Part shown: in pieces, positions 1-32,089 of the stretch | Numbering within the stretch: position 1 is the first letter of the stretch | Layout of the letters: every line of letters begins with the position of its first letter | Assembly (NCBI GenBank): GCA_012800155.1 | Contig: JAAZJX010000012.1 | Coordinates: 1 to 32,089 of the forward strand | DNA: 32,089 nt | Reading direction: 5' to 3' | DNA from: Candidatus Magasanikiibacteriota bacterium | Lineage (GTDB): Bacteria; Patescibacteriota; Patescibacteriia; Magasanikbacterales; UBA922 | Position numbers and translations under genes: made by a program | The notes under the pieces: generated by a model | The model's database searches: none | What the model was told of the DNA's origin: nothing | The model's input: only the letters and a program-made list of their open reading frames with translations

Positions 1-45
1 TATAAAAAGCCCGAGTGCCTGCCTGCCGGTAGGCAGGGCGGAATT
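1..45 (+). pseudogene. Partial duplicate of the tRNA-Leu 5' end, interrupted by a 20-bp palindrome
   Basis: 1-17 = 111-127 and 38-45 = 128-135; 18-37 is extra sequence. Confidence 0.8.
18..37. repeat. 20-bp GC-rich palindromic micro-element CCTGCCTGCCGGTAGGCAGG
   Basis: Self-complementary except one G/T pair; clean insertion relative to the intact tRNA. Confidence 0.85.
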
Positions 46-118
46 ATTCCGCCTCTTAAAAATAAAAACCTATTTTCTTGAAAAAGAAATAATATAAATA
101 AACAAAAAATTATAAAAA

Positions 119-199
119 GCCCGAGTGGCGGAATTGGTAGACGCGCACGACTCAAAATCGTGTTCCTCTGGAGTGAGAGTTCAATTCTCTCCTCGGGCA
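119..199 (+). tRNA. tRNA-Leu(CAA), CCA not encoded
   Basis: Acceptor GCCCGAG/CTCGGGC+A; anticodon arm CACGA-CTCAAAA-TCGTG; variable arm; T arm GAGAG-TTCAATT-CTCTC. Confidence 0.97.
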
Positions 200-221
200 C
201 TCTTTCTCTGCAAAATTATCT

Positions 222-1187
222 ATGAATATATTTTTTGATATTCAAATTGCAATTCTTGTTATAATAACTGCTTTACCTGCGGTTATTTTATTATTAAATA
301 AACATAAAAAAAATACTTGGGAAAATAAACATAAAAAATTTATTTCCTTTTTAGTTACTCTTCTTTTATTAGGAACTTTAATTATAATCTACGGTAGTTT
401 CATAGAACCAAGATTAATTATTATAAATCAACAAAAAATAAACTTAGCTAAAATTACTGAACCAATAAAAATTGTTTTTATAGCTGATTATCAAGTAGGA
501 AAATATAAACAAGAAAAGTTTGTTGAAAAAACAGTAGAAAAAATAATTGCCCAAAATCCTGATCTTATTTTATTTGGTGGAGATATGATTGATAATGAAA
601 TTTATAATGAAAAGGAAATAAATTTTTTAAAACCCTTAGAAAAATTAACTGCTAAATATCCAGTTTATGCTATACAAGGTAATCATGAATATGGTATTGG
701 TGGAGGTAAAAGTTTAAGAGACTCAAATTATCGTGTCGCTGATATGAGTTTAGAAACAAAAAATTATTTAGAAAATATTGGAATAAATTTTTTAGAAAAT
801 CAACTAACAGAAATAAATATAAAAAATCAATCATTCTATCTTTTTGGTGGAGATGATTTTTGGGCTAATAAACTTAATTTAGAACCTTTAAAAAATAGAG
901 AAAAAGATCTTGCTACAATTGCTTTAATTCACAATCCTCTAGCTGCTTATGCAGTAGCCAAAGAAAATGTTGATTTAATGCTTTCGGGACACACTCATGG
1001 TGGACAAATTCGTTTACCCTTTATTGGTCCTCTTGGTAAAGTTGATAGCATCACTCCAAAAACTTGGTATCAAGGTTGGAATAATATTGATGAAATGAAA
1101 TTATTTGTAACCAGCGGAATTGGTGAATCTGGAACAAGAGCTCGTCTTTTTAATCCACCAGAAATAGTAATTTTAACTCTAGAATAA
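222..1187 (+). CDS. Membrane-anchored calcineurin-like metallophosphoesterase (YkuE/YaeI-like)
   Basis: Two N-terminal TM segments; GGD, GNHE, HNP, GHTHGGQ motifs; first motif is DYQ rather than DxH. Confidence 0.9.
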   Translation: MNIFFDIQIAILVIITALPAVILLLNKHKKNTWENKHKKFISFLVTLLLLGTLIIIYGSFIEPRLIIINQQKINLAKITEPIKIVFIADYQVGKYKQEKFVEKTVEKIIAQNPDLILFGGDMIDNEIYNEKEINFLKPLEKLTAKYPVYAIQGNHEYGIGGGKSLRDSNYRVADMSLETKNYLENIGINFLENQLTEINIKNQSFYLFGGDDFWANKLNLEPLKNREKDLATIALIHNPLAAYAVAKENVDLMLSGHTHGGQIRLPFIGPLGKVDSITPKTWYQGWNNIDEMKLFVTSGIGESGTRARLFNPPEIVILTLE

Positions 1188-1189
1188 TT

Positions 1190-1221
1190 AAAAAACCACT
1201 AAACAAAATTAGTGGTTTTTT
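1190..1221. terminator. Bidirectional intrinsic terminator
   Basis: AAAAAACCACTAA-6nt-TTAGTGGTTTTTT between convergent genes. Confidence 0.85.
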
Positions 1222-1308
1222 ATTTTAAATACATTTTTAATAAAACATGAATTTAACCAACTAAACAAATTTAAAAGAATTTTTGTTTTAATTCGTAAAA
1301 TTTATATT

Positions 1309-1926
1309 CTATTTCTTAATATCATTTTTAATCATTTTTATAATCTCTGGAAATTCAGCTATTTTAAAATGTCCATTTTTACTTGGATAAATTATTATAA
1401 TAGCTTTTTTTAGTTTTTTTCTATATTTTTCAGCATGAGCAACAGGAGTAACATCATCATCTTTTGAAAATAATAAATATAAATTTTTTGTGTTTTCTTC
1501 CAAAAGAGATAAATCTGATTTTAGTTTAAATCCTCCCACTAAATCTTCTTCAAAACAAGTATTATCAAAAGGTGGACAAACTAAATAAACTGATAATATT
1601 TTTTTAGGAAACTTATGTTCAGATAAATATTTAGCAAGAAAAGTTCCACCTAAAGATACACCAATCAAAATAATATTATTTTTCAAAAAAGGAATATATC
1701 TTTCAAAATTAATCTTCCATTCTTTATATTTAGCATTATCAGACAAAGGCATTCGTGGTCTAATAATATCAAAATCTTTACCTAATTTTTTATTTATAAA
1801 TTCATTTGACCATCTTTTTTTTGATTCAATGGATATTTCTCGAGTTTTCAAAAAATTTAAATAATCTTTTTTATTTTTAAAAGTCATCCCTCCATGAACT
1901 ATAAATATTTGTCTTTTGTTTTTCAT
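1309..1926 (-). CDS. Alpha/beta hydrolase, RBBP9/YdeN-like
   Basis: VHGG, GxSxG (GVSLGG), SKDD, C-terminal GHF. Confidence 0.85.
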   Translation of the reverse strand: MKNKRQIFIVHGGMTFKNKKDYLNFLKTREISIESKKRWSNEFINKKLGKDFDIIRPRMPLSDNAKYKEWKINFERYIPFLKNNIILIGVSLGGTFLAKYLSEHKFPKKILSVYLVCPPFDNTCFEEDLVGGFKLKSDLSLLEENTKNLYLLFSKDDDVTPVAHAEKYRKKLKKAIIIIYPSKNGHFKIAEFPEIIKMIKNDIKK

Positions 1927-1933
1927 ATATTAT

Positions 1934-2437
1934 TTATATTAACCATCTTATTGTTCCTCCGGCAAATAAAGTAATAAAAGTAACAATAGTCGCTGCTAAA
2001 CAAACTCCTGCCAAAATAAGAGGAGCAGATTTACGAAAAGGAATATTAAAAATAAAAGCAACTAAAGCTCCTGTCCAAGCGCCCGTTAAAGGCAAAGGAA
2101 TCCCAATAAAAATTATCAAAGCAATCGCTCCATATTTAGCATACTGACCAGAAAATTTTTTTTCCGCTAATTCCATTTTTTTTCGTAAAAAACTACCAAT
2201 AAATTTTTTCTTTATCAACCAATCATGAAAAATTGGAAACAAATATAAAATAAAAAAAATAGGCAACATATTACCCGCTACGGCAATCAACCATGTCTGC
2301 CAAACAGACATTTTATAAACTTCTAAAGCAATTGGAATTGAAGCTCGTAATTCTGTCAAAGGAATCATTGAAATAAAAAAAGTTGCCCATTCAGGTGATA
2401 AATCTGTAAACCATTGAATTGGATTTAAATCAAACAT
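1934..2437 (-). CDS. Putative small multidrug export family membrane protein (COG2426-like)
   Basis: PLTELRASIP and IGIPLPLTGAWTG motifs; hydrophobic. Confidence 0.85.
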   Translation of the reverse strand: MFDLNPIQWFTDLSPEWATFFISMIPLTELRASIPIALEVYKMSVWQTWLIAVAGNMLPIFFILYLFPIFHDWLIKKKFIGSFLRKKMELAEKKFSGQYAKYGAIALIIFIGIPLPLTGAWTGALVAFIFNIPFRKSAPLILAGVCLAATIVTFITLFAGGTIRWLI

Positions 2438-2439
2438 AA

Positions 2440-3546
2440 TTAATCTGTTATAGCCAAACTATTTGAAGCTATTGAAAAATTATTATTTATATTATTATCA
2501 ATTGTAGAAGTTGTAGTGTTTTCATCACCAGGCCATTTATAATTAGCAAAAACCCAATTAGCTACATCACGCGCTTCAGTAAATCTTTTTTCATGTTCTT
2601 TTGCGCCCAAAATTACTACATTTAATAAATGATTATTTTTACCAACTTGCATTACAAAATTATATCCAGAAGCAGTAATAAATCCAGTTTTACCTCCATT
2701 CAAAATTTCAAAATCATTGGGAATCCAACCAAGTAATAACCAATTAGTATTCCAAAGATGATGTTTTAATTTTCTTTCTACTGAATATAAATTTAATTCT
2801 GGAGTTAAAACAGCTAATTTTATCTTAGATTGTTTCAAAGCTTCTTCTAAGAGAATAGCTAAATCAGAAGGTGTAGAAATATTAGTATCATTTAAACCTG
2901 AAGGATCAGTAAAAAAAGTATCTATCATTCCTAATTCTAAAGCCTTTTGATTCATACGCTCAACAAAAGCTTCTATTGGCCAATCCAAAGCATTGGCTAA
3001 ACTAATAATAGCCTTATTGGAAGAACCAATCAAAGTAGCCTGCCATAATTGTTCCAAAGTATAAGTATCCCCAGCATAAACATGAGTATCCAATGAATCT
3101 GCTCCAATAACTGTAGTAGTAGAAGACCAATCTGGATTTTTTTCTAATAATACCAAAGCACTCATTAATTTAGTCACACTAGCAATAGGTCTTTTTTCAT
3201 ATTCATTTTTGGCATACAAAACTGAACCAGTTTCCTTATCTTTGACAATTATTCCTTGAGCAGTAAAAATATTTGAATCCAACATTTCTCCTTGTAATTT
3301 TGGTAATAATGGTTTGGAAATTTCTGGTGGATTTATTTCAATATCCCCTCCTATTTGAGGAATAAAAGATTCTACTATTTTAATTGGAGTAATAACTTTA
3401 GTAATAAAATAATCAGTTTTATTTTTATTGAAATTTAAAAAAATAAAAAATCCACCAAAAATAATTACAAAAATTAAAATCAAACTGCGTAAAATATTTG
3501 CTTTATCATCTTTTAATGGATCTGGTGGTAAAAAATTATTGGTCAT
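2440..3546 (-). CDS. D-alanyl-D-alanine carboxypeptidase, peptidase S11
   Basis: N-terminal TM; SxxK (SVTK), SxN (SSN), KTG motifs. Confidence 0.92.
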   Translation of the reverse strand: MTNNFLPPDPLKDDKANILRSLILIFVIIFGGFFIFLNFNKNKTDYFITKVITPIKIVESFIPQIGGDIEINPPEISKPLLPKLQGEMLDSNIFTAQGIIVKDKETGSVLYAKNEYEKRPIASVTKLMSALVLLEKNPDWSSTTTVIGADSLDTHVYAGDTYTLEQLWQATLIGSSNKAIISLANALDWPIEAFVERMNQKALELGMIDTFFTDPSGLNDTNISTPSDLAILLEEALKQSKIKLAVLTPELNLYSVERKLKHHLWNTNWLLLGWIPNDFEILNGGKTGFITASGYNFVMQVGKNNHLLNVVILGAKEHEKRFTEARDVANWVFANYKWPGDENTTTSTIDNNINNNFSIASNSLAITD

Positions 3547-4084
3547 TTTCTTTATTATTTAAAATATTTTCAATATATTCATGTTTATGAATTATTTCAT
3601 AGTCTGGCAAATTTTCCACTGAATCAATACCTAAATGTCGTAAAGCTTCCAAAGATACAAAATACAAAGGCAATATTTTATTTTCTTCTTCTTTTTCTTC
3701 TATCAATCCTCGCACTAATAAATTACGAATAATCAAAGAACAATTAACTCCACGAATTTGTTCTAATTCTGGACGAGTGATTGGTCCCCGATAAGCTATT
3801 ACTGTCAAAGTTTCCAATTGAGCTTTGGTCAATTCTCCACTAACTTCATCTTTAATAAATAAATCAACATATTCAACATTTTCTGGAGCAGTAGACATTT
3901 GTATTAATTCTTCAGAAAAAAGAATCCTAATACCAGAATTATCCTGATTATATTTCATTTTCAAAGTTTCCAAAGCCTCCCTAACATCTATTTCTTTAAC
4001 AGAAATTGTTTTAACAATTTGTTTTATTGACAACGGTTTAGAAGCAACAAACAAAATTGATTCGATTTTTGAAATTATAGACAT
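3536..4084 (-). CDS. scpB: SMC-Scp complex subunit ScpB
   Basis: IESILFV, LETLTVIAYRGPITRPELEQIRGVN. Confidence 0.97.
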   Translation of the reverse strand: MSIISKIESILFVASKPLSIKQIVKTISVKEIDVREALETLKMKYNQDNSGIRILFSEELIQMSTAPENVEYVDLFIKDEVSGELTKAQLETLTVIAYRGPITRPELEQIRGVNCSLIIRNLLVRGLIEEKEEENKILPLYFVSLEALRHLGIDSVENLPDYEIIHKHEYIENILNNKENDQ

Positions 4085-4108
4085 AATTTATATAGAATAA
4101 CAAAATTT

Positions 4109-4801
4109 TTAAATTTTTTCAATTAAAATATCAGAAAAATTATTATTTTGTTTTAAAGATAAATTTTTTATTTTAACTAATTCCAACAAAGACAAAAAAG
4201 TTACAATTACTTCTGTTTTATTTTGAGAATCATTGAGAATTTGTGATAAAGTAAAACTTTTTTTCTCTTTCAACCAAGCGCGAATTTGATTTATTTTTTC
4301 TTTCATTAATATTGCCTTATCAATATGAGTCTTAGGCAATGGTTTAGGCGGTTTTATTCGATGAAGTAATTTTTCAATAGATTTTTGTAAATTAGAAATA
4401 GAAAGATTGGTTGGTGGATAAAATTCATTTCTTTTTCTTGTTGGCTCAATACGAAAAACTCCCCGTTTATCTTCAAGCCAATTTTTATTTAATTTTTTAG
4501 CTACTTCAATAAATTTTTTATATAATCGCAATTGTTCTTCTAAACTAGGACCTTCATCTTCTTCTGAAGAAAATTGAGGTAAAAGTTGTTTAGATTTGAG
4601 TAATAATAATCTAGTCGCCACTACTAAAAAATCTGCCATTTCTTCTGATTCTTTTTCTTCCATCTTATCTAAATAATCTAAATATTGCTCAGTTACTTGT
4701 GATAAAGCTAATTCGCTCAAAGATAATTTTTGTTCATCAACCAAAGATAAAAGCAAGTCCAAAGGACCGCTAAATTGTGCTAATTTAAACTCCGTTTTCA
4801 T
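4109..4801 (-). CDS. scpA: Segregation and condensation protein A (start moved to MKTEF)
   Basis: FSGPLDLLLSL, ADFLVVATRLLLLKSK, TFLSLLEL. Confidence 0.95.
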   Translation of the reverse strand: MKTEFKLAQFSGPLDLLLSLVDEQKLSLSELALSQVTEQYLDYLDKMEEKESEEMADFLVVATRLLLLKSKQLLPQFSSEEDEGPSLEEQLRLYKKFIEVAKKLNKNWLEDKRGVFRIEPTRKRNEFYPPTNLSISNLQKSIEKLLHRIKPPKPLPKTHIDKAILMKEKINQIRAWLKEKKSFTLSQILNDSQNKTEVIVTFLSLLELVKIKNLSLKQNNNFSDILIEKI

Positions 4802-4803
4802 AA

Positions 4804-5100
4804 TTATTTTAAAGGTAATTTTCTTTGTCTTTCTAATAAAATTTGCTCTGCCAATTTTAATCCATTTTTGGTAAGCTGAACATGAGTAATAAACCATTTA
4901 TGCGTTGTTCTTTTGCCAAAACCAATCATAAATTCTCGATCAATTAATCTTTCTAAACTTTTGGTAATAATACTTTCATGATATTTCTTTTTGGTTTTTT
5001 TAATTTGTTTTTTATAAAACTGATGAAAGATTTTTCTATCCACTTTCATTTTCCCTAAACAAGTTACTATAATAAATTTTTGTAAGGGACTTAATTTCAT
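4804..5100 (-). CDS. Hypothetical basic protein, probable winged helix
   Basis: 98 aa; SLERLIDREFM...VQLTKNG resembles a wHTH recognition helix and wing; stop 2 bp before scpA. Confidence 0.7.
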   Translation of the reverse strand: MKLSPLQKFIIVTCLGKMKVDRKIFHQFYKKQIKKTKKKYHESIITKSLERLIDREFMIGFGKRTTHKWFITHVQLTKNGLKLAEQILLERQRKLPLK

Positions 5101-5179
5101 AATATCTAATCATCAATCTATTTAATAACTAATAAAATATCTAATATCAAATTATAAATTTGACTTTTTCTTTTTATTT

Positions 5180-6937
5180 TTATTCTAAAATTTTTATCTT
5201 TAATTCTGCTAATTGTTTTTGTTCAACTTCACTTGGACTACCCATCATTGGTTCTTCAGCTTTTTGATTCTTAGGAAATGGAATTACAGAACGAATATTT
5301 TTTTCTCCCAATAAAACCATCATCAATCTTTCAATTCCTGGAGCAAATCCACAATGTGGCGGCGCTCCAAATTCAAAAGCCTTTATCATGTGACCAAATT
5401 TATTATCTACTACTTGTTTATCATAACCAGCAATTTCAAAAGCTTTATACATAATTTCAGGATTCATATTACGTACTGCTCCTGAAGATAATTCCAAACC
5501 ATTACCAATAATATCATATTGATAAGCTAAAATATCCAAAGGATTTTTAGTTTGTAAAGCTTCCATACCTCCTTGAGGCATAGAAAATGGATTATGACCA
5601 AAATCTATTTTATTTTCTCGTTCATTAAATTCATACATTGGAAAATCTACAATCCAAGCCCAAGCAATTAAATTTGGATCTTTTAAATTTAATTTTTCCC
5701 CTGCTAAATCACGCACTGCTCCAAGAGCTAGACAAGATACTCGCCAATTATCAGCGGAAAAAAATATAATTCCATTTTTATCAATTGCTAATAAATTTTT
5801 TAATTCTGCTAATTGTTCTGAAGTAAAAAACTTAGTCACTCCACCTTCAAAAGTATTATTTTCAAATTTAATCCAAGCCAAACCTTTGGCTCCAATTCGT
5901 TTAGCTTTATCAGTAAATTCCTCATCAATTTCTTTACGAGTAAAAACTTCTCCACCTGGTACAAATAAAGCTCTAATAAATTCTGCTTCTACAAAAACTT
6001 TAAAATCTGTTTTCTTTGCCCAAGTGCTAACCTCAATCATTTTTAAATCAAAACGCAAATCTGGACGATCAGAACCATAATCTTCAAAAACTTGCTTGAA
6101 AGGAATTCTTGGAAAAGGTTTTTGCCAAACTTTTTTATTAGCTATTTTTTCTGTTAATTCAATAAAAAGAGGTTCCATTTCTTGAAAAAATTCTTCTGGT
6201 TCCAAAAAACTAGTTTCTACATCAAGCTGATAAAATTCGCCCGGACTACGATCAGCTCGAGGATCTTCATCACGCATACAAACAGCAATTTGATAATAAC
6301 GATCAAAACCAGCTACCATCAAAAGTTGTTTATATTGTTGTGGAGCTTGTGGTAAAGCATAAAATTTTCCTGGATGAATCCTACTAGGAACAAGAAAATC
6401 ACGAGCGCCTTCTGGTGAAGAAACAGTTAAAACAGGAGTAGCAATATCTACAAAACCTCGCTTATCCATAAAATCACGAATATGACGAATCATTTTTGCG
6501 CGAAACAAAATATTATTTTTCAATTTTTCACGACGCAATTCTAAATAACGATGTTTCAAACGCAATTCTTCATCTTCTTCCTCTTTATGAGCATCAAAAA
6601 TTTCAAAAGGTAAAGTTTTGGCTTTGCTCAAAATAGTTATTTCTTCAGCAATAACTTCTATTTCACCAGTTGAAATATTTTTATTAAAATTTTCTTCTTT
6701 TCTCTTTTCTACTTTTCCTTTTATTCTAATAACATATTCATATTTCAAACTTTCAACAATTGAAAAATCTTTTACTTGATCTGGACTAAAAACTACTTGA
6801 GTCAAACCATAACGATCACGCAAATCAATAAAAATTAAATTCCCCATCTTACGATGCTTGTGAACCCAACCAGACAAAACTACTTCTTGTCCTATAAAAG
6901 ATTTGTTCAATTCCCCACAAGTATTTGTTCTGTACAT
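5180..6937 (-). CDS. aspS: Aspartate--tRNA ligase (probably discriminating)
   Basis: MYRTNTCGEL, FIDLRDRYG, PEGARDFLVPSR, GAPPHCGFAPGIERL. Confidence 0.98.
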   Translation of the reverse strand: MYRTNTCGELNKSFIGQEVVLSGWVHKHRKMGNLIFIDLRDRYGLTQVVFSPDQVKDFSIVESLKYEYVIRIKGKVEKRKEENFNKNISTGEIEVIAEEITILSKAKTLPFEIFDAHKEEEDEELRLKHRYLELRREKLKNNILFRAKMIRHIRDFMDKRGFVDIATPVLTVSSPEGARDFLVPSRIHPGKFYALPQAPQQYKQLLMVAGFDRYYQIAVCMRDEDPRADRSPGEFYQLDVETSFLEPEEFFQEMEPLFIELTEKIANKKVWQKPFPRIPFKQVFEDYGSDRPDLRFDLKMIEVSTWAKKTDFKVFVEAEFIRALFVPGGEVFTRKEIDEEFTDKAKRIGAKGLAWIKFENNTFEGGVTKFFTSEQLAELKNLLAIDKNGIIFFSADNWRVSCLALGAVRDLAGEKLNLKDPNLIAWAWIVDFPMYEFNERENKIDFGHNPFSMPQGGMEALQTKNPLDILAYQYDIIGNGLELSSGAVRNMNPEIMYKAFEIAGYDKQVVDNKFGHMIKAFEFGAPPHCGFAPGIERLMMVLLGEKNIRSVIPFPKNQKAEEPMMGSPSEVEQKQLAELKIKILE

Positions 6938-6966
6938 ATAATGATTTTAATCTAAATAATATACTT

Positions 6967-6995
6967 ATTTTAGCAAAAAAAATAACAAATATCAA
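6967..6995 (-). promoter_or_regulatory. sigma70 promoter for aspS
   Basis: TTGATA-17-TAAAAT with extended -10 TG. Confidence 0.55.
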
Positions 6996-7043
6996 ATAAA
7001 TAATTATACTTTAAAAAATAGCTTAAATTAGCAACTTTTATAA

Positions 7044-8126
7044 TTATTCTAAAAATTTTTTTCTCATCTTTACTACAAAAAATCCTTCTATTTCCTTAGT
7101 AGGCATTATTCGTAAAGATTTTTTAATAACCTCTTTATTAATCTCTTTTTCATTCCAATTTTTTAAAATTGGCAAACATTTAAAATCTAATAAATCAATA
7201 TCCATTATTTCACAATCTTCTATTCTATCCATAAATCTAGTAATTTGTAATTCATTTTCTTCTGGAGAAAAAGTACAAGTAGAATAAACTAAAATTCCTC
7301 CCGGTTTCAAAGCCTTCCATGCAGATAATAATAATTGTCTTTGTTTATAGGCCATTTCTTTTATTTTTTGTTCTTTCCAATAACCATATGTTTTTGGTTC
7401 ACCTTCTATAAATCTAGCTTCTGCGCTACATGGAGCATCAAGTAAAATCTTATCAAAATATTCAGGATATTCCCGAGTCAAAACTGCACCATGTTCCATA
7501 CGCAATATAAATTTCCAATCATTATTTTGAACAAATTCATTTTTGGTTGAAACAGTCAAAGAATCTTTTTTATTTTTTAAAAGATCTTCTGTTTCTATTT
7601 TTCCAAAATTTTTCTCAGGATAACATAATACTCCTAATACTTCCATATTATGTTTAAGTTTAAAAAAACGAATTTTATTATTATCATTAGCTACTAATTC
7701 ACCTTGTTTATTCATCAAAGCCGCAATCTGAGAAGTCTTACTACCTGGCGCAGCTGTTAAATCCAAAACTTTTTCTCCTGATTTAAGATCCAAAACTAAT
7801 GGTGGCACCATACTAGCTAAACTTTGTATATATATTTTTCCTTCTTTATAAATATCAAGATCAGTCAAATCCCGCTTACTTTTATTTTTCAAAATAAAAG
7901 CTTCTTTATACCAAGATATTCTTTCAAATTTAAAACCATTTTGTTTCAATATCTCAATTACTTCAGTTTGATTAGCTTTTATAGTATTAATTCTAAAAGT
8001 AGTAGGGCGTTTTATAAAAGTAATTTTTATTTGATTAAATAAAGAAACGCCAAACATATTTGTTAGACGTTTTAAAAATTTTTCTGGAAGTCCTTGTAAT
8101 TGTTTTTTATTTTTGTTTTTCCCCAT
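7044..8126 (-). CDS. RsmB/RsmF (NOL1/NOP2/Sun) RNA m5C methyltransferase with a ~36-aa insert
   Basis: VLDLTAAPGSKT, DKILLDAPCS, LVYSTCT, EENE. Confidence 0.93.
   Translation of the reverse strand: MGKNKNKKQLQGLPEKFLKRLTNMFGVSLFNQIKITFIKRPTTFRINTIKANQTEVIEILKQNGFKFERISWYKEAFILKNKSKRDLTDLDIYKEGKIYIQSLASMVPPLVLDLKSGEKVLDLTAAPGSKTSQIAALMNKQGELVANDNNKIRFFKLKHNMEVLGVLCYPEKNFGKIETEDLLKNKKDSLTVSTKNEFVQNNDWKFILRMEHGAVLTREYPEYFDKILLDAPCSAEARFIEGEPKTYGYWKEQKIKEMAYKQRQLLLSAWKALKPGGILVYSTCTFSPEENELQITRFMDRIEDCEIMDIDLLDFKCLPILKNWNEKEINKEVIKKSLRIMPTKEIEGFFVVKMRKKFLE
7518..7625 (-). repeat. Decayed palindromic element inserted in frame
   Basis: TGTTATCCTGAG...GAAGATCT...AGATTCTTTG...TTCAAAATAATG; ends are inverted repeats differing only by transitions. 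Confidence 0.55.
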
Positions 8127-8310
8127 AAATTAACAAAGTCTGATAATTTAATTTAATTTACTCAATCAACTACTTTCTCATTTCTAAATATTCATTATAT
8201 TCTAAATGCTCTTTATAATTATAGATAATTATCTTCCTTATTTTAAATTTATATTTTTAAAAAAAATAATCTTATTATCAATCTAAAATTATTACTAATA
8301 TTAAAGACAA

Positions 8311-9609
8311 TTAAGGTTTTAATCTATTAATCGTTCTAGGAAAAGGAATGCACTCACGAATATGTTCTACACCAGTCATCCAGCGTACCATTCTCTCTAC
8401 ACCAATTCCAAAACCAGAATGTGGAACAGAACCATATTTTCGTAAATCTAAATACCAAGAATATTCTTTTTCACTCATACCACTTTGTTTAATTCTAGAA
8501 AGAAGTAAATCAAAATCATCTTCACGCTGAGATCCACCAATTATTTCTCCAGCACCTTCAATTCCAATTAAATCATCATTCAAAACTCTTGAATCATCTT
8601 CTGGATCAATCTTCATATAAAATGGTTTGATATTTTTATCCCATTTTTCAATAAATACTGGCACTTCAGAATCTTGAGTCAATAATCCTTCATCATCATT
8701 ACCTAAATCTTCACCGTATTTAATATCTGAACCCAAACTTTGCAATTTATTAATTGCTTCTTTGTAAGTTAATCTAGTAAAAGACTTTTCCAAAACTTTT
8801 TTAAGTGGTTCAGTATTTCTCTCCAAAATTCCAAACTCAACTGTACATTCAACTAAACATTTTTTAATAATATATTTTATCAAACCCTCTTGAATTTTTA
8901 AATTTTCCTCATGTTCAATAAAAGCTCCCTCAGCATCCATCATCCAAAATTCTGATAAATGGCGCTTAGTTTTTGATTTTTCAGCTCTAAAGACTGGTCC
9001 AAAATCATAACAACGGCCTACACTTGCAATCGCTGCCTCAATATATAATTGACCAGATTGAGATAAATAAGCTATTCCTTCGTCAAAATATGGTACGGGA
9101 AACAAAGTAGTAGTCCCTTCACAAGCATTAGGAGTAAAAATTGGTGCATCTACTTTTATAAAACCTTCTTGATGTAAATACTCATTAATAGCAGTAATTA
9201 TTACATCACGCACTCGTAAAATTGCCCATTGTTTTTTGGATCGTAACCATAAATGACGATTATCCATAAGAAATTCTGGACCATGTTCTTTTGGACTAAT
9301 TGGATAATCTATTGCTTGTTGAATTAATTTAAAATTTTTAACTTGTAACTCAAAAACTCCTTCTTGTTTTGGATGTTTACTTACTATTCCAGAAATTTCA
9401 ACTGAAGATTCTTGAGTGGTTTTTTCTACCTGTTCCCACATTTCTTCAGAAATATCATTTTTAGAAACTACACATTGAATAAATCCTGATCCATCGCGTA
9501 ACTCTAAAAAAGTGATTGAGCCACTAGAGCGTTTATGATTAAGCCAACCTTTTAAAATCACTTCTTGATTAACAAATTGAGTTAAATCTTTAATAAATGT
9601 TTGTGACAT
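8311..9609 (-). CDS. asnS: Asparagine--tRNA ligase
   Basis: LRDGSG, RHLWLRS, YLSQSGQLY, FRAEKSKTKRHLSEFWM, YGSVPHSGFG. Confidence 0.97.
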   Translation of the reverse strand: MSQTFIKDLTQFVNQEVILKGWLNHKRSSGSITFLELRDGSGFIQCVVSKNDISEEMWEQVEKTTQESSVEISGIVSKHPKQEGVFELQVKNFKLIQQAIDYPISPKEHGPEFLMDNRHLWLRSKKQWAILRVRDVIITAINEYLHQEGFIKVDAPIFTPNACEGTTTLFPVPYFDEGIAYLSQSGQLYIEAAIASVGRCYDFGPVFRAEKSKTKRHLSEFWMMDAEGAFIEHEENLKIQEGLIKYIIKKCLVECTVEFGILERNTEPLKKVLEKSFTRLTYKEAINKLQSLGSDIKYGEDLGNDDEGLLTQDSEVPVFIEKWDKNIKPFYMKIDPEDDSRVLNDDLIGIEGAGEIIGGSQREDDFDLLLSRIKQSGMSEKEYSWYLDLRKYGSVPHSGFGIGVERMVRWMTGVEHIRECIPFPRTINRLKP

Positions 9610-9696
9610 AAAATTTTTATTAAAACTTAGTTAAATAATATCAAATTTAGCTAAAATATACAAGTTTTAAGACTTTTGGCATTGATCTTAAAAGTA

Positions 9697-9725
9697 TTGA
9701 CAAAATTCAAAAAATGTAATATATT
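9697..9725 (+). promoter_or_regulatory. sigma70 promoter for the small ORF
   Basis: TTGACA-17-TATATT. Confidence 0.6.
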
Positions 9726-9802
9726 AAACTTGTTTTATATAAAATACCTAACATTATAAAATAACATATTTTATAATATTGGCTATTTTATAGGAGAAAA
9801 AA

Positions 9803-9961
9803 ATGAGCCAAACTGGATTGATTATTTTATCCTTTACAATCCTAATATTATTAATAACTTACAAAATAAAGCCATTGATATTAAAAATGGTCATTCAATT
9901 CGGAGTCCTTGCCTTAATATTAGGATTAACACTCTTTTTCTACTTTCAGTCATTAAAGTAG
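9803..9961 (+). CDS. 52-aa two-TM membrane protein (absent from the ORF track)
   Basis: MSQTGLIILSFTILILLITYKIKPLILKMVIQFGVLALILGLTLFFYFQSLK; AGGAGA SD, upstream promoter, downstream hairpins. Confidence 0.72.
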   Translation: MSQTGLIILSFTILILLITYKIKPLILKMVIQFGVLALILGLTLFFYFQSLK

Positions 9962-9968
9962 TAGCCAA

Positions 9969-9993
9969 GGGGGAGGAATGGAGAACCTCCCCC
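9969..9993. other. GC-rich hairpin after the small ORF
   Basis: GGGGGAGG-9nt-CCTCCCCC. Confidence 0.65.
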
Positions 9994-10053
9994 AAACCCC
10001 ATCATAAAAAGTGAATTAAATCACTCTTTCAAATTATTAAAATAATTAAAAAT

Positions 10054-10086
10054 ATATAAACCTGTATTGTTAATACAGGTTTATAT
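10054..10086. terminator. Bidirectional terminator
   Basis: Perfect 15-bp arms ATATAAACCTGTATT-GTT-AATACAGGTTTATAT with A/T-rich flanks, between convergent units. Confidence 0.75.
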
Positions 10087-10124
10087 TTTATTTTATCAAT
10101 TATTCCTTTTATTAATTATTAAAA

Positions 10125-10168
10125 TCAAACCTACAACTTTATATTAACAATATATTGTTCTTGCAATT
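10125..10168 (-). pseudogene. tRNA-Asn relic A
   Basis: 34/44 identity (1 gap) to the intact tRNA-Asn; 7 of 10 differences are GC-to-AT transitions. Confidence 0.65.
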
Positions 10169-10223
10169 ATTAGTTCAAAGTTAATTCATCTTAAACAAAA
10201 ATTACTTTAACTACCAAAATAAA

Positions 10224-10383
10224 CTCAAACCTACAATAACCGCGTTAACCTGTCTACCAATCGCCTTGCTCTCCCGGTAGGGCTCGAACCTACAACATCT
10301 GCATTAACAGTGCAGTGTTCTACCAATTGAACTACAGGAGAGCATGACGGACAGACAGCGCATTATTACACCAACTCAACTAC
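10224..10383 (-). pseudogene. tRNA-Asn relic B, split at the anticodon loop (10224-10249 + 10357-10383)
   Basis: Joined halves align ungapped 41/53 to the intact tRNA-Asn and restore the CT-GTT-AA loop. Confidence 0.75.
10269..10341 (-). tRNA. tRNA-Asn(GTT), CCA not encoded
   Basis: TCTCCTG/CGGGAGA+G; D arm GTTC/GAAC; CTGCA-CTGTTAA-TGCAG; GTAGG-TTCGAGC-CCTAC. Confidence 0.97.
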
Positions 10384-10385
10384 TC

Positions 10386-10416
10386 AAAATAAAATACCCA
10401 CCGATCGGTGGGTATT
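10386..10416 (-). terminator. Attenuator terminator upstream of tRNA-Asn
   Basis: Perfect 24-bp palindrome AATACCCACCGATCGGTGGGTATT (10393-10416) running into TTATTTT on minus. Confidence 0.8.
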
Positions 10417-10433
10417 ATCTAAAAAAATAAAAA

Positions 10434-10511
10434 CTATACCACACCATCGGGAGATAACAAATTATTATTGTTATTTAATTGTCGCAAAGACAATTTTGAA
10501 TATAGTTTCAT
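10434..10511 (-). CDS. Putative poly-Asn leader peptide MKLYSKLSLRQLNNNNNLLSPDGVV
   Basis: 25 codons; AAT AAC AAT AAT AAT at 10461-10475; 3' end is complementary to the terminator 5' arm. Confidence 0.72.
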   Translation of the reverse strand: MKLYSKLSLRQLNNNNNLLSPDGVV

Positions 10512-10519
10512 ATATTTTT

Positions 10520-10547
10520 ATTTTAGCACTTAAATTTTAATTGTCAA
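10520..10547 (-). promoter_or_regulatory. sigma70 promoter for the leader peptide/tRNA-Asn unit
   Basis: TTGACA-16-TAAAAT with extended -10 TG; ATG 8 nt after the -10 box. Confidence 0.75.
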
Positions 10548-10601
10548 ATATAACTGTTGATAAATAAAAATTACAAAAAAATATTATTATAAAATAAAAA
10601 A

Positions 10602-11225
10602 TCAAGAAAAAACAAAAGAACCCCAATCATTAATTTTTTTTCCAATTTGAAACACTAAAAATTTATAAATTAATCTATGCAATTTTTCATACTCTCCTTT
10701 TTCAAATTTCAAATTAAAAATCAATTGCCAATCTCCTTCTAATAAAATAGTCAAATCTTTTTTCAACTCCCTACTCGTTTTTTCTACAGAAACAATATCT
10801 AAACCAAGATAAAATAATAATTTCACCACAAAACCATCCACCATAACTAATTTTATCTCTGAACAATTATTCACAAATTTCAACCAACTTTTTAATAATA
10901 TAAAAATTCTTTTATCTTTTTCTTCTATTTCCAATATTTTATTTAATAAACTTACTATAAACCCAGCTATCAAACTTTTTTGTAAATCTTGTCTAATATT
11001 TATAAAATAATCTATACTCTGCACTGCACCTAAATGATTCAATTCTTTACCTTTAATAATTTCTAATTCAACATAGGAAAACGGCTCTAAATGAGCCGAA
11101 TTTTTACTAATTATTTTTTTTACTCCCTTAGCCAAAACTTCCATTTTTCCTTTTTCTAAAGTTAAAAAAGAAATAATTTGATCTGATTCACGAAAATCAC
11201 GGCGTGCTAAAATTATCGCTTGCAT
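10602..11225 (-). CDS. recO: DNA repair protein RecO (short)
   Basis: AIILARRDFRESDQIISFLT...GKMEVLAKGVKK...LEPF OB-fold signature. Confidence 0.93.
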   Translation of the reverse strand: MQAIILARRDFRESDQIISFLTLEKGKMEVLAKGVKKIISKNSAHLEPFSYVELEIIKGKELNHLGAVQSIDYFINIRQDLQKSLIAGFIVSLLNKILEIEEKDKRIFILLKSWLKFVNNCSEIKLVMVDGFVVKLLFYLGLDIVSVEKTSRELKKDLTILLEGDWQLIFNLKFEKGEYEKLHRLIYKFLVFQIGKKINDWGSFVFS

Positions 11226-11229
11226 ATAT

Positions 11230-11592
11230 TTATTTGTCTAAATAAGTTTGCAAAATAAGCATGGCAGCTTTTTCATCCAAACTAACTTCTCCTCCCATTT
11301 CCATCGCTTCTGCCGTAGTCAATCTCTCATCCGCAAAATCAACTTCTACCTCTGTTTGTTTTTTTAATTCCTCAGCAAATTTTCTAATTCGTTTAGTATT
11401 TTCATTTTCTCCCATATTTTCTAAACCAAGAGGAAGACCAAAAATAACTTTATCTATTTTTTCTTTCTTGATAAGTTTTACTAATTGATCCAAAGAATCT
11501 ACTAAACCATAAGGTAAAATAATATCCAATCCAGTTTGCATCCAAGCTAAACCAATTCTTTTTTTTCCATAATCAACTCCAAGTATATTCAT
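11230..11592 (-). CDS. yqgF: YqgF/RuvX RNase H-fold nuclease (start moved to MNILG)
   Basis: ILGVDYGKKRIGLA, GLP, DERLTT, AAMLILQTYL. Confidence 0.95.
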   Translation of the reverse strand: MNILGVDYGKKRIGLAWMQTGLDIILPYGLVDSLDQLVKLIKKEKIDKVIFGLPLGLENMGENENTKRIRKFAEELKKQTEVEVDFADERLTTAEAMEMGGEVSLDEKAAMLILQTYLDK

Positions 11593-11593
11593 A

Positions 11594-12409
11594 TTAAAAT
11601 TTTTCTGATGGTCTTCTCGTGGCAACAATTGGACCATTCTTAGTAATAACAACTGTATGTTCAAAATGAGCTGATAAACTCTTGTCCACAGTAGAAATAC
11701 TCCAACCATCAGCAGCAGTTTCTACATTATAATCCCCCATAGTTACCATTGGTTCAATAGCAATCACCACTCCTTCATGTAAATCCCATTTTTGCAATTG
11801 CTGATCATAATAATTTGGCACTTTTGGATCTTCATGAACAGAATGTCCTACCCCATGACCTACTAAATCTCTCACAATTCCATAACCTTGTGGTTTAATA
11901 TAATCTTCTATTGTTTTACCAATATCAGCAATATTATTACCAACTACAGCAGCAGCAATCCCCTTTTCCAAAGACTCCTGAGTTACTGATAATAATTGTT
12001 TTATTTTTTGAGAAACTTCACCAACTGGAATTGTAATAGCTGTATCTGTAAAAAAACCATTGCCATTTTCTCCTAAACCAGAATTGACTGGCCATTGCAT
12101 ACCAATATCAATACTAAAAATATCTCCTTCTTTTAATATCTTCTCTTTAGAAGCAATTCCATGTACAACTTCTTCATTTACTGAAGCGCAAATTGTAGAA
12201 GGAAATGGCGGTTCACCTCTATAACTACGATAATTTTTGAAAGCTGGTCGTCCACCTGCCTCACGAATCAACTTTTCAGCTTCTTGATCTATTTCCCAAG
12301 CTGAAATACCCGGTTTAACCATTAAAGAAATTTTTTCTAAAATTTCCCCAATTATTTTTCCTCCTTCAATTATTTTGTTCACCTCTTCTGGTGATTTTAT
12401 ATATGCCAT
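11594..12409 (-). CDS. map: Methionine aminopeptidase type I (start moved to MAYIK)
   Basis: CASVNEEVVHG, DIG, DTA, GHGVG, HEDP, IEPM, AHFEHT. Confidence 0.97.
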   Translation of the reverse strand: MAYIKSPEEVNKIIEGGKIIGEILEKISLMVKPGISAWEIDQEAEKLIREAGGRPAFKNYRSYRGEPPFPSTICASVNEEVVHGIASKEKILKEGDIFSIDIGMQWPVNSGLGENGNGFFTDTAITIPVGEVSQKIKQLLSVTQESLEKGIAAAVVGNNIADIGKTIEDYIKPQGYGIVRDLVGHGVGHSVHEDPKVPNYYDQQLQKWDLHEGVVIAIEPMVTMGDYNVETAADGWSISTVDKSLSAHFEHTVVITKNGPIVATRRPSEKF

Positions 12410-12410
12410 A

Positions 12411-13073
12411 TTATGAAAGTAAAATTTTACAAACTTCTTCATCTACTTTGTCTATATTTTTTTCTCCATCCACATTTACCAAAAGACCTAATTCTTGATA
12501 ATAATTTAAAATTGGTTCAATTGCTTTATTACCTTGATCTTCAATTCTTTTTTTAATAGTATCAGGATTATCGTCTTTTCTAATAATTAATTTATCACCA
12601 CATTCTGGACAATCAATTTTTAATTCATTTTCTAATGAATAAGGTAAAATAAAACCACAACTTGGACAAACTTTTCTTTTTGTTAAACGATTCCAACTTG
12701 TTTCATCAGACAATTTTATTTCAATAACAATCACTTCATCTGCTACATTTTTTTTAATAAAAAACTTTTGATATTCTTTGGCTTGATCAACATTTCTAAT
12801 TGCTCCATCCAAAACAATTCCTTGATTATTATTTAAATATTTTTCAATTTCTTTAAATGCTAATTTGTAAATTAAATCATCAGCAACCAATTTGCCAGCT
12901 TTCATATCAGCTAACATTTTTTTATCTTCTAAATCGCCATCTGGATCAGCATCCAAAGCCCGCAATAAATCACCAGTTGAAATATGACCATAATTAAATT
13001 TTTGTTTTAATATTCGAGCTTGAGTTCCTTTTCCACTCCCTGGCACTCCCATTAATATTATAATTTTTTTCAT
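12411..13073 (-). CDS. adk: Adenylate kinase with Zn lid
   Basis: GVPGSGKGTQA, HISTGDLLR, CPSC/CPEC, RKDD. Confidence 0.96.
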   Translation of the reverse strand: MKKIIILMGVPGSGKGTQARILKQKFNYGHISTGDLLRALDADPDGDLEDKKMLADMKAGKLVADDLIYKLAFKEIEKYLNNNQGIVLDGAIRNVDQAKEYQKFFIKKNVADEVIVIEIKLSDETSWNRLTKRKVCPSCGFILPYSLENELKIDCPECGDKLIIRKDDNPDTIKKRIEDQGNKAIEPILNYYQELGLLVNVDGEKNIDKVDEEVCKILLS

Positions 13074-13185
13074 AAAACTTAGCTTAAATTAGCCAAGATT
13101 ATGATAACATAATTATTTCTCTTTGACAAGGTTATAATTAAAATTTATTCAAAAAAAATAATTTTTAACCTTTAAATTTAATAAA

Positions 13186-13215
13186 AAAATAACCGATATT
13201 TAAATCGATTATTTT
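13186..13215 (-). terminator. Terminator after secY
   Basis: AAAATAATCGAT-6nt-ATCGGTTATTTT then a T run on minus. Confidence 0.6.
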
Positions 13216-13244
13216 AATTTATAAAATTTATTATTTACTATTTT

Positions 13245-14516
13245 TTACATTCTATCATATTCATGAATCTCAATTTGAGAATCAATTTGTTTAGCTGTCT
13301 CAATAGCTACGGCAACAACAATCAATAAACTTGTACCTCCAATCACTAATGATTGAGAACCAGTAAAAGCTTTCAAAATTAATGGCAAAATAGCAATCAA
13401 ACCAAGAAATGTAGCACCAAGAAAAATCAATTTACTCATAGTTTTAGCTAAATATTCTTCAGTCTGTTTACCAGGACGAATACCTGGAATAAAACCACCT
13501 TGTCTTTGTAAATTTTCAGCAATCTTTTGAGGATGGAAAATAACTGCAGTATAAAAATAAGTAAAACCAAAAACTAATAAAAAATATAATATTGCGTAAA
13601 ATAATTGATTATTAAATAAATTAATAACTCCCAAAGATAATTTAGCCATTATTCCAGATCCATTAACAAAAAACTGAGCAATCATTGGTGGAAATAATAC
13701 TAATGAAATAGCAAAAATGATTGGAATTACCCCTGTCATATTTACTCTCAAAGGTAAATGAGTAGAACTACCACCATAAACTTTATTACCACGAATTTGT
13801 TTAGCATAACTTACTGGAATATTACGCTGTCCTTCAGAAATTATTACTACACCAACTATGGTAATTACTGCTACACCTAAAAATAATAAATAAGTATATA
13901 AATCAGCTGGATTATAATTGACTATTACATTTTGAACAACCTGTGGCAAACTAGAAACAATACCAGCAAAAATCAAAAGAGAAAGACCATTGCCAATCCC
14001 TTTTTCAGTAATCAATTCACCAATCCACATCAAAAATATCGTACCAGCAGTAATAGTAAGCATCACAGCAATCAAGTTAAATGTATTCAGATCTGGTAAA
14101 ATTCTATTTTGTGATTGTCCTAAAAGTTTTATCATTGCATAAGCTTGTAAAAAAGCTAGAGGTACAGTAGCCAAACGAGTATACATATTTATTTTTTGTC
14201 TTCCAGATTCACCTTCTTTTTGCATTTCTTCTAATCTAGGAACTACCATAGTTAAAAGTTGGAAAATAATAGAAGCTGTAATATATGGTGAAACACCAAG
14301 CATTACTACAGAAAAATTTTGCATAGTACCACCAGAAAAAATATTCATCAAACCTAAAATTTGATTACTAGCAAAATATTCTTTTAGAGCAAGAGAATCT
14401 ACTCCTGGAATAGGAATATGGGCAGCCAAGCGAAAAATTACCAACATACCTAAAACAAAAAGAATATTCCTACGAAGATCTTTTATATTCCAAATTTTTC
14501 TAATTTTTTCCCACAT
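13245..14516 (-). CDS. secY: Preprotein translocase SecY
   Basis: LGVSPYITASII, GIGNGLSLLIFAGI, GGFIPGIRPG, GGTSLLIVV. Confidence 0.99.
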   Translation of the reverse strand: MWEKIRKIWNIKDLRRNILFVLGMLVIFRLAAHIPIPGVDSLALKEYFASNQILGLMNIFSGGTMQNFSVVMLGVSPYITASIIFQLLTMVVPRLEEMQKEGESGRQKINMYTRLATVPLAFLQAYAMIKLLGQSQNRILPDLNTFNLIAVMLTITAGTIFLMWIGELITEKGIGNGLSLLIFAGIVSSLPQVVQNVIVNYNPADLYTYLLFLGVAVITIVGVVIISEGQRNIPVSYAKQIRGNKVYGGSSTHLPLRVNMTGVIPIIFAISLVLFPPMIAQFFVNGSGIMAKLSLGVINLFNNQLFYAILYFLLVFGFTYFYTAVIFHPQKIAENLQRQGGFIPGIRPGKQTEEYLAKTMSKLIFLGATFLGLIAILPLILKAFTGSQSLVIGGTSLLIVVAVAIETAKQIDSQIEIHEYDRM

Positions 14517-14587
14517 AAATTAACCAATATAGAATTTATGATTTTATTAATTTACAAAATTATAAATAAAAATCTATATACTCGTAA

Positions 14588-15031
14588 TTAGAATTTTATT
14601 GAACCACCCACTTTTTCAATCATTTCTACAGCTTTTTTACTAGCCAAACAACCATTAATTTCTACTTTCTTTTTTAATTCACCACTAGACACAATTTTTA
14701 CACCATTTTTAGCAGAAGAAATTACACCTTTTTTTTCTAAAAAAATTGGAGTAATAATTTTATTATCTTCAGCCACTTTTTCTAACATAGCCAAAGTAAC
14801 AGTTTCTTTTGTTTTTTGTAAAGTTTTGAAACCTCTCAATTTAGGTACTTTTTGTAAAGAAGCCTTGAAGGCTCTAATTTGTCGTCTACTTTTCCCTCCA
14901 GAACGAGCTTTTTGTCCTTTTGTACCACGCGCAGCAGTTGTACCTTTTCCAGAACCAATTCCCCTACCAAGACGCTTACTTTTTCTCTTAGCGCCTTTTG
15001 CTGGTTTAATTGTATTTGGAGATAAACTCAT
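14588..15031 (-). CDS. rplO: Ribosomal protein uL15
   Basis: RLGRGIGSGKGTTAARGTKGQKARSG. Confidence 0.98.
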   Translation of the reverse strand: MSLSPNTIKPAKGAKRKSKRLGRGIGSGKGTTAARGTKGQKARSGGKSRRQIRAFKASLQKVPKLRGFKTLQKTKETVTLAMLEKVAEDNKIITPIFLEKKGVISSAKNGVKIVSSGELKKKVEINGCLASKKAVEMIEKVGGSIKF

Positions 15032-15039
15032 ATTAAAAA

Positions 15040-15639
15040 TTATTTACTTTCTTTCTTAGTAGTTTTTATTTTTGTTTCAGTTTTAACTTTTTTGATAACT
15101 TTTTTTTCTTCTTTTTTAGGAGTAGTTACAATATCAGACTTTTTGTCAACTTTTTTAATTGCTTTTACTTTAAATTTTTTCAAAGCAGCAAAAGTAGCTT
15201 TGATATTATTCATTTTATTATTTGTTTTACCAAGTATTTTGGCAGATATATTTTGTATACCCGCCATTTCCAAAACTGCTCTAACTGAACCTCCAGCAAT
15301 AACTCCAGAACCTTGTGGAGCTGGTCTTAATAATACTTTTGCAGCTCCAAATTTAGCTTCAGACATATGAGGAATAGTACCATAAGTTGTAGGAATAGTA
15401 ATCAAATTTTTCTTAGCATGATTAACTGCTTTTTCAACTGCAATTTGCACATCTTTACCTTTTTCTACACCATAACCAACACGACCCTTATGATCACCTA
15501 TCAAAACAACAGCTCGAAAACTAAGTTGTTTTCCACCTTTGGTAACACGAGTAACACGAGCTAAGTCCACAATCTGTTGATCAAATTCTGGCTTTTCTTT
15601 AGGCATTTTTTTCTTTCTAAATTTATTATTGATAGCCAT
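15040..15639 (-). CDS. rpsE: Ribosomal protein uS5 with Lys-rich tail
   Basis: RVTRVTKGGK, PAPQGSGVIAGG. Confidence 0.98.
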   Translation of the reverse strand: MAINNKFRKKKMPKEKPEFDQQIVDLARVTRVTKGGKQLSFRAVVLIGDHKGRVGYGVEKGKDVQIAVEKAVNHAKKNLITIPTTYGTIPHMSEAKFGAAKVLLRPAPQGSGVIAGGSVRAVLEMAGIQNISAKILGKTNNKMNNIKATFAALKKFKVKAIKKVDKKSDIVTTPKKEEKKVIKKVKTETKIKTTKKESK

Positions 15640-15676
15640 AACAACTTATTATTATAAACAAAATAAAAATTTAAAA

Positions 15677-16039
15677 TTAAAATATTAAACCATTTTCACG
15701 AGCACCTTCTGCCAAAGCAGCAATTCTACCATGATATTTATTTCCTGCTCGGTCAAATACTATTTTAGTAATTCCTTTAGCTTTAGCTTGAGTAGCAATT
15801 TCTTTACCTACTAAATAAGCCAAAGCTGTTTTACCTTTATATTCTTTTGCTTCACCTGGTTTAATTTTTTTACTATGTACTGAAACAAGAGTCTTTCCTG
15901 CAACATCATCAATTAATTGAGCAAAAATATTTGTTAAACTACGATGAACATTTAATCTAGGTTTTTCAGCAGTACCAGAAATTTTTGCTCTAATTCTGTT
16001 TTTGCGTCTTTCTAATTTTAAACTTTTCTTATTAAGCAT
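15677..16039 (-). CDS. rplR: Ribosomal protein uL18
   Basis: [21 protein letters not shown]. Confidence 0.98.
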
Positions 16040-16067
16040 ATTTTTAAAGAATTATTCCAAATGATTA

Positions 16068-16616
16068 TTATTCACCTTTACCAGCAGTCTTTCCAGCTTT
16101 ACGACGAATTACTTCTTCAACATACTTTATACCCTTACCTTTATAAGGTTCTGGTTTACGAACTGCTCTTAATTCAGAAGCTGTCTGTCCAACCAATTCT
16201 TTATTCACTCCTTCTAAAGTAATCACATTTTTTTCCACAGATGCTTGAACACCTTCAGGTATATTGAAAATAACTGGATGAGAAAATCCAACTTCTAATT
16301 TTAAATCTTTACCTTGCATTGCTACTTTATAACCAACACCATTAATTTCTAATTGTTTTTTAAATCCTTGAGAAACACCTAAAATCATATTTTTTAAATG
16401 TGAAGAATAAGTGCCCCAAAGTGATACTTCGTCTTTTTTTTCTTTATTTTTAATATCTACTCCAACAACATTATCTTCTTTAATCAAAATAACACGAGAA
16501 TCAAAAACACGTTCATTTTGACCTTTTGGTCCTTTTACCAAGATAGTATTATTCTCTTTAACTTCTACAGTAACACCAGCTGGTAATTCAATTTTTTGTT
16601 TTCCTATACGTGACAT
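16068..16616 (-). CDS. rplF: Ribosomal protein uL6 (start moved to MSRIGK)
   Basis: MSRIGK, GVGYK, RKPEPYKGKGI. Confidence 0.98.
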   Translation of the reverse strand: MSRIGKQKIELPAGVTVEVKENNTILVKGPKGQNERVFDSRVILIKEDNVVGVDIKNKEKKDEVSLWGTYSSHLKNMILGVSQGFKKQLEINGVGYKVAMQGKDLKLEVGFSHPVIFNIPEGVQASVEKNVITLEGVNKELVGQTASELRAVRKPEPYKGKGIKYVEEVIRRKAGKTAGKGE

Positions 16617-16627
16617 AAAACAATTAA

Positions 16628-17017
16628 TTAGTAAACAGAACAAATAATTTCACCGCCAATTCCTTGAGCTCTAGCTTCTTTATTAGTCATAATGCCTTTG
16701 GAAGTAGAAATAATAGCAATTCCATAATCATTAAGAATTTTTGGTAAATCATTTTTTTGTAAATAAACACGATGTCCTGGCTTACTTTCACGTTTGAGAG
16801 ATTGAATCACAGGTTTTTTTCCATTATATTTCAATTCCACTATTAAAACAGGGTGAGTCTCTCCACTCTCTTCTACTTTTCCCACATAACCTTCTCTACT
16901 TAATAACTCAACAATTACCTTTTTTAATTTTGAAAAAGGAATTTCCACTGTTTTCTTGTGGCTTAATTGAGCATTTCGTATGCGAGTTAACATGTCAGCA
17001 ATTGGATCAGTCATCAT
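16628..17017 (-). CDS. rpsH: Ribosomal protein uS8
   Basis: TDPIADMLTRIRNA, ISTSKGIMT. Confidence 0.98.
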   Translation of the reverse strand: MMTDPIADMLTRIRNAQLSHKKTVEIPFSKLKKVIVELLSREGYVGKVEESGETHPVLIVELKYNGKKPVIQSLKRESKPGHRVYLQKNDLPKILNDYGIAIISTSKGIMTNKEARAQGIGGEIICSVY

Positions 17018-17053
17018 ATTATATATTTGATATTTATCATTAAATTATTAAAA

Positions 17054-17239
17054 TTACCAACTGGATTTTCTAATTCCAGGCAATTTGCCATTATTAGCAA
17101 GTTCACGAAAACAAATACGACATAAACCAAACTTTCTCATAAACCCGCGTTTACGCCCACATCTCCAACAGCGTCTTACTATTCGTGTACTATATTTTGG
17201 TGTCTTATTTGATTTTGCTTTTTGTGATTGTGTAGCCAT
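17054..17239 (-). CDS. rpsN: Ribosomal protein uS14, Zn-binding type Z
   Basis: RCWRCGR...[11 protein letters not shown]; start moved to MATQ. Confidence 0.97.
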
Positions 17240-17250
17240 AGCTTCCAAAA

Positions 17251-17802
17251 TTATTTATCATCTTTTTTAAATGGAAAACCCATTTTTTCTAATAAAGAAT
17301 AACCTTCTTTTTTATTTTTTGCAGTAGTATTGATCACCACTTGTAAACTATGAATCTGATCAATCGCATCACTTTTTATCTCTGGAAAAGCAATATTCTC
17401 TTTAAAACCAATAGAATAATTTCCATTAATATCAAATGATTTTGGATTTATTCCTCGAAAATCTCTTACTCGAGGCATAGTAACATTAATCAATTTATCA
17501 ATAAAATCATACATTTTTTTACCACGCAAAGTAACTGAAGCACCAATATTCATACCTTCTCTAATTTTAAAATTTGAAATTGATTTAGTAGCTTTATTAT
17601 GAACTGGTTTTTGTCCAGAAATAGCAGATAAAGTTCTTTCAACATTTTCTATAAAATTATTTTCTTTAGCATGCTTGCCATAACCAACATTCAAAGTTAC
17701 TTTAACAATTTTTGGCACTTGCATAGTATTTTTATAACCAAACTCTTCCTGCAAAGCTGGAACTACTTCTTCTTTATATTTTTTATACAATCTTGATTCC
17801 AT
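17251..17802 (-). CDS. rplE: Ribosomal protein uL5 (start moved to MESRL)
   Basis: [20 protein letters not shown]. Confidence 0.98.
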
Positions 17803-17824
17803 ATATAATATTTGAAAGTAATTA

Positions 17825-18145
17825 TTAATCAATATATTCTCCACTTACTTTGGCTACTCTTTTCTTTTCTTTGCCTTCAAATTTATAACCGATTCTAGTA
17901 GGTTTATTTGACTTAGGATCAATCAACATAACATTACTAATATTAATTGGAGCTGGCAATTCAATAATTCTACCTTTTTCACCTTCTCTACGAGGACGCA
18001 TATTTTTTTTCAAAATATTAACATTCTCTACTACAACATAACTTTGTCCTTTTTTATCATTAATAAAAACTTGAATTACTTTTCCAGTCTTTCCTTTATC
18101 TTTTCCTACTAATACTTTTACTTTGTCACCGGTTTTTATTTTCAT
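17825..18145 (-). CDS. rplX: Ribosomal protein uL24
   Basis: KOW motif GDKVKVLVGKDKGKTGKV. Confidence 0.98.
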   Translation of the reverse strand: MKIKTGDKVKVLVGKDKGKTGKVIQVFINDKKGQSYVVVENVNILKKNMRPRREGEKGRIIELPAPINISNVMLIDPKSNKPTRIGYKFEGKEKKRVAKVSGEYID

Positions 18146-18242
18146 AATATTGATTTAAACTTATTTATACTGATTTTGCAAATTAATTTAACTTTTTAAT
18201 TACTCAATTAATTTATTATTTAATCTATAAATTATTAATTTT

Positions 18243-18614
18243 TTATAAAACTTCTGGAGCCAATGAAGCAATCTTCTGAAAACCCTTGTTTCTTAATTCT
18301 CTAGCAATCGGTCCAAAAACTCGTGTACCTTTCATTTCTTTATTCTTTTTATCTACTACCACAGCAGCATTATCATCAAAACGAATATAAGTACCATCTG
18401 GACGACGTTTTTCTTTTCTTTGTCTAACAATCACAGCATGAACAATATCACCTTTTTTGATAGCCGCTCTTGGCACAGCTTCTTTTACAGTACAAGTAAT
18501 TATATCACCAATTACAGCGTAACGCTTTTTATAACCACCTAAAACACGAATGCATTGTAATTTTTTAGCACCACTATTATCGGCAACTTTTAACATTGAT
18601 CTATGCTGAATCAT
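18243..18614 (-). CDS. rplN: Ribosomal protein uL14
   Basis: [24 protein letters not shown]. Confidence 0.99.
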
Positions 18615-18620
18615 ATTTTT

Positions 18621-18893
18621 TTATTTAACAGCTTTCTTTAAAATTTTTATCAATCTCCATTTTTTTGTTTTACTAATTGGACGACATTCTTGAAATAAAA
18701 CTATATCTCCTAATTGAGCTTCATTCTTTTCATCATGAACTGCATACTTACGAGAAGTAACATATTGTTTTTTATATTTTTCATGAAGCTTTGTTGTTTT
18801 AACCAAAACATGGATTGTTTTATTTTCCTTCACACTTACCACTTCACCTTCAAATTGAAAATGTATAGCTTCTTTTTTTTCTGTTTTAGTCAT
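18621..18893 (-). CDS. rpsQ: Ribosomal protein uS17
   Basis: HDEKNEAQLGD, ECRPISKTKKWRL. Confidence 0.97.
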   Translation of the reverse strand: MTKTEKKEAIHFQFEGEVVSVKENKTIHVLVKTTKLHEKYKKQYVTSRKYAVHDEKNEAQLGDIVLFQECRPISKTKKWRLIKILKKAVK

Positions 18894-18898
18894 AACAT

Positions 18899-19102
18899 TT
18901 ATTTATTAGTTTGCTCTTCTTTTTTCTGATTTAATAAAGTCAAAATACGAGCAACTATTTTTTTATTCTTTTTAACCTCAGATAAATTTTTCATTTGCTT
19001 ACCACTAATCTTAAACTTCATTTCTCGTAGTTCATTTCTTTTTTCAGAAAGTAATTCATGTAAATCTCTTTCATTTTTATTTTTTAAATCCTTAAAATCC
19101 AT
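18899..19102 (-). CDS. rpmC: Ribosomal protein uL29
   Basis: Position in operon; KKIVARILTLL. Confidence 0.93.
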   Translation of the reverse strand: MDFKDLKNKNERDLHELLSEKRNELREMKFKISGKQMKNLSEVKKNKKIVARILTLLNQKKEEQTNK

Positions 19103-19106
19103 AGAA

Positions 19107-19520
19107 TTAATTTTTCTTAATAAATTTCGCCTTAACTGGTAATTTATAAATTGCCAAATTTATTGCTTCCCTTGCTTTATTTTCTGGAATACCTTCCATC
19201 TCAAACATTACAGTTCCTGGCTTAATAGTAGCAACATAATGATCAGGAGAACCTTTACCACCACCCATTGGAACCTCATTGCCTTTTTTGGTAACTGGAC
19301 GATCAGGAAATATTCTAATCCAAATCTTACCTCCACGTCTTACATAACGAGTTAAAACTTTTCTAACTGATTCTATTTGACGAGAAGTAACCCAACCATG
19401 TGTTTGTGAAACTAAACCAAAACTACCAAAATCTATTTTATTTGTTCTACTAGCAACTCCCTTATTTGCTCTTCTTGGCTTATGCCATTTTCTATGTTTT
19501 ACTTTTTTTGGTAATAACAT
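19107..19520 (-). CDS. rplP: Ribosomal protein uL16
   Basis: [27 protein letters not shown]. Confidence 0.98.
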
Positions 19521-19543
19521 ATTTCTAGATTACTTTCTTCAAA

Positions 19544-20251
19544 TTATTTATTAATATTTTTAGTTTCTTTCTTTTCAAGATTTTCATTTTTATCCATTTC
19601 AGTAAACTTATCTTTACGCCCAAATACTTCACCATGACAAATCCAAACTTTTACACCTATTTTTCCATAAATAGTATTAGCTTCTGAAAAAGCATAATCA
19701 ACATCTGAACGCAAAGTTATCAAAGGTACTGTACCAGCGGATAATTTTTCAGTTCGAGCAATTTCTACTCCATTTAAACGACCAGACATACAAATCTTTA
19801 CTCCCTTAGCTCCAGCTTTCATAGCTCTCTCAATACCTTGTTTCATAACTCTTCGAAAAGGCATACGGCGTTCAATATCAGCCACAAGAGTCTGAGACAA
19901 TACTTGAGCAGATAATGCTGGTGAAGAAACTTCTTTTATATTTAATTTTACTCGTAATGACATTTGTAAAAATTTTCTTTCAATTTCTTTTCGTAAATCA
20001 TCCAAACCTTTACCACCACGACCAATAATTAAACCTGGTTTTGCAGCCAAAATAGTGATAGTCATATCCTTTGGACTTCTTTCAATACTAAGAGAATCAA
20101 TATGAGCATCTTTAAATTTCTTTTTGAGATACTCACGTATTTTGATATCAGTTTCAATCATTTTAGGATAATTATTTTTCCCAAACCATTTGGAATCCCA
20201 AGTGTAAATGACTTGTATACGATGAATTTTTGGATGAACTTTATGACCCAT
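19544..20251 (-). CDS. rpsC: Ribosomal protein uS3
   Basis: MGHKVHP, PGLIIGRGG, SGRLNGVEIARTE. Confidence 0.98.
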   Translation of the reverse strand: MGHKVHPKIHRIQVIYTWDSKWFGKNNYPKMIETDIKIREYLKKKFKDAHIDSLSIERSPKDMTITILAAKPGLIIGRGGKGLDDLRKEIERKFLQMSLRVKLNIKEVSSPALSAQVLSQTLVADIERRMPFRRVMKQGIERAMKAGAKGVKICMSGRLNGVEIARTEKLSAGTVPLITLRSDVDYAFSEANTIYGKIGVKVWICHGEVFGRKDKFTEMDKNENLEKKETKNINK

Positions 20252-20261
20252 AAAATATTAA

Positions 20262-20732
20262 TTATTTTTTACTTTCCTTCTTAATAGTCTTTTTGACCGT
20301 TGTCTTTTTTACATTTTTTTTATTTTCATTTTTAACTTCTTTATTTTCTTCTACTTTTACTTTTTCTTTTTTAATTTTCTTTTTACCTTCTTTCACTTCT
20401 CCTTCTAATATTAGAGTAACATGTGAAGTGTGTTTATGTATAGCTGAAGCTCTTCCCATAGCTCTTGGCATCCAACGCTTTAACATTGGTCCTTTATCAA
20501 CAAAAGTTGTTTTAACAATTAAAGTATTTTCATCTAAACCATCATTATGTACAGCATTGGCAACAGCTGATTTTAATAACTTTAATACTGGTCTAGAAGC
20601 ATCTTTTTGAGAATTTTCTAATTGAGCAATAGCTTCTTCAACTTTCAAACCACGAATCAAATCAATCAACAATCTCACCTTACGAGGAGATGTTCTCAAA
20701 TATCTAAGTTTTGCAATAGCTTGAGCTTTCAT
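20262..20732 (-). CDS. rplV: Ribosomal protein uL22 with charged C-terminal tail
   Basis: SPRKVRL, SAVANA, PRAMGRA. Confidence 0.98.
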   Translation of the reverse strand: MKAQAIAKLRYLRTSPRKVRLLIDLIRGLKVEEAIAQLENSQKDASRPVLKLLKSAVANAVHNDGLDENTLIVKTTFVDKGPMLKRWMPRAMGRASAIHKHTSHVTLILEGEVKEGKKKIKKEKVKVEENKEVKNENKKNVKKTTVKKTIKKESKK

Positions 20733-20735
20733 ATA

Positions 20736-21023
20736 TTATTTTGCTTTCTTTTGTTCTTTTGCCATTTTACCACCATGGCTTATAAATTTACGAGTTGGAG
20801 AAAATTCTCCCATTTTATGACCTACCATATTTTCATCTACATATACTGGTAAAAAATCTTTTCCATTATGAACAGAAAAAGTCATGCCTACCATTTCAGG
20901 AGTGATAGTACAAGCACGAGCCCAAGTTTTAATAGGCTTTCGTTCACCAGTTTTTATTGCATTCATGACCTTTTTTAAAAGTTTTTCATCTACATAAGGT
21001 CCTTTTTTCAAACTTCTTGACAT
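20736..21023 (-). CDS. rpsS: Ribosomal protein uS19
   Basis: [25 protein letters not shown]. Confidence 0.99.
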
Positions 21024-21051
21024 AACTTTTATTTAAACTATTTTTTAATTA

Positions 21052-21894
21052 TTATGTTTTTCTTTTTCTTCTTTGAACAATAAATTTATTACTCCACTTA
21101 TTTGGTTTTCTACTCTTAACACCGCGAGCCAATTTACCCCATTTTGTTTTTGGACCGCTCTTTAAACCAATTGGATTGCGTCCTTCACCACCACCATGAG
21201 GGTGATCGCAAGGATTCATACTCTTTCCTTTTACAGTAGGCTTAATACCTCTGTGTCTCATTCTTCCAGCTTTGCCCCATCTTACTAAAGAATAATCAGG
21301 ATTACTCACTTGTCCAATAGTAGCAAAACAATTTTTTAAAATTTTTCTTACTTCTCCAGAAGGTAATTTAATCTGAGCATAATCTCCTTCAATTACTTGT
21401 AACTGAGCAGAATTACCAGCACCACGAACTATTTGTCCACCTTTTCCAGGAGTTAATTCAATATTATGTACAAATAAACCAACTGGAATATTTTCCAAAG
21501 TTGTTCTATTACCAATCTTGGCTTCAATCTTTTTAGCACTAGATATTATTTTGTCACCTACTTTTATTCCATTTGGAGCCAAAAAATAAGCTTTTTTACC
21601 ATTAGTATATTCCACTAAGATTATTCTTGCTCCTCTATTTGGATCATATTCAATAGCTTTTACTTCAGCTTCAACATCAAAAATATTTCTTTTGAAATCA
21701 ACTTTTCTATACATTTTTTTAGCTCCACCGCCCTGATGACGAACAGTAATTCTTCCAGTATTATTTCTTCCAGCTTTCTTTTTTAATGGTTCAATCAATG
21801 ATTTTTCTGGAGTAGTTTTGGTAATATCAGAAAAATCTTGAACACTTGATTTGCGTCTGCCCGGTGTAGTTGGTTTGTGTAATTTAATAGTCAT
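21052..21894 (-). CDS. rplB: Ribosomal protein uL2
   Basis: [31 protein letters not shown]. Confidence 0.99.
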
Positions 21895-21899
21895 AAATA

Positions 21900-22322
21900 T
21901 TATACTCCTTCATGGATACTTATTGATTGTCCTGCAGGTAAGGTAACAATTGCTTTTTTCCATTCTTTTCTTTTACCTTTATTTCTGCCATGACGAACTT
22001 TTTTTCCTTCTACATTAATCATTCTTACATCTTTTGGTTTTATTCCATAAACTTCTTCAATAGCTTTTTTTACTTCTATTTTATTAGTTTTAGCATCAAC
22101 TACAAATACATAAGTCCCCTTACTTTCAGCAATAGCTGATTTTTCACTAATTAAAGGATTGATCAAAATAGAATATGAAATATTTTTTGTTTTTTTATTA
22201 GTAGAAACTTTTTTTACATTTTCTTCTTCTTTTTTATTAACTTTTTTGGCAATCTTAACATCAGTATCTTTGCTAACTGCTTTTTTATTATCTTTTTTTG
22301 TAATTTTATTTAATAAACCCAT
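21900..22322 (-). CDS. rplW: Ribosomal protein uL23 with N-terminal Lys-rich extension
   Basis: [21 protein letters not shown]. Confidence 0.97.
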
Positions 22323-22323
22323 A

Positions 22324-22953
22324 TTATTTTGCTAAACGTTTTTCCAAAATTTCTATTCCTTTTTTAGTAATAATTATAAACTGATGATTAAGTAAATCTG
22401 CAACATTAACATCTTTTGCTTGTTGCATATTTAAATTTTTAATATTTCGTGTAGCTAAATTTAATTTTTGATTCACTTCATTAGCTAATAAAATTGTAGT
22501 TTTTCCAGCACCCGGTAATTTTGAACGTAAATCAGCTATTGGTTTTACTTTCCCTTCTACAGAAAAATCTTCAATAACAATCATTTTATTTTCAGCAACC
22601 TTATCACTTAAACACATTTTTACTGCCAAAGAATTCATTTTTTTATTAATTTTTTGTTTATAATTTCTAATGCTTAAAGGACCAAAAGTCACACCACCAC
22701 CAACCCACAAAGGTGAACGAATAGAACCATGACGAGCTCTACCTGTTCCCTTTTGTTTCCAAGGTTTTTTACCACCACCTCTTACCTCACTTCTATTTTT
22801 GGTATCAGCCCATGGTTCTCTAGAATTAGCAATAATTGCATTATACACTTGATAAACAACAGATAATTTTGGTTTAACACCAAAAATTGATTCATTCAAA
22901 TCTAAACTTCCACTTTCTTTACCTTCTTGATTGTAAACTTTTACTTTTAACAT
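22324..22953 (-). CDS. rplD: Ribosomal protein uL4
   Basis: GGGKKPWKQKGTGRARHGSIRSP. Confidence 0.99.
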   Translation of the reverse strand: MLKVKVYNQEGKESGSLDLNESIFGVKPKLSVVYQVYNAIIANSREPWADTKNRSEVRGGGKKPWKQKGTGRARHGSIRSPLWVGGGVTFGPLSIRNYKQKINKKMNSLAVKMCLSDKVAENKMIVIEDFSVEGKVKPIADLRSKLPGAGKTTILLANEVNQKLNLATRNIKNLNMQQAKDVNVADLLNHQFIIITKKGIEILEKRLAK

Positions 22954-22958
22954 AACAA

Positions 22959-23732
22959 TTAATTTTGTTTATCTTCTGTAACTAAATTTGTCTCAGATTT
23001 TTCTTCTTTTTCTTCTACAACATCTGCAGGTTCTTCAATATTTTTTACTTCTGAAACAGTTTCTTTCTTAGCTTCTTCATTATTTTCATTTTCTACAATT
23101 ATTTCTCCATCATTACAACTAATCAAAATTAAACTATTTTTTGCACCTGGAACAGCTCCTTTTATTAAAATATCATTTGTTTCAGGTAAAACTTCTATAA
23201 TTTCTAAATTTTTAATAGTTACTTGTTCATCACCCATATGTCCACCCATTCTAGTACCCTTTAATACACGCTGATTGTCAATTGCACCAATAGAACCAGG
23301 CATGCGTAATTGATCTTTGTGACCATGAGTAGCCAAAGAACCTTTAAAACGATGTCTTTTAACTACACCTTGAAAACCTTTTCCTTTGGAAGTACCGGTA
23401 ACTTGTACTTTTTCACCAGGTGTAAAAATTTTAACAGTAAAAATATCGCCTTTTTTTAAATTATGTTTTTCTACTTTTATTTCTTGTAAATTTCTTGGAC
23501 TTTCTTTTTCATTCCAAGCCACATCTTTTAGATGACCTTGTAAAGCTTTTGATAAACGAAAATTTTTTTGTTTACCAAAACCAAATTGGACAGCATTTAC
23601 TCCATCTTTTTCTTTAGTTTTTACTTGAGTGACAACACAAGGACCGGCTTGAATACGAGTAACTGGAATTACAATTCCATCTTCTCTAAAAACTTGAGTC
23701 ATTCCCTGTTTTTTACCTAAAATAAATTTCAT
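22959..23732 (-). CDS. rplC: Ribosomal protein uL3 with acidic C-terminal tail
   Basis: GKKQGMTQVF, SKGKGFQGVVKR, KGAVPGA. Confidence 0.99.
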   Translation of the reverse strand: MKFILGKKQGMTQVFREDGIVIPVTRIQAGPCVVTQVKTKEKDGVNAVQFGFGKQKNFRLSKALQGHLKDVAWNEKESPRNLQEIKVEKHNLKKGDIFTVKIFTPGEKVQVTGTSKGKGFQGVVKRHRFKGSLATHGHKDQLRMPGSIGAIDNQRVLKGTRMGGHMGDEQVTIKNLEIIEVLPETNDILIKGAVPGAKNSLILISCNDGEIIVENENNEEAKKETVSEVKNIEEPADVVEEKEEKSETNLVTEDKQN

Positions 23733-23945
23733 ATATATTTTTAAGCTTCGGGTAACAAAAAACTAGAAGCAAAATTTCAATAAATTAAAACTATGCTTCT
23801 AGCCTCTATTTTCACACAGAAATATAATGGCTTATTTTAAAAATTTCAATTTGCAAATTACCTCACTATTTTCATTATCTTTGACCCAGATGTTTTCCTA
23901 TTAGGATCTTATCTGATTTAAATAAATGAAACCTTCTAAAGTGGC
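23733..23945 (-). promoter_or_regulatory. Structured ~210-nt rplC 5' leader ending in a terminator-like hairpin
   Basis: Nested stems at 23864-23943; CTAGAAGCA/TGCTTCTAG stem (23763-23802) followed by T6 on minus. Confidence 0.6.
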
Positions 23946-23948
23946 TAT

Positions 23949-23977
23949 ATTTTAGTCTAATTTAATATCATTGTCAA
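23949..23977 (-). promoter_or_regulatory. sigma70 promoter for the rplC operon
   Basis: TTGACA-17-TAAAAT. Confidence 0.8.
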
Positions 23978-23993
23978 GAGTGTATTTTCTTTC

Positions 23994-24002
23994 TTATCCA
24001 CA
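23994..24002 (+). promoter_or_regulatory. DnaA box
   Basis: Exact consensus TTATCCACA. Confidence 0.6.
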
Positions 24003-24012
24003 ACTAGAAATT

Positions 24013-24351
24013 CTAATTCATCTTTATTTCAATATCAACACCACTTGGTAAATTTAAATTCATCAAAGCATCAATTGTTTTTGGATTTGGATCCAAAATA
24101 TCAATTAATCTTTTGTGAGTTCGCATTTCATATTGTTCAGAAGCTGTCTTATGAACAAAAGTAGAACGATTCACACTAAATTTATTCTTTTCAGTTGGTA
24201 ATGGTACTGGACCAACAACTTTGGCATTATTTCTTTCAGCTGTGTCAATGATAGTTTTAGTAGCTTTATCAATAATTTTATTATCGTAAGCTCTAATTTT
24301 GATACGAATTCTTTGACTATTTTCACTTTTACTCTTAACTGTATTATCCAT
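24013..24351 (-). CDS. rpsJ: Ribosomal protein uS10
   Basis: RIRIKIRAYD, GPVPLPT, HKRLIDI. Confidence 0.99.
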   Translation of the reverse strand: MDNTVKSKSENSQRIRIKIRAYDNKIIDKATKTIIDTAERNNAKVVGPVPLPTEKNKFSVNRSTFVHKTASEQYEMRTHKRLIDILDPNPKTIDALMNLNLPSGVDIEIKMN

Positions 24352-24387
24352 ATTAAAAAAATAAATGAACGTAATTAAGATAGAACA

Positions 24388-24414
24388 AGGAGGGTCTTTA
24401 ATTTAGACCCTCCT
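24388..24414 (-). terminator. Hairpin between tuf and rpsJ (leaky terminator or stabilising stem)
   Basis: AGGAGGGTCT-7nt-AGACCCTCCT, weak U tract. Confidence 0.55.
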
Positions 24415-24425
24415 CAATTCCATTA

Positions 24426-25616
24426 TTAAACAATAATTTTAGTTACTACACCAGCACCAACAGTGCGTCCACCTTCACGAATAGCAAAACGCATTTTTTC
24501 TTCCATAGCAACTGGTACAATCAATTTAACTTTAAAATTAACAGTATCACCAGGCATTACCATTTCAGTACCAGCTGGCAAAGTAACTTCACCAGTTACA
24601 TCAGTTGTACGAATATAAAATTGTGGTTTATAACCAGTGAAAAATGGTTTATGACGACCACCTTCTTCTTTTGTTAAAGCAATTACTTCAGCTTCAAATT
24701 CAGTATGAGGAGTAATAGTTCCTGGTTTAGCTAAAACTTGACCTCTTTCAACTTCATCTTTTTTGGTACTACGAAGCAAAATTCCAGCATTATCACCTGC
24801 TTCACCTTGTTGTAAACTTTTGTTAAACATTTCTACACCAGTAACAGTAGTTTTAGTAACTTCTGCACCCATACCAACAATTTCAACTTCATCACCAACT
24901 TTTATTAAACCTCTTTCAATACGTCCAGTAACTACAGTACCACGACCATCAATTGAAAAAACATCTTCAATTGGCATTAAAAAATCTTTATCTAAAGGTC
25001 TTTCTGGAGTTGGAATATATTCATCCATACTCTTCAAAAGATCCAAAATTGGTTTAGAAGCAGCTTCATCACTAGGATTTTCCAAAGCTTTCAAAGCTGA
25101 ACCACGAATAATAGGAGTCTTATCACCAGGAAAATTATATTTATTCAATAAATCTCTAACTTCTTCTTCAACCAAATCAATTAATTCTGGATCAGAAACT
25201 TGATCAACTTTATTTAAAAATACCACAATATAAGGCACACCTACTTGACGAGCAAGCAAAATATGTTCTCGAGTCTGTGGCATTGGACCATCAGCAGCAG
25301 AAACTACTAAAATAGCACCATCCATTTGAGCAGCACCAGTAATCATGTTTTTAACATAGTCAGCATGACCTGGACAATCTACATGAGCATAATGTCTAGC
25401 TTCAGACTCATATTCTACGTGAGTAGTGGAAATAGTAATACCACGAGCCTTCTCTTCTGGCGCAGCATCAATCTCATCAACATTTTTAGATTGAGCAAAC
25501 AAACCATGAGCAGCAGCTACTTTTAAAATAGAAGCTGTAAGAGTAGTCTTGCCGTGATCTACATGACCAATAGTACCCACATTAACGTGTGGCTTTGATC
25601 TTAAAAATTCTGCCAT
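24426..25616 (-). CDS. tuf: Elongation factor Tu
   Basis: [31 protein letters not shown]. Confidence 0.99.
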
Positions 25617-25741
25617 ACGTACATTATTTTACCGCATCAATTCGAGTGGTCGAAATTGATTTTGTTATCCAGCGGTGTATGTAATTTAAAAAATATATAA
25701 CATTTGGGATATTAAAAAATGCCCAAAATTAGACGGCTGTA

Positions 25742-25770
25742 ATTATAACTAAAATATTATAGAACGTCAA
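25742..25770 (-). promoter_or_regulatory. sigma70 promoter for tuf-rpsJ
   Basis: TTGACG-17-TATAAT. Confidence 0.8.
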
Positions 25771-25834
25771 GAGCATAAACTGGGGACAAAACATAAATAT
25801 AAATTATAAAACATAAATCAAAAAAATAAAATAA

Positions 25835-25862
25835 TAAAATCACCCTACTTCAGGATGATTTA
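25835..25862 (-). terminator. Terminator after the orphan gene
   Basis: AAATCATCCT-GAAGT-AGGGTGATTT then T-rich run on minus. Confidence 0.7.
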
Positions 25863-25877
25863 TTTTTTATTTCTTCA

Positions 25878-26423
25878 TTAAACTGGTTCTTCATAAAAAA
25901 CTGGCTCCTCATCATTCACTAAATTATTTTCATTCCAATTAATCTCTGATTCTTCCTGTTTAAAAGGAACATTTTTTACTCCTTCATTTAAAAATTCTTC
26001 TCCTGTAATAGAAGAATAATTTTGATCATTTTCTTTTTTTGTTAATGAAATATTTTTAAATTTATCTTCCAAAATATCACCTGCTGTATGCCATTCTGTA
26101 GGATGATAATCAACTTCCGAAAAAGGATCAAAAGGCACAAGATCATCATATTCATCTTCTAAGATCATTTCATTTTCCCATTTTTCATCTAACTCTTTAT
26201 CTGCTCGCCAAATTGCAATATCACGATTAATTTGATCCAAAAGTTGTTCACTAGTCAAACCTCGAACATTACTATTTCTATAATTAATACTATTATTTTC
26301 TATTATTTTTTCATATTCCCCTACACTCATAATAACTATATCCCGATCTTCAAATGAATCATGGATAATAAGACGATCTCCTGTTCTTTTGGCTAAATTT
26401 ATTAAACGATCTAATGATGACAT
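25878..26423 (-). CDS. Hypothetical protein: Phd/YefM-like N-terminus, acidic C-terminus
   Basis: 181-aa ORF with its own promoter and terminator; RLIIHD...IVIMSVGEYEKI. Confidence 0.8.
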   Translation of the reverse strand: MSSLDRLINLAKRTGDRLIIHDSFEDRDIVIMSVGEYEKIIENNSINYRNSNVRGLTSEQLLDQINRDIAIWRADKELDEKWENEMILEDEYDDLVPFDPFSEVDYHPTEWHTAGDILEDKFKNISLTKKENDQNYSSITGEEFLNEGVKNVPFKQEESEINWNENNLVNDEEPVFYEEPV

Positions 26424-26456
26424 ATTTTTTTAATTATTGATTTATTTTATTATAGA

Positions 26457-26485
26457 ATTATAACGAGAATATTAAATGGAGTCAA
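26457..26485 (-). promoter_or_regulatory. sigma70 promoter for the orphan gene
   Basis: TTGACT-17-TATAAT. Confidence 0.75.
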
Positions 26486-26500
26486 GAAAAAAATATTAAC

Positions 26501-26530
26501 AAAAATAAAATCACCCTTTTAGGTGATTAT
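26501..26530 (-). terminator. Terminator of the 16S transcript
   Basis: AATCACC-TAAAAG-GGTGATT followed by TTATTTTT on minus. Confidence 0.75.
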
Positions 26531-26536
26531 TTTATT

Positions 26537-26560
26537 TTCACGGCAAGAATGTGACAAAGA
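26537..26560 (-). other. 3' arm of the 16S processing stem (pairs with 28229-28252)
   Basis: CAAGAATGTGACAAAGA is the exact reverse complement of 28229-28245; extends to 22/24. Confidence 0.85.
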
Positions 26561-26646
26561 TTTTTAACGTCTACTCTGACAATTTGATCCCGATCAAGAT
26601 CGGAACCAACTTATGGATATGTTCTGTTTTCACAGAAATTTCTCCA

Positions 26647-28151
<1,505 letters not shown>

Positions 28152-28228
28152 GAGTTTTAATCCTTCAAAATGAAGGTATATAATTCATTGTACGAAATAG
28201 ACGTCTTGTTTCAATAAATTGAAACTTG

Positions 28229-28252
28229 TCTTTGTCACATTCTTGATGTGAA
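28229..28252 (-). other. 5' arm of the 16S processing stem
   Basis: Inverted repeat with 26537-26560. Confidence 0.85.
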
Positions 28253-28300
28253 TTTTTATACTATAATTATTGGAAGAAATAATTATAGTTTTGTGGTTGT

Positions 28301-28317
28301 TAAATTGTTAAAGTTCA
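28301..28317 (-). promoter_or_regulatory. boxA-like rRNA antitermination site
   Basis: TGAACTTTAACAATTTA vs the E. coli rrn leader TGCTCTTTAACAATTTA (15/17, from memory). Confidence 0.55.
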
Positions 28318-28515
28318 TTTCTAATTTAGTAAAATATTTTACTAGTAAAGAAAAAAGAGAAACCCATTATTTTCCTTCAATATACCGAGGACAAGAGTTG
28401 CTCTTTTTTCTTCCCAGTTTAGTTTGCTAAAACTTTAATAAAAATAATTATCTAACTTAAATACTCTAACTACTTAAGAAAATTTAAATTGTAAATATTT
28501 TTTACTTGCTTGATA

Positions 28516-28544
28516 ATTTTATATTAAATCAAAAAACTTGTCAA
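28516..28544 (-). promoter_or_regulatory. sigma70 promoter for 16S rRNA
   Basis: TTGACA-17-TAAAAT. Confidence 0.8.
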
Positions 28545-28619
28545 GAGAAAGATATGCACAGTTTTGGGGATAAAATAAAAAAATCTAAAAACAAAGACTA
28601 AACTACCTAAATATTTATT

Positions 28620-29387
28620 TTATTTTTTAATTTGATTTTTCCTCCATTCTGCAATCTTTTTATGATCACCGCTTAACAAAATTTCTGGAACTTTCCAACC
28701 TTTAAAATCAGCTGGCTTAGTATATTGAGGATATTCTTTTAAAAATTCCCAATCTAAATTTTCAATTTCTAATTTATTATTTTGATTTTTCAAATTTAAA
28801 TTTATTTTATTATTCCCACCAAAAGTTTCTTCTAATAATGAATCTTCATTACCAAGTACTCCCGGTATTAAACGAGAAATACTTTCAATCATAACTAAAG
28901 CAGGTAATTCTCCTCCGGCCAACACATAAGGACCAACCGAAACTTCTTCATCTACCATATAATCAACTACTCGCTGATCAATACCTTCATAACGGCCACA
29001 CACAAAAGTAATTTCATCTAATTTACTTAAACGTTCTGCCATTCGCTGATCAAATTGTTGACCACGAGGTGATAATAAAATTGTGCGTTTTTTCTTTTGT
29101 AAATCACCAGTAAAAATTTTCTTTACTTTTATTAAACTATCATCTTTGCTAAAAGGAATTGCTCCTAAACTTTTCAAAGCTTTGTAAAATGGTTCAGGTT
29201 TCATTACCATTCCTGCTCCTCCACCATATGGTGTATCATCAACTGTTTGTCTTTTATCATCAGTAAAATCGCGCAAATTAACAGGATTGATTTGAAGCAA
29301 ATTATTTTTTTGAGCACGATCAAGAATAGTTTCTGAACAATAAGAACTTATAATTTTAGGAAAGATGGTTATAATATTAAAACGCAT
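28620..29387 (-). CDS. trmD: tRNA (guanine37-N1)-methyltransferase
   Basis: VDDTPYGGGAGMVMK, CGRYEGIDQRV, YVLAGGELPA, EYPQYTKP. Confidence 0.98.
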   Translation of the reverse strand: MRFNIITIFPKIISSYCSETILDRAQKNNLLQINPVNLRDFTDDKRQTVDDTPYGGGAGMVMKPEPFYKALKSLGAIPFSKDDSLIKVKKIFTGDLQKKKRTILLSPRGQQFDQRMAERLSKLDEITFVCGRYEGIDQRVVDYMVDEEVSVGPYVLAGGELPALVMIESISRLIPGVLGNEDSLLEETFGGNNKINLNLKNQNNKLEIENLDWEFLKEYPQYTKPADFKGWKVPEILLSGDHKKIAEWRKNQIKK

Positions 29388-29511
29388 AATATTTATTAAA
29401 AAATATTTAATAATTCCAAAATTTAAATTTCTAATATTAAATTAAATTCAAAATAATAATTTTAAATTTATTTTAAAAATCTTAATACTTAATGTAAAAC
29501 TAAAATAAATT

Positions 29512-30780
<1,269 letters not shown>

Positions 30781-30817
30781 TTAAATTTGTGTTCTTAAAC
30801 ACAATTTATTAAATAAA

Positions 30818-32071
30818 TTAATTATACTTAAAAAGTATAGAATATTTAGCAATTGGTTTCTTACTTAAAAAATAATAAGTTTCACCTACTCCACCATGAA
30901 CACTTGATACTGCTTTTTGATTTTTATAATTATACAATTTTTTAATTGTTAAAATAAGTTCTTCATTTTTTGGTTGTATAATTCTAACTTTATCTCCCAC
31001 TCGCAAAGCATTATGCGGTATAATACAAACTTTTTCATTTTCATAATTCACTACTTCACCAACAAATTTTTCTTCACTAAGAAGATGGCTAAACTCTGTA
31101 TTTTGTTCAACAGTCTCTCTACCAAACAAAAAGCCAGTAGTATAACCGCGAGTCATTAAATTATCTAAATATTTTTTCTTCAATTGTTTTAATTTTTTCT
31201 TTTTTTCAACAAGAGAAATTTTACTCTTAACAATGTCTAATCCCAAACGATAAGTTTTTACAATAGTAGATAAATAAGCTACACTCTTAGCTCGACCTTC
31301 TATTTTAAAACTTATTACTCCAGCTTCAATCAATTCATTCAAATATTCAATCATACATATATCTTTGGAATTAAAAATATAAGTACCATTTTTATCTTCT
31401 TCAACTGGTATTTTTATTCCTAAATGATTTTGATCTTCAATTTCTACATTTATGTTATTTATATTATATTTCCAACGACAAGGTTGAGAACAATCACCTA
31501 AATTAGCTGAACGACCAGACAACCAAGCGCTCAACATACATCTTCCTGAATAACTCATACACATCGCCCCATGAGCAAAATATTCTAATTCTACTTTTGG
31601 CACTCGTTTATGAATTTCTTTTATTTCTTCAAGAGTTACTTCTCTACCTAAAACTACTCGTTTCACTCCCTGTTCATACCAAAATTTTACAGCTTGCCAA
31701 TTAGTCGCATTAGCTTGAGTGGAAAGATGAATAATTAAATTTGGAGCATATTTTTTTACCATTTGTAAAATTCCTGGATCAGAAACTAATAATCCATCTG
31801 GTTTCCAATCATTTAATTTTTTTAAATAAATTGGTAATTTTTCTAAATGTTGATTATGGGCATAAATATTTACTGTCACATAAATTTTCTTTTTTAATTT
31901 ATGTGCTTCTTCTATAGCTTGTCTAACATCATCCAAAGTAAATTTATTTATACGCACACGCAAACTAAAATCTGGAATGCCCATATATACAGCATCAGCA
32001 CCATAAGCAAAAGCATAACGCATTTTTTCCAGACTACCCGCTGGAGCTAAAAGTTCTATTTTCTTAATCAT
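30818..32071 (-). CDS. Peptidase U32 family protein, TrhP/YegQ-like (tRNA hydroxylation likely)
   Basis: ELLAPAG, GADAVY, HLSTQ, GAMCMSYSGRC, CSQPCR, KIEGR. Confidence 0.9.
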   Translation of the reverse strand: MIKKIELLAPAGSLEKMRYAFAYGADAVYMGIPDFSLRVRINKFTLDDVRQAIEEAHKLKKKIYVTVNIYAHNQHLEKLPIYLKKLNDWKPDGLLVSDPGILQMVKKYAPNLIIHLSTQANATNWQAVKFWYEQGVKRVVLGREVTLEEIKEIHKRVPKVELEYFAHGAMCMSYSGRCMLSAWLSGRSANLGDCSQPCRWKYNINNINVEIEDQNHLGIKIPVEEDKNGTYIFNSKDICMIEYLNELIEAGVISFKIEGRAKSVAYLSTIVKTYRLGLDIVKSKISLVEKKKKLKQLKKKYLDNLMTRGYTTGFLFGRETVEQNTEFSHLLSEEKFVGEVVNYENEKVCIIPHNALRVGDKVRIIQPKNEELILTIKKLYNYKNQKAVSSVHGGVGETYYFLSKKPIAKYSILFKYN

Positions 32072-32089
32072 AATATATTTAATATATAA

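What the first reader, a model, noticed from the sequence alone, without database searches (positions are those of the whole stretch)
10269..10547. Poly-Asn leader-peptide attenuator apparently controlling a tRNA-Asn gene (tRNA autoregulation)
Seen on minus, in order: (1) promoter TTGACA-16-TAAAAT (10520-10547); (2) ATG 8 nt later, so nearly leaderless, opening MKLYSKLSLRQLNNNNNLLSPDGVV* (10434-10511) with five tandem Asn codons at 10461-10475; (3) the ORF 3' end CCGAU-GGUG-U-GGUAU (10436-10450) can form 14 bp with AUACC-CACC-G-AUCGG (10401-10415), the 5' arm and loop of (4) a 24-bp palindromic terminator with a U tract (10386-10416); (5) tRNA-Asn(GTT) ~45 nt further on. Two extra 7-bp hairpins lie in the ORF (10477-10495; 10454-10474). 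Established: this is trpL/hisL/pheM attenuator geometry, where stalling on control codons frees segment 2 for antitermination and full translation allows termination. Inference: scarce charged Asn-tRNA switches on the tRNA-Asn gene itself. The attenuators I know control biosynthetic, transport or synthetase genes; I know of none controlling a tRNA gene. Relic B starts right after the terminator, which suggests the linkage is old. Caveat: AAT runs arise easily in AT-rich DNA, so the case rests on the joint arrangement.
Basis: partly seen in the sequence, partly recalled or inferred. Interest (0 to 1): 0.92.

Follow-up and report, generated by a model that had tools for sequence, protein, structure and literature searches.

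The report
Asparagine leader-peptide attenuator before tRNA-Asn
A tiny gene made mostly of asparagine codons sits in front of a stop-transcription hairpin and the asparagine tRNA gene, and this arrangement recurs in many related ultrasmall bacteria, so the cell appears to switch on its asparagine tRNA gene when charged asparagine tRNA runs short.

Summary
On the minus strand: a near-consensus promoter (10547-10520), an ATG 8 nt after the -10 box, a 25-codon ORF with five consecutive Asn codons (10475-10461), a segment at the ORF end (10450-10436) complementary to the 5' arm of a palindromic terminator (10416-10393 plus T tract), then tRNA-Asn(GTT) (10341-10268).

It is not chance. I collected 69 distinct units of the same design in front of tRNA-Asn in other genera, families and classes of the phylum, although the DNA is not alignable outside the tRNA. 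In a family sample, 32 of 38 genomes with a tRNA-Asn have it. Segment 2 co-varies with its own terminator (0 of 5000 permutations as good). The stop codon lies on or beside segment 2 in 68 of 69. Constrained folds give the terminator with a ribosome at the stop codon (65 of 69) but rarely with one stalled early in the Asn run (18-21 of 69).

In two other genomes the same leader precedes asparagine synthetase A. There was no Rfam match, and ten literature searches found no description.

Verdict: a leaderless, ribosome-mediated transcription attenuator that senses Asn-tRNA supply. It is a new variant of a known kind, because its conserved target is a tRNA gene. No expression data could be obtained.

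The parts
10520..10547 (-). Promoter: -35 TTGACA (10547-10542), 16-nt spacer with TG before the -10, -10 TAAAAT (10525-10520)
   Evidence: Scores 11 of 12 in the consensus scan. In 59 of 69 related units TTGAC lies 33-41 nt before the in-frame ATG.
10434..10511 (-). Leaderless leader ORF MKLYSKLSLRQLNNNNNLLSPDGVV* (ATG 8 nt after the -10, no Shine-Dalgarno sequence)
   Evidence: Related peptides are 6-25 aa with 3-8 Asn.
10461..10475 (-). Control codons: five consecutive Asn codons (AAT AAC AAT AAT AAT)
   Evidence: In the 69 units the run region holds 311 AAT and 85 AAC codons, and interruptions are whole codons.
10436..10450 (-). Segment 2 (5' half of the antiterminator), overlapping the last codons and the stop codon TAG (10436-10434)
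   Evidence: Pairs with 10415-10401 in the MFE fold. Duplex -13.5 kcal/mol, p = 0.03 against shuffles. In 68 of 69 units segment 2 lies under a ribosome at the stop codon.
10386..10416 (-). Intrinsic terminator: 10-bp palindromic stem (segments 3 and 4, 10416-10393) plus T tract (10392-10386)
   Evidence: Hairpin -15.1 kcal/mol. The helix shows compensatory changes at 5 of 5 pairs in 64 sequences.
10342..10385 (-). Spacer: relic of the 5' half of an older tRNA-Asn gene (acceptor, D arm, 5' side of the anticodon stem)
   Evidence: Aligns with the tRNA-Asn of L010 and with the equivalent spacer of L022.
10268..10341 (-). tRNA-Asn (anticodon GTT), the regulated gene and the only tRNA-Asn found in this assembly
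   Evidence: The next hits of the tRNA-Asn model in the genome score 69 bits and are tRNA-Phe and tRNA-Thr.
10200..10267 (-). Relic of the 3' half of the older tRNA-Asn (anticodon loop to T arm)
10054..10086 (-). 15-bp hairpin with T runs on both strands: likely end of the tRNA transcription unit, ahead of asnS
8311..9609 (-). asnS (asparagine-tRNA ligase), same strand, 659 nt after the tRNA. A possible secondary target by read-through.
   Evidence: NF003037 530 bits (cut-off 414) and TIGR00457 469 bits. asnS is downstream on the same strand in 7 of 42 units.
10602..11225 (-). recO-like gene upstream. Its stop codon lies 55 nt before the -35 box.
   Evidence: Pfam RecO_N and RecO_C. recO lies upstream in 8 of the first loci examined.

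Best explanation
This is a ribosome-mediated (leader-peptide) transcription attenuator that reads the supply of Asn-tRNA(Asn) and gates transcription of the tRNA-Asn gene.

The proposed sequence of events:
1. A strong sigma-70-type promoter starts an RNA at or within a few bases of an AUG, so the mRNA is leaderless.
2. A ribosome translates a peptide of about 16-25 codons whose only conserved content is a run of 5-7 Asn codons.
3. If Asn-tRNA is plentiful, the ribosome reaches the stop codon. The stop codon lies on or beside segment 2, so the ribosome covers that segment. Segments 3 and 4 then fold into the terminator, and RNA polymerase stops at the T tract before the tRNA.
4. If Asn-tRNA is scarce, the ribosome stalls early in the Asn run. 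Segment 2 stays free, pairs with segment 3 as an antiterminator, and polymerase reads on into tRNA-Asn. In some genomes it reads into asnS, and in a few genomes into asparagine synthetase A instead.

The result is a negative feedback loop on the level of charged, and hence also of total, tRNA-Asn.

Shown here: the anatomy, its conservation, co-variation of the two alternative helices, and the positions of the start, control and stop codons.

Inferred: translation of the ORF, stalling, termination efficiency, and the physiological signal.
For: **Anatomy in the window.**, as set out under the observation check.

**Conservation of design without conservation of sequence.**
- BLAST of the 361-nt region against 40 relatives matches only the tRNA part.
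- Even so, all 24 distinct tRNA-Asn loci fetched with the window's tRNA carry an Asn-rich ORF plus a terminator.
- In all I have 69 distinct units. The peptide median is 16 aa, with a median of 6 Asn.
- TTGAC lies 33-41 nt before the in-frame ATG in 59 of 69.

**Evidence that the run is read as codons.** The run region has 311 AAT and 85 AAC codons. The variation is synonymous, and interruptions are whole codons.

**Antiterminator.**
- The duplex of segment 2 with the terminator's 5' arm has a median of -14.7 kcal/mol.
- It is better than the mean of dinucleotide shuffles in 67 of 69 units, and p <= 0.05 in 49 of 69.
- Each leader prefers its own terminator: -14.2 against -9.2 kcal/mol for swapped partners. 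The own terminator ranks in the best 10% in 46 of 69 units, and 0 of 5000 permutations do as well.

**Terminator helix.** 97.8% of cells are paired. 5 of 5 pairs show compensatory changes. 63 cells changed on both sides, against 11.6 in shuffles (0 of 500 shuffles reach the observed value).

**Geometry.**
- Segment 2 lies within the footprint of a ribosome at the stop codon in 68 of 69 units.
- In constrained folds the terminator forms in 65 of 69 with the ribosome at the stop codon.
- It forms in only 18, 21 and 25 of 69 with the A site on Asn codon 1, 2 or 3.

**No room for another promoter.** The terminator ends 15 nt or less before the tRNA in 24 of 69 units, and 25 nt or less in 40 of 69.

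**The same module on a classical target.** Asn leaders of the same build precede asparagine synthetase A in L070 and L085 (NF005054, 322 and 335 bits, cut-off 309).

**Prevalence.**
- 32 of 38 family genomes with a detectable tRNA-Asn have a leader-linked copy.
- The RNA model found it in other families and classes.
- Leader-linked tRNA-Asn genes form their own paralogue type, with D stem GTTC in 65 of 69. Unlinked genes have GCTC in 74 of 91.
Against:
- **Translation is inferred.** The ORF has no Shine-Dalgarno sequence. Leaderless starts are not the rule in this genome: only 2 of 80 promoter-proximal long ORFs begin 5-10 nt after a -10 box.
- **The classical 1:2 helix is weak.** Segment 2 pairs with the sequence just upstream in 53 of 69 local folds, but the energy is no better than shuffles (median z = -0.59).
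- **Free RNA is ambiguous.** It folds into the antiterminator in the window and into the terminator in only 33 of 69 units. Untranslated RNA may therefore read through, unlike trp.
- **Late stalls do not help.** A stall on the last Asn codon still gives the terminator in 59 of 69 folds, so only early stalls would induce.
- **The folds have limits.** They are equilibrium folds with an assumed footprint of -15 to +14 nt. They are not kinetic simulations.
- **The element is not universal.** 6 of 38 family genomes lack it, and it was absent before the best-scoring tRNA-Asn of 38 of 40 further class genomes.
- **An only copy behind a terminator is unusual.** In this genome the only tRNA-Asn found sits behind a -15 kcal/mol terminator. 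This requires sizeable basal read-through. The assembly (100 contigs, no tRNA-His found) may also lack a second copy.
Confidence: 0.8

Rival explanations
1. The primary regulated gene is asnS (asparaginyl-tRNA synthetase), and the tRNA merely rides in the leader of an asnS operon. That would make this an ordinary synthetase attenuator of the pheM-pheST kind.
For: - asnS lies on the same strand 659 nt after the tRNA in the window.
- It lies 111-244 nt after the tRNA in L004, L011 and L031, and 129 nt after it in L088, which belongs to another class.
- In L004, L011 and L031 my scan found no terminator between the tRNA and asnS.
Against: - asnS is downstream on the same strand in only 7 of 42 units that have 900 nt or more of flank.
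- In others the next gene is on the opposite strand (for example L119, L008, L010, L005, L097), or a terminator directly follows the tRNA (for example L105, L024, L035, L008, L010, L088).
- In the window a 15-bp hairpin with a T run (10086-10054) separates the tRNA from asnS.
- By contrast, tRNA-Asn followed the leader in 21 of the 22 loci returned for model hits of 45 bits or more.
Confidence: 0.1
2. The promoter, short ORF and terminator form an independent small gene (a small RNA or a small Asn-rich protein) that merely neighbours tRNA-Asn. The tRNA would be transcribed on its own.
For: - The unit from promoter to terminator is complete in itself and would give an RNA of about 125 nt.
- In the window there are 51 nt between the terminator and the tRNA.
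- In trp-type systems elsewhere the terminated leader RNA can act as a small RNA. I saw this only in the abstract listings of PMC7968998 and 10.1101/606483.
Against: - In 24 of 69 units the tRNA begins 15 nt or less after the terminator stem, T tract included, so no separate promoter fits.
- Only the Asn run is conserved in the peptide.
- Co-variation of segment 2 with the terminator arm has no purpose in a plain terminator.
- The stop codon is tied to segment 2.
Confidence: 0.05
3. The Asn-codon run is an RNA element that is not translated. One possibility is a specifier read directly by the tRNA-Asn anticodon (T-box-like). Another is an A-rich strand that pairs with the U-rich stretch after segment 2.
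For: - AAUAACAA pairs with UUGUUAU in the window (10474-10454), and comparable pairings are visible in several relatives.
- The ORF has no Shine-Dalgarno sequence.
Against: - No T-box or any other Rfam family matches 9500-10700 even at E <= 10, apart from tRNA.
- An ATG sits at a fixed 33-41 nt from TTGAC and in frame with the run in 59 of 69 units.
- Third-position-only variation (311 AAT, 85 AAC) and whole-codon interruptions point to decoding.
- An in-frame stop codon lies on segment 2 in 68 of 69 units.
Confidence: 0.04
4. It is a chance arrangement. AAT runs are common in DNA of 25-30% G+C, and the hairpin is simply the terminator of the upstream recO operon.
For: - The window has 24-33% G+C almost throughout.
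- recO ends 186 nt before the hairpin and has no other terminator.
Against: - Only 1 of 43 tRNA genes in the genome has such an ORF.
- The design recurs in 69 units whose loci range from about 0.22 to 0.46 G+C in the matched stretch and which have different upstream genes.
- A scan of one genome for each of 185,579 species found an Asn run 70-100 nt before this type of tRNA D arm in only 39 stretches. None carried the name of a phylum other than the Patescibacteria-type names, apart from 15 bulk-labelled records.
Confidence: 0.01

Closest known systems
Leader-peptide transcription attenuators of amino-acid operons (trpL, hisL, pheL, leuL, thrL, ilv leaders). Named from general knowledge. Rfam holds several as families.
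   Same: - A short ORF with a run of control codons.
- A terminator, plus an alternative antiterminator that shares the terminator's 5' arm.
- The ribosome's position decides which structure forms.
   Different: - The conserved target is a tRNA gene, not a biosynthetic operon.
- The control amino acid is Asn.
- The mRNA is leaderless.
- The 1:2 helix is weak.
- The lineage carries Patescibacteria-type names.
- No Rfam leader family matches. The best is the leu/phe leader at 18.9 bits against a threshold of 70, and it lies elsewhere, at 9956-10092.
pheM-pheST attenuator, and the His leader peptide before hisS paralogues in bacilli. The hisS case was read in passages of PMC2965389. pheM is recalled.
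   Same: A leader-peptide attenuator placed before a gene of the translation apparatus for the same amino acid. asnS follows the tRNA in 7 of 42 units.
   Different: Here the gene directly behind the terminator is the tRNA itself. In most units no synthetase follows.
Polycysteine leaderless short ORFs of mycobacteria (Canestrari et al., bioRxiv 10.1101/834739; abstract read)
   Same: A leaderless short ORF with a run of one codon acts as an amino-acid sensor through ribosome stalling. Several loci share the sensor.
   Different: [quoted passage not shown] Here the output is an intrinsic terminator and the target is a tRNA gene.
T-box riboswitches (RF00230; properties recalled)
   Same: They sense the charging state of one tRNA species and switch between a terminator and an antiterminator.
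   Different: T-boxes bind uncharged tRNA directly and need no translation. No T-box match was found here at E <= 10. I know of no T-box that controls a tRNA gene (recalled, not searched).

Membership tests
Ribosome-mediated (leader-peptide) transcription attenuators | Short ORF upstream of the regulated gene, enriched in codons of the sensed amino acid | tested here: met
   The window ORF has 5 consecutive Asn codons in 25. The 69 related units have 3-8 Asn in 6-25 codons. Only 1 of 43 tRNA genes in the genome has such an ORF.
Ribosome-mediated (leader-peptide) transcription attenuators | Intrinsic terminator between the leader ORF and the regulated gene | tested here: met
   10-bp stem plus T tract at 10416-10386. 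The helix is paired in 97.8% of cells, with compensatory changes at 5 of 5 pairs in 64 sequences.
Ribosome-mediated (leader-peptide) transcription attenuators | Antiterminator that uses the terminator's 5' arm and excludes the terminator | tested here: met
   The MFE fold of the window leader forms it. It beats shuffles in 67 of 69 units, with p <= 0.05 in 49 of 69. Own terminator against swapped: -14.2 against -9.2 kcal/mol, with 0 of 5000 permutations as good.
Ribosome-mediated (leader-peptide) transcription attenuators | Control codons and stop codon placed so that a stalled ribosome frees segment 2 and a terminating ribosome covers it | tested here: met
   Segment 2 lies under the stop-codon footprint in 68 of 69 units. 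In constrained folds the terminator forms in 65 of 69 with the ribosome at the stop codon, against 18-25 of 69 with the A site on Asn codons 1-3. These are in-silico equilibrium folds only.
Ribosome-mediated (leader-peptide) transcription attenuators | 1:2 helix (anti-antiterminator or pause hairpin) | tested here: inconclusive
   Present in 53 of 69 local folds, but the energy is no better than shuffles (median z = -0.59). A T-rich stretch follows segment 2, with 5 or more T in 8 nt in 39 of 69 units.
Ribosome-mediated (leader-peptide) transcription attenuators | The leader is translated, and read-through rises when the cognate charged tRNA is scarce | not testable with these tools
No cultured host.
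Ribosome-mediated (leader-peptide) transcription attenuators | Regulated genes are biosynthesis, transport or synthetase genes for the sensed amino acid (the usual, not strictly defining, feature) | tested here: not met
   The gene behind the terminator is tRNA-Asn. The usual kind of target occurs in a minority: asparagine synthetase A in L070 and L085, and asnS further downstream in 7 of 42 units.
T-box riboswitch (RF00230) | Match to the T-box covariance model (stem I with specifier loop, T-box sequence in the antiterminator bulge) | tested here: not met
   cmscan of 9500-10700 at E <= 10 lists 17 matches and none is a T-box. Only tRNA passes its threshold.
Any Rfam 15 family | Score at or above the family's gathering threshold within 10380-10547 | tested here: not met
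   The best matches over the leader are rli38 at 21.1 bits (threshold 49) and mir-454 at 20.2 bits (threshold 60). Both are driven by the terminator hairpin.

The most novel reading that the evidence does not exclude
In this genome tRNA-Asn is regulated like a biosynthetic gene because it is one.

- The assembly has AsnRS, a bacterial-type AspRS, GatA and GatB. It has no recognisable tRNA-independent asparagine synthetase. No AsnA of either type was found, and the only AsnB-like hit is MnmA.
- If the AspRS is non-discriminating, Asn can be made only on tRNA-Asn, as Asp-tRNA(Asn) amidated by GatCAB.
- Asn starvation would then induce the scaffold of its own synthesis.
- In relatives that keep two tRNA-Asn paralogue types, one would be constitutive and the other a starvation-inducible reserve.

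More generally, this would be the first case of a tRNA gene under closed-loop control by the decoding performance of its own product.
Probability: 0.25. Interest if true: 0.92.

Novelty: new variant of a known kind. Interest (0 to 1): 0.86.

Why it matters
Bacterial tRNA genes are generally thought to be controlled globally, through growth rate and the stringent response, and not one species at a time. This is general knowledge, not something I searched for.

A conserved attenuator in which the decoding of Asn codons gates the Asn tRNA gene would be a specific feedback loop on a single tRNA species. It would also extend leader-peptide attenuation in three ways: to a new target class, to a new amino acid, and to the ultrasmall Patescibacteria-type bacteria.

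The regulation of that group is almost unexplored. Passages I read in PMC2965389 say that in 2010 such leaders were known only from Proteobacteria and Actinobacteria, plus that paper's own Firmicutes case.

The same build also turns up with His, Phe, Tyr and Pro codons and before asparagine synthetase A. This hints at a wider set of leaderless sensors in these genomes.

The hypothesis is directly testable in vitro, because the element is about 170 nt long and uses a consensus promoter.

Tried and rejected
- **DNA similarity.** A search of the 361-nt region in 40 relatives found only the tRNA part. Comparison had to go by position, not by alignment.
- **tRNA query bias.** BLAST with the 74-nt tRNA found a match in only 31 of 121 order genomes. 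It is also biased towards the leader-linked paralogue. I therefore built a tRNA-Asn covariance model (R2) and sampled the family without that bias.
- **Rfam.** Nothing but tRNA.
- **E. coli precedent.** I half-remembered that the E. coli tRNA-Phe genes pheU and pheV have a Phe leader. Reading pheV in K-12 showed a promoter directly before the tRNA and no such ORF. The recollection was wrong.
- **A second synthetase-like gene.** I suspected that a second class-II synthetase-like gene in the genome (contig 80) was an asparagine synthetase. It is EpmA. The AsnB-like hit is MnmA.
- **Leaderless mRNAs.** I expected them to be common in this genome as support for leaderless translation. They are not: 2 of 80.
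- **The 1:2 helix.** It did not stand out from shuffles.
- **Per-column co-variation of 2:3.** Not attempted, because segment 2 is not in register in alignment A3. I used helix-level shuffles and partner swaps instead.
- **A poly-Phe [12 protein letters not shown] behind a promoter-like site at window 21017 (+) lies antisense to a coding region, my scan found no terminator, and I take it as chance.
- **Rows dropped.**
  - Of the 24 first loci, 3 (L023, L030, L035) had no TTGAC at the set distance and were left out.
  - Units without a terminator by my rule (for example L189 and L110) are not among the 69.
  - L043 has its Asn run out of frame with the ATG and is not counted.
- **Literature.** Ten searches found no paper on a leader peptide or attenuator before a tRNA gene, or on Asn leaders. 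The library lacks most subscription journals and old scans, so absence from print is not shown. Supplementary files were not consulted.
Full report
**1. What is in the window**

Read on the minus strand, the region between a recO-like gene and an asparaginyl-tRNA synthetase gene holds the following, in order. The recO-like gene is at 11225-10602 (Pfam RecO_N and RecO_C). The synthetase gene is at 9609-8311 (NF003037, 530 bits against a cut-off of 414).

- A promoter, TTGACA-16-TAAAAT, with TG before the -10 box (10547-10520). It matches 11 of 12 positions and is the best minus-strand match of the scan.
- An ATG 8 nt after the -10 box (10511), with no Shine-Dalgarno sequence.
- A 25-codon ORF, MKLYSKLSLRQLNNNNNLLSPDGVV*, with Asn codons at 10475-10461.
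- A G+C-rich stretch at the ORF's end (10450-10436). The stop codon TAG is at 10436-10434.
- A perfect 10-bp palindromic hairpin (10416-10393) followed by TTATTTTG.
- A 44-nt spacer.
- tRNA-Asn(GTT) at 10341-10268.

The unconstrained fold of the leader forms not the terminator but the pairing of 10450-10436 with 10415-10401.

**2. Chance or design**

Within the genome (43 tRNA genes by ARAGORN), tRNA-Asn is the only one preceded by a short ORF with a run of its own codon.

The leader DNA has no BLAST-detectable relatives. In 40 related genomes only the tRNA part matched. Yet reading the 400 nt before tRNA-Asn in the nine relatives where that search had found it showed the same design in all nine. 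Each had a TTGACA promoter, an ATG about 37 nt later, a short ORF with 5-7 Asn codons, a G+C-rich box at the stop codon, a G+C hairpin with a T tract, and then the tRNA.

Further sampling, by the tRNA sequence, by a covariance model of the leader (R1) and by a covariance model of tRNA-Asn (R2), brought the collection to 69 distinct units.

- Peptides are 6-25 aa (median 16) with 3-8 Asn (median 6).
- Nothing else in the peptide is conserved.
- TTGAC lies 33-41 nt before the in-frame ATG in 59 of 69 units.
- The run region holds 311 AAT and 85 AAC codons, and interruptions come as whole codons. That is the signature of selection on decoding, not on an A-rich RNA.

**3. The two alternative helices**

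*Terminator.* In the 64 sequences that R1 aligned, the five core pairs are formed in 97.8% of cells. All five pairs show compensatory changes. 63 cells changed on both sides, against 11.6 in shuffles (0 of 500 shuffles reach the observed value), and sliding the partner by one to three columns destroys the signal. That alignment is fitted to the model, which favours the structure. The slide control argues that the signal is real.

*Antiterminator.* Segment 2 is not in register in the alignment, so I tested it helix by helix.

- In each unit I took the best duplex between the stretch from the last Asn codon to the terminator and the terminator's 5' arm plus loop.
- The median is -14.7 kcal/mol, compared with -11.4 for the terminator hairpins.
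- It is better than the mean of 200 dinucleotide shuffles in 67 of 69 units, with p <= 0.05 in 49.
- Because terminator sequences differ (34 different 5-nt cores), partner swapping is informative. Leaders pair with their own terminator at -14.2 kcal/mol on average, against -9.2 with the terminators of other units.
- The own terminator is in the best tenth in 46 of 69 units, and none of 5000 permutations reaches the observed mean.
- Related sequences inflate such tests, but the effect is large.

**4. Geometry and mechanism**

The stop codon lies on or right beside segment 2. Segment 2 falls within a -12 to +14 nt footprint of a ribosome with the stop codon in its A site in 68 of 69 units. It begins a median of 7 nt after the last Asn codon.

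I folded each leader with 30 nt blocked by a ribosome. The terminator then appears as follows:

| Ribosome position | Units with terminator (of 69) |
|---|---|
| Stop codon in the A site | 65 |
| Last Asn codon in the A site | 59 |
| Asn codon 1 in the A site | 18 |
| Asn codon 2 in the A site | 21 |
| Asn codon 3 in the A site | 25 |
| No ribosome (free RNA) | 33 |

The first 21 units gave 21, 2 and 5 of 21 for the stop codon, Asn2 and Asn3. This is the logic of classical attenuation: completed translation leads to termination, and an early stall in the run leads to read-through.

The element departs from trp in two respects.

- The 1:2 helix is weak. It is present in 53 of 69 local folds but is no better than shuffles.
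- Untranslated RNA is not clearly committed to termination.

The tRNA cannot have its own promoter in many units. The terminator stem ends 15 nt or less before the first base of the tRNA in 24 of 69, and 25 nt or less in 40 of 69.

**5. What it controls**

The gene behind the terminator is tRNA-Asn in 21 of the 22 loci returned for R1 hits of 45 bits or more in a 151-genome sample of the class.

asnS follows on the same strand in 7 of 42 units with enough flank: at 111-244 nt in four, at 659 nt in the window, and at about 1.1-1.2 kb in two. Elsewhere the next gene differs or is on the other strand, or a terminator follows the tRNA at once. In the window a 15-bp hairpin with a T run (10086-10054) stands between the tRNA and asnS. 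The conserved target is therefore the tRNA, and asnS may share the control in some genomes.

Two genomes use an Asn leader of the same build before a 308-309-aa asparagine synthetase A (NF005054, 322 and 335 bits, cut-off 309). One (L070) belongs to the same class and the other (L085) to a different class. This is independent support that the module reports Asn supply.

**6. Distribution**

*Family sample.* In an unbiased sample of 41 genomes of the window's family, 38 have a tRNA-Asn hit of 76 bits or more.

- 32 of these 38 have a leader-linked tRNA-Asn. The 6 without are G006, G013, G014, G020, G429 and G430.
- 9 of the 32 also have a second tRNA-Asn with a plain promoter.
- In 23, including this genome, the leader-linked gene or genes are the only tRNA-Asn found.

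*Class sample.*

- R1 gave hits of 45 bits or more at 24 places in 22 of 151 genomes.
- In 20 of 20 leader-bearing genomes checked, a second high-scoring hit was a tRNA-Asn without a leader. It often lay right after an rpoD-like gene, which I identified by eye from the translated C-terminus.
- The best tRNA-Asn hit of 40 further genomes had a leader in only 2.

*Two paralogue types.* Leader-linked and unlinked genes differ in type. The D stem is GTTC/GAAC in 65 of 69 linked genes and GCTC/GAGC in 74 of 91 unlinked ones. The linkage is therefore old and vertically inherited.

*Phylum sample.* In a 151-genome sample, 10 genomes had R1 hits at E <= 1e-4, and 8 of them lie outside the window's order. 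Of those 8:
- 2 are Asn leaders directly before tRNA-Asn;
- 1 precedes asparagine synthetase A;
- 2 are Asn-rich ORFs with no tRNA in the 150 nt read;
- 1 is a His-containing ORF about 90 nt before tRNA-His;
- 2 have no Asn ORF.

*All species.* An exact-pattern scan of one genome for each of 185,579 species found 39 stretches. The pattern was five Asn codons 70-100 nt before a TAGTTCAR..GGTAGAAC D arm.
- 22 records are titled as Magasanikbacteria/Magasanikiibacteriota, Komeilibacteria, Kuenenbacteria, Parcubacteria or Patescibacteria group.
- 2 are unnamed.
- 15 are titled 'uncultured Gammaproteobacteria bacterium', in a bulk re-assembly series.

Some of the 15 share the recO or asnS neighbourhood of the window, so I suspect the label but did not verify it. 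No record carries the name of any other phylum. The pattern is strict, so this is a lower bound, not proof of absence elsewhere.

**7. Comparison with what is known**

The element works like the trp/his/phe leader-peptide attenuators and meets their structural criteria (see the membership table). It differs in five ways: its target (a tRNA gene), its amino acid (Asn), its leaderless start, its weak 1:2 helix, and its lineage.

- It is not a T-box and matches no Rfam 15 family.
- The nearest published analogue I could read is the mycobacterial polycysteine leaderless short ORFs. By their abstract these act on translation of downstream cysteine genes.
- Naville and Gautheret's survey of premature terminators does not contain the phrase 'tRNA gene'. 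It states that leader peptides were then known only from Proteobacteria and Actinobacteria, plus its own hisS case in bacilli (passages).
- Ten full-text searches found nothing on leader peptides before tRNA genes or on Asn leaders. The library omits most subscription journals.
- A half-remembered E. coli precedent (pheV) was checked and is not one.

**8. Why a tRNA gene?**

The sensor reads the delivery of Asn-tRNA to the ribosome, and this falls when either Asn or tRNA-Asn is short.

The plain reading is a feedback loop that holds tRNA-Asn at a set level. This fits a strong promoter throttled by a terminator, and it fits the 23 family genomes where this is the only copy found.

A bolder reading rests on the gene content of this assembly. 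AsnRS, a bacterial-type AspRS, GatA and GatB are present. No asparagine synthetase is recognisable: none of either AsnA type, and the AsnB-like hit is MnmA. If the AspRS also charges tRNA-Asn, Asn is made on the tRNA, and inducing the tRNA induces Asn synthesis. This is inference. The specificity of the AspRS cannot be read from the sequence with these tools, and GatCAB may be there for Gln alone.

**9. Limits**

- Translation of a leaderless AUG is established for bacteria in general (recalled; a review was seen only in listings, PMC9031893). It is not shown for this lineage, and leaderless long ORFs are rare in this genome (2 of 80).
- The fold tests are equilibrium calculations with an assumed footprint.
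- The genomes are related, so the counts are not independent events.
- The assembly has 100 contigs and lacks a detectable tRNA-His, so a second tRNA-Asn cannot be excluded.

**10. Verdict**

I hold with about 0.8 confidence that this is a ribosome-mediated attenuator sensing Asn-tRNA supply and gating tRNA-Asn. It is a new variant of a known kind of system and appears to be undescribed.

Noticed in passing
window 10342-10392 and 10200-10267 (minus strand): The present tRNA-Asn gene sits between the two halves of an older tRNA-Asn gene. The spacer after the terminator aligns with the acceptor, D arm and 5' anticodon stem of a GTAGTTGAG..GGTACAAC-type tRNA-Asn. The stretch after the tRNA aligns with the anticodon loop through the T arm. 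The old gene looks split at its anticodon loop. The closest relative (L022) has the same 5' relic, ending in CCTGCCCGCCATGC.
   Followed up: partly
L098, L117, L119, L120, L041, L009, L048, L185, L200, L141, L184, L191, L196, L197 (spacers between terminator and tRNA); also L104, L106, L108, L111, L127, L128, L133, L139, L143, L180: Partial 5' fragments of tRNA-Asn lie just upstream of many tRNA-Asn genes of the class. They are often followed by one or two small G+C hairpins inserted at the D loop, or by the motif CTGCCTGCCCGCC. In L108 the flank is duplicated too. This suggests repeated insertion or replacement events aimed at this tRNA gene.
   Followed up: no
L057 (G265), L074, L075, L076 (G267), L089 (G369): The leader model also hit units of the same build (promoter, ATG about 37 nt on, short ORF, G+C box, terminator) with other codon runs:
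- His: MKNLKAQINHHIHF* and MTLNNLSQLHHHTLF.., before a PRTase-like ORF.
- Phe: MKNLTKNFAFFFFGAS..
- Tyr: MKILNFSAKYYYNQAVLP*.
- Pro: MRQILPPKLTVTQST*, before a pyrroline-5-carboxylate reductase.
- An ORF with two His codons about 90 nt before tRNA-His.

This is a possible wider family of leaderless sensors.
   Followed up: partly
L093-L216 (class and family samples): There are two tRNA-Asn paralogue types. Leader-linked genes have D stem GTTC/GAAC (65 of 69). Unlinked genes have GCTC/GAGC (74 of 91), more often encode CCA, and often lie right after an rpoD-like gene.
   Followed up: partly
L043 (G201): The Asn run is out of frame with the promoter-proximal ATG, next to a run of seven A. This is either an assembly error in the homopolymer or a real frameshift.
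   Followed up: no
L072 (G233, second leader copy 3.4 kb from the first): A second Asn leader is followed by a tRNA-Asn-like sequence with an insertion of about 60 nt after the anticodon stem. ARAGORN does not call it.
   Followed up: no
window 5180-9609 (minus strand): asnS (8311-9609), an RsmB/NOP2-family RNA methyltransferase (7044-8126) and a bacterial-type aspS (5180-6937) lie in a row on the same strand, downstream of the tRNA-Asn unit.
   Followed up: partly
window 21017-21080 (plus strand): A promoter-like TTGACA site is followed 37 nt later by ATG and MFFFFFFEQ*. It lies antisense to a coding region, and my scan found no terminator. Probably chance.
   Followed up: partly
whole genome G000: ARAGORN finds 43 tRNA genes but no tRNA-His, so the 100-contig assembly is incomplete for tRNAs. 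The genome has no recognisable AsnA or AsnB, but it has GatA and GatB.
   Followed up: partly
L218-L255 (named records): 15 of the 39 records with the element are titled 'uncultured Gammaproteobacteria bacterium'. Their leaders are of the same kind as in the records titled Patescibacteria, and in some the recO or asnS neighbours are too. The label looks unreliable.
   Followed up: no

Follow-up and report, generated by a model that had tools for sequence, protein, structure and literature searches.

An intact tRNA-Asn gene nested within the anticodon of a second, degraded tRNA-Asn copy in a Magasanikbacteria genome

The analysed window, 32,089 nucleotides long, is an entire contig (C22) of a metagenome bin of 0.91 Mb in 100 contigs with a G+C content of about 28%. 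It carries a tRNA-Asn unit on the minus strand between recO (10602–11225, minus strand, RecO_N and RecO_C domains), which lies upstream, and asnS, the asparaginyl-tRNA synthetase gene (8311–9609, minus strand, Pfam tRNA-synt_2 at 1e-70 and an anticodon-binding OB fold), which lies downstream on the same strand. Read on the minus strand from recO to asnS, a promoter-like site is followed by a leader ORF, a terminator, the 5′ part of a broken tRNA-Asn, an insert, the 3′ part of the broken tRNA-Asn, a third tRNA-Asn copy, and a second terminator. The promoter-like site (10520–10547, minus strand; TTGACA, 16 nt, TAAAAT, with TG) matches at 11/12 positions, as judged by a consensus scan only. It precedes an ORF of 25 codons, five of them consecutive Asn codons in translation (MKLYSKLSLRQLNNNNNLLSPDGVV*; 10434–10511, minus strand), behind which lie a terminator hairpin (10393–10416, minus strand; 10-pair stem with five GC pairs, tail TTATTTTGAG) and then a T-run at 10383–10392. 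A short ORF with a run of Asn codons, followed by a terminator hairpin and a T-run, is the arrangement of a leader-peptide attenuator. By eye, the end of the leader ORF could pair with the 5′ arm of the attenuator terminator. A bidirectional terminator-like hairpin (10054–10086), located by the terminator scan, closes the unit, and three terminator-like sites were found in the tRNA-Asn region against 0.2 expected. The interval 9610–10601 contains no ORF of at least 80 amino acids, hence neither an integrase nor a nuclease gene. Tandem Repeats Finder reported no repeat at the tRNA-Asn locus.

The intact tRNA-Asn(GUU) gene (10269–10341, minus strand) is carried on the 107-bp insert (10250–10356, minus strand) that separates the two parts of the broken copy. 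It scored 70.1 bits against RF00005 (gathering threshold 29), was called by ARAGORN as Asn(gtt) at 10268–10341, and does not encode CCA. It is the only uninterrupted tRNA-Asn gene in the genome (43 ARAGORN calls, 44 Rfam matches). An earlier note on this DNA had described the gene, a perfect 8-bp inverted repeat around it (10267–10274/10337–10344), and its retention under the same attenuator; all three descriptions hold, with the promoter-like site, the Asn-rich leader ORF, and the terminator all located upstream.

The flanks of the insert make up the outer, broken tRNA-Asn copy. Its 5′ part (10357–10383, minus strand) comprises the D-arm, the 5′ strand of the anticodon stem, and the first loop bases, and matches the inner gene (10309–10335) in register at 20/27 positions. 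Its 3′ part (10224–10249, minus strand) comprises the rest of the anticodon loop, the 3′ strand of the anticodon stem, the variable region, the 5′ strand of the T-stem, and the T-loop, and matches the inner gene (10283–10308) at 21/26 positions. Combined, the flanks match at 41/53 positions, adjoining at the same tRNA position in a contiguous register. As background, each half of the intact gene was slid over all positions of the 0.9-Mb genome on both strands (about 1.8 million). The left flank was the single best non-self match and the sole site above 19/26, and the right flank was joint best, its 20/27 being tied with one other tRNA. This in-register similarity, beyond the genome background, marks the rejoined flanks as derived from tRNA-Asn, as had been claimed. 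What had been called a rejoined tRNA-Asn body is less than a whole one. The similarity extends no further than the D-stem at one end and the T-loop at the other, so that the acceptor stem and the 3′ strand of the T-stem required for a complete cloverleaf are absent, and ARAGORN (default, -ps, and -ps80) reported tRNA-Asn in 0/3 constructs rejoined by removal of the insert. Lacking an acceptor stem, the outer gene would stay non-functional even after excision of the insert at the RNA level.

The chance that the nested arrangement is a fortuitous resemblance or an assembly artefact is negligible. In favour of an artefact, the bin is fragmented (100 contigs), and 18 of its 43 tRNAs are no more than 300 nt from the end of a contig, which suggests that the pseudo-copy and palindrome repeats described below break the assembly. 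Against it stand the genome-wide match ranks and the presence of the locus in other assemblies, which was checked on Logan contigs, not raw reads, from runs some of which may be the source sample. Twenty runs from 17 studies contain 99% or more of the words sampled from 9900–10700, and 19 of these runs have all of them. In four runs, each from a different study, one contig spans 9900–10700 with no differences, no gaps, and no joints. The locus is thus not misassembled, and the nested tRNA feature is not an assembly artefact.

The outer copy differs from the inner gene at 12 positions, seven of which are in stems. Of the five base pairs affected, four are maintained, two by two-sided changes (D-stem GTTG/TAAT, anticodon stem ATGCG/CGCGG), and pairing in the D-stem is kept at 4/4 with G-T pairs included. 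Across the 41/53 alignment the direction of the mismatches is balanced, five being towards G/C and five towards A/T. Among 18 distinct tRNA-Asn sequences, the best match to the outer copy (43/53) is that of a same-order relative (L039), and the mismatches to it favour A/T in the outer copy and G/C in the relative by 7:1, the bias to be expected of a dead gene that had been richer in G/C. The preserved stem pairs and this best match uphold the claim that the outer copy was a distinct functional allele: it is a different allele, not a decayed duplicate of the inner gene, and its halves appear now to be non-functional and drifting towards A/T. Its 5′ part starts directly after the terminator T-run, where relatives place the 5′ end of tRNA-Asn, and this supports the outer copy as the resident gene of the locus. 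With a core 77% identical to the inner gene and both ends absent, a truncated internal fragment fits equally well as death in place.

A third tRNA-Asn body, heavily decayed, uninterrupted, and of the inner type, is located 55 nt downstream of the outer 3′ part (10125–10168, minus strand). It aligned with 33/45 identical positions and one gap, at a score of 43 against a shuffle maximum of 28 (0/300 shuffles reached 43). Among the tRNA-Asn sequences compared it is closest to the inner gene (34/45), and 7/7 composition-changing mismatches are A/T in the third copy and G/C in the inner gene. Alignment of its flanks with the insert flanks revealed no similarity. As the outer copy is nearer to the gene of the relative and the third copy nearer to the inner gene, two tRNA-Asn allele types have lived at this locus.

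A further tRNA gene, on contig C55, is interrupted in its anticodon by a group I intron (RF00028, 75.1 bits, E = 2e-19), which was found by a narrower Rfam search and was absent from a four-locus Rfam search at E up to 0.01. ARAGORN reads this tRNA as Thr(tgt). Group I introns usually end in G, and by this rule the mature loop would read GUU; the gene is also like the tRNA-Asn genes of the genome in its U1-A72 pair and G73. It is therefore a probable second tRNA-Asn(GUU). Three pseudo-copies upstream of it stop at the intron site. Together with the anticodon-loop palindromes of pseudo-copies (below), the intron marks the anticodon site as a known target for insertions in this genome. The earlier note had recognized the nested copies and missed the third copy, the probable intron-bearing tRNA-Asn, and the genome-wide pattern described below.

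The 107-nt deletion window slides by two bases (−2 to 0), which puts the insertion between tRNA nucleotides 33 and 36 (33/34 to 35/36), inside the anticodon. Within the insert, the inner gene is accompanied by a 5′ flank (10342–10356, minus strand), which holds TGACG and a GCA that pairs with the 3′ trailer, and by a 3′ flank (10250–10268, minus strand), which is overlapped by the palindrome-like arm CCTGTCTACC. These flanks, 15–19 nt per side, make an imperfect inverted repeat. The edges of the insert resemble the reverse complement of a 20-nt palindrome (family consensus CCTGCCTGCCGGCAGGCAGG) whose reference copy is at positions 18–37 of the window, where it breaks a partial Leu(caa) copy (1–45, plus strand; upstream flank and first 17 tRNA nucleotides) after nucleotide 9. 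The previously reported matches of 9/10 and 7/10 were reproduced: CCTGTCTACC (10249–10258, plus strand) matches a palindrome arm at 9/10 positions, one of its bases belonging to the outer tRNA, and GACAGACAGC (10350–10359, plus strand), which overlaps the 5′ flank and extends 3 nt into the outer half, matches at 7/10. Hence 4/20 aligned palindrome positions are outer tRNA bases and about 16 of the 20 are inside the insert. The two arms are 91 nt apart, not contiguous as in the palindrome family.

These edges underlie the scenario of the earlier note, in which a micro-element killed the resident tRNA and a replacement was delivered at the centre of the palindrome. Such a two-step history, with the 20-nt palindrome killing the resident via its anticodon loop, is in our judgement less likely than not. 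The 9/10 match of the left edge speaks for it, as half-sites with at most one mismatch number only 14 in 0.9 Mb, this one included and half of them inside full palindromes. So do the order of left arm, cargo, and right arm, which is the geometry of a palindrome split at its centre, the presence of the same palindrome in the anticodon loops of other pseudo-copies, and the fact that long palindromes are known break points. The right arm, however, reaches only 7/10, with three bases supplied by the outer tRNA, as one is in the left arm. A search for exact arms split by 75–105 nt of cargo gave 0 matches in 107 family genomes, so the other tRNAs that had been anticipated at the centre of this palindrome family were not found as an arm-cargo-arm pattern. 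Killing a single-copy tRNA-Asn first would also be lethal unless another copy existed, a role in which the third copy at 10125–10168 or the intron-bearing gene on C55 may have served. The scenario is thus supported in part, mainly by the left arm, and has no parallel in these genomes.

The insert is highly structured. Its 107 nt fold into a long hairpin (−44.6 kcal/mol, z = −4.6, 0/200 shuffles as low) in which, in the tRNA sense, the acceptor stem is extended by three pairs (leader UGC/trailer GCA), then by four, and then by outer arms of six to seven pairs. A 178-nt fold (−55.1 kcal/mol, z = −2.9) stacks the outer anticodon stem, the arms, the leader-trailer pairing, and the acceptor stem into one helix. 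This fold would suit a retained RNA role of the outer halves and arms, as a processing stem of the precursor or a tRNA-like operator for the synthetase, as would the identical sequence in contigs from four studies. We consider such a role very improbable. Identity among samples of one species says nothing on constraint, the 7:1 bias towards A/T in the mismatches to the best-matching tRNA looks like decay, the other pseudo-copies of the genome are fragments of varied extent, and the tRNA-Asn loci of relatives show no conserved stem of this kind. Neither is the insert a known type of tRNA intron: an Rfam search over 9500–10700 with E values up to 1 detected only the tRNA, apart from two weak matches of an unrelated kind, and no group I intron.

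Broken tRNA copies are common in this genome. Fourteen of its 43 tRNAs have a partial self-copy in direct orientation (11 from one neighbourhood scan; Leu-caa, Met, and Val from separate analyses). Twelve of these copies are at most 300 nt away, and two (Met, Val) are on the ends of other contigs. No self-copies in inverted orientation were found in the neighbourhood scan of the 43 tRNAs. Most pseudo-copies are interrupted by GC-rich palindromes whose insertion kept the exact tRNA register and neither removed nor duplicated any bases. The 20-nt palindrome is located in pseudo-copies of Leu-caa, Lys, Gln, and Leu-taa. A 36-nt palindrome occupies the D-loop motif GGTTA/GAGC in six copies, all in tRNA orientation, and a double hairpin of about 30 nt occupies the T-loop motif GTTC/GA in pseudo-copies of Tyr and Arg. 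Palindromes in the anticodon loop were seen in pseudo-copies of Gln-ttg (contig C56) and, in relatives, of Leu-caa (L187) and Gln-ctg (L077). Some pseudo-copies carry the upstream flank of the gene and thereby form tandem units (C94, C57/C78, C22/C33, C55); contig C33 begins with the reverse complement of positions 1–45 of the window. Three small GIY-YIG ORFs were detected in the genome, two of which (C55, C29) adjoin arrays of pseudo-tRNAs and palindromes, and their proteins of 73–81 amino acids are bare catalytic domains. A Y1 (REP-type) transposase was not found in the genome.

Tandem arrays of palindrome-bearing pseudo-copies (three units on C55, at least two on C57, three at L077) also provide a route to nesting without any insertion. 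A three-unit tRNA-Asn array with palindromes in its outer two units could have been trimmed by two palindrome-centre deletions, so that the middle unit would be left between what remained of its neighbours, the 5′ half of unit one and the 3′ half of unit three; deletion would be expected in a reduced, A/T-rich genome. This route strikes us as improbable. Two independent deletions with mirror-image end points would be required, and the halves join without loss of register and belong to a single allele type unlike the middle gene, which would be unexpected if one gene had been duplicated.

The pattern extends to relatives. Of 100 other genomes of the family, 54 carry the 20-nt palindrome, in up to about 30 copies per genome; the reversed control pattern gave 0–1. 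The 36-nt palindrome was found in 0/100 of these genomes and is confined to the genome described here. When the flanks of the 20-nt palindrome were rejoined, 8 of 60 distinct instances matched a tRNA at 24/32 positions or better, compared with 0/150 control sites. Pseudo-copies with palindromes were also found in relatives of other genera (L070, L077, L177, L187, L069). The 20-nt palindrome there occupies pseudo-copy loops beside the intact gene, namely the Arg T-loop at L070, the Leu anticodon loop at L187, and the Leu D-loop at L177, while L077 has three tandem near-full-length Gln pseudo-copies, each with hairpins in all three loops. The nested tRNA-Asn locus is thus one case of a tRNA-locus turnover that is general in this genome and its family. 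Nesting of a complete tRNA was seen only at this locus: 0 other cases among the 43 tRNAs of the genome and 0 among 79 tRNAs in 195 loci (duplicates scanned once).

The order of an Asn-run leader ORF, a terminator, and tRNA-Asn, as identified by reading printed sequences, recurs in seven loci (L006, L009, L016, and L025 from family relatives, L088 and L090 from two further relatives, and the metagenome contig L195). Pre-insertion alleles, which the earlier note had hoped to find by comparison of relatives, did not turn up: 4/29 asnS loci of relatives have a tRNA-Asn within 1.5 kb, none of them nested, and the relatives compared, which included no same-genus genome, have neither a pre-insertion nor a palindrome-only allele. 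The closest relative (AsnRS 84% identical) has an argG-like sequence upstream of asnS and neither recO nor tRNA-Asn within 1.5 kb. At L090 the intact tRNA-Asn has behind it a 3′ remnant of another tRNA-Asn allele, with a hairpin in the T-loop, an independent sign that one allele has displaced another at such a locus elsewhere. Scanning metagenomes for exact occurrences of a 32-nt word from the inner gene yielded a single contig, L195, whose tRNA-Asn is 69/73 identical to the inner gene and whose neighbouring genes are without counterpart in this genome; having been found by exact match, it is no argument for horizontal transfer.

The recO-asnS feature at 10224–10383 (160 bp) is, in our view, probably an evolutionary scar. 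As an insert cannot predate its target, the outer allele was the first resident and the inner gene came later. On balance we favour a history in which the anticodon of the resident suffered a break or an insertion and captured a complete second tRNA-Asn allele. The nesting, the distinctness of the outer allele, its place behind the attenuator, and the family-wide setting are observed; how the events were ordered, that a break took place, and which copy was the donor are what we infer from the arrangement of the copies. A resident tRNA-Asn(GUU) would have been located directly behind the Asn-codon leader-peptide attenuator. The trigger would most likely have been a double-strand break in its anticodon loop. 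This break may have struck a palindrome present in the loop beforehand, of which the Gln and Leu pseudo-copies offer examples, or have been the work of a nuclease cutting at a site that the group I intron also uses. Repair may then have copied in an intact tRNA-Asn gene, at that time just downstream, with a few flanking bases. The third copy at 10125–10168 is a candidate for this donor, which would afterwards have been redundant and decayed. The inner gene would have taken over the old promoter and Asn attenuator and would now supply tRNA-Asn, the tRNA presumably being cut from its precursor by the usual tRNA end-processing enzymes and receiving its CCA later.

Several known systems share features with this locus. 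Tyrosine-integrase islands and prophages enter tRNA genes, some of them at the anticodon loop, and bring a copy of the part that they displace. As at this locus, the target is a tRNA gene (here its anticodon loop), function is kept by an imported copy, and the displaced fragment remains as a direct repeat. An island of this type was nevertheless rejected, as the insert is 107 bp and not kilobases and the interval between 9610 and 10601, devoid of ORFs of at least 80 amino acids, has no integrase gene. In contrast to such elements, a complete tRNA was imported here, both old halves were displaced, and the displaced copy is only 77% identical. Group I introns in the anticodon loops of bacterial tRNAs use the same site and likewise preserve function despite the insertion, but the Asn insert matches no intron model, and what restores function is a second copy of the gene instead of splicing. 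Small mobile palindromes include REP/BIME, Rickettsia palindromic elements, mitochondrial GC clusters, and double-hairpin elements. The repeats described here resemble them as short GC-rich hairpins that occur in many copies, patchily and nested, in an A/T-rich reduced genome, and differ in the lack of a REP-associated Y1 transposase in the genome and in their marked link to tRNA-derived sequence, with insertion in exact register and without target duplication.

A far-reaching extension of these findings is that tRNA genes of Magasanikbacteria are constantly exposed to loop-specific insertions, by palindromes, the group I intron, and possibly small GIY-YIG nucleases, and that a tRNA with an extended, hairpin-like acceptor stem can itself be such an insert. 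We regard this as speculative and doubtful. If true, a tRNA that lands in the anticodon loop of its own kind would destroy and replace the resident, acting as a self-rescuing, hard-to-lose 'selfish tRNA' cassette, of which the nested Asn gene would be the first example caught.

tRNA genes are usually regarded as the most static parts of bacterial genomes. The reduced genome described here shows tRNA turnover, with broken self-copies at 14/43 loci that have been invaded by palindromes at their loops, and this broader turnover in the family raises the interest beyond that of the single Asn locus. In the openly accessible literature, neither nested tRNA genes nor palindromes in tRNA pseudo-copies of these bacteria were found, and family-wide tRNA-locus turnover is apparently undescribed. 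The observations suggest that Patescibacteria have a class of repeats, spread across the family and not described before, that target loops. A living gene inside the corpse of its predecessor, with the amino-acid-sensing attenuator of that predecessor retained, would provide a dated and ordered record of tRNA allele replacement, and the locus offers a tangible case for studying how a gene that is both essential and single-copy withstands targeted insertion. Such scars may also explain assembly breaks at tRNAs in genomes of this kind and can mislead tRNA annotation.

SegB is a tRNA-gene-linked GIY-YIG homing endonuclease of T-even phages that drives segmental amplification (PMC13096335). The likeness to this genome lies in the small GIY-YIG genes beside two pseudo-tRNA/palindrome arrays (C55, C29) and in tandem repeats that contain tRNAs; the differences are that the predicted proteins here have 73–81 amino acids, that none is encoded at the Asn locus, and that the genome is cellular, not that of a phage. 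An endonuclease gene beside a tRNA repeat is thus absent from the Asn locus and present on C55 and C29, and a SegB-like driver is worth testing given the GIY-YIG genes beside these two arrays.

As to the position of the 20-nt palindrome, an initial rule that it is always located in hairpin loops was rejected in favour of a mere tendency, with a flanking stem of at least 5 bp at 11/59 copies compared with 7.5% of 3000 control positions. The palindrome also occurs nested within other hairpin repeats.

Directly 5' of the tRNA-Asn gene, the window carries a leader ORF with a run of Asn codons and a terminator (10434–10547, minus strand), and the same arrangement was seen at loci L006, L009, L016, L025, L088 and L090 of relatives and at L195. 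The unit of leader ORF, terminator and tRNA-Asn is often followed by asnS, the asparaginyl-tRNA synthetase gene. Its layout is kept across several genera, and the leader ORF with its terminator looks like a leader-peptide attenuator governing a tRNA gene. L195 is a metagenome contig of 231 kb, on which the tRNA-Asn has different neighbouring genes, sits behind its own Asn-leader attenuator and is identical to the inner gene of the nested locus at 69 of 73 positions. Because L195 was picked up by an exact-word search, this likeness is no evidence of transfer. On the downstream side of the nested locus, 55 nt beyond the outer 3' half, lies a third tRNA-Asn body of the inner type (10125–10168, minus strand), which is uninterrupted and strongly decayed towards A/T.

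The 20-nt palindrome was also found in the loop of a second widespread hairpin repeat of the GTCATYCCGAGCG... type (loci L065, L166, L170, L179, L183 and L191), so that palindromes are nested in palindromes. A tRNA gene on another contig of the source genome (C55:955–1369, locus L196) has a group I intron of 342 nt in its anticodon (RF00028, 75.1 bits) and admits two readings, Asn(GUU) and Thr(UGU). It is preceded 5' by three tandem copies of its own flank and 5' exon, each interrupted at nt 21|22 by the 20-nt palindrome, and an upstream GIY-YIG ORF encodes 81 aa (C55:396–638).

Two further elements occupy loops of tRNA pseudo-copies. Pseudo-copies of the Ile, Pro, Met and Val tRNAs are interrupted within the D-loop motif GGTTA|GAGC by an imperfect palindrome of 36 nt, which in every case has the orientation of the tRNA; this palindrome occurs in the source genome at C94:39–74, C71:11085–11120, C71:11327–11362, C57:85–120, C29:293–328 and C29:400–435, and none was found among 100 other family genomes. 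The T-loop motif GTTC|GA of Tyr, Arg, Gln and Asn 3' pseudo-copies is the insertion site of a double hairpin of about 30 nt, present in the source genome (C5:19906–19935, C29:16284–16315) and, with similar sequence across different genera, in relatives (L077, L090). Downstream of tRNA-Gln(ctg), L077 (genome G057) contains three tandem 166-nt units (1440–1930), the first two identical. Each comprises a near-full-length pseudo-tRNA-Gln, with GC-rich hairpins in its D-, anticodon- and T-loops, and its own terminator; the units may be no more than junk, or may encode a structured RNA of their own.

Many contigs of the source bin have tRNAs at their ends. Positions 21–90 at the start of contig C33 are the reverse complement of window 1–70, and the two contigs join via a tRNA-Leu(caa) pseudo-copy bearing the palindrome. 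The window also contains a 16S rRNA gene (26648–28151, minus strand); no 23S gene follows it on this contig, and the sequence downstream holds protein-coding ORFs on the minus strand.
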